NCBI RefSeq assembly: GCF_003334355.1
Contig: NZ_QOWP01000074.1
Length of the DNA stretch: 2,519 nt
Reading direction: 5' to 3' (one strand)
From: Escherichia coli
GTDB lineage: Bacteria > Pseudomonadota > Gammaproteobacteria > Enterobacterales > Enterobacteriaceae
Part shown: piece by piece, positions 1 to 2,519 of the stretch
Layout: the number at the start of each line of letters is the position of its first letter
How positions within the stretch are numbered: position 1 is the stretch's first letter
Program-made: the position numbers and the translations under genes
Notes under the pieces: generated by a model
The model's input: the letters and a program-made list of their open reading frames with translations, nothing else
What the model was told of the DNA's origin: nothing
The model's database searches: none

Positions 1-77
1 AAGGGCGAGCGTAGCGAGTGCCATTTACCCTTGACGACACTCCGGATAAAACAGGCTTGGCAGTGGTGGGGGGTGGC
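1..77. repeat. Terminal redundancy, copy 1: identical to 2443-2519. Indicates a circular molecule of 2,442 bp (wrap-around or assembler k-mer overlap).
   Basis: Base-by-base identity of the first and last 77 nt of the window. Confidence 0.95.
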
Positions 78-101
78 GCGAAGCGACGCCTTCCACCTGC
101 C
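59..101. other. GC-rich nested stem-loop region; alternative or additional oriT or protein-binding candidate.
   Basis: GGCAGTGGTGG (59-69) pairs imperfectly with CCACCTGCC (93-101). An inner GGCG (75-78) / CGCC (87-90) stem encloses the loop CGAAGCGA. Confidence 0.3.
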
Positions 102-149
102 AGACCGCCGTTGATTTTGACCTTCTGGCAGCTTGCTGCCCGAACGATT

Positions 150-192
150 TTGCGTAGCAAAGTCTAGTGAGTACACTATCATCCTGATAGTG
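150..192 (+). promoter_or_regulatory. Candidate mob promoter overlapping a perfect hairpin (CACTATCA-TCC-TGATAGTG, 174-192); candidate oriT/nic region and Mob autoregulation site.
   Basis: The -35-like TTGCGT (150-155) and -10-like TACACT (172-177) are 16 nt apart. The 8-bp perfect inverted repeat with a 3-nt loop lies about 70 bp upstream of the mob start. In MOBV plasmids (pMV158, pBBR1) oriT lies just upstream of mob and overlaps its promoter. No nic site is identified. Confidence 0.3.
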
Positions 193-258
193 GCCCGCCG
201 GAGGTATCGCAATGCGCTCCCCCGCCTGGCTGAATGAATGCCGGAATCAGGGGGGAAC

Positions 259-1227
259 ATGGCGAACTACGCGATAATGCGCTGCAAAAAGCTGACGGGA
301 ATGGGAAGCGTGGCCAGCGCGTTGCAGCACTGCTACCGAGAGCGTGAGACGCCGAACGCTAACGCTGAACGGACACCAGAAAACTACTGCTCTGTGTCCA
401 AATCAACGGATCAGGCAATGGGGCGTGTGCGGGAGCTGCTGCCGGAAAAACGCCGTAAAGATGCGGTACTGGCCGTTGAATACGTTATGACAGCAAGCCC
501 TGAGTGGTGGAAAGAGGCCACACCACGGCAGCAGGCGGAGTTTTTCGCCCGCTCTGAGCAATGGCTGGAGAAGAAATACGGGAAGGATCGTGTTGTGGCG
601 GCGGTGGTTCACCGGGACGAGGCCACCCCGCACCTGTCTGCGTTCGTGGTGCCATTGACGCAGGATGGACGGCTGTCCGCGAAAGAGTTTATTGGCGGGC
701 GGTCAAAGATGCGTGAAGATCAGAGCACCTACGCTGAATCAGTAAAAAAACTGGGTCTTGAGCGCGGCATCGAGGGAAGCCGCGCCACGCATCAGACAGT
801 TCAGCACTACTACGAATCGATAAACCGTGGCACCCGTAGCCAGGTATCGATCTCGCCGGAGGCGCTGGAGCCGCGTGTATTGCGGAAGGGCATTTTCACC
901 AAAGACGTGGAAGATCAGGCAGCCATAGCCAAACGTCTAAGCCACGCAGTGAACGATGGCTTTGCAGGAACCATCGCTATGGCCTCTCAGAGCGCCCAGA
1001 ACGCAAAAAGAGCGCGTGAGCTACAGAAGACTATGGATGCGCAGCAGAAACGCCTACAGAGCGTCACAGAGCCTTTTAAGGGGCTTTCCAGAGAGCAGAT
1101 GACCGAAATCCTGATGATGGCTCAGCGGTTTAAGCAGCAAAACCAGGAAAAGGAAAAACAGCAGCGTATTGAACGTGAAAAACAGCGACAGACGCGATCG
1201 CGTGGCATGGGTGGTATGGAGCGTTAG
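259..1227 (+). CDS. mob: Plasmid mobilisation relaxase, Mob/Pre (MOBV) family, 322 aa from ATG 259. The ORF track's upstream in-frame ATG at 238 would add 7 residues (MPESGGN) and is less likely.
   Basis: N-terminus MANYAIMRCKK...SALQHCYRERE has the same layout as pMV158 MobM (MSYMVARMQK...FKHNER), including the HxxR motif with the conserved His. It also carries RKDAVLAVEYVMT and VVHRDEATPHLSAFVVP (HxDExxPH metal-binding motif), then GLERG and HQTV, all matching MobM from memory. A G-rich Shine-Dalgarno (AGGGGGG, 249-255) lies 3 nt before ATG 259. The long uninterrupted ORF is GC-rich and ends with a Q/E/K/R-rich C-terminal tail. Confidence 0.9.
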   Translation: MANYAIMRCKKLTGMGSVASALQHCYRERETPNANAERTPENYCSVSKSTDQAMGRVRELLPEKRRKDAVLAVEYVMTASPEWWKEATPRQQAEFFARSEQWLEKKYGKDRVVAAVVHRDEATPHLSAFVVPLTQDGRLSAKEFIGGRSKMREDQSTYAESVKKLGLERGIEGSRATHQTVQHYYESINRGTRSQVSISPEALEPRVLRKGIFTKDVEDQAAIAKRLSHAVNDGFAGTIAMASQSAQNAKRARELQKTMDAQQKRLQSVTEPFKGLSREQMTEILMMAQRFKQQNQEKEKQQRIEREKQRQTRSRGMGGMER

Positions 1228-1255
1228 TTTTGATGCGATGCAGGATAGGGCTAAC

Positions 1256-1280
1256 GCCGCAAAGTGACGTCATTTGCGGC
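1256..1280. repeat. Near-perfect 25-bp palindrome GCCGCAAA-G-TGACGTCA-TTTGCGGC between the convergent mob and 76-aa ORF ends.
   Basis: The outer 8-bp arms are exact reverse complements and the central TGACGTCA is itself palindromic. No U-tract follows on either strand, so it is not a canonical intrinsic terminator. It could be a protein-binding site, a structure-dependent transcript end, or a single-strand initiation or resolution signal. Confidence 0.5.
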
Positions 1281-1296
1281 ATTCACCACGAAAAAA

Positions 1297-1527
1297 TTAA
1301 TCATTCAGATGGTAATCATGTTTTTTTAAAATAGAAAAAGCTGCGTTTTTCTGCTTTGGTGACAAACCCTTAGTTGAGTATTTATTACCGCTAGTTCTAC
1401 GATATATGCTGTAAACACTGCTTAAAAAAGTACGCTCCCAAACAGTCAGAACCTCATTCTTTTTTAGTGAATCATGCAGCATTAGCCTGTCTACATTTTT
1501 AAAAAGTTTATCTTCAGCATTCATCAT
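1297..1527 (-). CDS. Hypothetical small basic protein (76 aa) of unknown function, probably co-transcribed with rep.
   Basis: The ATG-ATG start (1527-1522) overlaps the last 14 nt of rep in another frame. A GAAGG Shine-Dalgarno motif lies about 6 nt upstream on the - strand. Composition matches rep, and the stop is TAA at 1297-1299. No family recognised; the protein is Lys/Ser-rich. Confidence 0.4.
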   Translation of the reverse strand: MMNAEDKLFKNVDRLMLHDSLKKNEVLTVWERTFLSSVYSIYRRTSGNKYSTKGLSPKQKNAAFSILKKHDYHLND

Positions 1528-2017
1528 CCATTACCTTCGTCTGCACCGTTCTTCCATTGGTGTCATAACTGATCTTTAACTCAATTTTCTTTCTTCTTTC
1601 GTAAATTGATGGCCAGTCTCCCCGTGCAAAAAGAAAGGGGTTAGCTTCAAGTTCCCCACGCCCTGCCCGGAAGAATATTTGTTTATCTACAAGAGCCGCA
1701 ATTATGTTTTTAAAGGTCTGATATTCAATATGAACCCTGGGCTGTATGGTTTTTTCAAATCTAGTTTTTGATACAGACACAAACCCATCCCATCCAATCA
1801 GCATTGCCAATTGTAAAAGCACATCATTTTGAGATTTTGATAAACCATGAATCATCGCAATGTCTGCAATGTATAGCTTGACGTAGGGAGGTTCGGCTGG
1901 GATGGAAAAGGTCTCGATCTTAGAGTCTTGTTTTACCTCACCGTTTTCATCCATGTATGTATGCCGTTCAAGCCTAGAAATCTTTTTCGTATTCACTCCA
2001 GCCCCACGTTTCGCCAT
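1514..2017 (-). CDS. rep: Putative plasmid replication initiator (small, 167 aa, iteron-associated). Family not securely recognised; possibly a small RepL-like or winged-helix Rep.
   Basis: The ORF sits directly downstream, on its own strand, of a 22-bp iteron array and an inverted-repeat operator that reuses the iteron core. Its central segment (PPYVKLYIADIAMIHGLSKSQNDVLLQLAMLIGWDG) looks like a helix-turn-helix or winged-helix DNA-binding region. AT-rich codon usage matches the surrounding replication module. The function is assigned from context, not homology. Confidence 0.7.
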   Translation of the reverse strand: MAKRGAGVNTKKISRLERHTYMDENGEVKQDSKIETFSIPAEPPYVKLYIADIAMIHGLSKSQNDVLLQLAMLIGWDGFVSVSKTRFEKTIQPRVHIEYQTFKNIIAALVDKQIFFRAGRGELEANPFLFARGDWPSIYERRKKIELKISYDTNGRTVQTKVMDDEC

Positions 2018-2020
2018 GAT

Positions 2021-2044
2021 TTAGTACTCGCATTTAAGTACTAA
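2021..2044. promoter_or_regulatory. Inverted repeat (8-bp arms TTAGTACT / AGTACTAA, 8-nt spacer) reusing the iteron core; candidate Rep autorepression operator.
   Basis: The arms at 2021-2028 and 2037-2044 are exact reverse complements. TTAGTACT is also the core of every iteron. The repeat sits between the rep start codon (2015-2017) and the putative -35, overlapping the putative -10. Confidence 0.6.
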
Positions 2045-2060
2045 AGAGACATACAGTCAA
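2032..2060 (-). promoter_or_regulatory. Candidate sigma70-type promoter for rep.
   Basis: On the - strand there is a -35 TTGACT (2060..2055), a 17-nt spacer and a -10 TTAAAT (2037..2032). This predicts a very short leader before ATG 2017 and only a weak GAG-type Shine-Dalgarno, so the call is tentative. Confidence 0.35.
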
Positions 2061-2074
2061 GTCCTTTGCATCAA

Positions 2075-2170
2075 GTACGATTAGTACTTGAGGTGAGTAC
2101 GATTAGTCCTTGAGGTGAGTACGATTAGTACTTGAGGTGAGTACGATTGGTACTTGAGGTGAGTACGATT
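2075..2170. repeat. Iteron array: four complete 22-bp direct repeats (2075-2096, 2097-2118, 2119-2140, 2141-2162) plus a partial fifth copy (2163-2170). Likely Rep-binding sites of the vegetative origin.
   Basis: The unit GTACGATTAGTACTTGAGGTGA is exactly tandem with 22-bp (two helical turn) periodicity. Copies 1 and 3 are identical; copy 2 has one change (A to C at 2108) and copy 4 one change (A to G at 2149). The array lies immediately upstream of the rep promoter region. Confidence 0.9.
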
Positions 2171-2203
2171 CTTCGCTCTAGCCCTTGGTACAAGCGGGTT
2201 CCC

Positions 2204-2224
2204 ATATCTATATCTATATATTAA
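2204..2224. other. Short AT-rich tract with TATATC-like repeats; candidate DNA unwinding element adjacent to the iterons.
   Basis: ATATCTATATCTATATATTA sits about 35 bp beyond the last iteron, on the side away from rep, the usual position of a DUE. It is only about 20 bp, so the call is weak. Confidence 0.3.
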
Positions 2225-2248
2225 GGGGGAAAATAAGGGCTGAAAAAC

Positions 2249-2282
2249 GGCATTTTTAGACACTGAAAAACTGCCTTTTTTT
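2249..2282 (+). terminator. Terminator-like hairpin with T-tract between the origin region and the ColE1-like segment; possibly bidirectional.
   Basis: GGCATTTTT (2249-2257) pairs with AAAAACTGCC (2266-2275) with one bulged C and an 8-nt loop, followed directly by T7 (2276-2282). The - strand version is followed by GTTTTT. The stem is AT-rich, so stability is modest. Confidence 0.3.
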
Positions 2283-2321
2283 AGCAAGGAGTGTACGCAT
2301 TTCTATGTACGGGGAGTGGAA

Positions 2322-2425
2322 ATTCCGCTTCCTCGCTTTGGCTGTTCGTTCCTCGTCGCGTTGCTCCTGCGGTACGCCTCAGCCAAAGCTGCGGCGAGCG
2401 GTTCCTGCTCTTTCAAAGACGATTT
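2322..2425. other. Segment resembling the region just downstream of the ColE1/pMB1 origin (as in pBR322/pUC backbones); candidate single-strand initiation or primosome assembly (ssi/pas-like) element. Contains a 10-bp inverted repeat (2335-2344 / 2380-2389).
   Basis: TTCCGCTTCCTCGCT (2323-2337) and GCTGCGGCGAGCGGT (2389-2403) are exact matches to strings I recall from the pUC/pBR322 backbone. The following 19 nt match at about 13 positions to ATCAGCTCACTCAAAGGCG. The intervening sequence differs and forms the stem GCTTTGGCTG / CAGCCAAAGC with a loop of about 35 nt. Function is assigned from memory. Confidence 0.45.
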
Positions 2426-2442
2426 CATTGCCTGATTTCGTC

Positions 2443-2519
2443 AAGGGCGAGCGTAGCGAGTGCCATTTACCCTTGACGACACTCCGGATAAAACAGGCTT
2501 GGCAGTGGTGGGGGGTGGC
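2443..2519. repeat. Terminal redundancy, copy 2: identical to 1-77.
   Basis: Base-by-base identity with positions 1-77. Confidence 0.95.

Follow-up and report, generated by a model that had tools for sequence, protein, structure and literature searches.

A 2,442-bp circular cryptic mobilizable plasmid of Enterobacterales, recorded as a 2,519-nucleotide contig with a 77-nucleotide terminal overlap

Introduction

The prototype of the MOBV plasmids is pMV158 from Streptococcus, which encodes the relaxase MobM, replicates by rolling circle with RepB and has its transfer origin (oriT) 5′ of the relaxase gene, arranged as a hairpin, 8 nt and GTG(T/A)G/T. The minimal pMV158 oriT has been defined experimentally as IR1+8, with the nick sequence ATAGTGTG/TTATAC (PMC3105389). 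Plasmids of the RepL family (PF05732), for example pSTEC711_2 with its annotated RepL, are 2–4 kb in length and encode a winged-helix initiator of 160–180 aa. In the IncX plasmids (R6K and the IncX3 pNDM types), which are conjugative, oriT is recognized by a TaxA/TaxC relaxosome, and two positions have been described for it (PMC3402527). Closest to the DNA studied here are three deposited plasmids of 2,442 bp: pS58-2k from Salmonella (NZ_CP065107.1) and p2018-06-4CC_3 (NZ_AP027892.1) and pEC22-7 (NZ_CP060898.1), both from Escherichia coli. A plasmid built on the same backbone, pEC0674, carries mcr-5.1.

We analysed a stretch of 2,519 nt from E. coli (hereafter the window) whose two ends are identical. 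We conclude, with a probability of about 95%, that the window represents a cryptic mobilizable plasmid of Enterobacterales, a circle of 2,442 bp present in one full copy and linearized by a de Bruijn assembler that left a k = 77 duplicate. The plasmid is already known, and the finding of the overlap is correct but ordinary.

Results

Self-comparison of the window shows that positions 1–77 and 2443–2519 are identical at 77 of 77 bases, and this is the longest match between any prefix and suffix of the window, which leaves 2,442 bp of unique sequence. Exact direct repeats of 77 nt have a chance expectation of about 1.4 × 10−40 in 2.5 kb; the longest other direct repeat in the window, the 22-bp iteron array aside, is at most 21 nt in length and 76% identical. 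Because the repeat sits exactly at both termini, it bears the signature of a circle written as a line. Common assembler settings have a k-max of 77, and the length of a cycle in the assembly graph is the sum of L − k, with the contigs of the cycle overlapping by k (PMC9104695). An overlap of exactly 77 nt thus fits assembler practice, and we infer that it is the last k-mer (k = 77), left at both ends by a de Bruijn graph assembler.

Independent records lead to the same circle. At least 13 circular records of 2,442–2,445 bp in PLSDB and RefSeq match the window at 99.7–99.9% identity, with the proviso that some public circular records were themselves closed by graph-based assemblers; the matching records come from five genera (E. 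coli, Salmonella, Klebsiella, Shigella and Enterobacter). Independent circular records begin at points equivalent to circle positions 2406, 346 and 2382, and a 200-nt probe spanning the junction of the window finds an exact, internal match in such records. In plasmids whose replication module differs, circle positions 2277 to 1284 align as a single block that passes through the junction. The sequence-only reading of this DNA, a circle of 2,442 bp with a 77-bp wrap-around, is therefore borne out, given that the terminal identity is exact and that circular records of the same length cross the junction; both the identity of the termini and the closure of the circle are established. For further use, positions 2443–2519 should be trimmed, the record treated as a 2,442-bp circle and the 77 nt counted once.

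The circle could also be a phantom cycle, that is, a sequence present only within a larger replicon (a cointegrate or a tandem multimer) whose loop was closed through a repeat. Assembly graphs are known to yield phantom cycles (PMC9104695), and cointegrate, double-replicon and near-dimer records of this plasmid exist; however, the known cointegrate copy is flanked by a repeat of 38–51 bp, which is shorter than k = 77 and so would not close a k = 77 cycle. Many monomer records that were closed independently have exactly the length of the predicted circle. A tandem multimer would, biologically, be the same replicon. We consider this origin of the circle very improbable. Even less credible is a real 77-bp direct repeat, either as an internal duplication in a 2,519-bp replicon or as terminal or attachment repeats of a linear or integrated element: although the window alone cannot separate terminal direct repeats from a wrap-around, and although one integrated copy exists in a Proteus IncX3 plasmid, all full-length relatives are 2,441–2,445 bp in length and none is 2,519 bp, the 77-mer occurs once in each of the three independent circular records checked, all 267 matches in E. 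coli are plasmid-borne (0 chromosomal in 5,426 complete genomes), the integrated copy is bounded by a 38–51-bp repeat of window positions 1234–1284 with the 77-mer single and internal, and the window encodes no integrase or transposase.

The features of the window are listed in Table 1. No gene spans the junction and none is lost there. The sequence-only reading had expected features, among them one open reading frame (ORF), to be split at this point, and ORFs do cross it mechanically (83 aa on the plus strand and 107 aa on the minus strand); we rejected both as split genes, as they are interrupted by stops or frameshifts in five relatives and have no RefSeq annotation. That reading had also placed an oriT-proximal region at the junction, but the predicted MobV oriT is located about 70 nt past the 77-mer, and the DNA that is affected is conserved and non-coding. 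The arms of the inverted repeat at the junction fall on the circle at 2438–2442 plus 1–5 and at 28–37; this repeat is kept in six relatives, in which the sequence is continuous over the junction. The left arm of the long hairpin upstream of mobV is within the duplicated 77-mer. The block that contains this hairpin is about 95% conserved even in a divergent relative, and the hairpin may serve the transfer origin or the mobV promoter as an accessory site.

Table 1 Coordinates of features in the 2,519-nt window
Feature	Position	Strand	Details
First overlap copy	1..77		Genuine plasmid sequence, once per circle
Imperfect long hairpin	56..107	+	TGGCAGTGGTGG...CCACCTGCCA; upstream of mobV; read from sequence
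Predicted MobV oriT	147..176	+	Hairpin ATTTTGC-GTA-GCAAAGT, then 8 nt, CTAGTGAG/TACAC; ~90 nt upstream of mobV
mobV	259..1227	+	MOBV-family (Mob_Pre) relaxase, 322 aa; RefSeq WP_000024818.1
IncX (R6K-like, MOBP-type) oriT copy	1234..1284	-	Just downstream of mobV; homology to IncX sites
orf76	1297..1527	-	Conserved, 76 aa; annotated in RefSeq relatives
Putative replication initiator (rep)	1514..2017	-	167 aa (RefSeq start: 160 aa); winged-helix core
Iteron array	2074..2170		4.4 tandem copies of 22-bp unit AGTACGATTAGTACTTGAGGTG; Tandem Repeats Finder score 180, 96% matches
A+T-rich ATATCT repeats	2204..2219		Beside iterons; from sequence
Two 18-nt direct repeats	2240..2280		CTGAAAAAC(G/T)GC(A/C)TTTTT, 23 nt apart; window repeat analysis
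Conserved covarying stem-loop	2326..2400	+	DNA fold -18.6 kcal/mol, z = -2.95
Perfect 10-bp inverted repeat	2438..2479		TCGTCAAGGG / CCCTTGACGA, 22-nt spacer; straddles junction
Second overlap copy	2443..2519		Linearization artefact; independent records are 2,442 bp

The plasmid falls into two parts that differ in base composition, a transfer half that is G+C-rich (57% G+C) and a replication half that is A+T-rich (38–42% G+C). The former combines MobV and its own predicted oriT with an IncX-type oriT on the opposite strand; the latter combines a putative, distantly RepL-like initiator and a probably coupled 76-aa ORF with iterons, an A+T-rich stretch and a hairpin that probably primes the complementary strand.

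The gene content and its homologies are established. The mobV product matches the NCBIfam MobV equivalog well above the cut-off (161.9 bits, cut-off 100, E = 1.8 × 10−47) and, over residues 4–185, the relaxase domain of MobM of pMV158 (PDB 4lvi; E = 2 × 10−15), with LQHCYR aligned to FKHNER and HRDEATPH to HLDESTPH. This MobV/Mob_Pre protein thus has both the N-terminal His motif and the HxDE..PH metal motif of MOBV relaxases, and the plasmid is a cryptic MOBV mobilizable plasmid. At the level of sequence, the layout of positions 147–176 matches that of a pMV158-type oriT, in which an inverted repeat 5′ of the relaxase gene precedes a GTGxG/T nick by about 8 nt. MobV is predicted to nick this oriT, its own, at CTAGTGAG/TACAC, between positions 171 and 172. 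The hairpin and motif are kept upstream of mobV in plasmids from Pseudomonas (MobV 77% identical) and Salmonella (66%); the Salmonella site has a compensatory TTTAC/GTAAA stem, and the flanks of both sites are not alignable.

The site on the opposite strand, downstream of mobV, matches, with 86% identity across 51 nt, a site of which IncX-type conjugative plasmids have two copies, one upstream of ddp1/mobP1 and one adjoining rep/ddp3; 1,553 conjugative records give a match. We regard it as an IncX oriT homologue because the matched sites occupy both of the IncX oriT positions described previously (PMC3402527). A 38-nt core, TGCGATGCAGGATAGGGC(T/A)AACGCCGCAAA(G/A)TGACGTC, is common to the window and both IncX3 oriT copies, with differences at 2 of the 38 positions; IncX5 has approximately the first 33 nt of this core in common with the window, and the distal arm of the oriT inverted repeat differs between the window and the IncX plasmids. 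The order of elements on the minus strand is the inverted repeat (AATGCCGCAAA...TTTGCGGCGTT), AGCCC and TATCCTG/CATCGCA, and we take the RP4-type consensus to apply, which predicts a minus-strand nick between 1241 and 1240.

Two other interpretations of this site were considered and rejected. More distant MobV plasmids retain the upstream motif but lack this site, which argues against its being the oriT of MobV itself. If the hairpin at 1253–1283 merely terminated transcription in both directions between the convergent genes mobV and orf76, this would leave unexplained the identity with IncX oriTs at 36 of 38 positions, which extends into the nick-like region.

The only integrated copy of the plasmid that we found lies in the Proteus IncX3 NDM-5 plasmid pPM1-NDM5. 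There the small plasmid is opened at 1234–1284, the ends of the window are joined with the junction intact and the 77-mer is again present once. This record represents a natural cointegrate, with a crossover within 18 nt that contain the predicted IncX-type nick. We propose tentatively, at slightly less than even odds, that the plasmid has two oriTs on opposite strands, its own of the MOBV type and a captured one of the IncX type, and that the latter would allow its mobilization in trans and without MobV by IncX plasmids, IncX3 carbapenemase plasmids among them, and would serve relaxase-mediated oriT–oriT fusion into IncX3, as in pPM1-NDM5. Literature searches on the plasmid by name and size, on the IncX nick sequence and on IncX3 cointegrates formed through oriT returned nothing specific; we found no paper on dual-oriT mobilization or fusion for this plasmid family, nor one with an experimental nick-site or replication test for this plasmid.

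In the replication half, direct Pfam and NCBIfam searches with the predicted product of rep gave no match, and no Pfam threshold was reached. Among its homologues, 6 of the 22 aligned match Pfam RepL (PF05732) at E ≤ 1 × 10−3 (best, 1 × 10−7), and homologues are located on contigs of 2.3–3.8 kb, one of which also has a Mob_Pre gene. When compared directly, the product and an annotated RepL showed no significant similarity (E = 0.07), and a profile of the Rep alignment found only noise among PDB sequences (E ≥ 0.2). The AlphaFold model has a helix-turn-helix with a wing (pLDDT of 85–96 over residues 50–130), for which Foldseek returned weak, generic matches to MarR-type winged-helix regulators in the PDB and no Rep structure. 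We regard the product as a putative replication initiator that is distantly RepL-like. The adjacent orf76, whose product is 86–96% identical in three relatives, shares 14 nt with the end of rep and is therefore probably translationally coupled to it. Neither Rep nor orf76 had a match in PHROGs or PADLOC, and orf76 had none in NCBIfam. The replicon is unnamed, with Rep labelled ‘hypothetical protein’ and no replicon type assigned by PLSDB and MOB-suite.

The iterons lie 57 nt upstream of the rep start and are presumed to be the Rep binding site, the origin and the rep operator; the A+T-rich repeats beside them are a candidate DNA-unwinding element. Tandem direct repeats beside an initiator gene, together with an A+T-rich stretch, give this region the sequence organization of an iteron-controlled replicon. 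No DnaA box was found above chance (the single 8-of-9 match falls inside rep), and promoter-like and terminator-like sites occur at chance frequency only. The stem-loop at 2326–2400 is 80–95% conserved in about 200 conjugative plasmids and, in the two of these that we examined (IncN and IncX5), lies in non-coding DNA beside rep genes. Compensatory double changes affect 6 of its 26 pairs in a comparison of five sequences, and a permissive Rfam scan of the whole window detected no RNA family, here or elsewhere. Most likely, this stem-loop is a single-strand initiation (priming) signal for complementary-strand synthesis.

Discussion

The plasmid is widespread, as a cryptic passenger, in Enterobacterales of clinical and animal origin. 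Given that its backbone is found with mcr-5.1 and fused into an NDM-5 IncX3 plasmid, its movement, with two predicted oriTs, is of modest epidemiological interest; the dual-oriT layout is the sole point worth following.

Relative to pS58-2k, p2018-06-4CC_3 and pEC22-7, the window has the same gene order and is 99.8–99.9% identical. It differs from the best deposited record by 3 substitutions, and from the deposited 2,442-bp plasmids by few single-nucleotide polymorphisms (for example, at 184, 1316/1317 and 2069) and by its artefactual 77-nt duplicate. With pMV158 it shares a homologous relaxase and an oriT that is likewise 5′ of the relaxase gene; it differs in having an unrelated winged-helix, RepL-like initiator with iterons in place of RepB and rolling-circle replication, and in having a second, IncX-type oriT, which pMV158 lacks. 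The RepL-family plasmids resemble it in the size and winged-helix fold of the initiator and in overall length, and pSTEC711_2 also has the conserved hairpin and the region upstream of mob. Compared with the IncX plasmids, with whose oriT its second, IncX-type oriT has a core sequence in common, the small plasmid is without genes for TaxA, TaxC and a type IV secretion system (T4SS).

The contig is a closed circle

The first and last 77 nt of the window (1–77 and 2443–2519) are the same at every base and no longer prefix equals its suffix; the unique sequence is therefore 2,442 bp, and the terminal identity noted in the sequence-only reading is complete, with 77 nt as the maximum overlap. The chance expectation for an exact 77-nt repeat within 2.5 kb is ~1e-40, and a 22-bp tandem array is the sole other substantial repeat in the window. 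A repeat that occupies precisely the two termini is expected when a circle is written linearly. A maximum k of 77 is a common assembler setting, and contigs derived from cycles overlap by k (PMC9104695). The overlap, a routine assembly artefact, can reasonably be put down to assembly with k = 77.

Closure was judged from independent database sequence, in place of reads. The 2,442-bp query matches 427 PLSDB records (megablast), of which at least 13 are circular plasmids of 2,442–2,445 bp (99.7–99.9% identity, 100% query coverage) from E. coli, Salmonella, Klebsiella, Shigella and Enterobacter, sampled from humans, poultry and wastewater. The plasmid is thus already in public databases many times in near-identical form, and three substitutions separate the window from the best-matching record. 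A search of 5,426 complete E. coli genomes gave 267 matching places, every one of them plasmid-borne and none chromosomal. The circular records that we inspected have start points at 2406, 346 and 2382 on the circle and carry a single 77-mer apiece. A 200-nt junction probe (2383–2442 joined to 1–140, with one 77-mer only) was matched exactly, and the match is wholly internal in two of three full-length records. Plasmids of 2,029, 2,043 and 2,367 bp with another replication gene share circle 2277–2442 plus 1–1284 as one unbroken alignment across the junction. One integrated copy, in the IncX3 plasmid pPM1-NDM5 from Proteus mirabilis, was opened at window 1234–1284 and not at the window ends, leaving the junction intact in mid-copy, which is, at the level of sequence, the equivalent of an outward-facing PCR. 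Rotated records, probe and alignments through the junction bear out the earlier interpretation of a closed 2,442-bp circle. The scenario that would have undone it, a true 77-bp repeat at the ends of a linear or integrated element, is not supported, because independent records with a single 77-mer read through the junction and the integrated copy was opened elsewhere.

The junction is conserved and non-coding

The sequence-only reading had also warned that one ORF and the oriT-proximal region would be split or duplicated by the linear ends. The three genes annotated in RefSeq relatives all fall within the window and none is cut. On the re-circularised sequence, ORFs of 83 aa (plus strand) and of 107 and 53 aa (minus strand) run over the junction. 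The 83-aa and 107-aa ORFs are interrupted by stop codons or frameshifts in five small-plasmid relatives (L006, L008, L015, L016 and L017) and so are not genes; the ORF of the earlier reading falls with them. The predicted transfer origin proper lies ~70 nt outside the duplicated segment. The 10-bp inverted repeat over the junction is kept in six relatives, and the junction-straddling DNA is conserved and non-coding.

Features of the 2,442-bp circle, in window coordinates
Feature	Position	Strand	Remarks
Perfect 10-bp inverted repeat, TCGTCAAGGG/CCCTTGACGA	2438–2442+1–5 and 28–37		Straddles the junction; from repeat search
Imperfect hairpin	56–107		Left arm within the duplicated 77-mer
Hairpin ATTTTGC-GTA-GCAAAGT, then CTAGTGAG/TACAC	147–176		~90 nt upstream of mobV
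mobV	259–1227	+	
IncX-type oriT copy	1234–1284	Read on −	Between convergent mobV and orf76
orf76	1297–1527	−	
rep, putative replication initiator, 167 aa	1514–2017	−	
Iteron array, 4.4 copies of a 22-bp unit	2074–2170		Directly upstream of rep
ATATCT-rich stretch			Upstream of rep, with the iterons
Two 18-nt direct repeats, CTGAAAAAC(G/T)GC(A/C)TTTTT	2240–2280		Spaced by 23 nt; the A+T-rich stretch lies on one side, the 2326–2400 hairpin on the other

A distantly RepL-like replication module

The G+C content is 57% in the transfer half (circle ~2277 through the junction to 1284) and 38–42% in the replication half. Along the window the drop is sharp, from ~57% (1–1284) to 38–42% (1285–2300), and its boundary is the distal arm of the IncX-type oriT (1284), where relatives with other replicons also diverge.

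The rep product itself has no match in Pfam, NCBIfam or PHROG, and no replicon type is given for these plasmids in PLSDB. The protein has 48 homologues, most of which come from contigs a few kilobases long; Pfam RepL is reached at E ≤ 1e-3 by 6 of the 22 that were aligned. Distant homologues occur on contigs of 2.3–3.8 kb, one of which also carries a Mob_Pre gene. The AlphaFold model (pLDDT 85–96; winged-helix core, residues 50–130) matches generic MarR-like regulators only, and the end of rep is overlapped by the conserved 76-aa orf76. We conclude that rep encodes an iteron-regulated initiator that is distantly RepL-like and may belong to RepL proper; set against an annotated RepL, it scores E = 0.07.

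The stem-loop at 2326–2400 has a more stable fold than shuffled controls (z = −2.95) and is 80–95% conserved in ~200 conjugative plasmids, and 6 of its 26 pairs carry compensatory double changes among five sequences; it has no match in Rfam. In the two plasmids examined it lies in non-coding DNA adjoining the rep gene (L009, IncN, 2501–2573; L010, IncX5, 2501–2634). It is best interpreted as a priming signal. Its outer stem seems to resemble the region around the primosome assembly site in ColE1-type vectors, and Nomura reportedly described single-strand initiation signals in F, R6K, R100 and ColE2 in 1991. Besides small plasmids, the conjugative plasmids that have the stem-loop come from several genera (Arsenophonus, Sodalis and Pantoea among them), and it carries no annotation in the matching records listed.

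Several relatives combine these modules differently. The 2,367-bp plasmid L008 (NZ_CP182197.1; 1–84 and 1635–2066) retains the 22-bp iterons (3.8 copies), with the RepL-like gene absent and, in its place, a gene for a MarR-like winged-helix protein of 143 aa, accompanied by 21-bp repeats of its own; the iterons, perhaps orphaned, may act as an incompatibility determinant. L015 (CP099049.1, 3,433 bp) has one mobV and two replication modules, RepL-like rep/orf76 and the MarR-like gene, and resembles two kinds of small plasmid fused into one. L019 (NZ_CP139363.1, 4,362 bp) holds almost two plasmid copies, one mobV being truncated, and is a genuine dimer with a deletion or, alternatively, an artefact of long-read assembly. 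In pEC0674 (NZ_MF684783.1, 6,268 bp) the same mobV/rep/orf76 backbone, 93% identical, is interrupted by inserted DNA that carries mcr-5.1, a colistin-resistance gene, and genes for an MFS transporter and ChrB, and this cryptic plasmid family can therefore act as a resistance vehicle.

Two predicted transfer origins and a fusion with an NDM-5 plasmid

The mobV product is a MobV relaxase (161.9 bits against the NCBIfam equivalog, cut-off 100) that matches the relaxase domain of MobM of pMV158 (PDB 4lvi; E = 2e-15), with the HxDE..PH motif aligned. In pMV158, the minimal oriT as defined by experiment consists of a hairpin and 8 nt, ...ATAGTGTG/TTATAC (PMC3105389). The hairpin and motif also precede mobV in a plasmid from Pseudomonas, whose MobV is 77% identical, and in one from Salmonella (MobV 66% identical; compensatory TTTAC/GTAAA stem), and a Psychrobacter plasmid has the related motif TAGTAAGTACAC; in all three the surrounding DNA is unalignable. 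Given this pMV158-like layout and the recurrence of the motif upstream of mobV amid unalignable flanks, we infer that the cognate oriT lies at 147–176, with a predicted plus-strand nick between 171 and 172. Just past this predicted nick, position 184 is one of the three loop bases in the hairpin CACTATCA-TCC-TGATAGTG; it is C in the window and in the more distant L015–L017, and T in the closest 2,442-bp records.

The second site is of IncX type. Matches to 1234–1284 occur in 2,498 PLSDB records, 1,553 of them conjugative plasmids that typically have the site twice, and its 38-nt core differs from that of IncX3 at two positions. Read on the minus strand, it has an inverted repeat followed by AGCCC-TATCCTG/CATCGCA, which we take to resemble the RP4-type nick consensus, the likeness on which its predicted nick, between 1241 and 1240 of the minus strand, rests. 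Because the site is beside mobV in every close relative examined and absent from more distant MobV plasmids, its distribution marks it as an addition in this enterobacterial lineage and not as MobV's own.

The whole small plasmid is integrated in the 48-kb pPM1-NDM5 (NZ_OQ230782.1; L003, 4001–6493), right at the IncX3 oriT upstream of ddp1/mobP1, and is bordered on each side by a different variant of the shared oriT core. At the left junction the IncX3 flank runs into the small-plasmid site variant, and at the right junction the flank from the small plasmid meets the variant of IncX3; with the variants swapped in this way, the crossover lies within the 18 nt TGCGATGCAGGATAGGGC, which include the predicted nick. 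Homologous recombination over 18–38 bp is a possible origin of the fusion; the position of the crossover suggests relaxase-mediated oriT–oriT recombination, with which it fits. The sole thread with some novelty is the layout with two predicted oriTs, together with the part that it apparently plays in this fusion; we found no description of it for this plasmid in the searchable literature. In IncX3 and IncX5 plasmids, copies of the site lie upstream of ddp1/mobP1 (taxA/taxC) and adjoining rep/ddp3, which are the two places where oriT has been described in IncX plasmids (PMC3402527).

Follow-up and report, generated by a model that had tools for sequence, protein, structure and literature searches.

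What does a GC-rich stem-loop do when it sits between the origin region and the mobilization gene of a small enterobacterial plasmid? The stretch of DNA analyzed here (the window; 2,519 nucleotides from Escherichia coli) covers a plasmid circle of 2,442 bp once and then runs on for another 77 nt. A first-pass annotation, made from the sequence alone, had drawn attention to nested inverted repeats at positions 59 to 101, which it described as an alternative oriT or a binding site for an accessory protein, in a region easily mishandled because of the wrap-around. The remark about the wrap was correct, as bases 1 to 77 are repeated at 2443 to 2519, and at the end of the window this duplicates only the 5' half (59 to 77) of the stem-loop, which we refer to as hairpin C.

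The plasmid has a G+C content of 49% and is of a common kind. A megablast search of PLSDB returned 427 records that share sequence with it, 33 of them near full length, and the near-full-length matches were mostly 2.44- to 2.46-kb cryptic plasmids of Escherichia, Klebsiella, Salmonella, and Enterobacter. The features needed for the argument are listed below in the order of their coordinates, with the basis for each in parentheses.

36-58, plus strand: spacer between hairpins B and C, with a conserved GAC...AAAAC...GCTTG (fold, conservation)
59-101, plus strand: hairpin C (stability, covariation in 20 variants, wobble bias)
102-122, plus strand: 3' flank of hairpin C, AGACCGCCGTTGATTTTGACC, in which (C)AGAC is nearly invariant; homology between plasmids stops near 113-120
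147-192, plus strand: MobV oriT (alignment with the pMV158 oriT and with MobV plasmids; sole nick motif)
259-1227, plus strand: MobV/Mob_Pre relaxase gene (NCBIfam MobV, 162 bits; Pfam Mob_Pre, E = 5e-45)
1514-2017, minus strand: rep gene for a RepL-like protein of 167 aa (tblastn, 23 to 36% identity to annotated RepL proteins)
2074-2170, no strand assigned: origin with four iteron-like 22-bp direct repeats (4.4 copies), upstream of rep (repeat detection)
2323-2401, minus strand: hairpin A with flanks like those of the ColE1 primosome assembly site (PAS) (17 variants, covarying arms; position relative to RNA I in the ColE1 replicons L013 and L009)
2440-2477 (that is, 2440-2442 plus 1-35), plus strand: hairpin B (fold, conservation, copies across phyla)

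Family profile searches with the 167-aa Rep protein returned no match. Between the convergent mob and rep genes lies a stable inverted repeat, GCCGCAAAGTGACGTCATTTGCGGC (1246-1288), which may be a bidirectional terminator, and the terminator scan gave no call there. A 76-aa open reading frame on the minus strand (1297-1527) shares 14 nt with the 3' end of rep and has no family match; many database records annotate two hypothetical proteins in this region.

Folded as plus-strand single-stranded DNA (ssDNA), hairpin C (GGCAGTGGTGGGGGGTGGCGCGAAGCGACGCCTTCCACCTGCC) has a free energy of −13.9 kcal/mol (z = −3.0; 3 of 200 shuffles were equally stable), compared with −10.4 kcal/mol (z = −1.8) for the minus strand. 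It is the top-ranked fold among all 43-nt segments on both strands (mean, −3.4; standard deviation, 2.5), with −13.9 kcal/mol unmatched elsewhere, and its G+C content is 74%, well above the plasmid value; the description of a compact GC-rich structure was apt. In the outer stem, 59-62 pair with 98-101, and GT at 63-64 is bulged. The main helix, continuous according to covariation, pairs 65-79 with 83-97 and contains a G76.A86 mismatch that is a T-A pair in other variants. Its apical part consists of G75-C87, G76.A86, C77-G85, G78-C84, and C79-G83 around a GAA loop (80-82) that lies within GCGAAGC, and at the base of the hairpin bases 50-56 are able to pair with 107-112, which would lengthen it. 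The outer arms first proposed (59-69 with 93-101) were therefore right, since 59-62/98-101 and 65-69/93-97 pair. For the inner arms (75-78 with 87-90) the correct bases had been named but in the wrong register, covariation giving 65-79/83-97.

Further copies of hairpin C came from two scans, one of species-representative genomes with hairpin B as the anchor and one of metagenomes with the invariant flanks alone as the anchor, which let the interior of the hairpin vary. The 53 copies obtained, from plasmids and metagenomes, represent 20 distinct sequences. Across these variants, 91.2% of the cells of the 19-pair structure hold standard pairs, compared with 36 to 48% when the partners are slid by 1 to 3 columns; the source plasmids are often closely related (many copies are more than 90% identical), and cells are not independent events. 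Both sides have changed in 9 of the 19 pairs, and the covariation score was reached by none of 500 shuffles. The two central pairs, for example, read GG/TT, GA/TT, AT/AT, TT/AA, or AA/TT in different variants. Run independently, RNAalifold recovered 13 of the 19 pairs, those of the inner and apical helix, and found compensatory changes in 7 of the 13; it did not call the outer stem (59-62/98-101). The distinct pair types, together with the slid controls, indicate a real constraint despite the kinship of the plasmids. These results confirm the stem-loop at 59-101 as a genuine structure that evolution has maintained: it is kept, with covariation, in related plasmids, and selection on it is for structure and not for sequence.

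The same variants count against several other explanations. With G runs of GG, GG, GGGGGG, and GG in its 5' arm, the element might be thought to form a G-quadruplex, but variants such as GGTGATTGG/CCAATCACC are without G runs and keep the helix, and the quadruplex is rejected on this ground. A functionless palindrome that is GC-rich by chance is excluded by the covariation and by the stability ranking across the plasmid, and we regard either form of this explanation as almost certainly wrong. A coding role was also rejected: an open reading frame of 49 aa (18-167) spans hairpin C, and 1-nt indels in two natural variants (L083 and L084) would break its frame.

Which strand, and which kind of molecule, forms the hairpin? 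Read on the plus strand, the non-Watson-Crick cells comprise 47 G.T and 2 A.C, A.C being the form that a wobble on the minus strand takes. All 20 variants are more stable as the plus strand, with a mean ssDNA free energy of −13.3 versus −10.7 kcal/mol for the minus strand. The excess of G.T and the greater stability of the plus strand together indicate that the functional form of hairpin C is a single-stranded nucleic acid of plus (mob) sense. Three groups of columns are invariant in the 20 variants, GGTG in the 5' arm, C..AG at the tip, and CACCTG (94-99) in the 3' arm, and the tip is a C-(G/A)NA-G triloop in every one of them. Hirao and Yoshizawa are said to have found that d(GCGNAGC) forms an unusually stable DNA mini-hairpin, and we take the GCGAAGC tip in the window to be of this type.

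Since wobbles of the G.U type suit RNA and ssDNA equally well, hairpin C could instead act in a plus-sense transcript, as a terminator, attenuator, or insulator between the origin region and oriT/mob. The rep-promoter region of pIGMS31 has an outward-facing promoter, and a short run of T (115-118) comes after the extended stem, a feature that several variants have too. However, a terminator scan made no call on either strand, and the T run is separated from the main stem by 13 nt and lacks conservation, being missing from the variants of MOBP plasmids, which read GCCGTTGCCCTGGG; an intrinsic terminator was rejected for these reasons. For an RNA element, a promoter is a further difficulty, as no sigma-70-like promoter reading in the plus direction through the block that hairpins A, B, and C form (see below) was found in the window. 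Nor is there an Rfam family for it, the C-GNA-G triloop is typical of DNA hairpins, and other parts of the block are homologous to priming sites that work at the DNA level. On balance we consider an RNA element unlikely.

Hairpin C does not stand alone. A distant blastn search divided the region 1-260 into two separate homology blocks, 1-113 and 141-257, the second of which recurs in diverged MobV plasmids of Pseudomonas/Serratia and Bartonella. Mapping on fetched plasmids showed that the first is part of a contiguous block of ~265 bp (window positions 2289-2442 plus 1-113) that carries the three hairpins A, B, and C. This block is portable. It is found in mobilizable plasmids of the MOBP/ColE1 type without MobV (L002 and L011), in a 1,526-bp RepL plasmid without a mob gene (L010), and in the MobV plasmids L003 and L008 at about 762 nt and 271 nt, respectively, from the oriT block. 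The order is constant, with rep reading away from the origin and followed on the other side of the origin by A, B, and C, although the block adjoins three types of Rep (the RepL-like protein of the window, annotated RepL, and a 108-aa helix-turn-helix protein) and keeps company with a MobV relaxase, a MOBP relaxase, or none. The ColE1-type plasmid L013, L012, and pHW104 have hairpins A and B without C; C is thus not indispensable to the block, as L013 and L012 illustrate.

Some records of the block call for caution. Near-identical copies on short contigs from Myxococcus xanthus, Flagellimonas, and Arthrobacter assemblies (L017, L019, L023, and L066) and in the end region of a Klebsiella phage record (OP617746.1, 173450-173584) most probably come from small enterobacterial plasmids by contamination or mis-assembly. 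Metagenome contigs in which the block occurs two or three times, at a spacing of ~2.0 to 5.4 kb (L075, L079, L083, L084, L061, and L099), have the appearance of concatemers assembled from these small plasmids or of chimeras that join different ones.

The portability of the block bears directly on the idea that hairpin C is an alternative oriT or a site for an accessory protein of the relaxosome in MobV transfer. The MobV oriT of the window consists of the inverted repeat TTTGC-GTA-GCAAA (149-161), GT, the 8 nt CTAGTGAG, then TA, and a second inverted repeat, CACTATCA/TGATAGTG (174-192), and alignment predicts a MobV nick between G171 and T172. The published minimal oriT of pMV158 is IR1 plus the 8 nt to the nick, ACTTTATGAATATAAAGT-ATAGTGTG/. 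Alignment with MobV plasmids of Pseudomonas, Bartonella, and Salmonella revealed compensatory changes in both inverted repeats, the second of which covaries with that of Bartonella pBGR1 (CACCAT..ATGGTG). A scan of the window found a single MobV nick-region motif, AAAGTCTAGTGAG (159-171), which lines up with the nick site of pMV158; the nick motif (AAAGTNTAGTGNG/T, 8 nt after an inverted repeat) is absent from hairpin C. The similarity to the Pseudomonas and Bartonella MobV plasmids starts at ~141 and leaves hairpin C outside. In pBBR1, oriT reportedly overlaps the mob promoter or operator, and by analogy the MobV oriT of the window probably does so too.

In 30 of the 53 copies of hairpin C, the MobV oriT core follows 56 to 69 nt downstream on the same strand, a proximity that favors a role in transfer; transfer of pIGRK, moreover, needs a G-rich element near oriT, though its relaxase is of a different type. 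Wherever the core is present it lies on the same strand and downstream of hairpin C (34 of 34 copies; none on the opposite strand), and this constant orientation may reflect shared ancestry, because so many copies are nearly identical. Against a role in transfer, the core is missing from the locus in 19 of the 53 copies, those of MOBP plasmids and of the mob-less plasmid included, and in 4 it is 271 or ~761 nt away, whereas the diverged Pseudomonas and Bartonella MobV plasmids have 141-257 without hairpin C. The stem bases covary freely, which argues against recognition of specific bases in a duplex. The alternative oriT is therefore abandoned, the nick motif being elsewhere and hairpin C occurring in MOBP and mob-less plasmids. 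Hairpin C is independent of MobV, and its presence in those plasmids and at long distances from oriT in L003 and L008 makes an accessory site in the relaxosome unlikely as well. Taken as a whole, we give a function in MobV transfer a very low probability.

Two further observations concern transfer regions. When the 43-nt segments are ranked by stability as ssDNA, second place in the plasmid (−12.9 kcal/mol) goes to the minus strand at 189-231, in the mob leader region just downstream of oriT. In the MOBP-type plasmids L002 (~3275-3400), L011, L080, and L012, a hairpin CCCGATGT...TGAGCGTAGCGAAATG...ACATCGGG, followed by TAGCCTTG and with GAGCGTAGCGA in its loop, is located ~90 nt after hairpin C, with a mobC-like gene just downstream, and probably serves as the oriT of these plasmids.

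Hairpin A is made up of TTCCGCTTCCTCG (2323-2335), a covarying stem (2336-2344/2380-2388), and TGCGGCGAGCGG (2390-2401), and it folds slightly better as the minus strand in 14 of 17 variants. In the ColE1 replicons L013 and L009, Rfam matches to RNA I fix the direction of RNA II; in both, CCGCTCGCCGCA...CGAGGAAGCGGAA is on the displaced strand, the lagging-strand template, and so is CGAGCGTAGCGAG in L009. Given this direction, hairpin A of the window is ColE1-PAS-like on its minus strand. Hairpin B, which varies very little, has a stem GTCAAGGG/CCCTTGAC and a nearly invariant loop core, CGAGCGTAGCGAG (2448-2460), in which a GCG-N-AGC mini-hairpin is set between GA and GA; TGCCATTTA comes after this core. 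Hairpin B presents the core 13-mer of the ColE1 PAS on the plus strand, the strand of hairpin C. With A on the minus strand and B and C on the plus strand, the block looks like two opposed signals.

The resemblance to the primosome assembly site of ColE1/pBR322 (n'-pas, ssiA) has several parts, in that hairpin A has its TTCCGCTTCCTCG...TGCGGCGAGCGG, hairpin B has its internal 13-mer CGAGCG(N)AGCGAG, and in both systems an origin is followed by the signal 100 to 300 nt downstream. Both motifs are on one strand in ColE1, however, whereas A and B are on opposite strands here. Hairpin C is without a counterpart in ColE1, and no C-like hairpin was found in the origins of L013 and L009, though the PAS is present in them. 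An Rfam search of the window detected neither RNA I nor RNA II nor any other family, and on this basis a ColE1 replicon was rejected. What the first-pass annotation had called a ColE1-like segment is hence a homologue of the ColE1 PAS but not a ColE1 replicon, and the placement of hairpin C, a cis-acting structure, between that segment and the mob region was borne out.

A second point of reference is the ssi-like palindrome of the pHW126 family (pHW126, pIGRK, and pIGMS31). Plasmids like pHW126 have been described as consisting of this palindrome, a conserved region, four iteron-like repeats, and rep, plus a MobV module. The present plasmid is likewise a small mobilizable enterobacterial plasmid of the MobV type, and its block (2289-113) occupies the same replicon position, beyond the conserved region and the four iterons (2074-2170) upstream of a rep gene of the RepL superfamily; the block is likened to ssi by this described layout. 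Unlike the single palindrome and single assumed strand described for that family, there are three hairpins here, with opposite strand preferences. In pHW126, pIGRK, and pIGMS31, ssi is dispensable for replication, and its loss leads to a higher copy number and rapid multimerization. The authors of the MobK (pIGRK) paper have reasoned that plasmids of this type ought to require two single-strand origins, one for each strand, and noted that only one was known.

Because loss of ssi leaves replication intact and produces multimers, hairpin C might be supposed to serve termination or the monomer state, as a pause site for a fork or for rolling-circle replication, a structure that terminates either, or a hotspot for recombination where modules meet, and homology between plasmids does break just past hairpin C, near 113-141. 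However, no Xer-type or other recombinase site was recognizable, and the strand-specific wobbles point to a single-stranded state and not to a duplex recombination site. Poor lagging-strand initiation is a classical cause of high-molecular-weight multimers in rolling-circle plasmids, and as the multimer phenotype fits such poor initiation too, it does not discriminate. We find this explanation improbable.

Known single-strand initiation signals resemble the B-C unit in some respects. Like ssoA/palA of Gram-positive rolling-circle plasmids, it is a strand-specific ssDNA structure, and the tip of hairpin B has a CS-6 sequence (TAGCGA, 2454-2459); TAGCGAGT is common to it and pT181-type ssoA, an 8-mer and so a weak basis. 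The RSB motif of ssoA (TTTATGCCGAGAAAA) was not found in the window with up to 3 mismatches allowed, CS-6 is absent from hairpin C, which has no equivalent in ssoA, and enteric copies of hairpin B, unlike ssoA, are not followed by a −10 box. A classical ssoA was rejected, as the RSB is absent and only TAGCGAGT is common. The G4-type origin of phage and the G4-type ssi of plasmids, which are primase-only signals, also have several stable stem-loops on one strand, with mini-hairpins of the GCGAAGC/GCGAAAGC type. The preferred template site of the E. coli primase (DnaG) is 5'-CTG-3', and an invariant 5'-CTG-3' is found at the 3' base of the hairpin C stem in all 20 variants; we presume that the mini-hairpins and the CTG together amount to a resemblance to G4-type signals. 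Homology was not part of it: a blastn search (word size, 11) of a phage collection matched no phage origin and returned only the plasmid-like stretch in one Klebsiella phage record, and G4-type homology of hairpin C was rejected.

The core of hairpin B has a far wider distribution than the block. Its 22 nt (GTCARGGGCGAGCGNAGCGAGT) recur as a closed hairpin in many distant phyla (L015-L072, L101), with at least 17 copies in one Myxococcales metagenome-assembled genome (MAG) and at least 12 in an unclassified MAG (JAKQBV01), where they are mostly at contig ends and often 8 nt away; it is also found in Clostridia, Acidobacteria, Chloroflexi, Nocardioides, and others. The loop, C-GA-GC-GNA-GC-GA-G, is a GNA mini-hairpin whose one free base is the middle position of the loop. 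The distant copies cap palindromes of 100 to 170 nt. One is beside a gene for the rolling-circle initiator RepSA (PF20199, E = 1e-74), one is near a gene for another such initiator, Rep_trans (E = 2e-16), and one is downstream of pre/mob in an Enterococcus plasmid, while others adjoin IS3, IS30, or IS110 transposases. Palindromes next to Rep and pre/mob genes are a further likeness to ssoA. In high-GC lineages (L038-L053, L059, L058, and L065), the B loop continues directly after AGCGAGT into a second mini-hairpin, its triloop being C-GAA-G or C-GCA-G, which looks like a nested equivalent of the hairpin C tip. By analogy, the distant copies support a putative single-strand-origin role for the B-C unit.

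The 3' arm of hairpin B, TTGAC(G/A), is followed 16 to 18 nt on by a −10 box (TATAAT, TACAAT, or TATCAT) in L020, L060, L062, L025/L027, L067, L072, and L101. As a general explanation, a sigma-70-type promoter with TTGAC as its −35 element was rejected, since a correctly spaced −10 box occurs in 7 of 45 distinct copies (1.4 expected), all of them non-enteric, and in none of the copies in A-B-C blocks; in the non-enteric copies the combination may be an ordinary promoter or a single-stranded-DNA promoter. A scan of viral contigs for the core found one contig only, and an Rfam search of 12 distant loci found no known family. In the literature searched, the core sequence was not found in print, a search for the literal sequence returning only listings of pUC backbones.

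We propose that hairpin C is part of a complementary-strand priming signal of the ssi/sso type on the plus strand, a reading to which we assign a probability of about 0.55. Hairpins B and C would fold once the plus strand of the plasmid is single-stranded and would help the host priming machinery to start the complementary strand. This reading draws support from the constraint on the structure of hairpin C, its strand bias, its triloop tip, and its place in the A-B-C block, from the ColE1 PAS homology of hairpin A and the presence of the 13-mer of hairpin B on the effector strand in L009, and from the position of the MobV oriT core, downstream of hairpin C on the same strand in all 34 copies that have it; the literature on the family, with its ssi loss phenotype and its two predicted single-strand origins, fits it. 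According to the predicted nick, MobV would transfer the plus strand. The 3' end of this strand would lie 70 to 170 nt from the B-C unit, and in the recipient a primer placed at that unit could lead to a copy of nearly all of the transferred strand. The plus strand would also be the lagging-strand template for a fork that leaves the adjacent origin away from rep, as in the geometry of the ColE1 PAS. The single-stranded state could be conjugative or vegetative, and the occurrence of B-C in the mob-less plasmid L010 suggests that a vegetative role matters too. Candidates for the acting enzyme are the PriA primosome, DnaG alone, and RNA polymerase. Hairpin A, the homologue of the ColE1 PAS on the opposite strand, would serve the minus strand, so that the cassette would have its two signals back to back, one for each strand.

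A more far-reaching version of this proposal, which we put forward tentatively and as one that may well prove wrong, is that B and C constitute an unclassified single-strand origin built of GNA-triloop mini-hairpins. It would be placed back to back with a ColE1-type primosome site in a ~265-bp cassette that primes both strands between the vegetative origin and oriT, and its 22-nt core would be conserved from Enterobacteriaceae to Actinomycetota, Chloroflexota, Myxococcota, and Bacillota. If this is true, the two-strand cassette would supply the "missing second single-strand origin" of the pIGRK authors, and the cross-phylum core of hairpin B could aid the annotation of single-strand origins in integrative elements and plasmids in which none are recognized today.

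Two opposed priming signals in one portable cassette make a testable model, and hairpin C, with its covarying pairs and assigned strand, is a precise target for mutagenesis of the ssi phenotype of the family. Cryptic plasmids of this kind, 2 to 3 kb in size, are very common in clinical and farm Enterobacteriaceae. Small mobilizable plasmids travel between hosts as single strands, and the way in which the complementary strand is started sets their host range, copy number, and stability.

Follow-up and report, generated by a model that had tools for sequence, protein, structure and literature searches.

A probable pBBR1-type origin of transfer overlapping a candidate mob promoter of a small enterobacterial plasmid

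Results

The window, by which we mean the whole 2,519-nt stretch of DNA that we analysed, is a complete circular plasmid of 2,442 bp with a 77-bp overlap, positions 1-77 being identical to positions 2443-2519. On the plus strand it carries mob (259-1227), which encodes a MobV (Mob_Pre) relaxase of 322 amino acids and was assigned by NCBIfam, by Pfam and by a match of structure, and on the minus strand a rep open reading frame (1514-2017), upstream of which lie about 4.5 tandem copies of a 22-bp iteron (TGAGTACGATTAGTACTTGAGG; 2071-2170). PLSDB contains about 30 plasmids of 2.44 kb that are nearly identical to it, from hosts that include E. coli, Klebsiella, Salmonella, Shigella and Enterobacter; many of them are typed there as 'non-mobilizable'. 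Two further structures are apparent outside these genes. At 59-101 there is a long GC-rich stem-loop with a GCGAAGC tip (-13.9 kcal/mol, z = -3.0 for the single-stranded DNA fold), and GC stem-loops resembling it come after a CCCTTGAC motif in three relatives (L002-L004) and in pBBR1, with no homology at the level of BLAST. At 1256-1280, 29 nt past the mob stop codon and between convergent open reading frames, lies a palindrome (GCCGCAAAGTGACGTCATTTGCGGC; z = -3.6 for the single-stranded DNA fold), a possible terminator or binding site, which falls outside the cassette shared with relative L001, whose end corresponds to position 1238.

The conserved start of mob is the ATG at 259, where the Pfam Mob_Pre match (5e-45) begins at model position 1 and upstream of which there is a G-rich run resembling a Shine-Dalgarno sequence. 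We note that an in-frame ATG at 238 would lengthen the open reading frame by 7 codons, and that other upstream starts are annotated in some relatives (for example L001). The protein scores 162 bits against NCBIfam NF041497 (cut-off 100) and matches the crystal structure of the MobM relaxase domain (4LVI; E = 2e-15), and in the alignment with this structure the motif HRDEATPH of the window Mob stands opposite HLDESTPH of MobM, with His24 opposite MobM His22. His22 is reportedly the nucleophile of MobM. As read from the sequence, mob is an intact gene, with catalytic residues that align with those of MobM.

Alignment with the oriT of pBBR1, which the earlier note on this DNA had proposed, revealed clear homology. 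A 176-nt query representing the junction of oriT and mob in pBBR1 gave a 100% match to NC_025015.1 (Bordetella bronchiseptica pBBR1, 2,687 bp), and BLAST similarity between this plasmid and the window is confined to window positions 144-696 (71.5% identity), that is, to the module described below and the relaxase domain. The two Mob proteins are 67% identical over their first 190 amino acids and 50% identical overall. There is no significant similarity between the window Rep and pBBR1 Rep, which rules out the plasmid as a whole as a pBBR1 relative. In nine relatives on unrelated backbones the homology with the window begins at 139-149, and the cassette common to pBBR1 and eight other relatives spans only about 140 to 700-1238. 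The dissimilarity of the Rep proteins, together with the point at which homology begins, indicates that the mob/oriT cassette starts at the module and moves between replicons. We also note that several PLSDB records with this cassette (H5, H6, L002, L003 and L117), that of pBBR1 itself included, are typed 'non-mobilizable' or lack mob in their gene table, so that database mobility calls for such plasmids are unreliable. Remnants of the cassette occur as well: one relative (L017, near 3096) has a decayed copy in which the core is one T longer (TAGTGAGTTACAC) and mob is truncated, an Actinobacillus floR plasmid (L014, 1517) keeps the oriT without an intact mob, and another (L008, near 1490) retains the 5' part of mob but no oriT.

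The module itself is made up of five elements on the plus strand upstream of mob. The leftmost is a predicted GC-rich hairpin (GGCAGC-TT-GCTGCC, 127-140) that ends 5 nt upstream of the next element. Most of 65 distinct upstream variants have a hairpin, with an unrelated stem, 3-6 nt ahead of the CGAAC/TCAC spacer that leads up to the left repeat, and the mean best stem across these variants is 5.5 bp, as against 3.8 +/- 0.12 bp when they are shuffled; in a few relatives, L001 among them, the hairpin is missing or weak. It may be an accessory part of the oriT module, or it may mark the module's edge.

The second element is the left inverted repeat (IR1-like; GATTTTGC-GTA-GCAAAGTC, 146-164). An 8-bp repeat with a 3-bp spacer is typical of MOBV origins (PMC3632715), and the repeat at 146-164 has this form, imperfectly, with seven Watson-Crick pairs and one T.G pair. 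It is perfect (GACTTTGC/GCAAAGTC) in pBBR1 and in two relatives (L002 and L011), and elsewhere its arms are ACTTTAC/GTAAAGT (L003 and L004) or, in Bartonella pBGR1, GACTTTAT/ATAAAGTC; the ACTTTAT/ATAAAGT arms of pBGR1 are the same as those of IR1 of pMV158. A G-N-A triloop is found in 21 of 32 distinct variants of the left repeat, and G-N-A loops are frequent in the upstream GC-rich hairpin too. Such loops, when closed by a C:G pair, are said to form unusually stable DNA mini-hairpins, as in d(GCGAAGC).

Next comes the nick-region core (TAGTGAGTACACT, 165-177), which sits 82 nt before the mob ATG at 259, on the same strand. The core, as AAAGTCTAGTGAGTACAC, is invariant or nearly so in all pBBR1-type relatives, and related versions occur in more distant MOBV2 plasmids. 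The only exact occurrence of TAGTGNGT in the window is the one in the nick core, and a search of the window for a second oriT-like site gave nothing beyond one-mismatch matches at the level expected by chance. An 8-mer of the core, GTGAGTAC, recurs on the same strand in four of the iteron copies, in this backbone only (the window and L015), with a post-hoc chance of about 0.006. We regard this as a probable coincidence, but in pMV158 MobM has been reported to bind near the promoter that controls replication (PMC6540685).

The two remaining elements are the nic-distal hairpin (CACTATCA-TCC-TGATAGTG, 174-192), which has a perfect 8-bp stem and a 3-nt loop, and, directly 3' of it, a conserved block (GGCCCGCCGGAGG, 192-204). 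This block is retained in the window, in L001-L004 and L009-L018 and in pBBR1, among sequences that were anchored on the core only, and in pBBR1-type relatives it is as conserved as the nick core. It contains GGAGG, followed 7 nt on by an ATG (212) in the window and by a TTG in pBBR1 and L002; the frame of this codon relative to mob is not conserved.

We assembled two sets of related sequences, one by aligning the regions upstream of mob from relatives in a plasmid collection, with Mob identities from 95% down to about 40%, and the other by scanning metagenome contigs with a pattern in which the core and the GGCCCNCCGGAG block were fixed and 12-32 bases between them were free. The scan returned 98 stretches, mainly on contigs of 2-4 kb. 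Together, the plasmid loci and the metagenome stretches gave 84 distinct oriT segments, containing 43 distinct versions of the hairpin segment. We note that six of the metagenome contigs (L019, L041, L063, L067, L070 and L096) carry two or three copies of the module about 2.0-2.8 kb apart and look like concatemeric assemblies of small circular plasmids.

Covariation was scored in an ungapped alignment of 53 distinct sequences, with the loops trimmed. For the two helices, that is, the left repeat and the hairpin at 174-192, 94.2% of cells are paired, compared with 83.0 +/- 0.7% in shuffled alignments (none of 500 reached the observed value) and 31-48% when the partners are slid out of register, and the covariation score is 0.332, compared with 0.115 in shuffled alignments (again reached by none of 500) and at most 0.068 in the slid controls. 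The 53 rows were selected by pattern, are related to one another and represent one subfamily, a limitation that is addressed by the slid control and by how many independent stem types occur. The covariation supports both helices. In the left repeat, pair 7 has a compensatory change from G:C to A:T (GC in 36 rows, AU in 14), and pair 3 is T.G in 22 of the 53 rows; because a T.G pair at this position is tolerated only on the plus strand, the pattern fits a left-repeat hairpin formed on the predicted nicked (plus) strand. In the distal helix, double changes are seen at five of seven pairs, with pair 6 appearing as UA (19), CG (15), GC (11) and AU (7), and G.T pairs are nearly absent, occupying two cells of the alignment.

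The perfect hairpin that the earlier note had singled out at 174-192, about 70 bp upstream of the relaxase start, is thus real (its end lies 67 nt from the ATG at 259), and it is maintained by pairing among its relatives. In 41 of the 43 distinct versions of the segment the base corresponding to C174 opens a stem of 5 bp or more, as it does in one more version after a 2-nt insertion. Although the search pattern left the start of the hairpin free, the stem still begins at a fixed base, two bases past the predicted nick, in 42 of the 43 variants. The mean stem across the 43 versions is 6.4 bp, compared with 3.3 +/- 0.24 bp when the right arms are swapped between versions (maximum 4.26 in 5,000 trials). 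The outer CACT/AGTG positions are conserved in the 53 rows, and the inner three or four pairs may be of any complementary sequence, with a loop of 2 to 9 nt; the stem changes from nearly every lineage to the next, the versions found including CACTTC/GAAGTG, CTCTTTG/CAAAGAG, CACCAT/ATGGTG, CACTCAA/TTGAGTG and CACTTG/CAAGTG. Relaxase domains that are at least 98% identical are encoded beside unlike inner stems, for example CACTTG/CAAGTG and CACTATCA/TGATAGTG, which argues that the constraint on 174-192 is one of pairing and not of sequence. These comparisons show that selection acts on the pairing of the hairpin and not on its sequence. Perfect hairpins of this size are also rare (three in the 2,442-bp plasmid, with 0.19 expected from mononucleotide shuffles), and the 19-mer folds as single-stranded DNA with -5.1 kcal/mol (z = -5.8), a value matched by one of 200 shuffles, but the conservation is far stronger evidence than either rarity or fold energy. 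A scan of Rfam gave no family match. A different hairpin, in which TAGTG (165-169) would pair with CACTA (174-178) and place the nick in its loop, folds in isolation and was rejected as the selected structure: it is lost in the CTC...GAG variants, in which the distal hairpin alone is compensated.

The position of the nick can be predicted by reference to pMV158. The minimal oriT of that plasmid consists of IR1 plus 8 nt, ACTTTATGAATATAAAGTATAGTGTG/, and is cut behind its last G (PMC3105389). In the window the corresponding sequence is ATTTTGCGTAGCAAAGTCTAGTGAG/T, that is, an arm ending in AAAGT, 8 nt of which six are identical to those of pMV158, and then G/T, and this shared layout leads to a predicted nick between G171 and T172 on the plus strand. 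The earlier note had considered that the nic site could not be placed from the sequence; homology gives it this predicted place. Raw similarity to pMV158 was dropped as evidence, since the best local alignment of the pMV158 42-mer with the window scores 26.5, compared with 26.0 +/- 2.6 for shuffled sequences, and is not above chance. The argument for the nick draws instead on layout, on position, on intermediates such as pBGR1 and on the homology of the relaxases. The description of TAGTGAGTACAC as only loosely similar to the pMV158 nick context agrees with this chance-level score, although in the pBBR1-type module the same string forms the invariant core. Repeats of the pMV158 IR2/IR3 type were not found in the window: an IR2-like pairing, AGTCTA/TACACT, is interrupted by a mismatch that is conserved, and is weaker still in the CTC variants. 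We are aware that the nick of pBBR1 has reportedly been aligned with those of pMV158 and Tn4555.

A promoter and terminator scan called no sigma-70-like site within positions 100-260 of the window. In 250 bp of pBBR1 one such site was called, TTGCGA-16-TATACT, which lies over the repeat and core, with its -35 hexamer within the left repeat and its -10 hexamer starting with the T that immediately follows the predicted nick. The corresponding sequence in the window is a candidate mob promoter at 150-177, with TTGCGT (150-155) as the -35 hexamer, a 16-nt spacer and TACACT (172-177) as the -10 hexamer; these hexamers match at 7 of 12 positions, which is below the call of the scan. The best hexamer pair falls at this position in 58 of the 84 variants. 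The earlier note had favoured a -10 element overlapping the hairpin, and TATCAT (177-182), a five-of-six match to TATAAT, is indeed present there, but it is the best candidate in 9 of the 84 variants and is not conserved. The overlap that the note had proposed between promoter and oriT is in line with the site in pBBR1, although the conserved -10 candidate is TACACT. We therefore treat TTGCGT/TACACT as the best conserved promoter candidate and TATCAT as not conserved. With a -10 hexamer at 172-177, transcription would start near 183-186, inside the hairpin at 174-192.

Discussion

We have found a module upstream of a MobV relaxase gene that, judging from homology and covariation, is very probably a pBBR1-type (MOBV2) oriT of about 127-204 overlapping the candidate mob promoter. 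The suggestion in the earlier note of an oriT just upstream of a MOBV mob gene gains support, at the level of sequence, from the homology with pBBR1 and from the layout resembling that of pMV158. The hairpin at 174-192, on which that suggestion was centred, belongs to the module, but we expect the relaxase to recognise the repeat at 146-164, whose first bases precede the 150-258 interval proposed there. pBBR1 is the prototype of MOBV2, with its oriT upstream of mob (PMC3632715). The module in the window is most probably an ordinary pBBR1-type oriT and a new member of that group, and is mildly new in one respect only, the selection of its distal hairpin for structure alone. Mob of pBBR1 is said to bind a 52-bp fragment that contains both the oriT and the autoregulated mob promoter.

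By homology, Mob would recognise the plus-strand hairpin at 146-164 plus the next 7-8 nt, would cleave between G171 and T172 (CTAGTGAG/T) and would stay attached to the 5' end, and the secretion system of a helper conjugative plasmid would then transfer the strand 5' to 3', T172 first. The hairpin at 174-192 may act at the level of DNA. If both repeats were extruded, exactly 9 nt (TAGTGAG/TA) would be single-stranded between the two stems, offering the nick site to an enzyme that requires single-stranded DNA. The same hairpin would cover the region in which transcription from the candidate promoter is predicted to start, and Mob bound at oriT might occlude the promoter and repress mob, as in pMV158; Mob autorepression reportedly occurs in pBBR1 also. 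It is possible, though we hold it to be rather doubtful, that pBBR1-type origins in general have their nick site in a fixed 9-nt single-stranded linker between the recognition repeat and a structure-only distal hairpin, with a third, GC-rich hairpin upstream, unlike the nick-in-loop arrangement of pMV158, and that extrusion would physically couple nicking to mob transcription, since the linker and the distal hairpin coincide with the -10 hexamer and the start region of the mob promoter.

Other explanations for the hairpin at 174-192 deserve consideration. Placed as it is between the promoter region and the start codon of mob, it could work as RNA, namely by influencing the stability or translation of the mob mRNA as a stem-loop at its 5' end, and not as a DNA element of oriT; covariation demonstrates pairing and by itself does not separate DNA from RNA. 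We nevertheless consider an RNA role unlikely. A transcription start near 183-186 would fall within the hairpin, which argues against such a role, and G.U pairs, which RNA stems usually tolerate, are restricted to the two cells mentioned above. The lack of an Rfam match also counts against it, and the position of the stem, which starts two bases past the predicted nick in 42 of the 43 variants, suggests that hairpin and nick site are connected. It is likewise improbable, and to our minds a little more so, that 174-192 is a sequence-specific operator of double-stranded DNA, bound by a dimeric repressor (Mob or a host protein) and not extruded. Full-length MobM is dimeric and represses its own promoter at oriT, and the outer CACT/AGTG positions are conserved, but the inner three or four pairs are free, relaxase domains at least 98% identical occur beside different inner stems, and the loop varies from 2 to 9 nt, whereas a half-site operator would be intolerant of variable spacing.

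A further alternative is that the nick lies elsewhere, for example in the stem-loop at 59-101 or in the palindrome at 1256-1280, both of which the earlier note had named as possible nic sites, with 146-192 serving merely as promoter or operator. Each of them folds stably as single-stranded DNA (z = -3.0 and -3.6, respectively). However, both are without the core motif and both are outside the cassette common to pBBR1 and eight other relatives, and in the papers that we consulted the origins of MOBV plasmids are placed upstream of mob (PMC3632715, PMC3832669, PMC3606827). We think it very improbable that the nick is at either place, and favour a pBBR1-type oriT at about 127-204 with its predicted nick at G171/T172.

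This annotation resolves the oriT of a small plasmid that is very common among enterobacteria into precise, testable parts, namely a recognition repeat, a predicted nick and a candidate promoter overlap. Many unrelated replicons carry this pBBR1-type mob/oriT cassette, a fact to be considered when the number of mobilisable small plasmids is estimated. The 43 natural variants, moreover, point to a DNA-structural role for the hairpin 3' of the predicted nick, of which we found no experimental definition in the literature that we examined.

The nearest known systems share some features with this module and differ in others. In pMV158, as in the window, the oriT is on the coding strand, upstream of a Mob_Pre gene, and is overlapped by a promoter, a candidate one in the window, and in both a hairpin with AAAGT at its end precedes 8 nt (ATAGTGTG in pMV158, CTAGTGAG in the window) and a G/T nick, predicted in the case of the window. 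MobM of pMV158 represses its own promoter through binding to oriT (PMC6540685), and full-length MobM is a dimer. In pMV158, however, three repeats overlap and the nick falls within a hairpin loop, whereas the predicted nick in the window is in a 9-nt linker between two hairpins, and pMV158 replicates by rolling circle, whereas the plasmid in the window has iterons. The predicted MOBV2 origins of Paracoccus and Halomonas plasmids carry the same core (PMC3832669, PMC3606827). Paracoccus pMOS2 and pMARC4, Halomonas pZM3H1 and Psychrobacter plasmids, as well as relative L006, share the core (GTCTAGTaAGTgcAC; CATAGTGAGTTACG) upstream of mobA, but the Paracoccus, Halomonas and Psychrobacter origins have other flanking repeats and are without the GGCCCGCCGGAGG block. 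In pZM3H1, L005 and pAES1 the core lies in the loop of a single repeat; in Paracoccus pAES1 (L007, about 555-580) mob and the core (GTAGTGAGTAT, within the loop of a GTTTGT/ACAAAC repeat) are on opposite strands.

Upstream of mob, pBBR1 has, in order, CCGCC-GTA-GGCGG, TCAC, GACTTTGC-GAA-GCAAAGTC, TAGTGAGTATACT, ACTCAA-GCA-TTGAGT and GGCCCGCCGGAGG. The window shares with it the succession of a GC hairpin, an 8-bp repeat with a 3-nt spacer, the core TAGTGAGTAyACT, a short hairpin and GGCCCGCCGGAGG, together with a promoter-like site over the repeat and core, and over the left repeat and core 29 of 32 nt are identical. The differences are that the left repeat has a T.G pair in the window where pBBR1 has C:G, that the distal stem is longer in the window (CACTATCA/TGATAGTG, compared with ACTCAA/TTGAGT), that the -10 candidate is TACACT in the window and TATACT in pBBR1, and that the two plasmids differ in their replicon.

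Follow-up and report, generated by a model that had tools for sequence, protein, structure and literature searches.

The window, as the whole stretch of 2,519 nucleotides analysed here is called, carries a mobilization gene (mob) on the plus strand, preceded by an oriT-like region, together with two open reading frames on the minus strand, one of which adjoins a set of iteron-like direct repeats (Table 1). The first 77 bases of the window are repeated exactly at its end (bases 1–77 = 2443–2519) and the sequence has full-length plasmid matches, from which it follows that the window covers the whole of a 2442-bp circular enterobacterial plasmid and runs slightly beyond one full turn. Around 33 complete plasmids of 2442–2445 bp match this 2442-bp unit at 99.6–99.9% identity; their hosts are Escherichia, Klebsiella, Salmonella, Shigella, and Enterobacter, and MOB-suite classes them as MOBV-mobilizable. 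The 167-aa product of the minus-strand frame beside the repeats is presumably the replication initiator, and had no match in Pfam or NCBIfam. No match was found in an Rfam scan of the window. Elsewhere, related mob cassettes accompany a RepL replicon, which suggests that mob and oriT travel as a module from one replicon to another.

Table 1. Coordinates of the features of the plasmid, numbered from the first base of the window.
Feature	Position	Strand	Remarks
oriT-like region directly upstream of mob	146–204	+	Invariant columns, hairpins
Out-of-frame upstream ORF, 21 codons	212–277	+	Opens at ATG 212, overlaps the mob start
Seven in-frame codons (MPESGGN) added by the longest-ORF call	238–258	+	No Shine-Dalgarno sequence, clade-limited ATG, outside the family models
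Shine-Dalgarno sequence of ATG 259, AGGGGGG	249–255	+	Anti-SD duplex of -10.5 kcal/mol
mob coding sequence, best-supported extent	259–1227	+	322-aa MobV-family relaxase and stop codon; Pfam, NCBIfam, RefSeq, start conserved in 18 loci
Motif I HxxR, His24-Cys-Tyr-Arg27	328–339	+	Aligned to MobM chain 4lvi_A; invariance
Motif III HxDExxPH, H118-R-D-E-A-T-P-H125-L-S127	610–639	+	Column conservation
ORF	1297–1527	-	
ORF, 167 aa	1514–2017	-	Adjoins the iteron-like repeats
Four 22-bp iteron-like direct repeats (AGTACGATTAGTACTTGAGGTG) and a degenerate extra unit	2074–2161 (repeat region 2074–2183)		

The mob gene can be opened at more than one ATG. In a mechanical list of open reading frames the longest one runs from 238 to 1227 and encodes 329 aa, with a TGA stop (235–237) directly before ATG 238. 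In the same frame, 21 nucleotides (seven codons) downstream, lies ATG 259, which is preceded by A249, the run GGGGGG at 250–255 and AAC, and from which the N-terminus MANYAIMRCKKL is encoded. The preliminary description of this DNA had pointed to both features, namely an ORF track that opens Mob at ATG 238 and a G-rich Shine-Dalgarno (SD) sequence before ATG 259, with a product beginning MANYAIMR, and both observations hold. The strength of the candidate ribosome-binding sites was calculated as the duplex energy between the 20 nucleotides upstream of each candidate start and the 3′ end of the 16S rRNA. ATG 259 scores -10.5 kcal/mol, ranking fourth among the 82 ATGs of both strands, against a plasmid-wide mean of -4.0 kcal/mol (sd 3.0); ATG 238 (-3.6 kcal/mol) is at background level, and the internal ATG 277 gives -3.5 kcal/mol. 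ATG 259 has a short spacer of 3 nucleotides, counted from the last G, or of 4 if the GGAGG equivalent is taken to be 250–254. It is not uncommon for a genuine start to have another in-frame ATG a few codons before it, and the start ambiguity stems from the longest-ORF convention and from no feature of the sequence.

The conservation of the start was analysed at the DNA level in 18 related loci with 67% to more than 99% identity in the leader, in which the conserved N-terminus was placed by tblastn. The set includes pBBR1 (Bordetella), pBGR1 (Bartonella), and plasmids of Pseudomonas, Citrobacter, Providencia, Vibrio, Glaesserella, and E. coli O157. All 18 loci have an ATG at the conserved position, encoding MA(N/A/V)(Y/F)AIMR or MAFAIMR, and all 18 have a G-rich SD a few bases upstream of it, whose GGGG core is an invariant block across 14 aligned relatives. 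Apart from the window, ATG 238 occurs in just two of the loci, both at least 97% identical to the window sequence; the codon at that position is ACG in relatives of 87–94% identity and ACA in the pBBR1 group, so that ATG 238 is a recent, derived one-base change (ACG to ATG) that arose in the clade of this plasmid. Between the invariant GGCCCGCCGGAGG and the SD, the relatives differ by indels not divisible by three, and in plasmid p2571-2 the whole equivalent of 205–245 is deleted. The pBGR1, Vibrio, Providencia, and Glaesserella loci each have an in-frame stop 6–13 codons upstream with no start in between, and the conserved ATG is consequently the sole possible start there. Judging from these alignments, no upstream reading frame is preserved 5′ of 259. 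The search for frame-breaking variants was extended to the clade of the window itself, where records with match lengths indicative of indels were read, and positions 238–258 were identical in each of them; as this segment is intact throughout the clade plasmids examined, the clade offers no internal frame-breaking test. It was also observed that the length of the SD G-run (250–255 in the window) varies among otherwise similar plasmids, in which the window and its equivalents in five related loci have runs of 5, 6, 7, 8, 9, and 10 G. This variation could be real slippage that alters the SD spacing, or homopolymer sequencing error.

At a larger evolutionary distance, an exhaustive phmmer search of 1.84 billion cluster representatives returned 7683 relatives, the best 149 of which were compared; these are diverged proteins (41–68% identity), and the alignment reaches the N-terminus in 138 of them. 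Starts at or near the conserved Met were found in 98 of the 138 (33 coincide with the ATG-259 form and 65 are one residue shorter), and five more are two residues shorter. Extensions of at least four residues occur in about 22 of the 138, with no sequence common among them or shared with MPESGGN. Many of these extended proteins have a Met exactly at the conserved position, which is the signature of over-long gene calls. The preliminary description had named a seven-residue extension carried consistently by the homologs as the observation that would speak against its reading; nothing like MPESGGN was found in any of the 138 diverged representatives. The underlying DNA was examined for eight family representatives. 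Four of the eight, which are more distant metagenomic loci, have in-frame stops 9–14 codons upstream and no alternative start, with SD energies from -7.6 to -14.6 kcal/mol, while two apparent exceptions have a GTG or a TTG at the conserved position behind an SD.

The start at ATG 259 is already the reference annotation. The RefSeq protein WP_000024818.1, a MobV family relaxase of 322 aa annotated on plasmids 99.8% identical to the window, begins at the equivalent of ATG 259 and is identical to the ATG-259 product over at least the first 120 residues, which were those compared, with no difference found. The exact 322-aa sequence is present in at least 1000 contigs and the exact 329-aa sequence in about 45 (e.g., AHE41799.1). 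The choice of ATG 259 is thus a known result and an ordinary annotation clean-up, and what ambiguity is left is confined to longest-ORF tracks and a minority of records. Near-identical relaxases with differing annotated starts are found, for instance, in NZ_CP148338.1, NZ_CP114990.1, and CP099290.1. The starts annotated in this group are the conserved Met, a position 16 codons upstream (WP_077820565.1, WFV43444.1), and Met7, six codons downstream (WP_341484586.1), and a start seven codons upstream, corresponding to the 329-aa form, has been deposited as well. A truncated related mob N-terminus of 116 aa adjoins floR in Glaesserella parasuis pd76 and in the matching database hits; this copy is annotated as a plasmid recombination protein, is found on large resistance plasmids of several genera, and looks like a remnant carried along with the florfenicol resistance gene.

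The family models draw the N-terminus at the same residue. Pfam Mob_Pre (PF01076) matches with an E-value of 5.7e-45, model positions 1–195 of 196 falling on residues 8–192 of the long ORF, and model position 1 coincides with residue 8, that is, with the Met of ATG 259. The NCBIfam MobV equivalog NF041497 scores 161.9 bits against a cut-off of 100, so the protein belongs to this family. The seven residues added by 238–258 lie outside both models. An AlphaFold2 model of residues 1–200 of the short form, built from a 75-sequence alignment, has a mean pLDDT of 93 and a pTM of 0.84; its first beta-strand spans residues 4–12, and a helix at 15–25 bears His24. The seven best PDB matches of this model in Foldseek are all complexes of the MobM relaxase domain with oriT (TM 0.68–0.77, best E 1.5e-14), and MOBQ and MOBF relaxases are far behind. 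Since the modelled chain enters the core sheet almost directly after Met1, the seven-residue extension would be an unstructured tail absent from the rest of the family.

Among solved structures, the MobM relaxase domain of pMV158 (4lvi and related entries) is the only relative recognised by sequence. A phmmer alignment to chain 4lvi_A (E 2.1e-15) places the histidine numbered H31 in the long ORF and H24 in the short form on chain residue 21. MobM was crystallised without Met1 (PMC3105389), so chain residue 21 corresponds to His22 of the full-length protein. The preliminary description, counting from 259, had put the HxxR histidine at residue 24, close to His22 of MobM, and the alignment does pair these two residues; the comparison with MOBV relaxases that it had proposed, with both MobM and the family, also sets the N-terminus at the Met of ATG 259. 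The histidine of H-C-Y-R is encoded by CAC at 328–330, and neither His24 nor Arg27 varies among the 142 representatives whose alignment extends over these two positions. Motif I of MobM is likewise HxxR (PMC3105389), and DNA cleavage by this enzyme proceeds via a histidine and not via a tyrosine (PMC5863519, PMC6736028). By analogy, His24 is the predicted catalytic nucleophile of the window relaxase. For MobM itself, Pluta et al. reportedly identified His22 as the nucleophile in 2017.

The remaining motifs follow MobM less closely. At motif II, defined as NY(D/E)L, the sequence reads N42-Y43-C-S, of which only N42 is invariant in the subfamily alignment. We take the motif II Tyr to be absent from pBBR1 Mob, and in MobM this residue was reportedly found later not to be the nucleophile; hence motif II is not diagnostic for the pBBR1 branch. 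The core of motif III (HxDExxPH) is present, with D120, E121, and P124 invariant and H118 and H125 nearly so. The third His of this motif in MobM (HxDExxPHuH) is replaced by Ser127. Across the 149 representatives column 127 holds S, V, A, T, I, or Y, and His is never among these six commonest residues. On this alignment, the lack of the third His is a branch-wide difference from MobM and not a peculiarity of the window plasmid, and the metal site of pBBR1-type relaxases must, on the residues aligned, differ from that of MobM.

The closest known systems are pBBR1 of Bordetella bronchiseptica and, more distantly, pMV158 of Streptococcus. The first 120 residues of the window relaxase and pBBR1 Mob are 70.8% identical, and both proteins open with MA(A/N)YAIMRCKKL, encoded immediately from an ATG that has a G-rich SD before it. 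Neither protein has the third His of motif III; the window relaxase has Ser at this position and pBBR1 Mob presumably Thr. The upstream oriT-like sequences AAAGTCTAGTGAGTA and GGCCCGCCGGAGG are also the same in the two plasmids. They differ in the C-terminal part of Mob, in the replicon, and in both the sequence and the length of the leader between the invariant GGAGG and the SD; in addition, pBBR1 lacks ATG 238 and ATG 212, with a TTG at the position of the latter. MobM, the MobV prototype (PDB 4LVI to 4LVM, 5N2Q), resembles the window relaxase in its fold (Foldseek TM 0.77), in a sequence match that includes the common HxDExxPH motif, in an N-terminal beta-strand that begins 2–3 residues after Met1, and in the aligned HxxR. 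However, identity between the two proteins is only about 29%, the window relaxase has one extra residue ahead of the histidine, motif II reads NYEL in MobM and NYCS in the window relaxase, the third metal-site His of MobM is Ser, and the proteins measure 494 and 322 aa, respectively.

The oriT-like region contains two DNA hairpins (146–164 and 174–192) and has a DNA fold z-score of -2.2. In a 14-sequence alignment, the core AAAGTCTAGTGAGTA at 159–173 and the sequence GGCCCGCCGGAGG at 192–204 are invariant; the hairpins and both sequences are common to pBBR1, pBGR1, and distant metagenomic relatives, in which the core again lies upstream of mob. A passage in PMC4981023, citing Szpirer et al. 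(2001), reports that pBBR1 Mob binds its own promoter, which overlaps oriT, and autoregulates. On this precedent, positions 146–204 are most likely the origin of transfer, and we infer for them the double role of oriT and mob promoter. A consensus promoter scan of positions 1–400 returned no site. By analogy with the nick sequence of pMV158 (GTGTG/TT), the nick is probably made within TAGTGAG/TA, near 171/172.

Between this region and the mob start lies a leader with a start codon of its own. ATG 212 stands behind a perfect GGAGG (200–204) with a 7-nt spacer, and its predicted anti-SD pairing (-13.3 kcal/mol) is the strongest of all ATGs of the plasmid. ATG 212 and its frame are conserved only in close relatives; the GGAGG does not vary, including in loci that have no start codon after it, and in one distant relative it appears to be the SD of mob itself. 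In a sister lineage of 90–94% identity, a 1-nt indel puts the equivalent of ATG 212 in frame with mob. The resulting 16-residue extension, MRSPDWLDVRQNEGVS, is found in 66 of the 120 closest cluster representatives, which belong to this sister lineage, and in at least one RefSeq record. In a small and non-independent sample, of all 16-residue blocks this extension is on average the most diverse (mean diversity 0.049), and the first 16 residues of the core are invariant, a contrast that is only suggestive. Within 206–273, base pairing is possible between, on one side, the leader C-run (219–224) and the surroundings of ATG 212 and, on the other, the mob SD, ATG 259, and codons 2–3, and RNAalifold predicts C-run:G-run and UCGC:GCGA pairings that are kept in 93% of cells across 10 relatives. 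Covariation in this consensus structure is limited to one pair, and a covariation score as high was obtained in 95 of 500 shuffles; the single-sequence fold of the leader is no better than shuffles (z -0.64). On these figures, a hairpin sequestering the SD was rejected as an established feature of the leader. It could still be imagined that the leader is a translational control element, in which translation of the upstream ORF or the length of the SD G-run sets the amount of relaxase beyond transcriptional autoregulation. The evidence does not support this reading, which we consider unlikely.

Translation of the relaxase very probably starts at ATG 259, directed by the SD at 249–255, the product being a 322-aa relaxase of the pBBR1 type within MobV, and positions 238–258 are best read as untranslated leader. 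The most direct alternative takes ATG 238 as the true and only start, which would produce a 329-aa relaxase with MPESGGN as an N-terminal tail. It can call on ATG 238 being the first start codon of the ORF and on the deposited 329-aa form (AHE41799.1) with its 45 or so contigs, but it would have to do without an SD, with a pairing energy at background level and with a codon for which every relative beyond the closest clade has ACG or ACA, and the tail it adds lies outside the Pfam and NCBIfam models and resembles no extension in any family representative. We regard it as highly improbable. A softer version, in which both ATGs are used and a minor 329-aa isoform accompanies the main 322-aa protein, is also quite unlikely. 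No stop separates the two codons, which share a frame and probably one mRNA. The nearest promoter-like hexamers, identified by eye, lie at about 149–177, although the consensus scan found no promoter. Against this, nothing was found to bind a ribosome at ATG 238, the strong SD located between the two ATGs would position ribosomes on 259, and the extension is clade-specific and thus not selected.

The start might also be displaced in the other direction, to the internal ATG 277, which encodes Met7 of the short form. Five of the 138 representatives are called at the Met7 position, and the RefSeq protein WP_341484586.1 in NZ_CP148338.1 begins there too, six codons downstream of the conserved Met. 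However, ATG 277 has no SD, and starting at it would remove the conserved Y/F4, A5, and I6 of the first beta-strand. Moreover, the one such call examined at the DNA level (locus L026, protein P0135) has a TTG behind an SD at the conserved upstream position, and is therefore a gene-caller miss. The probability of this start is negligible.

With initiation at ATG 259, ribosomes would bind AGGGGGG at 249–255, and the seven codons added by ATG 238 would exist in the annotation alone. As the homolog of the MobM histidine, His24, carried on the first helix, would attack the scissile phosphate at nic and become covalently joined to the DNA, one strand being cut in this way at the plasmid's origin of transfer. 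H118, E121, and H125 of the HxDExxPH motif (118–125) would hold the divalent metal ion, and the substrate of the enzyme is probably the region 146–204.

That MobV relaxases have an N-terminal HxxR histidine was already established, and the practical value of the present analysis is that of a curation note. The correct start fixes the residue numbering (His24, Arg27, H118, D120, E121, H125) for structural or mutational work and avoids the expression of a spurious tail, in a family of small enterobacterial plasmids that is very common.

Follow-up and report, generated by a model that had tools for sequence, protein, structure and literature searches.

What does a short palindrome do that lies between two convergent genes of a small plasmid, where base composition changes abruptly? 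An earlier note on this DNA had offered three candidate roles, namely a site for a dimeric DNA-binding protein, a site for multimer resolution or recombination, and a single-strand initiation hairpin. We consider it likely that the palindrome forms the inverted repeat within an orphan copy of an IncX/R6K-family oriT, which would equip the plasmid with a second oriT beside its MobV system and whose nick position and activity are predicted by comparison with known oriTs.

The palindrome and its host plasmid

The window, that is, the whole stretch of 2,519 nucleotides that was analyzed, repeats its bases 1-77 at 2443-2519 and therefore represents a circle of 2,442 bp. It is a circular enterobacterial plasmid that combines a relaxase module with mobV and a replication module of the iteron type (Table 1), and near-identical plasmids (99.8-99.9%) occur in E. 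coli, Klebsiella, Salmonella, Shigella, and Enterobacter. On the minus strand, the 76-aa ORF and the putative 167-aa initiator overlap by 14 nt (1514-1527), and both are annotated as hypothetical in the databases although the plasmid is common. The iterons are followed by an AT-rich ATATCTATATCTATATATTAAGG stretch at 2205-2235; iterons and AT-rich stretch, placed beside the 167-aa ORF, likely form a theta-type origin. Directly upstream of the start of this ORF (2017, minus strand) lies an inverted repeat with 9-bp arms, TTTAGTACTCGCATTTAAGTACTAAA, at 2020-2045, which contains an AGTAC motif that is also found in the 22-bp iterons and which may be an autoregulatory operator. Further on, at 2240-2280, two 18-nt direct repeats, CTGAAAAACGGCATTTTT and CTGAAAAACTGCCTTTTT, are spaced 23 nt apart, each with a short inverted repeat.

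Table 1. Coordinates, strand, and supporting evidence for the features of the window
Feature	Position	Strand	Basis
Candidate cognate MobV oriT: overlapping inverted repeats TAGTG-AGTA-CACTA-TCATCCTGA-TAGTG	165-192, ~70 bp upstream of mobV		Perfect inverted repeat at 174-192
mobV, the plasmid's own MOBV relaxase	259-1227 (alternative start 238)	+	NCBIfam NF041497 MobV, 162 bits versus cut-off 100; ORF list
Whole IncX/R6K-type oriT-like element: nick region and inverted repeat	~1231-1284	- (predicted transferred strand)	54-nt query, 2,521 PLSDB plasmids
Nick motif 5'-TATCCTGC-3'	1240-1247	-	Exact match to the MOBP consensus (C/T)ATCCTG(C/T); same as RP4 TATCCTGC
GGGCTAAC, nick-proximal outer arm remnant	1248-1255	-	Homologous to IncX outer-arm GGGCAAACG, one change
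Palindrome, putative oriT inverted repeat (hairpin)	1256-1280	-	Sequence and folds; arms kept with mutated core in L139, L140, and L005; two-sided arm changes in L101, L006, and L014
76-aa ORF	1297-1527	-	Pfam and NCBIfam profile searches: no family match
167-aa ORF, putative initiator	1514-2017	-	Pfam and NCBIfam profile searches: no family match
Four tandem 22-bp iterons, AGTACGATTAGTACTTGAGGTG	2074-2170		

The palindrome, GCCGCAAAGTGACGTCATTTGCGGC, is not perfect over its 25 bp: perfect 8-bp arms (1256-1263 and 1273-1280) enclose an unpaired G (1264) and the core TGACGTCA (1265-1272), which is itself a self-complementary octamer of 8 bp. With this qualification, the 25-bp palindrome with a central core that the earlier note had placed between convergent genes is present. 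Its distances from these genes shorten slightly: it begins 28 nt rather than 29 nt after the mobV stop codon, which ends at 1227, and lies 16 nt instead of about 17 nt beyond the stop of the 76-aa ORF (1297-1299, minus strand). The GC-composition boundary that had been noted here is confirmed as well, the GC fraction of 100-nt intervals being 0.48-0.51 up to 1201-1300 and 0.35 from 1251-1350.

In first-order Markov simulations of the 2,442-bp circle, one or more 8-bp perfect inverted repeats with a spacer of at most 12 nt arise in 33% of the simulated circles (mean 0.5), and the window contains four distinct 8-bp perfect inverted repeats; 8-bp arms with an 8-bp palindrome between them, as in the window, arise in only 6 of 2,000 simulations. 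The evidence that the palindrome exceeds chance is its conservation in relatives.

Relation of the element to IncX oriTs

Queries centered on the palindrome (181 nt, then 54 nt) delimit a widely shared part of only ~50 bp, at about 1231-1284 of the window. In PLSDB, the 54-nt query matches 2,521 plasmids, which by typing comprise 1,555 conjugative, 636 'non-mobilizable', and 330 mobilizable ones; absence from all relatives, which the earlier note had named as an outcome that would refute its reading, is clearly not what is found. The left edge of the element (TGATGCGATGCAGG...), which starts 4 nt past the mobV stop codon, is common to unrelated small plasmids, and its right edge at 1284 marks the end of identity to two mobV-linked relatives, L003 and L010. 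To sites in IncX1, X2, and X3 plasmids, identity amounts to 86-95% over 41-51 nt, and to 86-90% where 51 nt align with IncX oriTs. The match in the sampled IncX3, IncX2, and IncX1 plasmids is located ~50-60 bp ahead of ddp1(taxA) and a MobP1-family relaxase, in the same orientation, and a second copy is found just upstream of ddp3, adjoining rep, with most such records showing the match in two places; the IncX2 reference was p615cip, a stand-in for R6K (LT827129), and F-type traI was used in place of R64 (AP005147). For IncX plasmids, two oriTs are described that are embedded in long inverted repeats, the first close to taxC and the second close to repX/ddp3 (PMC3402527; PMC3332091), and oriT_R6K is typically duplicated in MOBP1 plasmids (10.1101/2024.01.30.577996). 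The match sites in the sampled IncX plasmids coincide with both published oriT positions.

On the minus strand, the order of the parts is hairpin, GTTAGCCC, and TATCCTG/C, and the complete element reads 5'-GAAT-(GCCGCAAA TGACGTCA C TTTGCGGC)-GTTAGCCC-TATCCTG/CATCGCATCA-3', where parentheses enclose the hairpin and the slash marks the predicted nick. Known oriTs combine a nick region that is conserved with an inverted repeat immediately upstream that varies more (PMC3772185). The earlier note had not recognized that the palindrome is only the inverted-repeat half of the element and that the other half, 1240-1255, has a nick motif of MOBP type on the opposite strand. The nick is predicted to fall on the minus strand between the complements of 1241 and 1240, a position that rests on the MOBP consensus; a mapped nick site of R6K was not found in the literature searched, in which the sequence strings occurred only in an unrelated figure (PMC6061673). 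When 21 loci are lined up on the shared core, the nick motif is unchanged in 20, the exception being a 1-nt deletion in L005. The core itself, CGATGCAGGATAGGGC[A/T][A/G]ACGCCGCAAA[A/G]TG, is present in the homologous elements of all 21 loci except the divergent L140 and L005 and is common to the IncX oriTs; its complement on the minus strand, ...CAYTTTGCGGCGTYWGCCC-TATCCTG/CATCG, contains TATCCTGC.

The closest known counterparts are oriT-alpha and oriT-beta of IncX plasmids (R6K, pOLA52, pECTm80; TaxC/Ddp2, TaxA/Ddp1), with which the element shares ~40 bp of homology that span the nick region along with that half of the inverted repeat which is closer to the nick. Both have the same TATCCTGC, a hairpin 5' of this motif on the same strand, and the same orientation, the repeat facing the relaxase genes in IncX. 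Unlike its IncX counterparts, however, the window copy is an orphan, single rather than duplicated, on a plasmid that lacks taxA, taxC, and ddp3. It also deviates in two nucleotides of the core (A to T, A to G) and in its whole distal half, which is unrelated in sequence: while IncX oriTs possess a long outer repeat, GGGCAAACG...CGTTTGCCC, that forms a stem of ~24 bp with a variable center, the window has a short hairpin with 8-bp arms around TGACGTCA. The window copy retains the nick motif and both proximal arms, the inner one and, with a single change, the outer one; missing is the distal partner of the outer arm (CGTTTGCCC). In place of the outer distal arm, the window pairs GCCGCAAA with TTTGCGGC around the TGACGTCA center, and the residual outer pairing on the minus strand is weak (AAT/GTT and GGT/GCC). 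Because the window copy is devoid of the distal outer arm, its perfect stem stops 15 nt short of the predicted nick, compared with 7 nt in the IncX loci and with the ~6-8 nt expected of an oriT of this family; only weak extra pairs bring the window to 8 nt. A further parallel is the oriT of RP4 (IncP, MOBP11), in which an inverted repeat is likewise followed by the nick sequence a few nucleotides on, and a 9-nt identity, CTATCCTGC, exists with an RP4 oligonucleotide (PMC3772185). However, outside this motif the two are dissimilar, RP4 has another relaxase subfamily and other accessory proteins, and its perfect stem ends ~8 nt from the nick, as opposed to 15 nt in the window.

Folding is biased toward the strand that carries the nick motif. 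Calculated as RNA, the 25-mer reaches -11.7 kcal/mol with z-scores of -2.8 on the plus and -3.5 on the minus strand, and inclusion of the flanks renders the minus strand clearly more stable (-20.2 versus -14.5 kcal/mol). Folding of the window hairpin as DNA yields -11.0 kcal/mol (z -2.35) on the minus versus -9.1 kcal/mol (z -1.3) on the plus strand, and the IncX3 hairpin has -21.0 kcal/mol (z -4.8) on the nick-motif strand versus -16.2 kcal/mol on the other. It is because of G.T wobbles that the hairpin is stronger on the nick-motif strand.

Beyond IncX plasmids, the core occurs in relaxase-less small plasmids with unrelated replicons, namely Col(MG828), ColRNAI, ColpVC, and rep_cluster_2373, in each of which the sequence diverges in or beyond the distal arm. 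One of them, the 1.5-kb Col(MG828) plasmid L004 (NZ_CP070905.1), has matches at 507 and 542, where a second GCAGGATAG on the opposite strand, 35 bp from the core, may be a nick-like site in inverted orientation. The contigs of a genome collection were scanned with the 15-mer GATGCAGGATAGGGC, a query so short that ~550 chance matches are estimated in the 298 Gb, and among the first 120 loci listed only 8 are real (L042, L068, L078, L094, L098, L101, L104, and L116). Four of these loci (L042, L094, L098, and L116) are tiny contigs of 231-1,700 bp labeled Streptomyces capoamus, Rhodosalinus sediminis, Kineobactrum sediminis, and Vogesella urethralis; the core in these non-enterobacterial assemblies is likely contamination by enterobacterial small plasmids.

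We further analyzed with which conjugative systems the plasmid shares its hosts, using 5,426 complete E. coli genomes and inclusion-exclusion from single-marker and chimeric joint-query counts. The rep region (29 genomes) and IncX taxC (550 genomes) coincide in 11 genomes where 2.9 are expected (odds ratio 5.5; p = 6.6e-5, one-sided Fisher test), a comparison that is uncorrected for phylogeny and sampling and in which at least 4 of the 29 genomes stem from one IncX3-rich carbapenem-resistance surveillance series (WCHEC). As a control, the rep region (29) and F-type traI (2,839) coincide in 14 genomes versus 15.2 expected (odds ratio 0.85). The ColpVC rep (99 genomes), which goes with the same core, coincides with IncX taxC (550) in 18 genomes versus 10.0 expected (odds ratio 2.0, p = 0.01). 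In strain WCHEC005215, an IncX3 blaNDM-5 plasmid and the small plasmid, here of 2,444 bp, are found together.

Hairpin variation and competing explanations

Conservation of the hairpin was judged from individual folds and explicit pairs, which show that it is kept through sequence change, including change in both arms, in the individual cases L014, L101, L006, L139, L140, and L005. The IncX1 locus L014 has AAATGCTAGCATTT where others have AAATGACGTCATTT, together with the core TGCTAGCA; L101, a 5.3-kb contig of Pantoea eucrina, has CTTCCAAATGACGTCATTTGAAAG with arms CTTCC/GAAAG inside outer arms GGGCAAG/CTTGCCC; and L006 combines outer arms GGGCAGA/TCTGCCC with inner arms of the window type. 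In the MobV-linked relatives L139, L140, and L005, the arms GCCGCAAA/TTTGCGGC are kept while the core is mutated, to TGACGCCA in L139 and to CGAGGTCA in L140 and L005, which favors a hairpin over a protein site specific for TGACGTCA. When ten hairpin variants were submitted to MAFFT and RNAalifold, the 5' arms were misaligned and the consensus structure was meaningless, so that no covariation was counted; such a count is uninformative because the variants differ by indels and form two structural classes. Compared with its 84%-identical relative L140, the element has 5 differences in 54 nt and is only slightly better conserved than its flanks; purifying selection is therefore not demonstrated. 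In L005 (NZ_AP027885.1, 2,046 bp), the nick motif within 410-460 has suffered a 1-nt deletion (GCAG-ATAGGG) with the hairpin arms kept, which reflects either a decaying copy or a homopolymer sequencing error.

The main rival accepts the descent of the element and denies its function: The element would be a true IncX oriT derivative that lost its distal arm and became inactive, and the palindrome would be a by-product of the ancestral TGACGTCA-centered symmetry. The missing outer right arm, the moderate stability of the window hairpin as DNA (-11 kcal/mol, z -2.35), the commonness of 8-bp inverted repeats by chance, the decay of the nick motif in L005, and a conservation that exceeds the flanks only marginally in comparison with L140 all suit such a relic. 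Nevertheless, we judge it unlikely, given that none of the five MobV-linked variants has damaged arms despite the variable loop between them, that the nick motif is intact in four of these five, that the core is kept in many unrelated small replicons, and that co-occurrence is specific to IncX, with none for IncF.

Conservation of the arms with a variable loop in close relatives would fit an RNA hairpin equally well, and a structure-dependent bidirectional transcription stop or RNA-stabilizing hairpin between the convergent mobV and 76-aa ORF would be in keeping with a position shortly past both stop codons (28 nt and 16 nt) and with a calculated RNA stability of -11.7 kcal/mol on both strands. 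Yet we hold it to be improbable: No U-tract follows the stem on either strand and a terminator scan made no call, in agreement with the earlier note, which had pointed out the missing U-tract and had argued against an intrinsic terminator. Moreover, Rfam gave no match at E <=1, the IncX homologue is located upstream of ddp1 and ddp3 and not at gene ends, the contexts in other small plasmids are non-coding, and the conserved adjoining nick motif would be left unexplained. Stopping transcription could still be a secondary role of the hairpin.

The relaxase encoded next to the element deserves consideration as well. Mob_Pre-type relaxases promote site-specific recombination at their oriT, and the element is physically joined to the 3' end of mobV, both in the window and in L003, L010, L139, L140, and L141, as would befit a cognate oriT or a termination or autoregulatory site of the plasmid's own MobV downstream of its gene. 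What makes this assignment very improbable is that most carriers have no mobV, as exemplified by the 1,555 conjugative IncX-like plasmids and many relaxase-less small plasmids, and that a separate oriT-like region upstream of mobV is found almost only in MOBV-typed plasmids: Region 140-240 recurs in 207 plasmids, among them Bartonella grahamii NC_004308, of which 170 are typed as mobilizable and 2 as conjugative. MOBV oriTs normally adjoin the relaxase gene on its upstream side (bioRxiv 10.1101/2024.01.30.577996), whereas the palindrome follows mobV and has its main distribution among IncX plasmids. The overlapping repeats upstream of mobV are probably the cognate MobV oriT, and given this candidate the element at 1231-1284 is best seen as a second, foreign oriT. 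Within the upstream repeats, the loop varies from TCC to TCT in L003 and L141 with the arms kept, and the region also contains ATCCTG.

Strand-biased folding, together with ssi signals that reportedly exist in R6K, might suggest a single-strand initiation hairpin that loads primosome or primase for lagging-strand synthesis. However, typical ssi signals are multi-stem structures of 70-100 nt, in comparison with which the window hairpin is much shorter, the conserved part includes an exact relaxase nick motif, and both the duplication and the place upstream of the relaxase operon match published oriT locations, which leaves little room for this role. Least credible of all is an operator for a dimeric host or plasmid regulator that recognizes TGACGTCA or an Xer-type multimer-resolution site, for although TGACGTCA is a perfect 8-bp palindrome found in many variants and the site sits at a module boundary, the core is exchanged in L139 (TGACGCCA), in L140 and L005 (both CGAGGTCA), and in L014 (TGCTAGCA) with retention of the arms or of the overall symmetry, and XerC/XerD-like arms (11 bp, 6-8 bp apart) are absent near the palindrome, the best plasmid-wide score being 15/22, in the iterons and at ~936, which 29% of simulations reach.

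Among the roles initially proposed, a site for a DNA-processing protein or a hairpin that acts in the single strand thus likely survives, in the service of conjugative transfer and not of priming, whereas Xer sites and dimer sites at TGACGTCA receive no support.

Module junction, proposed transfer routes, and significance

The palindrome had also been placed at the boundary of two modules, which is corroborated by comparison with relatives: Both pECPB39 (mcr-5.3) and the 2,460-bp relatives cease to be identical to the window after 1284, 4 nt past the palindrome. In the 2,460-bp family, window positions 1285-1305 (21 nt) are replaced by unrelated ~50 nt directly after the oriT element, and homology resumes at CAGATGGTAAT. 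The boundary in GC content and modules is real and coincides with the distal edge of the oriT-like element. As a cause of the junction, relaxase-mediated recombination at the nick was considered and rejected: Homology runs ~6-10 nt past the nick on one side and the breakpoints are in or beyond the distal arm, and because they are not at the nick, such recombination fails to explain the junction. In the 5.4-kb pECPB39 (L003, NZ_MG886287.1), the mobV and IncX-type oriT module is identical up to 1284 and is joined to mcr-5.3 and chrB; this colistin-resistance plasmid may have the same two-oriT arrangement.

If the element is an IncX-type oriT, homology and the general MOBP model suggest the following course of transfer. 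In the presence of a co-resident IncX plasmid, TaxA and TaxC would assemble on the site. TaxC (Ddp2, NCBIfam MobP1) would then nick the minus strand after ...ATCCTG, between 1241 and 1240, and remain on the 5' end. The IncX type IV secretion system would export the minus strand in 5' to 3' direction, with the mobV side first and the rep side and hairpin last. Finally, the hairpin at the trailing end and the restored nick site would enable the relaxase to close the circle. What the sequences show directly are the homology, the location of the homologous site in IncX plasmids, the exact nick motif, a hairpin that is conserved through two-sided changes, and the co-occurrence with IncX. The exact nick position and an action of certain IncX subgroups on the site are predictions, and its shortened version may be active but could also be weakened or dead. 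The plasmid thus appears to have two transfer routes, its own MobV with the putative cognate oriT upstream and hitch-hiking on IncX by means of a relaxase supplied in trans.

Related arrangements are known. The relaxase-less 'pOriT' plasmids and the R6K-like oriT family (Ares-Arroyo et al., PMC10123127) resemble the window plasmid in that a small plasmid carries an oriT of conjugative type for which a helper relaxase in trans is presumed; they differ in that the window plasmid encodes MobV and a probable cognate oriT, to which the IncX-type site would add a route. Small plasmids with two oriTs, such as pSe-Kan with a ColE1-type and an F-type site (PMC9282650, PMC8623487), likewise have two unrelated oriT-like sites, one of which mimics that of a conjugative plasmid, but the predicted pair in the window is of MOBV type and IncX type. 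In one study, helpers of IncX1 and IncX4 did not mobilize Col plasmids without mob genes, and those Col plasmids carried other oriT types (PMC8623487).

A more far-reaching reading, which we put forward tentatively and regard as possible at best, is that the element is a remodeled minimal oriT, which rebuilt a shorter hairpin on the ancestral TGACGTCA center after loss of the distal arm, and that a cassette of ~45-54 bp, made up of nick region and proximal arm, was captured independently by at least six unrelated small replicons, each with a different distal arm. Should this be true, the IncX relaxosome would require nothing beyond the nick region, the proximal arm, and a hairpin, whatever its sequence; small plasmids, including those that own a relaxase, would routinely add a second, helper-specific transfer route; and the fixed linkage to the mobV 3' end might define a portable two-oriT mobilization module.

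That orphan oriTs hijack the relaxase of a helper is already established as a concept. In Enterobacteriaceae, IncX plasmids rank among the main vehicles of resistance genes, especially IncX3, which carries blaNDM, and other IncX types, which carry qnr, and if our preferred reading of the element as an orphan IncX/R6K-family oriT is true, a site of 54 bp that opens the IncX relaxase and secretion system to small plasmids would widen the set of plasmids moved by these helpers. The ~640 plasmids with the core that are typed as 'non-mobilizable' would be mobilizable whenever an IncX plasmid is present, and the mcr-5.3 relatives (pECPB39) would be mobilizable by two routes. The natural variants of the element would, in addition, constitute a mutational map of the hairpin changes that the IncX relaxosome tolerates.

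Follow-up and report, generated by a model that had tools for sequence, protein, structure and literature searches.

Small plasmids built from separate replication (REP) and mobilisation (MOB) modules, with a REP module of low GC content, have already been published as the pHW126 family. Its members, pHW126 from Rahnella and pIGRK and pIGMS31 from Klebsiella pneumoniae, are two-module plasmids of Gammaproteobacteria in which related REP modules are joined to different MOB modules. The origin of these plasmids comprises an ssi, a conserved region (CR) of about 20 bp found in all members, four 20-bp repeats with 2-nt spacers upstream of rep, and a winged-helix rep gene. In pIGMS31, autoregulation acts via inverted repeats that resemble the iterons. 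The plasmid described here was contained in a window of 2,519 nt (the whole stretch of DNA analysed, from Escherichia coli). It is likewise a small REP and MOB plasmid of a gammaproteobacterium, has a similar origin layout and shares with pHW126 and pIGMS31 a pMV158-type MobV. Unlike the window, in which the MOB half has 56% GC, pHW126 is AT-rich throughout (31.5% GC), and pHW126-like plasmids are without a counterpart of ORF76, the small gene that overlaps the end of rep in the window.

The plasmid and its base composition

The two ends of the window were found to be identical over 77 nt (Table 1), and the true molecule is therefore a circle of 2,442 bp. The terminal repeat marks the contig as the product of a short-read assembler, which could in principle have joined two unrelated fragments. 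That the mosaic is an assembly chimera of this kind is extremely improbable, being refuted by more than 30 complete database records of 2,442-2,445 bp that are 99.7-99.9% identical to the window. These were sequenced independently, in many countries, from E. coli, Klebsiella, Salmonella, Shigella and Enterobacter. The 2.4-kb plasmid is a common enterobacterial cryptic plasmid, and full-length copies of 2.44-2.46 kb (97.6-99.9% identical), including pKP13a (CP003996), have been described merely as such. Identical complete records came from clinical and farm isolates. No replicon type is assigned to the plasmid in PLSDB/MOB-suite. pKP13a has been entered as ‘ColE1-type’ in a review table, a label contradicted by the REP cassette found in the window plasmid.

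GC content was 38.8% in positions 1291-2290 and 56.2% in the other 1,442 nt. Among the features, it was 56.0% in the mob ORF, 41.3% in the rep ORF, 32.9% in ORF76, 39.9% in the iteron and A+T region and 54.6% in the ssi segment, with GC3 values (GC at the third codon position) of 62.8% (mob), 39.9% (rep) and 29.9% (ORF76). Segmentation by an exhaustive two-breakpoint maximum-likelihood search on the circle placed change points at 1291 and 2309. The log-likelihood gain was 36.8, compared with 5.4 ± 1.8 (maximum 13.5) in 300 mononucleotide shuffles and 10.6 ± 2.5 (maximum 22.4) in 300 shuffles of 60-nt blocks. A preliminary description had reported a sharp two-part composition, of about 57% and 37% GC, with boundaries near 1290 and 2290. 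Since the measured GC values agree to a few percentage points and the likelihood change points to within about 20 nt, both the figures and the boundaries were right. Of its two-module scheme, the division into an AT-rich and a GC-rich part is real, but the number of modules is larger than two.

Backbone and replication region

Table 1. Features of the window, with coordinates in window positions.
Feature	Position	Strand	Basis or remarks
Assembly overlap	1..77	.	Identical to 2443-2519
Presumed MobV-type oriT, inverted repeat CACTATCA/TGATAGTG at 173-193	143..212	+	Conservation, predicted hairpin, place upstream of mob
mobV relaxase gene, 322 aa, alternative ATG at 238	259..1227	+	NCBIfam NF041497; GC 56%, GC3 63%
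IncX-type oriT-like site	1234..1284	-	On the minus strand, inverted repeat GCCGCAAA..TTTGCGGC, 8-nt spacer, TATCCTG/C
Left junction, 12 nt from the backbone end (1284) to the ORF76 stop codon	1285..1296	.	Shared break 1284/1285; change point 1291
ORF76, small gene overlapping the end of rep	1297..1527	-	RefSeq annotation; GC 33%
rep, putative winged-helix initiator, RepL (pSN2-like) superfamily	1514..2017	-	GC 41%, GC3 40%; profile-level homology
Inverted repeat TTAGTACT-N8-AGTACTAA, presumed operator	2021..2044	.	Immediately upstream of rep
Iterons, four 22-bp direct repeats AGTACGATTAGTACTTGAGGTG (2074-2161) and a 9-nt partial fifth	2074..2170	.	Sequence, layout
Origin-proximal region: A+T tract ATATCTATATCTATATATTAA (2204-2224), GGGGG, hairpin (2239-2281)	2171..2290	.	
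ssi (single-strand initiation or primosome-assembly-like) hairpin	2318..2410	.	Conserved flanks, self-complementary stem

Mob matched the NCBIfam MobV model NF041497 over residues 3-178 (E 1.7e-47; 162 bits, cut-off 100), and a mobV relaxase is annotated in RefSeq on an identical plasmid. Its translation contains HxxR as HCYR and HxDExxPH as HRDEATPH. Measured against the MOBV definitions in the literature on pHW126-type plasmids (motif I HxxR, motif III HxDExxPHxH), Ser takes the place of the closing His in motif III (HRDEATPHLS), as Thr does in the distant relative L022. The protein resembles the MobM/Pre relaxases of the pMV158 family (MOBV) in its NF041497 match, in HxxR and HxDExxPH and in the presumed oriT upstream of the gene. 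A place upstream of mob is typical for the oriT of this family. Gram-positive MobM/Pre members are about 25-34% identical to the window Mob, which falls in a proteobacterial clade with its nearest outgroups in Pseudomonas (64%) and Aeromonas (49%). The region at 143-212, predicted to form a hairpin, was alone conserved (85-91%) in otherwise unrelated 2.5-3-kb plasmids of Pseudomonas, Serratia and Citrobacter, and probably functions as the MobV oriT.

The site following mob was identical at 44 of 51 positions to one that lies, in an IncX3 plasmid, between bis and ddp3. Matches were found in more than 1,500 conjugative plasmids, often at two places per record, and the 37-nt core (1236-1272) was 100% identical in unrelated ColpVC and ColE1-like plasmids. 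We compare its TATCCTG/C, in which ATCCTG falls at 1241-1246, with YATCCTG/Y, which we take to be the nick-site consensus. An IncX oriT adjoins repX/ddp3 (PMC3402527), and the site resembles this oriT region near the IncX replicon, of which it is a putative orphan copy. The palindrome at about 1253-1283 belongs to this site and is not a recombination scar. It was also considered as an intrinsic terminator and rejected, a T-run being absent on both strands.

Translation of rep from the ATG at 2017 gives 167 aa; RefSeq starts it at the GTG at 1996, which gives 160 aa. Searched alone against Pfam, the 167-aa protein (Rep167) had no match, PF05732 being absent even at E≤10. Neither Rep167 nor ORF76 matched an NCBIfam or PHROG family, and ORF76 was also without a Pfam match. 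PF05732 was, however, matched at E≤0.001 by 6 of the 21 aligned members of the Rep family, and the family profile aligned with the RepL of pSN2 over 114 columns (hhalign probability 89.5%, E 2e-6). Matches of Rep in tblastn included RepL-annotated genes in Bacillus, Priestia, Streptococcus and E. coli. Rep can thus be assigned to the RepL superfamily by profile-level, transitive homology and not by a direct Pfam match. RepL/pSN2-like proteins (PF05732) resemble it in their common size of about 160 aa, their central winged helix, and their N-terminal GEV...VK.YI and C-terminal NP..F.RGD blocks, at just 24-36% identity. We know of no iterons or ssi described for pSN2. Homology to the Rep of pHW126 was sought directly and not detected: the family profile compared with its OCR-derived sequence gave an hhalign E of 0.21 (probability 0.3%), and it is the RepL of pSN2 that the profile matches instead. 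ORF76 was 86% identical in the relative L006, and a 72-aa homologue (54% identical) was found directly downstream of rep in L018-L021.

The inverted repeat upstream of rep and the iterons have the core TTAGTACT in common, and AGTACT was observed four times in the module (0.33 expected). An Arsenophonus rep homologue shows the same upstream inverted-repeat arrangement, and the repeat is presumed to be the rep operator. The 22-bp repeats fit the arrangement of four 20-bp iteron-like repeats, 2 nt apart and upstream of rep, that characterises pHW126-like plasmids, and beyond them lies an ssi-like palindrome, as in those plasmids. A block ATCTATwATATTAGGG, common to the origin-proximal region and L022, is a candidate counterpart of the CR, and the origin-proximal region may be where unwinding or nicking takes place. 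Its hairpin (fold z = -3.6) was rejected as a conserved terminator, the stem not being kept in L006, L002 and L004.

The ssi has conserved flanks, GGAAATTCCGCTTCCTCG and TGCGGCGAGCGGTTCCTGCTCTTTCAAA, and a stem that varies among the window, L006 and L001, yet is self-complementary in each. The z-scores of its single-stranded folds were -1.9 (plus strand) and -2.6 (minus strand). Its core was found in hundreds of unrelated plasmids, including those of Sodalis and Pantoea and conjugative plasmids of about 34 kb. The segment earlier called ColE1-like is this ssi or primosome-type hairpin and no replicon. A search of Rfam on both strands at E≤1 matched no family, and ColE1 RNAI and RNAII were not found; a ColE1 replicon is therefore ruled out, and the resemblance to ColE1 is confined to the ssi.

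From this layout we infer the following steps. The cassette (about 1285-2275) encodes a RepL-superfamily winged-helix initiator that presumably binds the four 22-bp iterons, opens the adjoining A+T tract and represses its own promoter via the operator that shares the iteron core. The backbone consists of the MobV relaxase, its presumed oriT, the IncX-type oriT-like site and the ssi hairpin; the ssi would prime the other strand, and MobV would nick its oriT for mobilisation.

Other replication genes in related plasmids

The mob/oriT backbone (1-1284) was 96-99.5% identical in L001, L002, L004 and L005, the closest match being that of L001 (99.5%, with a Mob identical at all amino acids). In these four plasmids a MarR-like (pJW1-type) rep replaces ORF76 and Rep; that of L001 is 39% identical to the pJW1 Rep (E 2e-22) and has its own 21-bp repeats. 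Plasmids of 2.0-2.7 kb thus combine the same backbone (99.5% nucleotide identity) with an unrelated rep of the pJW1 type, which fills the same slot. Homology was lost exactly at 1284/1285 in all five relatives, at the outer edge of the IncX-type oriT-like site, where the REP slot has its left edge. At the right edge, homology to L001 resumed at about 2255-2277, and both breaks lie near the compositional boundaries. Relaxase-mediated recombination exactly at the putative nick was not supported, the common break being about 44 nt from the presumed nick. Similarity between Rep167 and the MarR-like rep was weak and restricted to the winged-helix region (hhalign E 0.0018, probability 15%; BLASTP not significant), and the two are treated here as different cassettes.

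The view of the preliminary description that the plasmid is a recombinational mosaic is borne out, as homology genuinely breaks off at the compositional boundaries and the backbone is found with another rep. The constant pairing of the two modules that it had set against this view did not occur. Besides the exchange of rep on the mob backbone, Rep relatives of 69-75% amino acid identity lay beside quite different genes, namely VirB5/TrbL-like genes with a PF03432 relaxase, a RelB/YafQ pair, or the genes of other small plasmids. At an amino acid identity of at least 90%, Mob was present in 154 PLSDB records and Rep in 61. Two close variants of Rep167 accounted for 79 records, 75 of them typed as mobilizable, and were almost always accompanied by this MobV, so that the independence of this exact pair is shown from the mob side alone.

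Two relatives have composite structures. Both reps are present in L006 together with part of a second mob copy, and a stretch of about 35 nt beside its ORF76 resembles the 3′ end of the MarR-like rep. In L002 the ssi is duplicated, and one copy is fused directly to the iterons. L006 and L002 look like recombination intermediates. The 22-bp iterons were kept in L002 and L004, from which Rep167 is absent. L022, a distant relative (Mob 45-49% and Rep 33% amino acid identity), has the same arrangement of Mob, ssi, iterons and Rep and a GC contrast of 51% vs 38%, which shows that this architecture is old. The divergence of Mob and that of Rep were discordant between the window and L006 or L022.

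We consider it probable that the AT-rich region is an exchangeable replication cassette occupying one slot of a conserved, GC-rich mobilisation backbone. Plasmids resident in one cell would trade cassettes by recombining in the flanks that they share, that is, in the 3′ end of mob with the IncX-oriT site on one side and in the ssi on the other. The arrangement in the window could be ancestral and that of the pJW1-type plasmids derived. A more elaborate and rather improbable variant would have the slot deliberately bounded by a portable IncX-type oriT and ssi, with two routes of transfer (its own MobV, and a borrowed TaxC relaxase acting in trans). These sites, shared with ColpVC, ColE1-like and IncX plasmids, would then be cassette-trading junctions, and the orphan 22-bp iterons of L002 and L004 would be incompatibility decoys against Rep167 plasmids competing for the backbone.

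Origin of the low GC content and comparison with known plasmids

The preliminary description had derived the plasmid from recombination between a Mob/oriT cassette and an AT-rich replicon from a different host background. Recombinational assembly is upheld, but a different host background was not established, Rep relatives being AT-rich everywhere. All those examined had 27-40% GC in any host. The recent import of an AT-rich replicon from a low-GC host, with amelioration still incomplete, would account for a contrast that is largest at GC3 (40% and 30% vs 63%), as a mutational background predicts, and for the window rep being the GC-richest member seen, as partial amelioration predicts. It would also suit the nearest Rep relatives outside Enterobacteriaceae, which occur in the low-GC hosts Arsenophonus (57-58% amino acid identity, gene GC 29-30%, similar AGTACT iterons and operator) and Vibrio splendidus (56%). 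Rozhon et al. put forward the same idea for pHW126. However, the long-diverged relatives of 69-75% identity, from E. coli or gut samples, are equally or more AT-rich (35-40%), and the family is AT-rich even in Pseudomonas (32%); in a Cellvibrionales MAG it has 38% GC between GC-richer flanks of 48%. L022 retains its contrast despite the high divergence of both modules, and a donor with a near-identical cassette was not found. We regard recent import as unlikely.

Alternatively, Mob and Rep may always have been together, and the contrast may reflect constraints on each module, such as the need for an origin that melts easily, regulatory DNA rich in A+T or a mutation bias specific to the plasmid. 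The deep conservation of architecture and contrast in L022, the near-constant linkage of the close Rep167 variants to this MobV, the AT-richness of every Rep family member and the similar two-part GC profile of L024, a Col(MG828) RepL plasmid, all agree with it. Such a history without exchange is nevertheless doubtful, and as a complete account it is contradicted by L001, L002, L004 and L005, since an unrelated rep fills the slot at a sharp common breakpoint, in L001 next to an identical Mob on a 99.5%-identical backbone of 1,284 nt. The apparent intermediates L006 and L002 and the discordant divergence of Mob and Rep also speak against it, and a GC3 of 30-40% in coding DNA is not readily explained by functional constraint. 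With all Rep relatives AT-rich and the contrast kept in L022, the low GC content is a lineage-wide trait of the replicon class and not the mark of a recent import. Under cassette exchange, the contrast would arise because cassette and backbone descend from separate evolutionary lineages, the REP modules of RepL type being AT-rich in every host and this mob lineage standing at a Klebsiella/Enterobacter-like GC content.

The main practical value of these results lies in annotation, given that a common cryptic plasmid is without a replicon type in MOB-suite/PLSDB. Its replicon belongs to the RepL superfamily, is based on iterons and resembles pHW126 in the layout of its origin, in contrast to the ColE1-type label given to a close copy in the review. 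The plasmid is also a clear case, found in nature, of replication cassettes being swapped while the mobilisation backbone stays constant, which can help in typing plasmids and in judging which small plasmids may be incompatible. The mosaic is real but ordinary, small plasmids of this kind having been described before, and it opens no new biological question. According to Garcillan-Barcia et al. 2019 (PMC6856555), the MOBQ4 plasmids of enterobacteria provide a precedent, with one highly similar mobilisation module joined to two unrelated replicons. They differ from the plasmid of the window in their replicons and in the class of the relaxase, which is MOBQ4 there and MOBV here.

Composition and layout of the plasmid

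Positions 1-77 were an exact copy of 2443-2519, a 77-nt overlap left by the assembler, so the contig represents a circle of 2,442 bp. When PLSDB was searched with megablast, over 30 complete plasmids (2,442-2,445 bp) from E. coli, Klebsiella, Salmonella, Shigella and Enterobacter matched at 99.7-99.9% identity, and 427 records gave a match to at least a part of the sequence. The plasmid is not rare but abundant. A 3,164-nt contig (JAEWSH010000127.1) encoding a Rep 100% identical to that of the window was binned in a 'Bacillota bacterium' MAG. It is probably a binning contaminant and no evidence for a Gram-positive host.

GC content was 38.8% in 1291-2290 and 56.2% in the remaining 1,442 nt of the circle, and the contrast peaked at third codon positions. 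An exhaustive two-breakpoint likelihood search over the circle placed the boundaries at 1291 and 2309. The log-likelihood gain was 36.8, compared with a mean of 5.4 (maximum 13.5) in 300 base shuffles and 10.6 (maximum 22.4) in 300 shuffles of 60-nt blocks. The preliminary description, which recognised a GC-rich mob and an AT-rich rep module meeting near 1290 and 2290, was thus essentially right in its GC values and boundaries.

Features of the 2,442-bp circle, with GC content of the whole feature and of third codon positions (GC3)
Feature	Position	Strand	GC (%)	GC3 (%)	Remarks
Presumed MobV oriT	~143-212				upstream of mob; conserved, contains hairpin
mob (MobV relaxase)	259-1227	+	56.0	62.8	NF041497, E 1.7e-47
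IncX-type oriT-like site	1234-1284	minus-strand reading			directly 3' of mob stop
ORF76	1297-1527	-	32.9	29.9	overlaps rep end
rep	1514-2017	-	41.3	39.9	RefSeq start GTG at 1996
Inverted repeat	2021-2044				TTAGTACT-N8-AGTACTAA; has iteron core; adjoins rep start
Four 22-bp direct repeats and partial fifth	2074-2161 (repeats)				
Iteron/A+T region			39.9		
ssi hairpin	2318-2410		54.6		flanks conserved, stem variable

Motif III of the relaxase (residues ~117-126) read HRDEATPHLS, the final His of the canonical HxDExxPHxH being replaced by Ser. In L022, a diverged plasmid, Thr was found at this place. The presumed MobV oriT was the sole stretch in common with some Pseudomonas, Serratia and Citrobacter plasmids. 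The second oriT-like site was identical at 44 of 51 positions to the site lying between bis and ddp3 in IncX3 plasmids, and more than 1,500 conjugative plasmids matched it, often twice per record. IncX plasmids have two oriTs, one of which was placed at the bis-ddp3 position (PMC3402527). The 37-nt core of the window's site (1236-1272) recurred with 100% identity in small plasmids that are otherwise unrelated, of ColpVC (pSYM3-type) and ColE1-like kinds. On the minus strand an inverted repeat was followed, after 8 nt, by TATCCTG/C, an arrangement that fits the IncP/MOBP nick-region consensus. The sequence points to an orphan oriT on which a helper relaxase could act in trans, in which case the plasmid may own two transfer routes.

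The segment at 2318-2410 had been described as ColE1-like. It is instead an ssi element, matching the one described in pHW126-like plasmids, and an Rfam search of the window matched no family, hence no ColE1 RNAI/RNAII. The segment was predicted to fold into a hairpin and was found again in hundreds of unrelated plasmids. Its flanks were strongly conserved between the window and its equivalents in the related plasmids L001, L002, L004 and L006, whereas the stem differed completely between plasmid lineages while remaining self-complementary in each (GCTTTGGCTG/CAGCCAAAGC; GATCGGA/TCCGATC; CTCAT/ATGAG). This compensatory variation is consistent with a structured single-strand element.

Probable exchange of replication modules

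Window positions 1-1284 were 99.5% identical in the 2,028-bp plasmid L001, with a 100% identical Mob protein, and 98.4%, 96% and 95% identical in L002, L004 and L005. In all four, homology ended at 1284/1285, and ORF76 and rep gave way to a MarR-like gene of the winged-helix class, which had two 21-bp palindromic repeats of its own. The MarR-like protein was 39% identical to the pJW1 replication protein (E 2e-22) and had no significant BLASTP similarity to Rep167, the 167-aa rep product of the window. On the right side homology with L001 restarted at ~2255-2277. The homology breaks thus lay ~7 nt (left) and ~30-50 nt (right) from the composition change points. In PLSDB, Mob was present at an amino acid identity of at least 90% in 154 records, compared with 61 for Rep. 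Rep homologues with 69-75% identity neighboured VirB5/TrbL-like genes with a PF03432 relaxase, or a RelB/YafQ pair, and some sat in other ~2.4-kb plasmids. In one contig (ERZ15609975 NODE_6362), positions 1-8495 were a tandem repeat of a ~4.7-kb element with a 71% identical Rep homologue and VirB5-like and TrbL/VirB6-like genes, and thus represents a very small plasmid equipped with a few type IV secretion components.

These alignments show the window plasmid to be a mosaic. The 3,433-bp L006 (CP099049.1, 2865-3433) possessed both reps and a second, partial mob copy of a different variant (91% identical to window 820-1155, against 85% for the main mob). A stretch of ~35 nt resembling the 3' terminus of the MarR-like gene adjoined its ORF76, and L006 looks like a resolved cointegrate. 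L002 had two ssi copies, one joined straight to iterons, and both plasmids look like recombination intermediates. The most economical mechanism would be homologous recombination through common flanks between co-resident plasmids, or cointegrate formation and resolution. Iterons of the 22-bp Rep167 type were also found without Rep167, four copies in L002 (339-448) and two in L004 (1976-2019). Both plasmids replicate with the MarR-like (pJW1-type) rep, and their orphan iterons may be relics or incompatibility decoys.

Source of the low GC content

A recombinational mosaic, as proposed in the preliminary description, was upheld by the backbone occurring with an unrelated rep and by the sharp common break. 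Its further proposal, that the replicon came from a different host background, is not established. The nearest Rep relatives outside Enterobacteriaceae do occur in low-GC hosts (Arsenophonus, 57-58% identity; Vibrio splendidus, 56%), the Arsenophonus genes have a GC of 29-30% and are accompanied by iterons of AGTACT type and an operator like that of the window, and the window rep had the highest GC among members seen. However, all Rep relatives examined were AT-rich (27-40% GC), including long-diverged copies in E. coli or gut samples, a Pseudomonas copy (32%) and one from a Cellvibrionales MAG whose flanking DNA was richer in GC. L022, from K. aerogenes (Mob 45-49%, Rep 33% identical), shared the Mob-oriT-ssi-iterons-Rep architecture of the window and the same contrast (51% versus 38% GC), and a Col(MG828) RepL plasmid had a similar two-part profile. 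Since relatives are AT-rich throughout and these two plasmids repeat the contrast, low GC stably characterises this class of replicons. Either an ancestral reservoir with low GC or some intrinsic bias may lie behind it, a question that Rozhon et al. (2010) also put for pHW126.

Relationship to described replicons

All genes of the AT-rich arc were on the minus strand. The rep start was ambiguous, the longest ORF starting at ATG 2017 (167 aa) and the alternative at GTG 1996 (160 aa); the latter was favoured both by the RefSeq copies and by most homologues, judging by their N-termini. No recognisable domain was found in ORF76 by domain searches. It was kept directly downstream of rep in one sub-lineage, where its homologue was 54% identical. 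Searched alone against Pfam, NCBIfam and PHROG, Rep167 had no match. RepL-annotated genes were nevertheless reached from Rep by tblastn, six of 21 aligned homologues matched PF05732, and the family profile matched pSN2 RepL with a probability of 89.5% (E 2e-6). A single assembly of Candidatus Arsenophonus triatominarum contained 17 loci with RepL-like relatives of Rep at 32-58% identity (L027, L033-L039, L042-L046, L056, L058), a multiplicity unusual for one low-GC host.

The order of elements was that published for the pHW126-like family (ssi, A+T/conserved block, four 20+2-bp repeats, winged-helix rep), whose Rep proteins were earlier reported as distant RepL relatives. Direct comparison with pHW126 Rep, using an OCR-derived sequence, detected no match. 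We therefore regard the replicon as a RepL-superfamily member with a pHW126-like origin layout rather than as an established member of that family.

A review that tabulates small Klebsiella plasmids (PMC6764390) enters the named relative pKP13a (CP003996; 2,459 bp, 97.6% identical) as 'ColE1-type'. This label appears to be wrong, as the window lacks RNAI/RNAII and has a Rep gene and iterons instead. Since PLSDB/MOB-suite assigned no replicon type and the review table gives ColE1, the replicon has gone unrecognised. An abundant plasmid with such a RepL-type iteron replicon is modestly new, as is a REP slot between an IncX-type oriT-like site and ssi. The mosaic itself is a further instance of an already described pattern: REP modules of pHW126-family plasmids have extremely low GC and, where related, are joined to differing MOB modules, and Garcillan-Barcia et al. 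(PMC6856555) describe one MOBQ4 module with two unrelated replicons.

Follow-up and report, generated by a model that had tools for sequence, protein, structure and literature searches.

Very small 'cryptic' plasmids are stripped down to little more than the essentials. The stretch of Escherichia coli DNA analysed here (2519 nt, referred to as the window) contains a mobilisation gene, a replication gene (rep) and, directly behind rep on the same strand, a small open reading frame (the ORF) that had been singled out from the sequence alone as a candidate for an undescribed gene. It raises the question of whether this ORF is a gene and, if it is, whether its product serves the initiator of the plasmid, acts as a more general accessory of the replicon or is carried as cargo.

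Plasmid layout and coding status of the ORF

The window is a small circular plasmid. A repeat scan found that bases 1–77 recur exactly at 2443–2519, indicating a circle of 2442 bp read with overlap, and complete plasmids of 2442–2445 bp from E. coli, Klebsiella, Salmonella, Shigella and Enterobacter match the window at 99.8–99.9% identity. This plasmid type is present in 29 of 5,426 complete E. coli genomes. The main features are listed in Table 1. As stated in the original prediction, the AT-rich composition of the ORF matches that of rep and the other half of the plasmid is GC-rich, the GC fraction being 0.35–0.42 over nt 1300–2100 (ORF and rep) versus 0.50–0.62 over nt 1–1200 (the mob half). 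A scan of the whole window against Rfam returned no RNA family.

Table 1. Features of the window, with positions in window coordinates
Feature	Position	Strand	Remarks
MobV relaxase gene	259–1227	+	NCBIfam MobV match, E = 1.7e-47
GC-rich hairpin between the convergent ORF and mob genes	1253–1283		11-nt arms; 14 nt beyond the ORF stop
Small ORF, member of a family with a predicted three-helix bundle	1297–1527	−	76 aa from first ATG (1527), 75 aa from second ATG (1524); stop TAA 1299–1297
Overlap of rep end and ORF start, different frames	1514–1527	−	14 nt (11 nt from second ATG)
GAAGG, Shine-Dalgarno-like motif inside the rep 3' end	1534–1538	−	6 nt before first ATG, 9 nt before second
rep, 167-aa initiator, upstream gene of the putative operon	1514–2017	−	stop TGA 1516–1514
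Direct 22-bp repeats, about 4.5 copies of AGTACGATTAGTACTTGAGGTG	2074–2170		repeat family D1; 22-nt spacing; upstream of rep

The window Rep gave no direct match in Pfam or NCBIfam. It is 35–39% identical to proteins that either match Pfam RepL (PF05732) or are named RepL by PGAP, identities that mark it as a distant member of the RepL-type winged-helix proteins. Two start codons come into question for rep: ATG 2017, which gives the longest ORF (167 aa), and GTG 1996 (160 aa), which PGAP often picks and from which relatives align. The direct repeats upstream of rep, which are accompanied by a partial inverted copy at 2071–2088, are presumably iterons that form the origin and the autoregulation site of the rep operon, as would be expected from iteron plasmids in general. 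In a further, unannotated element of about 80 nt at 2320–2405, an invariant TTCCGCTTCCTCGCT block is accompanied by a GCTGCGGCGAGCGGT block. The element is also found upstream of rep in L041–L044 and is common to 451 PLSDB plasmids, including conjugative plasmids of 30–200 kb and Arsenophonus plasmids. The element aligns with the sequence just upstream of the pUC/ColE1 ori and may be a primosome-assembly or single-strand initiation site.

The original prediction described a 76-aa ORF with an ATG-ATG start and a 14-nt out-of-frame overlap with rep, and this layout was confirmed from the sequence and the ORF list. The tandem ATG codons occupy 1527–1525 and 1524–1522, and the second Met is the conserved start, found in 96% of the rows of the family alignment described below. 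The GAAGG named in the prediction is also present, at 1538–1534. An 88%-identical relative (L033) carries AACGG in its place, and as the motif is not conserved there it is suggestive only.

Comparison of the ORF with the L033 copy revealed 21 synonymous and 11 non-synonymous differences (dS 0.74, dN 0.063, dN/dS 0.08), with 22 of the 33 differences falling in third codon positions; the adjacent rep gave a dN/dS of 0.04. The five other frames of the same stretch contain 3–12 stops and gave ratios of 0.19–3.9. Three broken forms of the ORF (P0008, P0009 and P0012), which are frameshifted or rearranged, are each represented by a single sequence, whereas 144 sequences cluster as the intact form. 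The ORF is thus a genuine gene that codes for a protein and is under purifying selection. Conservation, synteny and dN/dS had been proposed as checks in the original prediction, and all three were examined, with the results just given and a position behind rep that recurs in ten lineages. The opposing view, of a frame open by chance in the 3' UTR or terminator of rep or else of a conserved DNA or RNA element, could appeal to the shortness, AT-richness and lack of a family match of the ORF and to the hairpin that follows it, but is excluded for practical purposes by the low dN/dS, the concentration of differences in third positions, the single open frame, the retention of length and invariant residues in homologues at 32–60% identity, the lack of an Rfam match and the confident predicted fold.

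The gene is nevertheless not new as a record. It had been taken to be unannotated, which does not hold, as RefSeq already lists it as a hypothetical protein under WP_124788667.1 (76 aa) or WP_024196437.1 (75 aa, from the second ATG). A plasmidome paper (PMC7105644) has no more to say of it than 'a hypothetical one', listed with replication and Rec proteins, three in all. The gene is known as a record, and the family to which it belongs, of about 35 clusters, is uncharacterised.

Protein family and predicted fold

The ORF product has a pI of 9.7 and a net charge of +6. The earlier description of a small, basic protein without a recognisable family stands, since searches of Pfam (even at E ≤ 10), NCBIfam, PHROGs, PADLOC and the PDB (phmmer and profile) returned no family match, those to PADLOC and PHROG being at chance level only (E > 0.006). 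A HMMER pass over 1.84 billion representative sequences gave 13 matches, and profile searches of a set of 5.8 billion proteins gave 33–35 clusters. All family members are single-domain proteins of 51–87 aa that have no Pfam domain and are unnamed or labelled 'hypothetical', and iteration of the profile over the 5.8-billion-protein set uncovered no multidomain fusion that would hint at function. The only long match in the 1.84-billion set (P0013, 744 aa, E = 4.9e-22) was built from ten weak stretches and is regarded as spurious, the protein consisting of about ten tandem low-complexity repeats.

An alignment of the window protein, as reference row, with 24 other representatives (32–86% identity) defines a 'WExxFL...LSPKQK' family, in which a length of 62–76 aa is maintained in homologues down to 32% identity. 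Residues W30, F34 and K60 are invariant, and L27, E31, L35, K58, Q59 and L67 are conserved in at least 90% of sequences; the window protein has both the length and the conserved columns of the family. All 25 representatives are basic, with pI values of 9.1–10.2 and net charges of +3 to +7. The named sources are Enterobacterales, Aeromonas, Shewanella, Photobacterium, Pseudomonas and Arsenophonus, and the family is carried mainly on gammaproteobacterial plasmids. The same protein (the two RefSeq records, 97–100% identical) is found after rep in plasmids of 2.44–2.46 kb hosted by E. coli, Klebsiella, Salmonella, Shigella and Enterobacter. Further homologues (e.g., WP_029488008.1, WP_141071555.1 and WP_176702994.1) have neither a name, a domain nor a function in their records, and the place after rep is taken by more distant members in Aeromonas and in pLH09-a-F, a plasmid of E. 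coli.

Structure prediction had been suggested along with profile searches, which gave no library match, and it returned a confident model. AlphaFold2 (AF2), supplied with the family alignment, predicted an antiparallel three-helix bundle (pLDDT 90.1, pTM 0.79) with helices at residues 4–21, 29–45 and 57–69; in this model the conserved W-E-x-x-F-L motif opens helix 2 and S-P-K-Q-K opens helix 3. The predicted fold is uninformative as to function. A Foldseek search of AFDB50 detected only the family member from Aeromonas, viral models gave nothing significant, and the fold searches otherwise returned generic helical bundles only.

Several known types of small plasmid protein were considered and rejected. 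A ribbon-helix-helix repressor of the Cop/Arc/MetJ type is incompatible with a model that has no strand and begins helix 1 at residue 4, and Pfam gave no match. The product likewise does not have the features of a helix-turn-helix partner of rep (sigma-70 region 4 or LuxR-like), and the PADLOC and PHROG searches place it in no known anti-phage defence or phage family. The Rop/Rom protein of ColE1 is similar in being a small, all-helical plasmid protein, and would be a comparable case of a replication-control accessory that is not essential; even the N-termini are superficially alike (MTKQEK... in Rop, MNxEEKL... in the ORF family). Rop, however, forms a dimer of acidic two-helix hairpins and has the RNA I/RNA II system as its target, whereas the ORF product is basic, is predicted to have three helices and is found on iteron plasmids that have no known antisense RNA. 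Alignment by hhalign with the Rop sequence gave a probability of 2.7%, and Pfam again gave no match. Hha/YmoA proteins are also helical, of about 70 aa and often plasmid-borne, but share no common motif with the ORF product and gave an hhalign probability of 0.35% with Hha.

Genomic context and expression

The ORF or its homologue lies directly 3' of rep, on the same strand, in ten lineages, with a distance between rep stop and ORF start that ranges from −14 to +37 nt. The 14-nt overlap is shared by the window and L033, and L018 has a 4-nt overlap in the form of ATGA (−4 nt). Spacers are found in L013 (+11 nt), L010 (+12 nt), L022 (+13 nt), L009 (+18 nt), L041 (+19 nt), L037 (+24 nt) and L003 (+37 nt), and where there is a spacer the ORF is mostly preceded by a GGAGG-like motif of its own. 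The tight coupling to rep that had been proposed is upheld as regards position; the overlap is limited to the window clade and L018.

The Rep proteins encoded upstream fall into at least four groups that are unconnected by BLASTP. One is the type found in the window. Another, the pKL1-like 'RepL' of pLH09-a-F, shares 42% identity with the Rep of a 1549-bp plasmid (NC_002145). A third is a 191-aa protein with faint helix-turn-helix matches only, and a fourth comprises 141-aa RepL proteins from Photobacterium and a metagenome. Other arrangements also occur. Pseudomonas syringae plasmids of about 10 kb carry the homologue in divergent orientation beyond the GC-rich end of a Rep_3 origin that comprises, besides four 22-bp iterons, a DnaA-box-like site and stretches that are first AT-rich and then GC-rich. 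The layout of Rep and origin matches that of pPS10, the minimal replicon of which is not known to include a gene of this kind. Arsenophonus plasmids carry the homologue after a RepA-Rpn-ProQ/FinO series, with a 4-nt overlap with the end of the ProQ/FinO gene. On two large contigs the homologue stands alone beside a DNA methyltransferase gene and far from any recognisable rep, and a PIF1 helicase gene is also found near such stand-alone copies. An IMG/VR scan found no relatives of this large-contig subgroup, and family searches on the neighbouring genes in large or odd contexts gave nothing informative.

Some of the sequences that carry the ORF family are unusual in other respects. Contigs of 4.5–7 kb with a RepL-type rep and an ORF homologue (L013–L017 and L041) specify TrbL, a type IV secretion system (T4SS; PF07996) protein and an EexN-like lipoprotein downstream, an entry-exclusion and T4SS load that is unusual for such small replicons. 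Metagenome contigs L003–L005 contain two or three near-identical MobV copies alternating with two replicons (one with the 191-aa Rep and the ORF, the other with RepL), and represent either co-integrates of related small plasmids or their concatenation during assembly. The rep of this plasmid, with an 88%-identical, unannotated copy of the ORF, is also present at nt 1088–1805 of the 'complete genome' of Klebsiella phage KP13MC5-1 (OP617746.1, a T4-like Slopekvirus), near the end of the record and adjoining phage genes. This record probably results from chimeric assembly with a host plasmid, and a real capture of plasmid rep and ORF by the phage is possible.

Expression of the ORF was assessed from the sequence. 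A consensus scan found no separate ORF promoter, the sole minus-strand match inside rep being at the chance rate, and the two genes, overlapping by 14 nt, offer no space for a terminator between them. The hairpin beyond the ORF has a folding energy of −20.6 kcal/mol on minus-strand RNA (z = −2.4); it has no U-tract and was not called by a consensus terminator scan, and is likely to represent the 3' end or terminator of a rep-ORF transcript. Around the ORF start the RNA has less structure than its shuffled versions (z = +1.2), which speaks against structure-based unmasking of the start site. The start would accordingly be accessible without help, and coupling to rep is possible and not required. 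As in translationally coupled gene pairs, the downstream start lies within or next to the upstream stop on what would be the same mRNA, and the 14-nt overlap is a possible termination-reinitiation site.

The divergence of the ORF was found to be independent of that of rep. Across ten rep-ORF pairs, the pairwise identities of Rep and ORF products are uncorrelated (Spearman 0.14, p = 0.35). For example, L022 and L009 share 15% identity in Rep and 71% in the ORF, while L018 and L022 share 86% in Rep and 46% in the ORF. The ORF has been kept through a Rep swap (window and L003: Rep unrelated, ORF 56%, neighbouring mob gene 60%) as well as a Mob swap (window and L022: Rep 71%, ORF 60%, a different protein in place of the neighbouring mob gene). 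The family also occurs without MobV (L009, L013–L021 and Arsenophonus), and this, together with its survival of the mob swap, led to the rejection of a role as mobilisation accessory.

The ORF can also be absent. L043, with a Rep that is 71% identical, has in the slot behind rep (nt 1546–1836) an unrelated and unannotated 96-aa ORF, for which faint HTH_23 and Sigma70_r4 matches were noted. In L044, the Rep of which is 94% identical to that of L009, the slot (nt 1683–1913) is taken by an unrelated acidic protein of 76 aa. The slot is empty in a 2.3-kb RepL plasmid (L042), plasmids of the pKL1 type (1.2–1.55 kb) carry Rep alone, and in L010 and L041 a DUF4160/DUF2442 pair has been added after the ORF homologue. 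The post-rep position appears to be a variable cargo slot. In pEC0674 (NZ_MF684783.1; nt 2311–2526), which has this plasmid backbone, the mcr-5.1 resistance segment sits exactly where the ORF ends, replacing the last five codons and leaving a product of 71 aa with the conserved core intact. Judged by these comparisons, the ORF is modular and dispensable, and would be an accessory of the replicon and not part of the initiator machinery.

Candidate roles of the ORF product

The lack of co-divergence with Rep, and the survival of the ORF through Rep replacement, disfavour a partner that is specific for Rep, the iterons or the rep promoter, and favour a generic target. The explanation preferred here, with moderate confidence, is that the ORF is a dispensable and exchangeable accessory of the replicon, the distal gene of the rep operon, with a product that acts via such a target. 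It would be made from the rep transcript, and ribosomes ending rep could reinitiate on the ORF start, while the open GAAGG/AUG region would also permit direct initiation. The conserved basic surface of the product (R43, K58, Q59 and K60, plus K7, K23, K68 and K69) may serve for binding, either to nucleic acid without sequence specificity or to a gammaproteobacterial host factor for replication or maintenance, and the outcome would be improved establishment, copy number or stability of the plasmid. A more particular version, offered tentatively and rather doubtful as it stands, is a portable accessory that is independent of initiator type because its target is common to unrelated Reps. Such a target could be nucleic acid at the origin, in single-stranded or structured form, or a host factor for priming, helicase loading or remodelling, and as a result small iteron plasmids would be better established or maintained in Gammaproteobacteria.

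Several points weigh against the accessory explanation. Homology gave no pointer to a molecular activity, and basic charge is a weak indication of nucleic-acid binding; no nucleic-acid-binding family matched the ORF product and its predicted fold is not of the helix-turn-helix type. The unrelated small genes in the same slot imply that the position may be convenient for expression and have nothing to do with replication. Finally, the stand-alone copies on large contigs lie beside a DNA methylase gene and far from a recognisable rep. The original prediction had offered a replication accessory, copy-number or partition-like role. The first of these is the one favoured here, a role in copy number or as a partner of Rep is possible though less favoured, and a partition-like role has no support, the window having no ParA or ParB partner gene.

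The main rival is that the ORF is cargo and the slot behind rep a permissive one. Its product could be a factor that counters defence, aids establishment or modulates the host, and the gene would lie there for no other reason than guaranteed expression. The variable content of the slot, the behaviour of the ORF as a module of its own and the stand-alone copies beside DNA methyltransferase and PIF1 helicase genes would all fit such a factor. The association with replication regions, however, recurs across five replicon types, including the divergent arrangement next to the Rep_3 origin, and neither PADLOC nor PHROG provided a match. The product is also basic, unlike DNA-mimic anti-restriction proteins, and the large-contig subgroup has no relatives in IMG/VR. 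Taken together, a cargo role is a possibility to be taken seriously, if on balance an unlikely one.

Less likely is a Rep-specific regulator, a partner that would bind its own Rep, the iterons or the rep promoter and act as co-initiator or negative regulator of copy number. Small non-essential genes co-transcribed with rep are known from other plasmids and include copG of pMV158, copB of R1, the orfX that follows repB in lactococcal theta plasmids, and repB of pAL5000, and co-transcribed Cop repressors provide an analogue for the logic of such a partner. Like Cop-type and orfX genes, the ORF specifies a small protein, belongs to what would be the operon of the initiator, has a dosage that would track rep expression and is dispensable in some replicons. 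Feedback regulation would require expression in step with rep, and the tight linkage, with the ORF on the same strand directly after rep and overlapping it in the window lineage, points the same way. In the window clade, PLSDB contains 61 records with a Rep of at least 90% identity and 61 with an ORF of at least 80%; these equal counts also fit a partner, and are separate totals.

Against this, the ORF product has no sequence or fold relationship with the Cop-type and orfX proteins and no ribbon-helix-helix strand or helix-turn-helix, and unlike Cop-type genes the ORF lies 3' and not 5' of rep and is not bound to one Rep family, which argues against operator-specific repression. It follows Rep types that are mutually unrecognisable and with which its divergence is uncorrelated, and close relatives of these Reps replicate without it. 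Searches for a shared operator, which had low power, found no motif specific to the non-coding DNA of ORF-bearing plasmids; the sole enriched motif was the element of about 80 nt at 2320–2405, which is present equally in relatives that do not have the ORF. An AF2 model of Rep fused to the ORF product by a GS linker gave no confident docking (pTM 0.37), in a test that was also of low power, with a shallow paired alignment. A Rep-specific partner is quite improbable on this evidence.

To return to the accessory explanation, its unexpected part is the apparent independence from initiator type, from which it is predicted that orthologues will be interchangeable. A third gene maintained at a dN/dS of 0.08 in a replicon of 2.4 kb probably contributes to plasmid fitness. 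If the product does work with unrelated initiators it could also serve as an all-purpose element in the tuning of plasmid vectors; should it play no role in replication, the finding would still define a variable cargo slot after rep. The plasmid type is widespread in clinical and farm Enterobacteriaceae and can carry mcr-5. Knowledge of the function of the ORF would bear on the persistence of small mobilisable resistance plasmids.

Follow-up and report, generated by a model that had tools for sequence, protein, structure and literature searches.

The window, the whole stretch of 2,519 nucleotides analysed here, is a complete circular plasmid of 2442 bp plus a 77-bp overlap. The list of open reading frames and the RefSeq annotation give it only three genes, mobV, rep and orf76, and neither a second candidate initiator nor an RNA origin was found in these two sources and Rfam. 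The plasmid is common in Escherichia coli, Klebsiella, Salmonella and Shigella; its close relative pKP13a is 97.5% identical to it, and one copy sits inside an IncX3 NDM-5 plasmid (L019; relatives are denoted by L numbers). PLSDB and MOB-suite give it no replicon type, rep is labelled 'hypothetical protein', and the composition and skew profile of the plasmid was uninformative. The following features were recognized.

1297-1527, minus strand: orf76, annotated in RefSeq, with a 14-nt overlap with the rep stop codon
1514-2017, minus strand: rep, an open reading frame of 167 aa from the ATG at 2017 (RefSeq start, GTG at 1996, 160 aa)
2020-2045, no strand: candidate inverted-repeat operator, arms TTTAGTACT (2020-2028) and AGTACTAAA (2037-2045), 8-nt loop
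2032-2060, minus strand: putative rep promoter, read by eye, with -35 TTGACT (2060-2055), a 17-nt spacer and -10 TTAAAT (2037-2032)
2074-2170, no strand: iteron array, four full 22-bp copies and a 9-bp partial copy
2171-2195, plus strand: CR-like conserved block adjoining the iterons, CTTCGCTCTAGCCCTTGGTACAAGC on the plus strand; the rep-sense strand contains CAAGGGCTAGAG
2204-2224, no strand: AT-rich block of only about 20 bp, ATATCTATATCTATATATTAA; rep-sense strand TTAATATATAGATATAGATAT
2323-2402, minus strand: single-strand initiation site (ssi), a primosome-assembly-type hairpin, 5'-ACCGCTCGCCGCAGC ... GCGAGGAAGCGGAA-3' on the minus strand

Together with rep (1514-2017), the region 2020-2402 is, on balance, likely to be a replication module of the RepL superfamily with a pHW126-like layout, carried by a small mobilizable enterobacterial plasmid. 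The third gene, orf76, is probably co-transcribed with rep; it gave no family match, and in L010 a 54%-identical homolog lies directly behind rep. Natural deletion and cointegrate junctions were considered as markers of a Rep nick site and set aside: the junction of the IncX3 cointegrate (1234-1284, about 51 bp common with the IncX3 backbone) is far from the origin, and that of L020, a 4362-bp 'partial dimer', coincides with the ends of the record and is thus probably an assembly artefact.

Iterons, candidate operator and putative promoter

Tandem Repeats Finder reported the array at 2074-2170 with a period of 22, 4.4 copies, 96% matches and a score of 180. The preliminary description had spoken of four and a fraction exact iterons of 22 bp; the number holds and the exactness does not, as copies 2 and 4 carry one-nucleotide variants. 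Copies 1 and 3 are the same (AGTACGATTAGTACTTGAGGTG); an A>C change at 2108 in copy 2 removes one GTAC core, copy 4 differs by A>G at 2149, and the array closes with a fifth, partial copy of 9 bp, AGTACGATT. Among near-identical plasmids the change in copy 2 is fixed and that in copy 4 polymorphic, and the length of the array is invariant at 97 bp. Two GTAC half-sites, AGTACG and TAGTACT, exist in each iteron, with start-to-start spacings that alternate between 9 and 13 bp, and 10 of the 17 GTAC sites in the plasmid (about 9.5 are expected plasmid-wide) fall within 2024-2166. Most of the relatives with a full upstream region have an array of 22-bp period in the equivalent place, which is short or degenerate in L012 and L014.

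The inverted repeat was found as first described, with 8-bp arms taken from the iteron core: TTAGTACT (2021-2028) and AGTACTAA (2037-2044) form the pair, the former being identical to the core of iteron copies 1 and 3, and the arms can be extended to 9 bp. No other perfect inverted repeat of at least 9 bp with a short loop exists in the plasmid. Because about 10% of dinucleotide shuffles hold such a repeat somewhere, it is weakly significant taken alone, and its weight comes from the identity with the iteron core, the position at the promoter, and the conservation and compensation seen in relatives. The arms are unchanged in L003 and both are altered in L010 (TGGTACTT and AAGTACCA), and a common core of operator and iterons is recognized in the window, L003, L010, L004, L005, pIGMS31 and Bacillus. 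The k-mer matrix of cognate and non-cognate operator-iteron pairs was noisy and was used qualitatively only.

The arms flank the -10 hexamer, and the predicted start of transcription falls inside the proximal arm, which agrees with the earlier statement that the repeat overlaps the putative rep promoter. A promoter and terminator scan did not report this promoter because it accepts only -10 hexamers with A as the second base. Identical hexamers and spacing were found in L003, TTGCAA-17-TTAAAT in L008 and TTGACA-16-TTAAAT in L004, and the repM promoter of pIGMS31 is TTGACT-15-TATAAC, with its start site within IR2 (bioRxiv 10.1101/2022.12.05.519187). By analogy with such systems, the inverted repeat is probably the operator for rep autoregulation. 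The initial proposal of a Rep-iteron origin with probable autoregulation is thus favoured by the recurrence of the layout in all relatives that were compared and by experiments on pIGMS31 and pIGRK, in which Rep binds the iteron-like and inverted repeats and represses its own promoter (bioRxiv 10.1101/2022.12.05.519187; PMC6854812).

Elements beyond the iterons

Of all sites in the plasmid, 2171-2195 comes closest to the 'conserved region' (CR) of pHW126, with 17 of 25 positions matching ungapped on the strand antisense to rep; the pHW126-like consensus used is about 20 bp, CTCTAACCxTTGATATTACT, and lies distal to the repeats. A 17-mer core, picked after the match had been seen, agrees with the CR at 14 of 17 positions, and none of 300 shuffles was as good. 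The position and strand of the block are kept in L003, L004, L005, L008 and L010, and nhmmer matches of individual CR-like blocks are weak (E 0.2-0.9; 0.27 for the window). A canonical CR of the pHW126 type, sense-oriented and beside GTAC repeats, was found in L012, a relative with 59% identity in Rep. The block was first read as clearly inverted, and this reading was downgraded after the Bacillus plasmids and L012 had been compared; its orientation is uncertain because of its near-palindromic sequence, which can also be aligned in the sense direction with gaps. Within this uncertainty, the block appears flipped relative to rep in the clade of the window, and the ssi strand is unchanged. If the flip is true, either the block is orientation-independent or the direction of the leading strand is uncoupled from rep. 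A best CR match that is antisense to rep would fit poorly if the pHW126 model were simply carried over.

The AT-rich tract on the far side of the repeats is present, as first noticed, and is kept as a sequence, not as mere AT content, in L003, L008, L010, L004, L005 and L007; comparable TAGA-rich blocks stand ahead of the CR in Bacillus and pHW126-like plasmids. It is a candidate melting or initiation site. No DnaA box with two or fewer mismatches was found in 2018-2442, in keeping with the preliminary description; the best match in the plasmid (one mismatch) lies inside rep, and the plasmid-wide count is at chance level. The scan of the plasmid for the IHF consensus was likewise at or near chance.

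A hairpin is predicted at the ssi on both strands (z about -2.5). Its terminal boxes are kept in L002, L004, L007, L008 and L010 and align with what we take to be the ssiA region of pMB1/pUC. Read in the rep sense, the ssi carries AAGCGG and precedes the conserved block, and an element of this type, about 80 bp long, is present in hundreds of unrelated plasmids. Instead of the priming step considered below, the ssi could have its part in making the complementary strand once the plasmid has been transferred by conjugation. What ssiA does in ColE1 has been described (PMC3167613), and the replication modules of pHW126-like plasmids include an ssi at the equivalent position (PMC6854812).

The resulting order, namely, ssi, conserved block, 22-bp iterons, operator made from the iteron core, and rep, is common to plasmids of Arsenophonus, Aeromonas and Bacillus and to pHW126, pIGRK and pIGMS31, with a different repeat sequence each time. 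It was recognized, with lineage-specific 22-bp repeats, in L002-L005, L007, L008, L010, pIGRK, pIGMS31, pHW126 and the Bacillus pBMY1-type plasmids.

Rep and its family

The 167-aa reading frame first reported for Rep exists; its start is another matter. The codons between the ATG at 2017 and the GTG at 1996 are not kept in the 93%-identical relative L003, and the real start is probably the GTG, which gives a protein of 160 aa.

Scans of the 167-aa Rep against Pfam, NCBIfam and PHROGs gave no match and a profile search of PDB sequences nothing significant, so that membership in RepL is transitive. Homologs of Rep at E 2e-28 to 1.6e-23 carry PF05732, and this family is matched by six of the 23 close homologs and by 31 of the 36 sampled family representatives found by profile. 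Relatives found by tblastn at 30-40% identity are annotated RepL, and hhalign of Rep against pSN2 RepL gave a probability of 89% (E 2e-6), with the motifs GEV, FVKxY and NPxLxxRGD common to both. The AlphaFold model of Rep (pLDDT 89) consists of a winged-helix core at residues 61-125 with N- and C-terminal hairpins; the fold matches are limited to the core, and the winged helices of transcription factors and of replication proteins match it equally well. The recognition helix reads YQTFKN in the GTAC clade and DQTLRN in the GTGACA clade. Rep had been called unusually small, a view that cannot be kept, since the profile matches listed are mostly of 150-200 aa and pSN2 RepL is an HTH protein of about 18 kDa (PMC5703833). 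Judged from its sequence and predicted fold, Rep is a divergent RepL (PF05732) member with a single winged helix and a size normal for RepL. The search for RepL-like or winged-helix Rep families that was proposed at the outset has thus led to both, to RepL by transitive homology and to a winged helix in the AlphaFold model.

Among Rep and the sampled homologs, Pfam gave no match to an HUH protein with its metal-binding motif and catalytic tyrosine or to Rep_trans. No conserved histidine was found in the Rep family alignments, the fold matches include no nuclease fold, and a superfamily-wide catalytic tyrosine is not visible. Y49 is invariant across the alignments of the window Rep family, and in pHW126 and pIGMS31 an F takes its place (PMC2831885, Additional file 2). 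The window Rep also has no Rep_3 match and lacks the pair of WH1 and WH2 domains (Rep3_N and Rep3_C), and one homolog weakly matches Rep3_N WH1 (E 3e-4). Its hhalign match to the pHW126-like Reps is weak (probability 23%, E 9e-4) and in register along the winged-helix region, and pHW126, pIGRK and pIGMS31 are missing among the matches listed by tblastn with the window Rep. The two groups connect via RepL, because PGAP names the pIGRK Rep RepL; pIGRK (NC_011405) was located by tblastn, with a query Rep read from a supplementary alignment that contained OCR errors.

Initiation and comparison with known replicons

The sequence elements with their conservation and co-variation, the homology and the predicted fold come from the analysis itself; how Rep binds and represses, where replication begins and in what mode may be pictured as follows, by analogy with pIGMS31, pIGRK and pHW126. 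A Rep of about 160 aa with one winged-helix domain would recognize GTAC-centred half-sites and fill the 4.4 tandem iterons, which are GTAC dyads with a period of two helical turns. Occupancy of the iterons would activate the CR-like element and the TAGAT-rich AT block, and Rep on the inverted repeat of the same core, which brackets the -10 hexamer and the start site, would repress rep and probably orf76. The leading strand would extend from the conserved block across the iterons and rep, leaving the ssi to be exposed last, and the ssi-bearing minus strand would be made duplex by PriA-dependent priming. An asymmetric mode, rolling-circle or strand-displacement, is the most likely. The scheme first proposed, with monomers on iterons and dimers on the inverted repeat, does not transfer directly, since each 22-bp iteron is itself a dyad. 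Experiments on the sister family showed a requirement in cis for IR1, the CR and the iteron-like repeats, nicking of DNA by RepM, and multimers after deletion of the ssi (bioRxiv 10.1101/2022.12.05.519187; PMC6854812); in vitro, RepM also nicked pUC18, without specificity (bioRxiv 10.1101/2022.12.05.519187).

The same parts could instead serve true theta replication, in which iteron-bound Rep melts the AT block and recruits helicase and primase of the host with no nicking and the inverted repeat acts as the autorepression operator, a possible reading, near to the one first proposed, that we hold to be rather unlikely. Theta iteron plasmids are typified by iterons, an operator derived from the iteron core and a winged-helix initiator; the fold matches of Rep without a nuclease fold and the weak Rep3_N WH1 match of one homolog point in the same direction. 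In pIGMS31, bubble and Y arcs were seen in 2D gels, in which theta and rolling-circle intermediates both occur (bioRxiv 10.1101/2022.12.05.519187), the iteron-like repeats of pIGMS31 express incompatibility, and pIGRK has a low copy number (bioRxiv 10.1101/2022.12.05.519187; PMC6854812). However, the window Rep has a single winged helix and not WH1-WH2, no Rep_3 match was found for it, the DnaA box is absent and the AT block is short, and the strand and side of the ssi would suit the displaced parent of the leading strand rather than a D-loop running from iterons to ssi. In addition, the RepL/pSN2 family, with ssoA, is classed as rolling-circle (PMC5703833), and a two-origin deletion assay favours rolling-circle replication for pHW126 (PMC2831885). 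The preliminary assignment to the pSC101/pPS10 type is therefore not upheld for a protein with one winged helix, no Rep_3 match and transitive homology to RepL. The puzzle of initiation raised with it is real and had already been recognized, RepL and pHW126-like plasmids being classed as rolling-circle and pIGMS31 showing theta intermediates as well.

It is also conceivable, if doubtful, that RepL-type initiators, those of the clade of the window among them, initiate with no more than a winged helix and two beta-hairpins, by neither HUH/Rep_trans nicking nor DnaA-assisted melting; recruitment of a host nuclease or of a priming system at the conserved TAGAT/CR block are possibilities. Were this true, the plasmid, being abundant in E. 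coli, would be convenient for the dispute over rolling-circle and theta replication in the RepL/pHW126 superfamily.

It is very improbable that the 167-aa protein is a mere transcriptional regulator, the repeats being regulatory or partition-like and replication being due to something else. The equally good fold matches to winged helices of transcription factors and the absence of a direct family match agree with such a role, but the three-gene plasmid has no other initiator candidate or RNA origin, homologs named RepL are the sole replication candidates on many plasmids of 2-3.5 kb, and replication of pIGRK and pIGMS31 requires their RepL-linked proteins, RepR and RepM, in trans (PMC6854812; bioRxiv 10.1101/2022.12.05.519187). 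Finally, a ColE1-type RNA-primed replicon with the repeats and small protein as accessories, under which a review lists pKP13a (PMC6764390, Table 1) and of which a stretch resembling the ColE1 ssiA region is reminiscent, is effectively refuted: no Rfam family, including RNAI, was found on either strand at E up to 1, so that an RNA I/RNA II region is lacking by Rfam as by PLSDB, which gives the plasmid records no Col replicon type, the likeness is confined to the ssi of about 80 bp, widespread in unrelated plasmids, and the plasmid has a conserved gene of RepL type together with its cognate repeats.

In short, the plasmid is an ordinary, previously unannotated member of the RepL superfamily, with a layout already described for pHW126-like plasmids. 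Since it and its relatives exist in many clinical and environmental Enterobacterales, the assignment to the superfamily and a defined origin fill a gap in replicon typing and annotation. One origin plan, with a TAGA-rich block, CR, dyad iterons, operator and rep, extends across RepL plasmids of Gammaproteobacteria and Bacillus, and the plasmid offers a RepL member native to E. coli for testing initiation by a winged-helix protein with no nuclease.

The ssi resembles ssiA (the n' primosome assembly site) of ColE1/pMB1 in its terminal boxes, ACCGCTCGCCGCAG and GAGGAAGCGGAA, and in its hairpin character, and several relatives of the window align with ssiA along the whole element. However, the central stem is swapped for a longer one in the window, and the element is joined to a Rep-dependent origin, in contrast to the RNA II origin there. 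The Rep_3 theta replicons (pSC101, pPS10, R6K and F) are alike in their tandem 22-bp repeats by an AT-rich stretch, their winged-helix initiator and an inverted repeat with the iteron core across the rep promoter, a layout that implies autoregulation. They differ in that their initiators have WH1-WH2 and not one winged helix, and the window has no DnaA box, a very short AT tract, iterons that are internal dyads, an ssi, and a family assigned to rolling-circle replication.

Among the RepL plasmids of Firmicutes, the pSN2 initiator, of about 18 kDa, has one HTH/winged-helix domain and homologous motifs, and pSN2-family plasmids often have a short extra ORF (PMC5703833). In the Bacillus pBMY1-type plasmids, which encode a MOBV relaxase, repL directly follows an inverted repeat made from the iteron core, and a TAGA-rich block, CR and dyad iterons of 22 bp are present as well. 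The differences lie in the host phylum, in the repeat core (TATAATTTGTGGG in place of GTAC), in the window Rep being below the Pfam threshold, and in the ssoA reported for pSN2 (PMC5703833), whereas the ssi of the window is of the PriA type.

The pHW126-like plasmids (pHW126 of Rahnella; pIGRK and pIGMS31 of Klebsiella pneumoniae) differ in a Rep of 201-251 aa, against 160-167 aa in the window, with a long N-terminal extension and a C-terminal coiled coil that the window Rep lacks, and in an ssi of their own type instead of the ColE1 ssiA type. Their block by the iterons is CTCTAACCCTTGATATTACT, where that of the window is CAAGGGCTAGAG and its best match is reversed; the G+C content is 31.5% for the whole of pHW126 (PMC2831885) and about 41% for the window module, and, unlike these plasmids, the window has a conserved small ORF behind rep. 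They share with it the order of the elements, four direct repeats of 22-bp period upstream of rep, which in pHW126-like replicons are described as 20 bp with 2-bp spacers and in the window are the 4.4 copies of 22 bp, and an ssi-like palindrome upstream of the CR or, in the window, of the CR-like block. A strong TTGACT-type promoter, putative in the window, with its start site in an inverted-repeat arm and a winged-helix Rep linked to RepL are common to both, as are, in pIGMS31, IR1/IR2 operator arms built from the core of its own iteron-like repeat and, in pIGMS31 and pHW126, a MOBV mobilization module. All are plasmids of 2.3-2.9 kb from enterobacterial hosts (PMC6854812; bioRxiv 10.1101/2022.12.05.519187).

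The plasmid and its Rep protein

Bases 1–77 are an exact copy of bases 2443–2519; the window is therefore a complete circle of 2442 bp plus an overlap, read past its start. Megablast against PLSDB found 33 full-length records, with 85–99.9% identity among those listed and with E. coli, Klebsiella, Salmonella, Shigella and Enterobacter as hosts, and one copy inside a 48-kb Proteus IncX3 plasmid. PLSDB/MOB-suite assigns the records to relaxase type MOBV and gives no replicon type. RefSeq annotates three genes:

259–1227, plus strand: mobV
1297–1527, minus strand: 76-aa "hypothetical protein"
1514–1996, minus strand: "hypothetical protein" with a GTG start, the Rep of the preliminary description

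The 76-aa ORF overlaps the rep stop codon by 14 nt and matched no family in family scans. A 54%-identical homolog lies directly 3' of rep in the relative L010, and a short extra ORF is reported on pSN2-family plasmids too (PMC5703833). Upstream of mobV is an oriT-like feature (167–192) with the inverted repeat CACTATCA/TGATAGTG (174–192); GTGAGTAC, immediately before it (167–174), is the same 8-mer that is present in every iteron. The entire plasmid is also inserted in the IncX3 NDM-5 plasmid pPM1-NDM5 (L019, 2501–4993), with breakpoints in a stretch of about 51 bp (window 1234–1284) carrying the inverted repeat GCCGCAAA/TTTGCGGC (1256–1280). The IncX3 backbone has a similar stretch, which points to recombination at a site common to both. 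Another near-identical record (L020, NZ_CP139363.1, 4362 bp) contains 1.8 plasmid units, but its junction (unit 2198 joined to 281) falls exactly at the record ends, so it is probably an assembly artefact and not a natural deletion dimer.

Direct scans of Pfam, NCBIfam and PHROGs gave no match to Rep. A search of 5.8 billion proteins yielded 48 relatives, the most distant of which (32–43% identity, E-value = 1.9e-18 to 2e-28) include three carrying PF05732, RepL. In PLSDB, tblastn gave matches of 23–40% identity from Arsenophonus, Aeromonas, Bacillus, Priestia and Col(MG828) plasmids of E. coli/E. fergusonii, and nearly all are annotated as "replication/maintenance protein RepL". A profile of close homologs matched 2192 cluster representatives (E-value up to 1e-3), and 31 of the 36 sampled had a PF05732 match. 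With hhalign, this profile aligned with pSN2 RepL (probability 89%, E-value = 2e-6; sequence from Additional file 2 of PMC2831885, with OCR errors), bringing the GEV, FVKxY and NPxLxxRGD motifs together, and more weakly, in register, with the Reps of pHW126, pIGRK, pIGMS31 and pRAO1 (probability 23%, E-value = 9e-4). The AlphaFold model from a deeper alignment (pLDDT 89, pTM 0.74) has an N-terminal beta-hairpin (13–37), a short helix, a canonical winged helix (61–125), a helix and a C-terminal beta-hairpin (145–162). Because of its RepL-bearing relatives, its alignment with pSN2 RepL and its predicted winged helix, Rep is classified as a divergent RepL-family initiator; the family suggested beforehand thus emerged through relatives and model, although the direct Pfam scan was empty. 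The pSC101/pPS10 assignment of the preliminary description is not supported. Nor is Rep unusually small, as had been stated: the profile matches listed are mostly 150–200 aa, and pSN2 RepL, which carries an HTH motif, has a mass of about 18 kDa (PMC5703833).

Iterons, candidate operator and putative rep promoter

The elements upstream of rep are as follows.

2020–2045: putative operator, inverted repeat with 9-bp arms TTTAGTACT (2020–2028) and AGTACTAAA (2037–2045)
2060–2032, minus strand: putative rep promoter, read by eye; -35 TTGACT (2060–2055), 17-nt spacer, -10 TTAAAT (2037–2032)
2074–2170: iteron array, period 22, 4.4 copies, 96% matches (Tandem Repeats Finder)
2171–2195: conserved block 2, containing CAAGGGCTAGAG, directly beside the iterons and about 20 nt on from block 1; CR-like element, orientation uncertain
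2204–2224: conserved block 1, TAATATATAGATATAGATAT
2323–2402, minus strand: ssi-type hairpin, ACCGCTCGCCGCAGC...GCGAGGAAGCGGAA, fold z about -2.5

The iterons had been described as exact, but only copies 1 and 3 agree in full: copy 2 carries A>C at 2108, which turns one GTAC core into GTCC, copy 4 carries A>G at 2149, and the array ends in a 9-bp partial fifth copy. The near-identical plasmids L001, L019 and L020 have arrays of the same length and all carry the copy-2 variant; the copy-4 position is polymorphic. Each iteron (AGTACGATTAGTACT...) is an imperfect dyad in itself, because its GTAC is a palindrome, with half-sites 9 bp apart versus 14 bp in the operator, and the stretch 2024–2166 accounts for 10 of the 17 GTAC sites in the plasmid. 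The inverted repeat beside the array is real, its arms are even longer than first described, and its arm does match the iteron core, the 8-mer TTAGTACT being identical to that of copies 1 and 3. It is the plasmid's only perfect short-loop inverted repeat of this size; because about 10% of shuffles also hold one somewhere, its weight comes from context. As noted previously, the origin has no DnaA box, and a DnaA-box scan of the whole plasmid gave matches at chance level. At 2293–2310, GTACGCATTTCTATGTAC resembles the operator GTACTCGCATTTAAGTAC in its 14-bp GTAC spacing and GCATTT centre, and may be an extra predicted Rep site; one of its GTACs is lost in the relative L003.

The inverted repeat overlaps the putative rep promoter, as claimed: its arms flank the -10, and transcription would be expected to start inside the proximal one. 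A consensus scan of the window does not list this promoter because it demands A at -10 position 2, and the assignment therefore rests on reading by eye. It is supported by sequence conservation in L003 (TTGACT-17-TTAAAT, as in the window), L008 (TTGCAA-17-TTAAAT) and the Arsenophonus locus L004 (TTGACA-16-TTAAAT). The experimentally mapped repM promoter of pIGMS31 is very similar (TTGACT-15-TATAAC), with its start site in an inverted-repeat arm (bioRxiv 10.1101/2022.12.05.519187). A transcript from the predicted start site would carry about 8 nt ahead of the ATG at 2017, with no Shine-Dalgarno sequence. Because the codons from this ATG to the GTG at 1996 differ non-synonymously in L003 (Rep 93% identical) while GGGGCT(G/A)GAGTG is conserved, GTG 1996 is the likelier start, giving a predicted protein of 160 aa.

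When the DNA upstream of rep was taken from relatives, most had direct repeats with a 22-bp period and a lineage-specific sequence 60–230 bp upstream of the gene; the repeats are few or degenerate in L012 and L014, and L006 has none upstream of rep. Nearly all of the tabulated units contain an internal dyad, and at most loci an inverted repeat with arms from the cognate iteron core directly precedes rep.

Repeat units, copy numbers and operators of the window and its relatives
Window, L003: AATCGTACTCACCTCAAGTACT; 4.4 copies; TTTAGTACT / AGTACTAAA
L008, L010: AATCGTACTCACCTCGGGTACT; 4.3 copies; L010 operator TGGTACTT / AAGTACCA, both arms altered relative to the window, alongside iteron AGTACT to AGTACC
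Arsenophonus L004: TATCACTGTGAGAGTGACAAAA; 3 copies; TTGTCATTAAA / TTTAATGACAA
Aeromonas L005: TGTCACTGTGAGAGTGACAAAC; 3 copies; operator region with TCACTA / TAGTGA dyad, sharing the 11-mer AGTTTGTCACT with the L005 iterons
E. coli L007: ATACCGCTCAGCGGGAATAGAT; about 4 copies
pIGRK: AGTTGTCAAATTCGTCAACTGA; 3.9 copies
pHW126: GGTTGTCAAAAACGTCAACTAG; 4.0 copies
pIGMS31: AGTTATAGATTCCTATAACC; 3 copies; TTTATAACT / AGTTATAAA
Bacillus L021, L022: TATAATTTGTGGGATTATAAAT; 3.5–6 copies; TTATAATTT / AAATTATAA

The E. fergusonii Col(MG828) plasmid L002 is an exception, in that its operator (TTTGTCAC/GTGACAAA) is unlike its own 22-bp repeats (TGTAACGTGTACAAGATACACC) and fits the GTGACA iterons of L004 and L005. 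Both lie within -150 to -5 relative to repL, and TGTGGATAC, some 200 nt upstream of the gene, resembles a DnaA box. The predicted recognition helix reads YQTFKN in the GTAC clade versus DQTLRN in the GTGACA clade. This co-variation of protein, iteron and operator by lineage is the strongest in-silico evidence, and argues that Rep would bind both iterons and operator. The window's origin plan recurs about 300 nt upstream of repL in the Bacillus cereus plasmid L021 and in B. mycoides pBMY1 (L022), in the order TAGAATAGAA block, CR (GAACCGTTGATATGACTGG), 22-bp dyad iterons, inverted repeat and repL; both also carry a MOBV relaxase.

Conserved blocks and the ssi-type hairpin

Blocks 1 and 2, on the far side of the array from rep, are conserved among plasmids with Reps down to 35% identity. 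Block 1 is the AT-rich tract of the preliminary description, present on the far side as stated and only about 20 bp long. In pHW126-like and Bacillus plasmids, the position of these blocks is taken by a TAGA-rich stretch and, after it, the published conserved region (CR), which reads CTCTAACC(C/A)TTGATATTACT for pHW126 and pIGRK and GAACCGTTGATATGACT for Bacillus. Without gaps, the pHW126 CR matches the plasmid best at 2171–2195, where the match abuts the iterons antisense to rep (17/25); its 17-mer core, picked after the match had been seen, scores 14/17, which none of 300 shuffles reached. CR-like matches occur at the same position and strand in L003, L004 (18/25), L005, L008 and L010. Taken singly, the nhmmer matches are weak (E-value = 0.2–0.9). 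L012 (Rep 59% identical; GTAC sites) has a canonical CR in sense orientation, AAACTGTTGATTTTACTAGGATTT. Because the window's block is near-palindromic (CTTGGTACAAG), a gapped sense alignment is also possible, and the orientation of this putative element is thus uncertain.

The terminal boxes of the hairpin align with what we take to be the ssiA (n' primosome assembly) region of pMB1/pUC. They are conserved in L002, L004, L007, L008 and L010, and the element by itself is common to hundreds of other plasmids, including conjugative ones of 30–100 kb. A role of ssiA in ColE1 has been described (PMC3167613), and pHW126-like replication modules have a non-essential ssi at this position, whose deletion leads to multimerisation (PMC6854812; bioRxiv 10.1101/2022.12.05.519187). 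Between the AT-rich block and the ssi (2240–2280) are the direct repeats CTGAAAAACGGCATTTTT and CTGAAAAACTGCCTTTTT, each A5-N5-T5 and 23 bp apart, which are kept in L003 and not in more distant relatives.

Replication mode and the pHW126-like family

Comparative evidence, together with experiments done on relatives, supports the functional reading as an iteron origin with an operator. We favour, with some reserve, a scheme in which Rep would bind the GTAC dyad iterons and activate the neighbouring conserved blocks, would shut off its own promoter from the operator, and the ssi would prime the complementary strand. Replication may then be asymmetric, by rolling circle or strand displacement. 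We lean this way, tentatively, on two grounds. The AAGCGG strand of the ssi is the rep-sense strand and sits on the 5' side of the conserved block, so that a leading strand passing through iterons and rep would displace it last, an arrangement that pHW126 appears to share. The family evidence points there too: rolling-circle replication of pHW126 is backed by a two-origin assay (PMC2831885, PMC6854812, bioRxiv 10.1101/2022.12.05.519187).

The main rival, true theta replication with Rep melting the AT block, seems less likely to us; 2D gels of pIGMS31 contained both rolling-circle and theta intermediates, and the sequence common to inverted and iteron-like repeats is, for the authors, "as in theta plasmids" (PMC2831885, PMC6854812, bioRxiv 10.1101/2022.12.05.519187). 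That Rep is a transcription factor only is unlikely, as nothing else on the plasmid is a candidate initiator and many plasmids of 2–3.5 kb have a Rep homolog as their only rep gene. A ColE1-type origin, under which a review (PMC6764390, Table 1) lists the close relative pKP13a (CP003996), is excluded: the window matches neither RNA I nor any other Rfam family, and only at the ssi does it resemble ColE1.

Experiments on the pHW126-like family have defined its minimal origin as the CR, the inverted repeat IR1 and four iteron-like repeats; its Rep acts in trans, binds inverted and direct repeats, represses its own very strong promoter and relaxes supercoiled DNA in vitro, non-specifically, on pUC18 too (PMC2831885, PMC6854812, bioRxiv 10.1101/2022.12.05.519187). 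These Reps are already recorded as distant kin of pSN2 RepL (same sources). The central observation of the preliminary description, real with minor corrections, thus rediscovers an architecture already documented, here in an uncharacterised clade. In short, the plasmid is a new, abundant and unannotated representative of the known RepL/pHW126-like architecture, distinguished by its ssiA-type ssi, its altered or possibly flipped CR block and its conserved small downstream ORF.

Follow-up and report, generated by a model that had tools for sequence, protein, structure and literature searches.

The closest described relatives of the replicon analysed here are the small plasmids of the pHW126-like family (pHW126, pIGRK and pIGMS31; NC_019295, NC_011405 and NC_011406) and those with initiators of the RepL type (PF05732), such as pSN2, the Bacillus and Streptococcus plasmids and the Col(MG828) group. 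For the pHW126 family, a module with the order ssi-CR-IT1-4-IR/DR-rep has been published, in which the conserved region (CR) and the iterons constitute a trans-activatable origin. In pIGRK and pIGMS31, four 20-bp iterons separated by 2-bp spacers are bound by Rep, and RepM and RepR are known to repress their own promoters via the IR/DR elements. The literature on the RepL/pHW126-like group describes rolling-circle (RC) or mixed RC/theta replication, and the RepL/pSN2 family, which has a functional ssoA, is classed as rolling-circle. For instance, a two-origin deletion assay has been reported for pHW126, and pIGMS31 has been found to show relaxase activity, with a nick that maps to the rep-sense strand, upstream of CR, and to produce both RC and theta intermediates in 2D gels. 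RepM, in turn, nicked pUC18 non-specifically and, consequently, initiation may in reality not proceed by nicking.

Here, we analysed a stretch of 2,519 nucleotides from Escherichia coli, hereafter the window, in which the same elements are found as in pHW126, pIGRK and pIGMS31: an ssi, AT-rich TAGA/TTAGA repeats, a CR, four iterons with a 22-bp period, an IR/DR operator and rep. As in that family, Rep is a predicted winged-helix, RepL-related protein and there is no DnaA box; the low-GC rep module lies beside a MOB module, with a MobV as in pHW126 and pIGMS31. By contrast, the window has clear GTAC half-site dyads and an additional 76-aa ORF that overlaps the end of rep, its Rep is shorter (160-167 aa versus 201-251) and lacks the C-terminal coiled-coil tail, and its ssi belongs to the ColE1 ssiA sequence type, while that of pHW126 is of a type of its own. 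The RepL plasmids share with the window an initiator of about 160 aa, and those of B. cereus and S. mutans carry AATAGAATAGAAGGGAGAA, AACCCTTGATAT, four 22-bp dyad iterons, an operator IR and rep. An ssiA-like ssi, an AT box and an inverted CR are common to the window and the Col(MG828) plasmids. The window differs from the RepL plasmids in its iteron sequence and in that its protein falls below the Pfam and NCBIfam thresholds; additionally, the Gram-positive members have a rep-sense CR and an ssoA-type single-strand origin, unlike the window.

The plasmid and its initiator

The window represents a complete circular plasmid, 2442 bp in size, of the pKP13a type. This type is abundant in Enterobacteriaceae, with more than 30 near-identical complete records from E. 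coli, Klebsiella, Salmonella, Shigella and Enterobacter, and it is very common in clinical and farm hosts of this family. Replicon typing assigns it no type, and its initiator has been annotated as "hypothetical". In one review (PMC6764390), pKP13a was listed as ColE1-type. A ColE1-type replicon was rejected for the window, as there is no RNAI/RNAII pair and the ssiA-like segment is the only part shared with such plasmids. Neither RNAI nor any other Rfam family was found in the window at E ≤ 1, and the control, the ColE1-type plasmid pEC01, gave RNAI at 100.5 bits; pKP13b was unsuitable as a control, since its RNAI match is below threshold and the ssi motif is absent from it.

The rep gene (1514-2017, minus strand) starts at the ATG at 2017 or at the annotated GTG at 1996 and is predicted to code for an initiator with a winged helix, 160-167 aa long. 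Neither the 167-aa Rep nor the 76-aa protein was matched in Pfam, NCBIfam or PHROG, and Rep did not match the PF05732 RepL profile even at E ≤ 10. With tblastn, it shares 25-40% identity with annotated RepL proteins (E down to 1e-24), and PF05732 is matched by 6 of its 20 aligned relatives, including ones that are 36-43% identical to it. The RepL homology of the window Rep is thus transitive, as it is the relatives that match the profile and tblastn that links the protein to annotated RepL. The similarity to the Reps of pHW126, pIGRK and pIGMS31 is weak: hhalign aligned 111 collinear columns with E = 1.4e-4 and a probability of 53%, and pairwise BLASTP comparisons with RepM and RepR were non-significant (E of 0.045-0.073). 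The RepR of pIGRK is itself annotated as RepL. These comparisons suggest that the window Rep belongs to the RepL superfamily as a remote member.

In the AF2 model of Rep, the core (residues 44-125) has a wHTH fold; the model consists of one winged-helix domain plus beta hairpins, and its Foldseek matches are MarR-like. No HUH or Rep_trans fold was found in this model, and none of the Rep_1, Rep_2 and Rep_trans profiles matched the protein. There was likewise no Rep_3 match for the window Rep, and one of the 20 relatives gave a weak match to the Rep3_N WH1 domain (3e-4). In RepM, Phe takes the place of the Tyr that is conserved in the EPPYVKLY motif.

An HUH (pC194/Rep_1) replicon was rejected because of the missing profile matches and fold and because the window CR reads CCCTTGGTAC in place of the pC194-type CTTGATA. 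This nick consensus of the pC194/phiX174 RC origins is present in the CR of relatives, and those origins resemble the window in having a single-strand origin just upstream of the start region. However, neither a motif nor a fold of the HUH or catalytic-Tyr kind was found in the window Rep, iterons are present, and the orientation of CR is variable. A Rep_3-type theta replicon does not fit either, as there is neither a WH1-WH2 initiator nor a DnaA box by the AT-rich segment. Judging from sequence, the replicon would be a remote relative within the RepL/pHW126-like group, which is poorly understood, rather than a classical iteron plasmid.

Anatomy of the origin

In the direction of rep, the order of elements is ssi (2402-2316), A/T tracts (2290-2236), AT box (2224-2204), inverted CR (2197-2175), iterons (2167-2083), a fifth and an operator dyad over the putative promoter (2079-2023), and rep. 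This order is common to 16 origins, among them those of the window clade, Col(MG828), Arsenophonus, Aeromonas and metagenomic relatives, and also those of B. cereus, S. mutans, pIGRK, pHW126 and pIGMS31. Iteron sequences differ between clades, and the core remains recognisable. Such a layout supports the sequence-only reading of this DNA insofar as it placed the interval 2163-2224 in a replication origin, adjoining presumed Rep-binding repeats. That reading was also right in seeing no recognisable DnaA box: a scan allowing up to one mismatch found none in the origin region, the sole 1-mismatch box of the window falls within rep (at 1683), the overall count is what chance would give, and DnaA boxes are absent in 14 of 16 related origins.

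Four complete dyad iterons (2083-2101, 2105-2123, 2127-2145 and 2149-2167) follow one another with a 22-bp period. Each consists of AGTACT-TGAGGTG-AGTACG (AGTACT-N7-AGTACG), with half-sites 13 bp apart, and they are presumed to be binding sites for Rep dimers. Relatives also have 22-bp iterons with obvious inverted repeats, 6-7-bp spacers and a clade-specific sequence, and four complete units of this period plus 9 nt make the array comparable to that of the pHW126 family. TRF delimits it as 2074-2170 (4.4 copies of 22 bp, 96% matches) and, in that register, it ends in a 9-nt partial copy. The segment GTACGATT does occur at 2163-2170, but its earlier interpretation as a truncated, degenerate fifth iteron depends on the repeat register, as the half-site table identifies it as the outer half of iteron 4 (2162-2167) plus 3 nt. 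A degenerate fifth dyad is instead found at the rep-proximal end of the array (2060-2079), where AGTCCT (2060-2065) and AGTACG (2074-2079) are separated by N8, with half-sites 14 bp apart; the same +1 spacing occurs in two relatives (L003 and L004).

This fifth dyad overlaps the -35 hexamer of a putative rep promoter on the minus strand (2032-2060), read from the sequence as TTGACT (2060-2055), a 17-nt spacer and TTAAAT (2037-2032). A consensus promoter scan, which demands an A at the second position of the -10, skips it. An operator dyad (2023-2042; AGTACT-N8-AGTACT, half-sites 14 bp apart) overlaps the putative -10 and, by analogy, is presumed to be the site of rep autorepression. Inverted repeats of iteron half-sites also precede rep in five relatives (L005, L006, L007, L021 and L022).

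At the other end of the origin, the ssi (2316-2402, minus strand) is of the ColE1 ssiA-like primosome-assembly type, with the flanks CCGCTCGCCGCAG and GAGGAAGCGGAA around a variable stem; the role of ssiA in ColE1 has been described (PMC3167613). Its hairpin has a folding energy of -21 kcal/mol (z = -3.5), the segment recurs in 434 PLSDB records, and in three relatives (L002, L003 and L025) the stem has been swapped and the flanks kept. A palindromic ssi upstream of CR is therefore found as in the pHW126 family, its sequence type being that of ColE1 ssiA. The motif lies on the rep-sense strand in 7/7 related loci, and in pEC01 it is found immediately past the origin in the downstream direction, on the RNAII-sense (displaced) strand. 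By analogy, the active sense of the window ssi is probably the rep-sense (minus) strand. Given this polarity and the position of the ColE1 motif on the displaced strand, the fork would have to cross the window ssi heading towards rep, which would put the ssi immediately behind the start site, like the sso of RC plasmids, and favours an asymmetric, rolling-circle-like initiation in the AT-box/CR core.

Between the ssi and the AT box there are phased A/T tracts (2236-2290), formed by two A5-N5-T5 elements, CTGAAAAACGGCATTTTT and CTGAAAAACTGCCTTTTT, that are 23 bp apart (repeat family D9). The A5 and T5 arms are kept in L003 with changed centres, and similar tracts are found in L004, L006, L018, L020, pIGRK and pHW126. 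They are possibly bent or easily deformed DNA.

The AT box and the conserved region

The AT-rich tract had been described as a 20-bp element about 35 bp beyond the array, and one of 21 bp is indeed present 33 bp on, at 2204-2224. This AT box (minus strand) contains two C, and its sequence is ATATCTATATCTATATATTAA on the plus strand and TTAATATATAGATATAGATAT on the rep-sense strand, where it is flanked by C5 (2229-2225) on one side and GGGAACCC (2203-2196) on the other. TRF reports 2.7 copies of ATATCT at 2204-2219 (100% matches, low score of 32), and when the AT-rich half is shuffled with its dinucleotides preserved, 2.2% of the shuffles contain a perfect tandem of at least 16 nt (period 4-8), so that, as a tandem repeat alone, the box is a borderline case. 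21-mers with two or fewer G/C occur at only three places in the plasmid, the AT box being one of them.

Its conservation is more informative. The box is invariant in six relatives (L001, L002, L003, L004, L025 and L026) with diverging flanks and, in L004, it is unchanged although the adjacent 33 bp have diverged by about 45%. This conservation is sequence-specific and, therefore, the box must be more than easily melted DNA. A lineage-specific microsatellite arising by duplication of TAGATA was rejected, as the copy number does not vary among seven relatives and two TAGA units are also present in B. cereus and S. mutans.

Further afield, six distant RepL origins of Gram-negative bacteria have a related TAGA...GG(G)A box that precedes iteron 1 by 33-36 bp, and such boxes are also found in the B. 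cereus and S. mutans plasmids, pHW126 and pIGRK; in 7/7 Gram-negative clade origins, AT box and iteron 1 are 33-36 bp apart. A profile built exclusively from six distant origins, whose Reps are 25-43% identical to the window Rep and whose iterons are different, has its sole significant window match at 2245-2172 on the minus strand (E = 7.6e-5). A crude polarity count shows TAGA exceeding TCTA on the rep-sense strand in seven origins and the reverse in none (p = 0.008). In nhmmer searches, neither a profile from the Gram-positive/L014/L016 group nor one pooling all groups matched the window significantly, and with an AT-box PWM from other origins, anchored on the GG run, the tract ranked sixth, no better than shuffles. 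As the PWM is non-discriminating, the homology of AT boxes across clades is taken to consist of position, collinear profile match and polarity count, and a motif-level homology beyond these was dropped.

By sequence criteria, then, the AT box is under selection as a conserved part of the replication origin, and it is a plausible candidate for the place where the strands first separate or the leading strand is started. According to a simplified one/two-bubble SIDD model, the weakest duplex of the plasmid is 1290-1341 and the opening probability at 2204-2224 is below 0.01; as modelled, the AT box is not the intrinsically easiest-melting site. The suggestion that the tract is the unwinding site consequently survives in part: opening there is plausible in a selected element, but the tract is not the weakest duplex and is more than easily melted DNA, and the analysis lends no support to the label of a classical theta DUE.

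The 33 bp that separate the array from the tract are more than a spacer and contain a CR homologue (2175-2197, plus strand; GCTCTAGCCCTTGGTACAAGCGG). It is the best CR PWM match in the whole plasmid (10.8 bits, reached by 8 of 500 shuffles), and in 6 of 9 clade members the top match falls at this position and on this strand, with 16.3 bits in L006 (0 of 500 shuffles). With nhmmer, a profile of pHW126, pIGRK and pIGMS31 (the CR coordinates of pIGRK being those of PMC6854812, Table S2) matched the window best at 2166-2191 on the plus strand (E = 0.018). A CR of about 20 bp (CTCTAACCCTTGATATTACT) is rep-distal of the iterons in the pHW126 family, and the window CR has this position, but it reads CR-like on the strand antisense to rep. 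It is thus inverted, in contrast to the rep-sense CR of pHW126, pIGRK, pIGMS31 and the Gram-positive RepL plasmids. Such an inversion, while ssi, iterons and rep keep their orientation, argues against CR as a strand-specific nick site. The window CR includes the palindrome CTTGGTACAAG; a Rep half-site there (GTAC at 2188) was discarded, as L003 and L004 have GGTGT and GCTAC at this place despite their common iterons. Many RC nick sites have hairpin or cruciform potential, unlike the CR/AT-box region of the window: folding of 2171-2230 as ssDNA gave no hairpin above chance (z about 0), and a cruciform-type nick site was consequently rejected.

Initiation of replication

We propose that 2163-2224 forms the core of a double-strand origin, that the replicon belongs to the RepL superfamily and is built like pHW126, and that initiation is asymmetric at the AT box/CR, a reading to which we assign a probability of roughly 0.5. 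The anatomy and its conservation, the family link of Rep, the polarity of the ssi and the lack of DnaA boxes are observed; Rep binding, the opening site, the nicking or priming event and the direction of synthesis are what we infer. Dimers of the winged-helix Rep would fill the four dyad iterons, and the two 14-bp-spaced promoter dyads would provide for rep autorepression. From 33 bp away, the Rep-iteron complex would distort the adjoining CR/AT-box core, and the 21-bp AT box would open first. The leading strand would begin within the AT box or next to it, on the rep-sense strand, and proceed towards rep, the start event being a nick, as reported for the Reps of pHW126 and pIGMS31, or priming. 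The displaced rep-sense strand would expose the ssiA-like ssi last, and PriA-dependent priming would then convert it to duplex. Counting against asymmetric initiation are the lack of a recognisable nuclease motif in Rep, its weak link to the pHW126 Reps, the Phe in the EPPYVKLY motif and the non-specific nicking of RepM, the low SIDD opening probability of the AT box, the missing hairpin potential of the CR/AT-box region, the non-discriminating AT-box PWM and the theta bubbles of pIGMS31.

In classical theta plasmids (pSC101, R6K gamma, RK2, F and P1 oriR), Rep binds direct repeats with an AT-rich neighbour and autoregulation takes place through inverted half-iterons at the rep promoter, both of which are presumed here. 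An origin of this kind, where Rep on the iterons would melt the tract as a DUE and a helicase would act without DnaA or any nick, nevertheless appears unlikely. Rep does have a winged helix like theta initiators, among which a recent survey places RepL, one relative matches WH1, the nuclease fold was not found, and the AT box lies beside the iterons; furthermore, the iterons of pIGRK and pIGMS31 determine incompatibility, and the latter plasmid shows theta bubbles. However, the window has a single winged-helix domain in place of the WH1-WH2 of Rep_3 initiators, no DnaA box and no 13-mer repeats, and its tract is just 21 bp long, is not the intrinsically unstable site, and has a sequence-specific conservation that extends to Firmicutes. 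The PriA-type ssi directly behind the core is the wrong way round to prime the lagging strand of a fork that departs from the AT box in the direction opposite to rep, the relatives show RC hallmarks, and the fifth iteron was misplaced.

Transcription could also be involved, as it is required for P1 RepL-type replication. The AT box would then be mainly the -10 of a Rep-activated origin promoter, like P_MS4 of pIGMS31 and P_RK3 of pIGRK, whose transcript activates or primes replication, with opening in the form of the open complex. Rep-activated promoters do lie near CR within the minimal origins of these two plasmids, the mapped nick is just upstream of the predicted P_MS4 -35, and the box contains -10-like hexamers (TATATT at 2217-2222 on the plus strand; TATAGA or TAGATA on the minus strand). 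We consider this distinctly unlikely, given that promoter and terminator scans of 2170-2300 found nothing on either strand, that there is no acceptable -35 at 16-18 nt, and that the conserved TAGA...GGGA motif is unlike a -10. Still less probable is a sequence-specific binding or bending site for IHF, HU or a second mode of Rep, with melting or nicking in CR or the A/T tracts. The sequence-specific conservation and fixed 33-36-bp spacing of the box would suit such a site, RepM bound CR-containing fragments without iteron similarity, the CR of relatives holds CTTGATA, and there is a 1-mismatch IHF consensus at 2211-2223. The latter is weak, as the window has six IHF-like matches and 11 of 200 shuffles reach six, and AT boxes are also found in Firmicutes, which lack IHF; moreover, an inverted CR with unflipped ssi, iterons and rep speaks against a nick site in CR.

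As a tentative and rather improbable extension of asymmetric initiation, the purine-rich TAGA-TAGA-GGGA box, and not CR, may be the strand-specific start site of RepL-type origins, CR, which can flip, being an orientation-independent accessory. In this reading, the polarity of the box would be fixed relative to ssi, iterons and rep all the way from Firmicutes to Enterobacteria.

An AT-rich unwinding tract beside iterons, as originally worded, would be an ordinary finding. Placement in the RepL/pHW126-like group instead gives a testable origin map for the pKP13a-type plasmid, which predicts that the iterons are incompatibility determinants and that copy number is controlled by autorepression at the two promoter dyads. 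RepL-type initiators have no known nuclease motif and their replication mode is disputed, and a short core common to several phyla, an AT box plus a CR able to flip beside a polarity-fixed ssi, narrows the search for the initiating event. If asymmetric initiation from this box is correct, a winged-helix protein of about 160 aa without a nuclease fold would start RC-like replication from a 21-bp element, by an unrecognised nicking chemistry or a recruited host nuclease or primase, and the pKP13a-type plasmid would offer a convenient model in E. coli with which to address RC versus theta replication in the RepL superfamily as a whole.

A conserved core between the ssi and the iterons

The region 2163-2224, in which the sequence-only reading had seen a truncated fifth iteron and a TATATC-repeat tract as the probable unwinding site, very likely constitutes an essential origin core. 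When read towards rep, 16 origins share the same order of seven elements: a single-strand initiation (ssi) hairpin, A/T tracts, an AT-rich box in which GG(G)A follows TAGA units, a short conserved region (CR), three to five 22-bp repeats, a rep promoter with an inverted repeat formed by iteron half-sites and, finally, rep. The same order (ssi-CR-IT1-4-IR/DR-rep) has been published for pHW126, pIGRK and pIGMS31, where the fragment with the CR and the iterons is the origin activated by Rep in trans. Between clades, the iteron sequences are wholly different, while the core from ssi to iterons is still recognisable.

The sequence had been described accurately, that is, GTACGATT at 2163-2170, the 22-bp array, an interval of 33 bp and the AT tract, ATATCTATATCTATATATTAA, at 2204-2224. 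Viewed purely as a tandem repeat, the tract is borderline (TRF, ATATCT x2.7, score 32; matched by 2.2% of shuffles), but comparative data establish it as real. Six relatives have it unchanged, among them the more distant L004 despite about 45% divergence in the adjacent 33 bp, and a profile made only from the 80 nt preceding the iterons of six distant origins has its sole significant match in the window at 2245-2172, on the minus strand (E = 7.6e-5). A chance origin is excluded by this conservation, which indicates a selected sequence, more than AT-rich DNA. Additionally, the distance from the AT box to iteron 1 is fixed at 33-36 bp in seven Gram-negative clade origins, comparable boxes are found in B. 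cereus and S. mutans (AATAGAATAGAAGGGAGAA) and in pHW126 (TTAGATTATCTTAGGG), and, on the rep-sense strand, TAGA is more frequent than TCTA in seven origins and less frequent in none, with seven ties (p = 0.008). As a simple position weight matrix (PWM) of the box had no discriminating power, cross-clade homology of the AT box itself is suggestive, short of proven.

The 33 bp between array and tract hold a CR homologue. In pIGRK, published mutations place the CR at 2236-2249, and those of pHW126 (CTCTAACCCTTGATATTACT), pIGMS31 (CCAGCCCTTGCTATTACT), B. cereus (GAACCGTTGATATGACT) and S. mutans (AAACCCTTGATATAACT) align with it. The best match in the entire plasmid to a PWM built from seven rep-sense CRs lies on the plus strand at 2175-2197 (GCTCTAGCCCTTGGTACAAGCGG; 10.8 bits, equalled by 8 of 500 shuffles); the Arsenophonus relative scores 16.3 bits (0 of 500 shuffles), and in six of nine clade members the top match is again at this position, on the strand antisense to rep. 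The best match to a pHW126-family nhmmer profile is also on the plus strand (2166-2191, E = 0.018). The CR is thus present in this clade, but inverted relative to the iterons and rep. In relatives it contains CTTGATA, the nick consensus of pC194-type rolling-circle origins, where the window has CCCTTGGTAC within the palindrome CTTGGTACAAG. The CR region at 2181-2203 forms an imperfect palindrome, CCCTTG-GTA-CAAG(C)GGG, and has at its centre a GTAC, which is also the core sequence of iteron half-sites; as an iteron half-site this GTAC was rejected, since it is not kept in L003 and L004, which share the window's iterons, and it is probably coincidental. No hairpin potential was detected in the CR/AT-box region (z ~0).

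Beyond the AT box, two A5-N5-T5 elements stand 23 bp apart at 2240-2280, with the A5/T5 arms retained and the central pentamers altered in L003. Phased A/T tracts, which may form bent DNA, occupy the same position in most related origins. The window origin has no DnaA box, as had been noted from the sequence. Boxes with one mismatch (GTATCCACA, TTGTCCACA) occur in two of the 16 related origins, both upstream of the AT box, about 60 nt before iteron 1 in L005 and about 186 nt before it in L014. Their positions are inconsistent, and DnaA boxes are not a family trait.

Iterons, rep promoter and initiator

TRF reports 4.4 copies of a 22-bp unit at 2074-2170. In all clades the unit takes the form of an inverted repeat around a centre of 6-7 bp (e.g., TGTCAC-TGTGAGA-GTGACA, GTACCG-TGTAGA-CGGTAC or GTTATAG-ATTC-CTATAAC in other clades). 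In the window it is AGTACT-TGAGGTG-AGTACG, with a half-site spacing of 13 bp, and four dyads are complete (2083-2101, 2105-2123, 2127-2145 and 2149-2167). As the unit is a dyad, GTACGATT comprises the outer half of dyad 4 and three further bases. It is therefore not a truncated fifth copy, and the nine leftover bases sit at the opposite end of the array. There, AGTCCT (2060-2065) and AGTACG (2074-2079) form a degenerate fifth dyad with 14-bp spacing, the same spacing as in an operator dyad, AGTACT/AGTACT, at 2023-2042. The two cover a putative rep promoter (-35 TTGACT, 2060-2055; -10 TTAAAT, 2037-2032), and their additional base pair of spacing is kept in L003 and L004. A degenerate fifth unit does exist, but it lies next to the promoter as a presumed autoregulatory site and does not border an unwinding region. 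The start codon of rep is uncertain (1994-2017, minus strand); the ATG at 2017 lacks a Shine-Dalgarno sequence and lies 14 nt past the operator.

The 167-aa product of rep (1514-2017, minus strand), annotated in RefSeq as a "hypothetical protein", has no match in Pfam, NCBIfam or PHROG. Several results nevertheless tie it to RepL. By tblastn it is 25-40% identical to proteins annotated "replication/maintenance protein RepL" from Arsenophonus, Aeromonas, E. coli Col(MG828) plasmids, Bacillus, Priestia and S. mutans; database relatives 36-43% identical to it carry PF05732; and six of 20 aligned relatives match the RepL profile (E <= 1e-3). When its profile is compared with that of the pHW126, pIGRK and pIGMS31 Reps, E is 1.4e-4 (probability 53%, 111 collinear columns), pairwise BLASTP against RepM and RepR is not significant, and RepR of pIGRK is itself annotated as RepL. 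The AlphaFold model (mean pLDDT 70.6; above 84 in the core, 44-125) is a single winged-helix domain, in agreement with what has been published on RepM. Foldseek places it next to MarR, OhrR, SarZ and other wHTH proteins; no neighbour reaches E < 1e-3, and no HUH or Rep_trans fold is among them; neither profile scans nor Foldseek revealed a nuclease motif or fold.

The plasmid and its ColE1-like ssi

Bases 1-77 exactly repeat 2443-2519 (77 nt), so the window is a circular plasmid of 2442 bp read slightly past its start. More than 30 complete PLSDB records, pKP13a and pS58-2k among them, are at least 99.6% identical over its full length, from E. coli, Klebsiella, Salmonella, Shigella and Enterobacter; MOB-suite gives no replicon type for any inspected matching record. 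There are three genes: rep, a MobV relaxase gene (238-1227, plus strand; NF041497, E = 1.8e-47) and a conserved 76-aa basic ORF (1297-1527, minus strand), annotated "hypothetical", which shares 14 nt with the end of rep and matches no family. The Aeromonas relative has a 70-aa ORF at the same place, and pSN2-family plasmids are likewise reported to have a short ORF, whose small, basic product may be regulatory. About 50-60 nt upstream of the MobV gene, CACTATCA-TCC-TGATAGTG (174-192) forms a perfect 8-bp inverted repeat, likely an oriT hairpin of the pMV158/MOBV type.

The ssi hairpin (2316-2402; -21 kcal/mol, z = -3.5) has conserved flanks, CCGCTCGCCGCAG ... GAGGAAGCGGAA, and resembles the ColE1 primosome-assembly site ssiA. 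In the close relatives L002 (pKP13a), L003 and L025 the inner stem is replaced and the flanks are kept; the near-identical copy in L004 suggests modular exchange. Of the 434 PLSDB records with a similar segment, many are conjugative plasmids, and ssi-type hairpins were also noted in the compared loci L012 (5-60) and L028 (1402-1504). pKP13a (NZ_CP003996) has been listed as ColE1-type (PMC6764390, Table 1). However, Rfam detects no RNAI/RNAII in the window, and the plasmid is not ColE1-type; it shares only the ssi with ColE1, and this shared segment probably caused the misclassification.

The ssi motif is on the rep-sense strand in all seven related loci. In the ColE1-type plasmid pEC01, RNAI lies on the minus strand (4402-4504, 100.5 bits), so RNAII is on the plus strand, as is the ssi motif (5-60), just beyond the expected RNA/DNA switch. 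This is the position of ssiA, which becomes accessible on the strand that Pol I displaces and serves there in primosome assembly for the lagging strand (PMC3167613). By this homology, the window's ssi should act on the minus strand, with the fork crossing it towards rep. It would then lie directly behind the AT-box/CR core, like the single-strand origins behind the nick in rolling-circle plasmids. Such a polarity is wrong for lagging-strand priming at a fork that moves from the AT box in the direction opposite to rep.

A proposed asymmetric start and its alternatives

We propose, with a probability of about 0.5, an asymmetric initiation. Rep dimers would fill the four dyad iterons, and Rep would repress its own promoter via the two 14-bp-spaced dyads. 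The Rep-iteron complex would distort the adjacent core, the 21-bp AT box opening first, and the leading strand would begin on the rep-sense strand, in or beside this box, heading to rep. The ssi, displaced last, would prime complementary-strand synthesis. An asymmetric start is likely given the published evidence on relatives: a two-origin deletion assay for pHW126; for pIGMS31, relaxase activity, a nick on the rep-sense strand upstream of the CR and rolling-circle arcs on 2D gels; and, for the pSN2/RepL family, rolling-circle status and a functional ssoA. Contrary observations are that theta bubbles were also seen in pIGMS31, that RepM nicked pUC18 non-specifically and that the window's Rep lacks a nuclease motif or fold. 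Since the CR can be inverted and the polarity of ssi, iterons and rep is fixed, the AT box is the more probable candidate for the strand-specific element.

That the AT tract opens first is a tentative assignment, at slightly under even odds. A simplified model of stress-induced duplex destabilisation, with Benham copolymer energetics and one or two bubbles, predicts that opening at sigma -0.055 to -0.065 is dominated by 1290-1341 (p reaching 0.9-0.99, with 0.99 at -0.065), and the tract has an opening probability below 0.01. The segment 1290-1341 is an AT-rich intergenic stretch between the convergent ends of mob and the 76-aa ORF and holds one of two promoter-like matches. A purely theta-type unwinding element is unlikely. 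Somewhat less probable still is a Rep-activated origin promoter comparable to P_MS4 of pIGMS31 or P_RK3 of pIGRK, which a consensus promoter scan did not support. Least probable is an architectural role of the AT box, bound by IHF, by HU or by Rep in a second mode: there is one weak IHF-like match, but the box is also conserved in Firmicutes.

Compared with pHW126-like/RepL origins, the element described here is alike in layout and working. It differs in that its Rep clade is invisible to current family models, its CR is inverted, its ssi is of the ColE1 ssiA type, its iterons are clear GTAC dyads and the plasmid has an extra small ORF. The finding as first stated is ordinary; of interest is that, in an initiator family of uncertain chemistry, a short origin core has been conserved across phyla.

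Follow-up and report, generated by a model that had tools for sequence, protein, structure and literature searches.

The window, by which we mean the whole stretch of 2,519 nucleotides analysed here, comes from an Escherichia coli contig whose last 77 bases (2443–2519) are identical to its first 77, and we therefore read it as a circle of 2442 bp. Public records of 2442–2445 bp match it at 99.7–99.9% identity in E. coli, Salmonella, Klebsiella, Shigella and Enterobacter, and the region of interest is matched in 103 of 5426 complete E. coli RefSeq genomes, plasmid-borne every time. The molecule is a very common cryptic enterobacterial plasmid of 2.4 kb, with the following features in window coordinates:

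259–1227, plus strand: mob, the gene for a MobV-family relaxase (NF041497 MobV at E 1.7e-47, with 162 bits where the cut-off is 100).
1514–2017, minus strand: rep, 167 aa, a distant relative of RepL-type initiators (tblastn).
2074–2170, no strand assigned: origin iterons of 22 bp in 4.4 copies with 96% matches (period-22 repeat detection).
2305–2519, plus strand: first part of the open reading frame that crosses the circular junction, codons 1–71 plus 2 nt, judged to be a chance ORF (sequence, translation, no coding signal).
78–114, plus strand: continuation of that frame, with its stop TGA at 112–114 (translation on the circle).
2323–2401, minus strand (the predicted active strand): single-strand initiation (ssi) hairpin of 79 nt, of the ColE1 ssiA kind (collinearity with ColE1, covariation, folding z).
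2402–2421, minus strand: conserved extension of the ssi (TTCCTGCTCTTTCAAAGACG), within a block that matches ColE1 1321–1289 at 25 of 33 positions (ColE1 alignment).
2438–2479, plus strand: hairpin 2, stem CGTCAAGGG/CCCTTGACG with a 22-nt loop (fold, consensus of relatives).
57–103, plus strand: hairpin 3, GGCAG...CTGCC with an inner stem (compensatory changes, conserved G.T pairs on the plus strand).
127–140, no strand assigned: hairpin 4, GGCAGC TT GCTGCC, outside the ORF and past its stop (compensatory GGAAGC..GCTTCC in relatives).
148–192, plus strand: putative MobV oriT region, with inverted repeats at 149–161 and 174–192 and GTGAG/T between them (sequence and fold).
2443–2519, no strand assigned: terminal duplication of 1–77, an assembly overlap of a circular contig (self-identity, public records of 2442–2445 bp).

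The replicon is of the iteron/Rep type, its modules being arranged in the order ssi (2323–2401), 22-bp iterons in 4.4 copies (2074–2170) and rep (1514–2017), with 153 nt between the iterons and the start of the ssi. Among the searches made, tblastn alone links Rep to RepL, at 23–36% identity to RepL-annotated genes, and Pfam and NCBIfam profile searches gave no match to it; the Rep of one relative is annotated as MarR-family. The preliminary description had spoken of a ColE1-like region, and this likeness holds for the single-strand initiation site and not for the replicon. Rfam at E<=1 found neither RNAI/RNAII nor any other known RNA family in the whole window, although RNAI was detected in ColE1 itself, the positive control, at 73.8 bits, and a ColE1-type replicon was rejected on these grounds. 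Two smaller items lie nearby. A 76-aa ORF on the minus strand (window 1297–1527) shares 14 nt with the 3' end of rep and corresponds to the RefSeq hypothetical protein WP_124788667.1, which has no NCBIfam match. Between the AT-rich origin region and the ssi, GGCATTTTTAGACACTGAAAAACTGCC followed by T7 at 2250–2283 forms a terminator-like hairpin, which was missed by a simple terminator scan and is partly conserved in relatives.

This layout recalls the pHW126-like plasmids (pHW126, pIGRK and pIGMS31), in which an ssi-like palindrome is followed by a conserved region (CR), four 20-bp iterons and a winged helix-turn-helix (wHTH) Rep (PMC6854812; 10.1101/2022.12.05.519187), and in two of which, pHW126 and pIGMS31, a MobV module is joined to the REP module (PMC2831885; PMC6854812; 10.1101/2022.12.05.519187). 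The plasmid described here likewise has an ssi, an AT-rich region, four iterons of about 20–22 bp and a small rep whose product may be wHTH/RepL-like, and it pairs a MobV module with a REP module as those two plasmids do. Its Rep differs in length, with 167 aa against 201 aa for RepM. The plasmid appears to match the pHW126-like family by the published description of its layout rather than by sequence alignment.

The frame that concerns us lies in a 57% GC arc of 411 nt between the AT-rich rep module and mob. It had been described as opening at ATG 2305, running without a stop to the end of the window, resuming at 78 on the circle and closing at TGA 112–114 to give about 83 aa, with an AAGGAG motif at 2286–2291, 13 nt before the ATG, and as being missing from the linear ORF list; each of these particulars agrees with the circularised sequence and its translation, as do the N-terminus quoted there and the GC-rich setting, and the product is 83 aa long (MYGEWKFRFLALAVRSS...HLPDRR). 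The nearest in-frame stop upstream of the ATG is the TAG at 2257. When the 411-nt arc was shuffled 2000 times with its dinucleotides preserved, 11.8% of the shuffles contained an ATG-initiated frame of at least 83 codons; for a 683-nt arc the figure was 11.1%. The length of the 83-codon frame is not above chance. The same arc holds other open frames, of 61 aa from GTG 2291 and of 107 aa in antisense, the latter running on the minus strand from 260 down to 2379, across the circular junction and over the start of mob. This antisense ORF is longer than the flagged one, is likewise invisible to linear ORF calling, and varies from 22 to 107 codons across relatives.

For comparison we drew on 17 distinct related sequences, found in plasmid records and in contigs of genomes and metagenomes. 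When metagenomes were scanned with a 17-mer taken from hairpin 3, most of the matches were chance ones on long contigs of unrelated DNA, the few true relatives being L134, L140, L198 and L210. Two tests had been named in the preliminary description, conservation of the reading frame and pattern of substitution, and both came out non-coding, which bears out its suggestion of a chance ORF over structured non-coding DNA. The ATG is kept in nearly all relatives, the N-terminal codons (M.GEWKFRFL) are conserved too, and six haplotype groups reach the same stop from this ATG (79–97 aa), several lineages regaining it by way of indels whose lengths add up to a multiple of three. In five of the 11 haplotype groups, the frame is cut or diverted, leaving 49 aa in L008/L198b, 41 in L009, 63 in L011, 72 in L066 and 3 in L198c. 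Elsewhere it stays open by switching, through changes of −6, −7 and +1 nt in the L004 group and of −6, +1 and −1 nt in L010. As a result of such switches, the frame takes the highly conserved GCGGCGAGCGGTTCCTGCTCTTTCAAA as LRRAVPALSK in the window but as CGERFLLFQK in L004, and the conserved DNA TTCGTCAAGGGCGAGCG.AGCGAGTGC as FVKGERSEC or IRQGRAERV depending on the lineage. Since the same conserved DNA is read in different frames, conservation acts at the level of the DNA.

The substitution pattern is flat. Over the C-terminal 132 nt, compared among the four haplotypes that share the frame, the nine variable sites (a small sample) are distributed 3:3:3 over the codon positions and comprise six replacement and three silent changes. 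Counted by eye, about four of eight roughly independent module combinations are open against about 30% expected, a difference that is not significant but still counts slightly in favour of coding, and the relatives have stop-free runs of 70–94 codons in several other frames. We considered whether openness in relatives could itself count as evidence of coding and rejected this, given the frame switches, the equally open antisense frame and the flat codon-position profile; an open frame carries little coding weight here because the switches take place over conserved DNA in a stop-poor, GC-rich stretch. Signals of expression and homology are similarly sparse. AAGGAG is present in the window type only, its place being taken by CTGGAG, ACGGAG or TTCGTG in relatives, and a simple promoter scan of 2000–2519 found no sigma70-like promoter. 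The 83-aa product has no Pfam match even at E<=10 and no NCBIfam match, and it matches only nine of 5.8 billion protein clusters, mostly partially. All nine come from these same plasmids, on contigs that are about 2 kb long except for one of 4 kb and one fragment. The ORF has been called in a few cases by gene callers and once by a submitter ('GP05'). Among the 40 E. coli RefSeq matches listed, out of 103 matching genomes, none has an annotated feature under it, nor is any feature annotated there in L002, in which the region is internal to the record. The junction frame came out against a gene in every test that could be run, and it is almost certainly no gene; what support for coding is left comes down to the conserved ATG and to a frame that is open in about half of the lineages.

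Codons 7–33 overlap a 79-nt element bounded by the flanks TTCCGCTTCCTCG and GCGGCGAGCGG, and both sides of this element align with ColE1. Window 2323–2337 is identical to ColE1 1364–1350 (15/15, TTCCGCTTCCTCGCT), and window 2389–2421 matches ColE1 1321–1289 at 25 of 33 positions, the first 14 of which are identical (14/14, CTGCGGCGAGCGGT), so that the two blocks are collinear (window 2323–2421 against ColE1 1364–1289). RNAI lies at 645–749 in ColE1, which places the origin near 1198 and the matching segment 90–165 nt downstream of it. At this ColE1 location ssiA (n'-pas), a site of the phiX174 type, has been described, where PriA assembles a primosome for lagging-strand synthesis (PMC3167613), and the ssi of the ColE1 family has been described as an 82-nt stem-loop (PMC5935869). 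The element in the window shares with ssiA of ColE1 and pBR322 the identical flanks in the same order, the position beside the origin, and a hairpin in which the base stem CCGCT/AGCGG leads through an internal loop to a variable stem. It differs in that its core measures 79 nt rather than the 56 nt of ColE1, in its unrelated central part, and in serving an iteron/Rep replicon, whereas ColE1 is primed by RNAII.

The pairing inside the flanks has been kept through extensive sequence change. A scan for the two flanks, taking one genome per species, returned 120 loci with 48 distinct cores of 51–79 nt. At least five perfect Watson–Crick pairs lie just inside the flanks in 17 of the 48 cores, compared with 1.3% of cross-paired controls, in which the 5' and 3' arms were taken from different cores. 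At least 13 different stem sequences occur among the 48, and many cores have in common an architecture of CCGCT/AGCGG base stem, two-pair step and variable stem. Within 11 long-type cores, for which the structure was named by us rather than derived by folding the alignment, both partners have changed in eight pairs, and a covariation score of 0.198 compares with 0.085 for shuffles; neither value was reached in any of 500 shuffles. A control in which the structure was slid by −1 also scores high, owing to a second class of cores shifted by one nucleotide. RNAalifold did not recover the variable stem from the cores of variable length, because the two classes differ by one nucleotide in register. 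The element of the window folds better than its shuffles on both strands (z −2.8 and −3.1), and fold energy does not separate the strands, the bottom one being the more stable in 27 of 48 cores and the top one in 21. Judged by sequence comparison, the DNA under codons 7–33 is an ssi of the ColE1 ssiA kind, and every feature of such a site that could be tested was found in it. By homology with ColE1, whose active ssiA strand is the displaced one and carries 5'-GAGGAAGCGGAA-3', the element would depend on PriA, and its active strand is probably the minus strand of the window, on which that sequence lies.

The same core also occurs in other replicons. Matches to the ssi portion of the query occur in 451 plasmid records, of which 198 are conjugative, and a near-identical core of 79–80 nt lies about 500 bp upstream of rep, in the same orientation to rep, in the IncX5 plasmid pCAV1741-16, in a 33.8-kb MOBP/MPF_T Salmonella plasmid and in the Arsenophonus RepA plasmid pArsFIN8. 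The flanking sequences in these three plasmids are unrelated, and the frame of the window ORF has no conserved start there and ends shortly after the hairpin. Since the frame is absent around the same core elsewhere, it is the hairpin beside the origin, and not the frame, that forms the unit under selection. The ssi core is a mobile module common to ColE1-type, IncX, Arsenophonus RepA and pHW126-like replicons.

Several further observations were made in the course of these comparisons. Long-type cores are located at 2412–2545 in L253, 2501–2601 in L254, 2501–2581 in L255 and 349–421 in L003. In the last of these, GCTTTTGCTG/CAGCAAAAG shows changes that compensate each other, and one base pair of the base stem is swapped. 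From the iterons to mob, the arc is a mosaic in L004–L011, L031, L066 and L198, in which the ssi occurs as four alleles (79, 66, 73 and 56 nt) and the downstream spacer as several, in different combinations, which indicates frequent recombination among these small plasmids. One relative, L007 (NZ_CP091702.1, pKFu019_4), has a tandem duplication of 54 nt at about 770–870 of its locus, in the stretch that separates the ssi from hairpin 2; the duplication extends the chance ORF to 97 aa and ends in the 8-mer GGCGAGCG, which is common to the right flank of the ssi and the loop of hairpin 2, and it points to slippage or unequal exchange between two GGCGAGCG motifs. Many of the matches in L013–L132 consist of a 56-nt pMB1/pUC-type core on short contigs, in assemblies of Streptomyces, Myxococcus, Cutibacterium, Streptococcus, Microbacterium and similar genera, and are most likely cloning-vector contamination.

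Downstream of the ssi, hairpins 2 and 3 underlie codons 45–83 of the ORF. Across eight distinct relatives, the two hairpins together have 35 consensus pairs, four of them with a compensatory change, and several G.T pairs are conserved on the plus strand, whose fold is better than that of the minus strand by 3.6 kcal/mol. A folding z of −3.9 was obtained for the 219 nt that extend from hairpin 2 to the presumed oriT. The putative oriT itself lies about 100 nt upstream of mob, and a spacing of about 100 bp between oriT and the downstream mob is described for pHW126 (PMC2831885). On its plus strand, the loop of hairpin 2 contains CGAGCGTAGCGAGT, which is identical to the core of the active strand of ColE1 ssiA (L012 1331–1344). 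Hairpins 2 and 3 are confined to small mobilizable plasmids (166 records, 153 of them mobilizable). Since the MobV prototype nicks the mob-coding strand (PMC5737340), these two hairpins could be a second ssi, on the opposite strand, that serves the transferred strand.

Different readings of the arc need to be weighed against these data. One would make the frame a real, lineage-specific small basic protein of 79–97 aa that is overprinted on the ssi and the hairpins and is perhaps expressed from a promoter like P_MS4, a Rep-activated origin promoter near the CR of pIGMS31 for which no downstream gene has been identified (10.1101/2022.12.05.519187). The vacancy downstream of P_MS4 speaks for such a protein, as do the ATG kept in nearly all relatives, the stop common to six haplotype groups despite compensating indels, the GGAG-containing motif upstream in some lineages, and the entry of the ORF as 'hypothetical protein' or 'GP05' in a few databases. 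About half of the haplotype groups nevertheless have a truncated frame, which in one case ends at codon 4, and the middle of the frame is read in different frames over conserved DNA; codon positions vary 3:3:3, with a replacement-to-silent ratio of 6:3; the length is within chance, and the ribosome-binding motif is spaced at 13 nt and not conserved. Neither a promoter-like site nor a domain nor a homologue beyond these plasmids was found in the searches made, the RefSeq matches listed have no annotated feature there, and the same ssi core sits in IncX and Arsenophonus RepA plasmids without such a frame. Taken with these points, a real protein seems highly improbable, and a recently born protein of 79–97 aa, held open by compensating frameshifts and expressed from a P_MS4-like Rep-activated promoter, is scarcely credible.

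Two other readings accept the structures and place their function elsewhere. The hairpins might act as RNA and not as single-stranded DNA, for instance by forming a structured 5' leader on the mob mRNA or part of a small regulatory RNA. This would suit hairpins 2 and 3, which lie upstream of mob, occur only in small mobilizable plasmids, and keep their G.T (G.U) pairs, with the fold better by 3.6 kcal/mol, on the plus strand, which is the mob-sense strand. G.T pairs are, however, equally allowed in single-stranded DNA such as the transferred strand, no Rfam family appears at E<=1 and no promoter-like site in 2000–2519, and the ssi core, a homologue of the DNA signal ColE1 ssiA, also adjoins the origins of plasmids without MobV, which leaves an RNA function very unlikely. 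Alternatively, the inverted repeats could work as duplex DNA, as sites or cruciforms for Rep, MobV or a host protein, for instance as a relaxosome accessory at oriT or as an incompatibility or copy-control site. Fragments of pIGRK and pHW126 that contain the ssi do show incompatibility (10.1101/2022.12.05.519187), hairpins 2–4 occupy the interval from the ssi to the presumed oriT and accompany small mobilizable plasmids, and the folding energies of the ssi are about equal on the two strands. The stems covary freely in sequence while their pairing is kept, which fits a structural requirement rather than sequence-specific binding to a duplex; moreover, the ssi core is common to replicons with unrelated Rep proteins, with or without Mob, and the G.T pairs that hairpins 2 and 3 conserve point to a single strand that folds by itself. 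We regard a role as duplex as unlikely.

We therefore favour, with considerable confidence, a model in which the 83-codon frame arises incidentally from a non-coding arc, GC-rich and poor in stops, where selection keeps the secondary structure of the DNA. In this model, Rep would nick the rep-sense strand near the iterons, and replication would displace that strand, which is the minus strand of the window. The assignment draws on pIGMS31, in which RepM nicks the repM-sense strand just upstream of the CR (10.1101/2022.12.05.519187), and the displaced strand would be the minus strand here if the same holds. Lying just 5' of the nick, the ssi would be the last part to be exposed as a single strand and could then fold into its long hairpin, on which the host PriA primosome (PriA, PriB, DnaT, DnaC–DnaB and DnaG) would assemble, PriA dependence being presumed, and prime synthesis of the complementary strand. 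A site just 5' of the nick occupies the usual position of lagging-strand origins in rolling-circle plasmids. In ColE1, the role described for the ssi is to load the primosome on the displaced strand and to prime lagging-strand synthesis there (PMC3167613; PMC5935869). When the ssi is deleted from pIGRK, pIGMS31 or pHW126, replication persists, copy number goes up and multimers appear (PMC6854812; 10.1101/2022.12.05.519187), and the proposed mechanism, carried over by analogy, fits this phenotype.

A parallel in role can be drawn with ssoA and ssoU of rolling-circle plasmids such as pMV158, which are also structured, orientation-specific and non-coding, and lie just upstream of the leading-strand nick. 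They become exposed on the displaced strand, and pMV158 requires its sso after conjugative transfer as well (PMC5737340). Those origins recruit RNA polymerase rather than the PriA primosome and have no sequence similarity to the element described here, so the analogy is one of role only.

An ssi has already been described for pHW126-like plasmids, and what we report is a chance ORF over a known kind of element. The finding is an ordinary one and carries little weight as a discovery. Its use lies elsewhere: (i) A false gene candidate, visible only on the closed circle, is removed. (ii) The true features are put in place, namely the ssi and three further hairpins between the iteron origin and the MobV transfer origin. 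(iii) The GC-rich structured intergenic arcs of small plasmids yield long open frames on both strands, and a non-coding frame of this sort can remain open in relatives. Since the ssi core is a module common to several replicon types, it is also useful for the annotation of plasmid origins.

Follow-up and report, generated by a model that had tools for sequence, protein, structure and literature searches.

We propose that the minus strand of the window (the whole 2,519-nt stretch of DNA analysed, which corresponds to a circular MobV/iteron plasmid of 2,442 bp) carries a primosome assembly site from position 2401 to 2325, to which some 20 nt on the 5' side probably also belong. The site would be PriA-dependent, of the phiX174 type, and a long-interior member of the ColE1 ssiA family, and would prime the Rep-coding strand. 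We regard this as the probable explanation of the element, with its PriA dependence and its ssi activity both predicted from homology. Sites of the PriA type were described from about 1980 onwards and had been found in several plasmids by 1991, and thus finding one in this plasmid is not surprising; the site is a further member of a long-known kind. Members of this class need their hairpin for activity, work in one orientation and stimulate the ATPase of PriA (n'), and the SS->RF conversion that they support is resistant to rifampicin and requires priA, priB, dnaT, dnaB, dnaC and dnaG. The module is nevertheless unannotated in every plasmid record that we examined and has no Rfam-like model.

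Homology to ColE1 and anatomy of the module

The ssiA site of ColE1, also known as n'-pas, has been described in the region downstream of the origin, where it recruits PriA for lagging-strand synthesis (PMC3167613; PMC5935869). A preliminary description of this DNA reported two exact 15-mers of the pMB1-type (pBR322/pUC) backbone and assigned them to the primosome assembly region just downstream of the ColE1 origin. Both 15-mers, TTCCGCTTCCTCGCT at 2323-2337 and GCTGCGGCGAGCGGT at 2388-2402, are indeed present exactly in a pMB1-type sequence (L067), where they are spaced by 42 nt as against 65 nt in the window, while in ColE1 (NC_001371) the first is exact (15/15) and the second matches at 14/15, in collinear order. 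The ColE1 module lies 110-165 nt downstream of the origin (the RNA/DNA switch), a position anchored on the mapped RNAI (645-749, minus), and on the RNA II-sense, displaced strand, which bears out the assignment to the primosome assembly region (PMC3167613). Between the two plasmids, chance would be expected to give 0.03 exact 15-mer matches, and a collinear pair is far less likely; together with the covariation of the hairpin described below, this led us to reject chance similarity.

The flanks of the module are identical at 12/12 and 11/11 positions to ColE1 (L003, 1309-1362), and the homology extends into the 5' context. The further similar stretch mentioned in the preliminary description is also real and lies directly 5' of the module on the minus strand, at 2402-2425, where the window reads CGTCTTTGAAAGAGCAGGAA and the pMB1-type sequence CGTCTTTGAGTGAGCTGATA. 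It is identical in CP099290 but weakly conserved in columns 1-12 of our family alignment (A1), and is possibly part of the site. The features of the element, and of the origin beside it, are as follows.

2325-2401, minus strand: core ssiA-type module of 77 nt, reading 5' to 3' CCGCTCGCCGCAG-CTTTGGCTG-AGGCGTACCGCAGGAGCAACGCGACGAGGAACGAA-CAGCCAAAG-CGAGGAAGCGG, defined by regular-expression extraction, family comparison, fold, alignment A1 and pair counts.
2390-2401, minus strand: 5' flank and base-helix arm CCGCTCGCCGCA, the complement of the second 15-mer.
2325-2335, minus strand: 3' flank and base-helix arm CGAGGAAGCGG with unpaired purines, the complement of the first 15-mer, invariant in A1.
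2335-2344, plus-strand letters: inner-stem arm GCTTTGGCTG, pairing with 2380-2389 (inverted repeat I7, 10/10 complementary).
2380-2389, plus-strand letters: inner-stem arm CAGCCAAAGC, pairing with 2335-2344 (inverted repeat and pair counts).
2345-2379, minus strand: interior with internal loops AGGCGTACCGCAG and CGAGGAACGAA, whose columns are invariant in A1, around a small variable apical hairpin.
2402-2425, minus strand: conserved stretch directly 5' of the hairpin, common to ColE1/pMB1-type plasmids.
2204-2219: A+T-rich (ATATCT)n tract between module and iterons, a candidate unwinding or nick region.
2074-2170: origin iterons, 22 bp x 4.4, AGTACGATTAGTACTTGAGGTG (Tandem Repeats Finder), 3' of the module on the minus strand.
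1514-2017, minus strand: rep, 167 aa, from the open reading frame list, on the same strand as the functional hairpin.

The element is therefore larger and better defined than two 15-mers, namely a 77-nt hairpin module on the minus strand from 2401 to 2325. Judged by the family comparison, the 15-mers are the conserved base of one hairpin and the 10-bp stem is its inner stem. Across the family the flanks CCGCTCGCCGCA...CGAGGAAGCGG are invariant and the interiors variable, although among the metagenome-derived sequences the invariance of the flanks is imposed by the search pattern. The 5' flank is identical in ColE1, pMB1-type, IncX5 and small wHTH-Rep plasmids, and the 3' flank is identical at ColE1 L003 1352-1362.

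Thus the module shares with the ssiA of ColE1 and pMB1 (pBR322, pUC) its flanks (CCGCTCGCCGCAG...CGAGGAAGCGG), the similarity 5' of the hairpin, the strand polarity of the motif, the hairpin architecture and the origin-proximal location. It differs in having an interior of 54 nt rather than 31 nt, with a covarying 10-bp stem and conserved loops, and in the replicon that it accompanies, which has a Rep and iterons where ColE1 has RNA II/RNA I. As previously suggested, the plasmid is not a ColE1-type replicon with an RNA I/RNA II primer system, since neither RNAI nor any other Rfam family matches anywhere in the window, even at E<=1, whereas ColE1 gave RNAI at 73.8 bits. Moreover, the ColE1 module has its 5' end facing the origin, whereas the module in the window has its 3' end facing it, and this opposite polarity means that the ColE1 mechanism is not simply transferable.

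Fold, covariation and selected strand

As single-stranded DNA the 77 nt fold with -21.5 kcal/mol, at z = -3.3 to -3.8 relative to shuffled sequences. Among 27 copies of the window type, pairing of the inner stem reaches 95.8%, and 7 of its 9 pairs show compensatory double changes. Pairing of the base helix is 100% across the 27 sequences, its closing pair changing from CG to GC in IncN and from CG to AU in Pantoea; in F the base helix is kept by compensatory changes as GTGC...GCAC. The apical helix is partly supported, with a GC to AU change at one pair. The covariation score was 0.164 compared with 0.065 for shuffled alignments (0/500 as high) and at most 0.048 for slid controls, although such shuffle statistics overstate independence because the aligned sequences are kin. 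Taken together, the fold z and the pairing data point to a hairpin of the ssiA type. The outermost GGAA/TTCC pairing of the window's minimum free energy structure was rejected as part of the element, being only 36% paired across the family. The stem that the preliminary description saw as acquired by this segment is real and 100% complementary, but rather than a local acquisition it belongs to a widespread variant with a long interior, of which it is the covarying inner stem. The short module of ColE1 itself folds no better than shuffles (z +0.36), and therefore one cannot rely on the stability of the fold to mark activity.

Two observations bear on the strand. In 32 distinct inner stems, G.T mismatches outnumber A.C mismatches 14:2 when read on the GAAGCGG strand (p=0.004), and the GAAGCGG strand folds better in 47 of 49 modules, which are not independent of one another. 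These data argue indirectly that the selected hairpin is that of the minus, Rep-coding strand, with the same polarity as the displaced strand on which the ColE1 site is active.

The same G.T bias would be expected whether the hairpin acts in single-stranded DNA or in RNA, and covariation and the G.U/G.T bias fit an RNA equally, so the hairpin might be read as a small regulatory RNA, an antisense element or a terminator. We consider this very improbable. One weak terminator-like pattern does overlap 2387-2403, but a single such match is no more than shuffles yield, and no T-run follows the hairpin on either strand. The search at E<=1 gave no Rfam match, and no sigma-70-like promoter was found in 2000-2519. 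The module also accompanies the origins of unrelated replicons with different transcription units, and the homologous ColE1 element is an established single-stranded DNA signal (PMC3167613).

Other elements called 'ssi' likewise act as hairpins in single-stranded DNA, among them the Frpo/ssi3-type elements and ssiA/ssiB of RSF1010. Frpo hairpins are much longer and carry -35/-10 boxes. They are single-strand promoters that drive leading-region operons (PMC10104558), and an Frpo-type promoter was rejected here, the element being 77 nt long with no promoter-like site in 2000-2519 and thus of a different class. The ssiA/ssiB sites of RSF1010 are 40-nt repeats for a plasmid-encoded primase, RepB' (PMC8567376); RSF1010 encodes its primase, whereas none was found among the open reading frames of the window.

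Replicon context and mode of use

On the minus strand the order is module, A+T-rich tract, iterons and rep, with 155 bp between the module and the iterons. The preliminary description had spoken of an iteron replicon, and a Rep and 22-bp iterons are present, but the replicon does not appear to be a plain iteron-theta one. This is because its Rep is a distant relative of RepL/wHTH-type initiators (relatives found by tblastn are annotated RepL, at 25-36% identity) and because the nearest characterised plasmids show Rep nicking and a mixture of rolling-circle and theta intermediates (bioRxiv 10.1101/2022.12.05.519187). The protein has no match among Pfam, NCBIfam or PHROG families, and is 33% identical to the Rep of another carrier of the module (L005) that has a comparable A+T-rich tract.

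We suggest the following mechanism. Rep-initiated replication at the adjacent iteron origin would render the Rep-coding (minus) strand single-stranded, allowing its 77 nt to fold into an interrupted base helix (CCGCT/AGCGG, CC/GG and C/G, with the unpaired purines of GAGGAAGCGG) surmounted by an inner stem of 9-10 bp, a pair of internal loops conserved in sequence and, at the tip, a small hairpin. PriA would recognise this folded hairpin and, with PriB/DnaT and DnaC, load DnaB, after which DnaG would prime and Pol III would turn the single strand into duplex. Rolling-circle plasmids have their single-strand origin immediately 5' of the origin of the leading strand, and the module would occupy the corresponding position; lying 5' of the A+T-rich tract, iterons and rep on the functional strand, it would be exposed last and therefore prime complementary-strand synthesis. 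In a theta mode, a fork moving away from the origin would meet the site on its leading-strand template and might be primed by it. Vegetative priming of the complementary or lagging strand, as raised in the preliminary description, agrees with the strand that appears to be selected.

The single-strand origins ssoA, ssoU and ssoW of rolling-circle plasmids are likewise orientation-specific hairpins just 5' of the leading-strand origin that turn a displaced strand into duplex, and their loss leads to instability (PMC4595007; PMC5737340). They are, however, mostly dependent on RNA polymerase and unrelated in sequence, whereas the module belongs to a PriA-type family and would here serve a rolling-circle mode that is itself a prediction.

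Closer parallels come from the pHW126-like plasmids pHW126, pIGRK and pIGMS31, which are of 2-3 kb with a wHTH/RepL-type Rep, and with MobV in pIGMS31 and pHW126. Their ssi, an 'ssi-like palindrome', precedes the origin repeats and rep on the Rep-coding strand, as the preprint describes and as the pIGMS31 sequence shows, and the module has the same place in the window. RepM nicks the repM-coding strand between ssi and origin, and deletion of ssi is tolerated in all three plasmids, with increased copy number, multimers and instability (bioRxiv 10.1101/2022.12.05.519187; PMC6854812). By analogy, loss of the module should be non-essential but should raise copy number, produce multimers and lower stability, although these phenotypes come from an ssi of another sequence class and a barely related Rep (E about 0.05). 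Indeed, the module has no blastn similarity to the ssi of pIGMS31 or pIGRK, the CR motif of the pHW126-like family (TTGNTATTACTG) was not found in the window origin, and the window Rep matches RepM and RepR at E values of 0.07 and 0.045, which sets it apart from the pHW126 type.

The multimers formed by the deleted pHW126, pIGRK and pIGMS31, which their authors called unusual for an ssi (bioRxiv 10.1101/2022.12.05.519187; PMC6854812), might suggest that the module is a multimer-resolution or rolling-circle termination site. This seems highly unlikely to us. No cer/dif-like XerC/XerD site was found on either strand of the whole circle, with arms 6-8 bp apart and as many as 3 mismatches allowed in each. 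The homology of the element is to priming signals rather than to recombination sites, and the covariation of the hairpin speaks against a site for a recombinase acting on duplex DNA. The multimers may plausibly be a secondary effect of defective complementary-strand synthesis.

Origin-flanking ssi signals of F and R1-type plasmids have been proposed to act in leading-strand or fork priming. The same PriA/primosome site could in this way serve theta replication, priming the leading strand or loading DnaB after opening by Rep/DnaA, with no rolling-circle sso; unwinding toward higher coordinates would expose the module on the leading-strand template. This use, which we think rather less likely, is compatible with our preferred explanation and not exclusive of it. 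It is favoured by the classical 22-bp iterons and A+T-rich tract of the window and by the same polarity of the module in the bona fide theta replicons IncX5, IncX-like, RepA plasmid, IncN and F, the last having two inward-pointing copies that flank repE. pIGMS31, too, has theta as well as rolling-circle intermediates, but Reps of the RepL/pHW126 type nick, and the nick mapped between ssi and origin on the Rep-coding strand fits the geometry of an sso (bioRxiv 10.1101/2022.12.05.519187).

A use in transfer, in which the module would prime the complement of the transferred strand inside the recipient cell once MobV has mobilised the plasmid, was also considered and is in our view unlikely. The primosome assembly site of ColE1 has been proposed as a primer of the transferred strand, and the pMV158 sso is needed for efficient transfer (PMC4595007). 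The module of the window sits between the origin and the oriT/mob region, and of 466 plasmids with a long module 197 are mobilizable and 206 conjugative. Against this, the remaining 63 carriers are non-mobilizable, and in large plasmids the module tracks rep and iterons rather than oriT. Furthermore, the strand that appears to be selected is the minus strand, whereas the best-studied MOBV relaxase nicks the mob-coding strand (PMC5737340), which in the window would by analogy be the plus strand, the one that encodes mob. The oriT-like repeats of the window, L005, pIGMS31 and the published description of pMV158, when compared, are too palindromic for the nicked strand to be assigned.

Distribution and exchange of the module

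The module family occurs in thousands of ColE1-like plasmids and in hundreds of others, and the non-ColE1 carriers usually have it beside rep or iterons (IncX5, IncN, F ori2 and small wHTH-Rep plasmids). In the window, in L005, L007 and L009-L011, and also in IncX5 (L001), IncX-like (L012), RepA (L017) and IncN (L002) plasmids and F ori2, a distance of 150-550 bp separates the module from rep or iterons, which its 3' end faces; in all, it is origin-proximal in about 12 contexts besides the window. R6K and R100 gave no copy on comparison, and therefore iteron and FII replicons do not in general require the module. A contig scan with GCTCGCCGCN{30,60}GAGGAAGCG, a pattern of 18 specified bases and 31 gap lengths for which about 270 chance matches are expected in 298 Gb, gave only about 4 real short-type modules among 120 loci.

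F carries a short-type module at 48029-48082, on the strand that encodes repE and some 365 bp upstream of that gene. As in the window, module, iterons and rep follow one another in this order, but F is a large theta plasmid, its module is the short 54-nt version, and a second, inverted copy lies downstream of repE. The F copies are presumably the primosome assembly site (ssi) of the mini-F ori2 region reported by Imber et al. (1983) and Nomura et al. (1991).

The interior is subject to replacement. CP099290 has a backbone and flanks identical to those of the window and differs in the interior (2345-2379) alone, which has been swapped for a different, self-pairing one; in another carrier (L009) this site is occupied by a short ColE1-like version, and in a metagenomic contig (L148) the interior is inverted between the same flanks. 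Furthermore, pIGMS31 and pIGRK (NC_011405) have a phiX174-type site in the slot that holds the ColE1-type module in the window, the published ssi of pIGMS31 matching the F-G intergenic (n') site of phiX174 at 88.7% identity over 53 nt. That the signal is modular, as had been supposed, is supported by its presence beside unrelated rep genes, by the interior swap on an identical backbone and by the phiX174-type site in the slot of these relatives. The comparisons thus indicate that the module is real, selected and exchangeable.

Given the replaced interior of CP099290 and the inverted one of L148, we speculate, with considerable doubt, that the interrupted base helix CCGCTCGCCGCA / CGAGGAAGCGG is a recombination 'socket' for the swapping and inversion of interiors, ColE1- and phiX174-type cassettes being likewise exchanged at one slot of small RepL-type plasmids. 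If this were so, the role of the module would go beyond primosome loading: as a mobile accessory of the origin it would set how replication is balanced between the rolling-circle and theta modes, and would keep multimers from forming.

Thousands of enterobacterial plasmids carry the module, among them small MobV plasmids that are common in the clinic and IncX/IncN resistance plasmids. Its comparative definition, with an invariant base, a covarying stem, conserved loops and a defined strand, could become an annotation model, and such a model could orient origins and predict the exposed strand. The swap of the interior and the alternation of phiX174- and ColE1-type sites in one slot are natural 'experiments' on what PriA recognises.

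A ColE1-type hairpin outside a ColE1 replicon

The two 15-mers for which the preliminary description had noted a match to the pBR322/pUC backbone occupy 2323-2337 and 2388-2402 of the window, and the arms of the 10-bp stem noted there (2335-2344/2380-2389) pair perfectly. In ColE1 (NC_001371) the first is exact, the second matches at 14 of 15 positions and the two are collinear, while both are exact in a pMB1-type sequence (L067), with a spacing of 42 nt against 65 in the window. The likeness runs for a further ~20 nt past the second 15-mer (window 2402-2425), as also described; chance similarity was rejected, only 0.03 exact 15-mer matches being expected. On the ColE1-active strand, here called the GAAGCGG strand, the element reads CCGCTCGCCGCAG - interior - CGAGGAAGCGG; the 15-mers are the complements of its flanks, whose mutual pairing makes the base of a hairpin. 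The element is 54 nt long in ColE1, pMB1 and the F plasmid and 77 nt long in the window (minus strand, 2401 to 2325), where the longer interior contains the 10-bp stem, a pair of internal loops and a small hairpin at the apex. As single-stranded DNA the window module is predicted to fold far better than its shuffles (z -3.3 to -3.8).

Rfam places RNAI of ColE1 at 645-749 on the minus strand, so RNA II runs on the plus strand from ~640; the RNA/DNA switch occurs ~555 nt downstream of the RNA II start, and thus near 1,200. The ColE1 stretch matching the window module (1309-1362, plus strand) therefore lies 110-165 nt past the origin, on the strand that has the sense of RNA II and is displaced by leading-strand synthesis. 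It is in this region that the n'-pas/ssiA site of ColE1, which recruits PriA and starts lagging-strand synthesis, has been placed (PMC3167613), and a ColE1-like plasmid with an 82-nt stem-loop ssi adjoining oriV has also been described (PMC5935869). The primosome assembly region named initially thus agrees with both the mapped position and the literature site. The window was likewise said to have no RNA I/RNA II replicon, and an Rfam search of it returned no match, RNAI included. Roles as an RNA (again with no Rfam match), a Xer site, a promoter or terminator, or an Frpo-type single-stranded DNA promoter (PMC10104558) were checked and are unlikely.

ssiA of the pMB1/ColE1 type also occurs on short contigs of two non-enterobacterial assemblies, Streptomyces chilikensis scaffold_133 (L047, 3,873 bp) and Pseudovibrio stylochi contig_28 (L067, 3,548 bp), which are probably cloning-vector or ColE1-plasmid contamination.

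Selection on the structure and on one strand

A metagenome scan anchored on the module flanks, with the interior left free, returned 115 contigs with 73 distinct sequences; some are GC-rich chance matches, and the rest sort into several interior subtypes that each possess a self-complementary stem of their own. For 27 distinct copies of the window type, drawn from annotated plasmids and from metagenomes, we built an alignment and counted pairs against an explicit structure. In this alignment the inner stem is paired in 95.8% of cells, with two-sided compensatory changes at 7 of 9 positions, and the base helix is 100% paired and nearly invariant, the flank invariance of the metagenome-derived rows being imposed by the search pattern. 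The closing pair of the base helix changes from CG to GC in the IncN copy and from CG to AU in the Pantoea copy. All five whole-structure measures lie above all 500 shuffles and every slid control, for sequences that are mutually related. The outermost GGAA/TTCC pairs, predicted from the window alone, are paired in only 36% of cells and were rejected as part of the element.

A stem pairs on both strands, and a G.T wobble on the functional strand is a C.A mismatch on the other. With both mismatch types tolerated alike, 32 distinct inner stems read on the GAAGCGG strand contain 262 Watson-Crick pairs against 14 G.T and 2 A.C, a bias with a binomial p of 0.004. The same strand is predicted to be the more stable in 47 of 49 modules, which share their conserved parts and are not independent. 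Together, the wobble bias and the stabler fold point to the ColE1-active polarity as the selected one. In the window this is the minus strand, which is also the Rep-coding strand.

Plasmid context, distribution and exchange

Because positions 1-77 of the window return at 2443-2519, the sequence represents an entire circular plasmid of 2,442 bp with 77 nt read twice. Many 2.44-kb MobV plasmids, found in E. coli, Klebsiella, Salmonella, Shigella and Enterobacter, are 99.8-99.9% identical to it, and it carries the following features.

160-192, upstream of mob: oriT-like region, GTCTAGTGAGTA, then inverted repeat CACTATCA-TCC-TGATAGTG
238/259-1227, plus strand: MobV relaxase (NCBIfam MobV)
1297-1527, minus strand: 76-aa ORF, overlapping the end of rep by 14 nt
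1514-2017, minus strand: rep, 167 aa
2020-2028 / 2037-2045, directly upstream of the rep start: perfect 9-bp inverted repeat, TTTAGTACT / AGTACTAAA
2074-2170, upstream of rep: iterons, 4.4 copies of 22 bp
2204-2219, upstream of rep: A+T-rich tract
2438-2447 / 2470-2479 (on the circle, 2438-2442 + 1-5 / 28-37): perfect 10-bp inverted repeat with a 22-nt loop, TCGTCAAGGG / CCCTTGACGA

Rep matches no family in Pfam, NCBIfam or PHROG, and by tblastn is 25-36% identical to initiators annotated 'RepL' from small plasmids of enterobacteria and Firmicutes. The 9-bp repeat includes the iteron half-site AGTACT and, by comparison with IR1/IR2 of pIGMS31, is likely a Rep autoregulatory operator. The 76-aa ORF, a 'hypothetical protein' in related records and without a match in PHROG, may be translationally coupled to rep.

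In PLSDB the long module was detected in 466 records, of which 206 are conjugative, 197 mobilizable and 63 non-mobilizable; none of those listed annotates it. For the short module of ColE1 type the number of records exceeds 5,000, among them non-ColE1 plasmids ranging from 1.9 to 167 kb. In annotated contexts a replication initiator gene lies within a few hundred bp of the long module, as in IncX5 (L001), IncX-like Serratia (L012), Citrobacter RepA (L017) and IncN (L002) plasmids. The long module is also found in small plasmids (L005, L007, L009-L011) with wHTH/MarR-like or RepL-like Rep and MOBV or MOBP genes, in which a search for RNAI found none. Read on the GAAGCGG strand, the module has its 3' end toward the iterons or rep in nearly all contexts. 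R6K and R100 contain no copy, and the F plasmid (NC_002483) has two of the short type.

48029-48082, plus strand: ~365 bp upstream of repE, on the repE-coding strand
49564-49617, minus strand: inverted, just downstream of repE

These flank repE/ori2 with both 3' ends toward repE, and the upstream copy keeps its base helix through double compensatory changes (GTGC...GCAC). A 1983 study reportedly mapped a primosome assembly site in the mini-F ori2 region. A few copies have other neighbours: umuD and a DNA methyltransferase gene, possibly the leading region, in an F-like plasmid of Pantoea, and a toxin-antitoxin pair on a Salmonella plasmid of 186 kb.

Three sequence comparisons show that the module is exchanged as a unit, in keeping with its description as modular. 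In L005, where Rep is just 33% identical to that of the window and the iterons are unrelated, a module ~85% identical to the window's occupies the same place. L009, whose backbone is related to that of the window plasmid, has a short ColE1-like version at this site. In CP099290 (2,460 bp), rep, the iterons and most of mob are 100% identical to the window and both module flanks are identical; only the interior (window ~2337-2390) is swapped for a different, shorter, self-pairing interior of the 64-nt type.

The breakpoints of this swap fall inside the conserved base helix. The only other strongly divergent patch between CP099290 and the window (1261-1320, 51% identity, with an indel) lies between mob and the 76-aa ORF, overlaps the palindrome AAGTGACGTCATTT (1262-1275) and abuts an inverted repeat (1253-1263/1273-1283). 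In metagenome contig SMLE01000583.1 (4869-4946) the same flanks enclose a window-type interior in inverted orientation, as would follow if recombination across the base helix had flipped the inner hairpin.

Mode of action and the pHW126-like plasmids

The best-supported reading of the window module is a primosome assembly site acting on the minus strand when this is single-stranded, for which we infer PriA dependence; the ssi/pas-like interpretation offered at the outset is essentially right. The element kind has been known for four decades and the concept is already recognised in the nearest plasmid family, so the module is not new in kind: it is an unannotated new member, a long-interior variant.

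That family was represented by the nearest CHARACTERISED plasmids, pHW126, pIGRK and pIGMS31 (2.3-2.9 kb, with wHTH/RepL-type Reps, and MobV in pHW126 and pIGMS31), in which 1) an 'ssi-like palindrome' lies upstream of the conserved region CR, four iteron-like repeats and rep; 2) deletion of the pHW126-type ssi is tolerated, with increased copy number, rapid multimerisation and instability; 3) the RepM nick in pIGMS31 falls on the repM-coding strand, between ssi and origin and immediately upstream of CR; and, 4) rolling-circle and theta intermediates are both seen on 2D gels (bioRxiv 10.1101/2022.12.05.519187; PMC6854812; PMC2831885). The window plasmid is not a strict member, as its Rep matches RepM and RepR only at E ~0.05 and the CR motif is absent. 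When the pIGMS31 (NC_011406) and pIGRK (NC_011405) records were compared with the window, their 'ssi' showed no similarity to its module. Over 53 nt, pIGMS31 2106-2158 shares 88.7% identity with the F-G intergenic region of phiX174 (2320-2372), which holds the original n' (PriA) recognition hairpin; in pIGRK (~1990-2050) the architecture is retained, with a G/C hairpin where pIGMS31 has the A/T one. In the cited papers the pIGMS31-type ssi is compared only with plasmid ssi signals of 'diverse replicons', and a mention of phiX174 was not found there. Some small plasmids thus carry a phiX174-type site 5' of their origin on the Rep-coding strand, in the slot where the window plasmid has one of the ColE1-ssiA type; both archetypes being PriA sites, this argues for functional equivalence of the two.

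The minus-strand order of module, A+T-rich tract, iterons and rep matches the classical rolling-circle layout, with the sso upstream of the dso and exposed last; sso function is orientation-specific (PMC4595007). A nick like that of pIGMS31 would displace the minus strand, which the module would prime for conversion to duplex, as in phiX174 SS to RF synthesis. Which strand is exposed in the window plasmid, and the phenotype of module loss there, we likewise infer. The polarity in ColE1 is the reverse of the window's, with the 5' end of the module facing the origin. Under theta replication, a fork leaving the origin would have the module on its leading-strand template, where it could prime that strand or load DnaB, a use suggested by the inward-pointing F pair and the IncX/IncN arrangements. 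Rolling-circle and theta uses are not mutually exclusive.

Priming of the transferred strand after mobilisation, with precedent in ColE1 and pMV158 (PMC4595007), is a possible but unsupported role: MobM of pMV158 nicks the mob-coding strand (PMC5737340), by analogy the plus strand of the window and not the selected one. The oriT-like region at 160-192 resembles the pMV158-type oriT (hairpin plus GTGTG/T) and is conserved in L005. The 10-bp repeat at 2438-2447/2470-2479, which lies between the module and mob and recurs in L005 and CP099290, is a possible mob/oriT accessory site.
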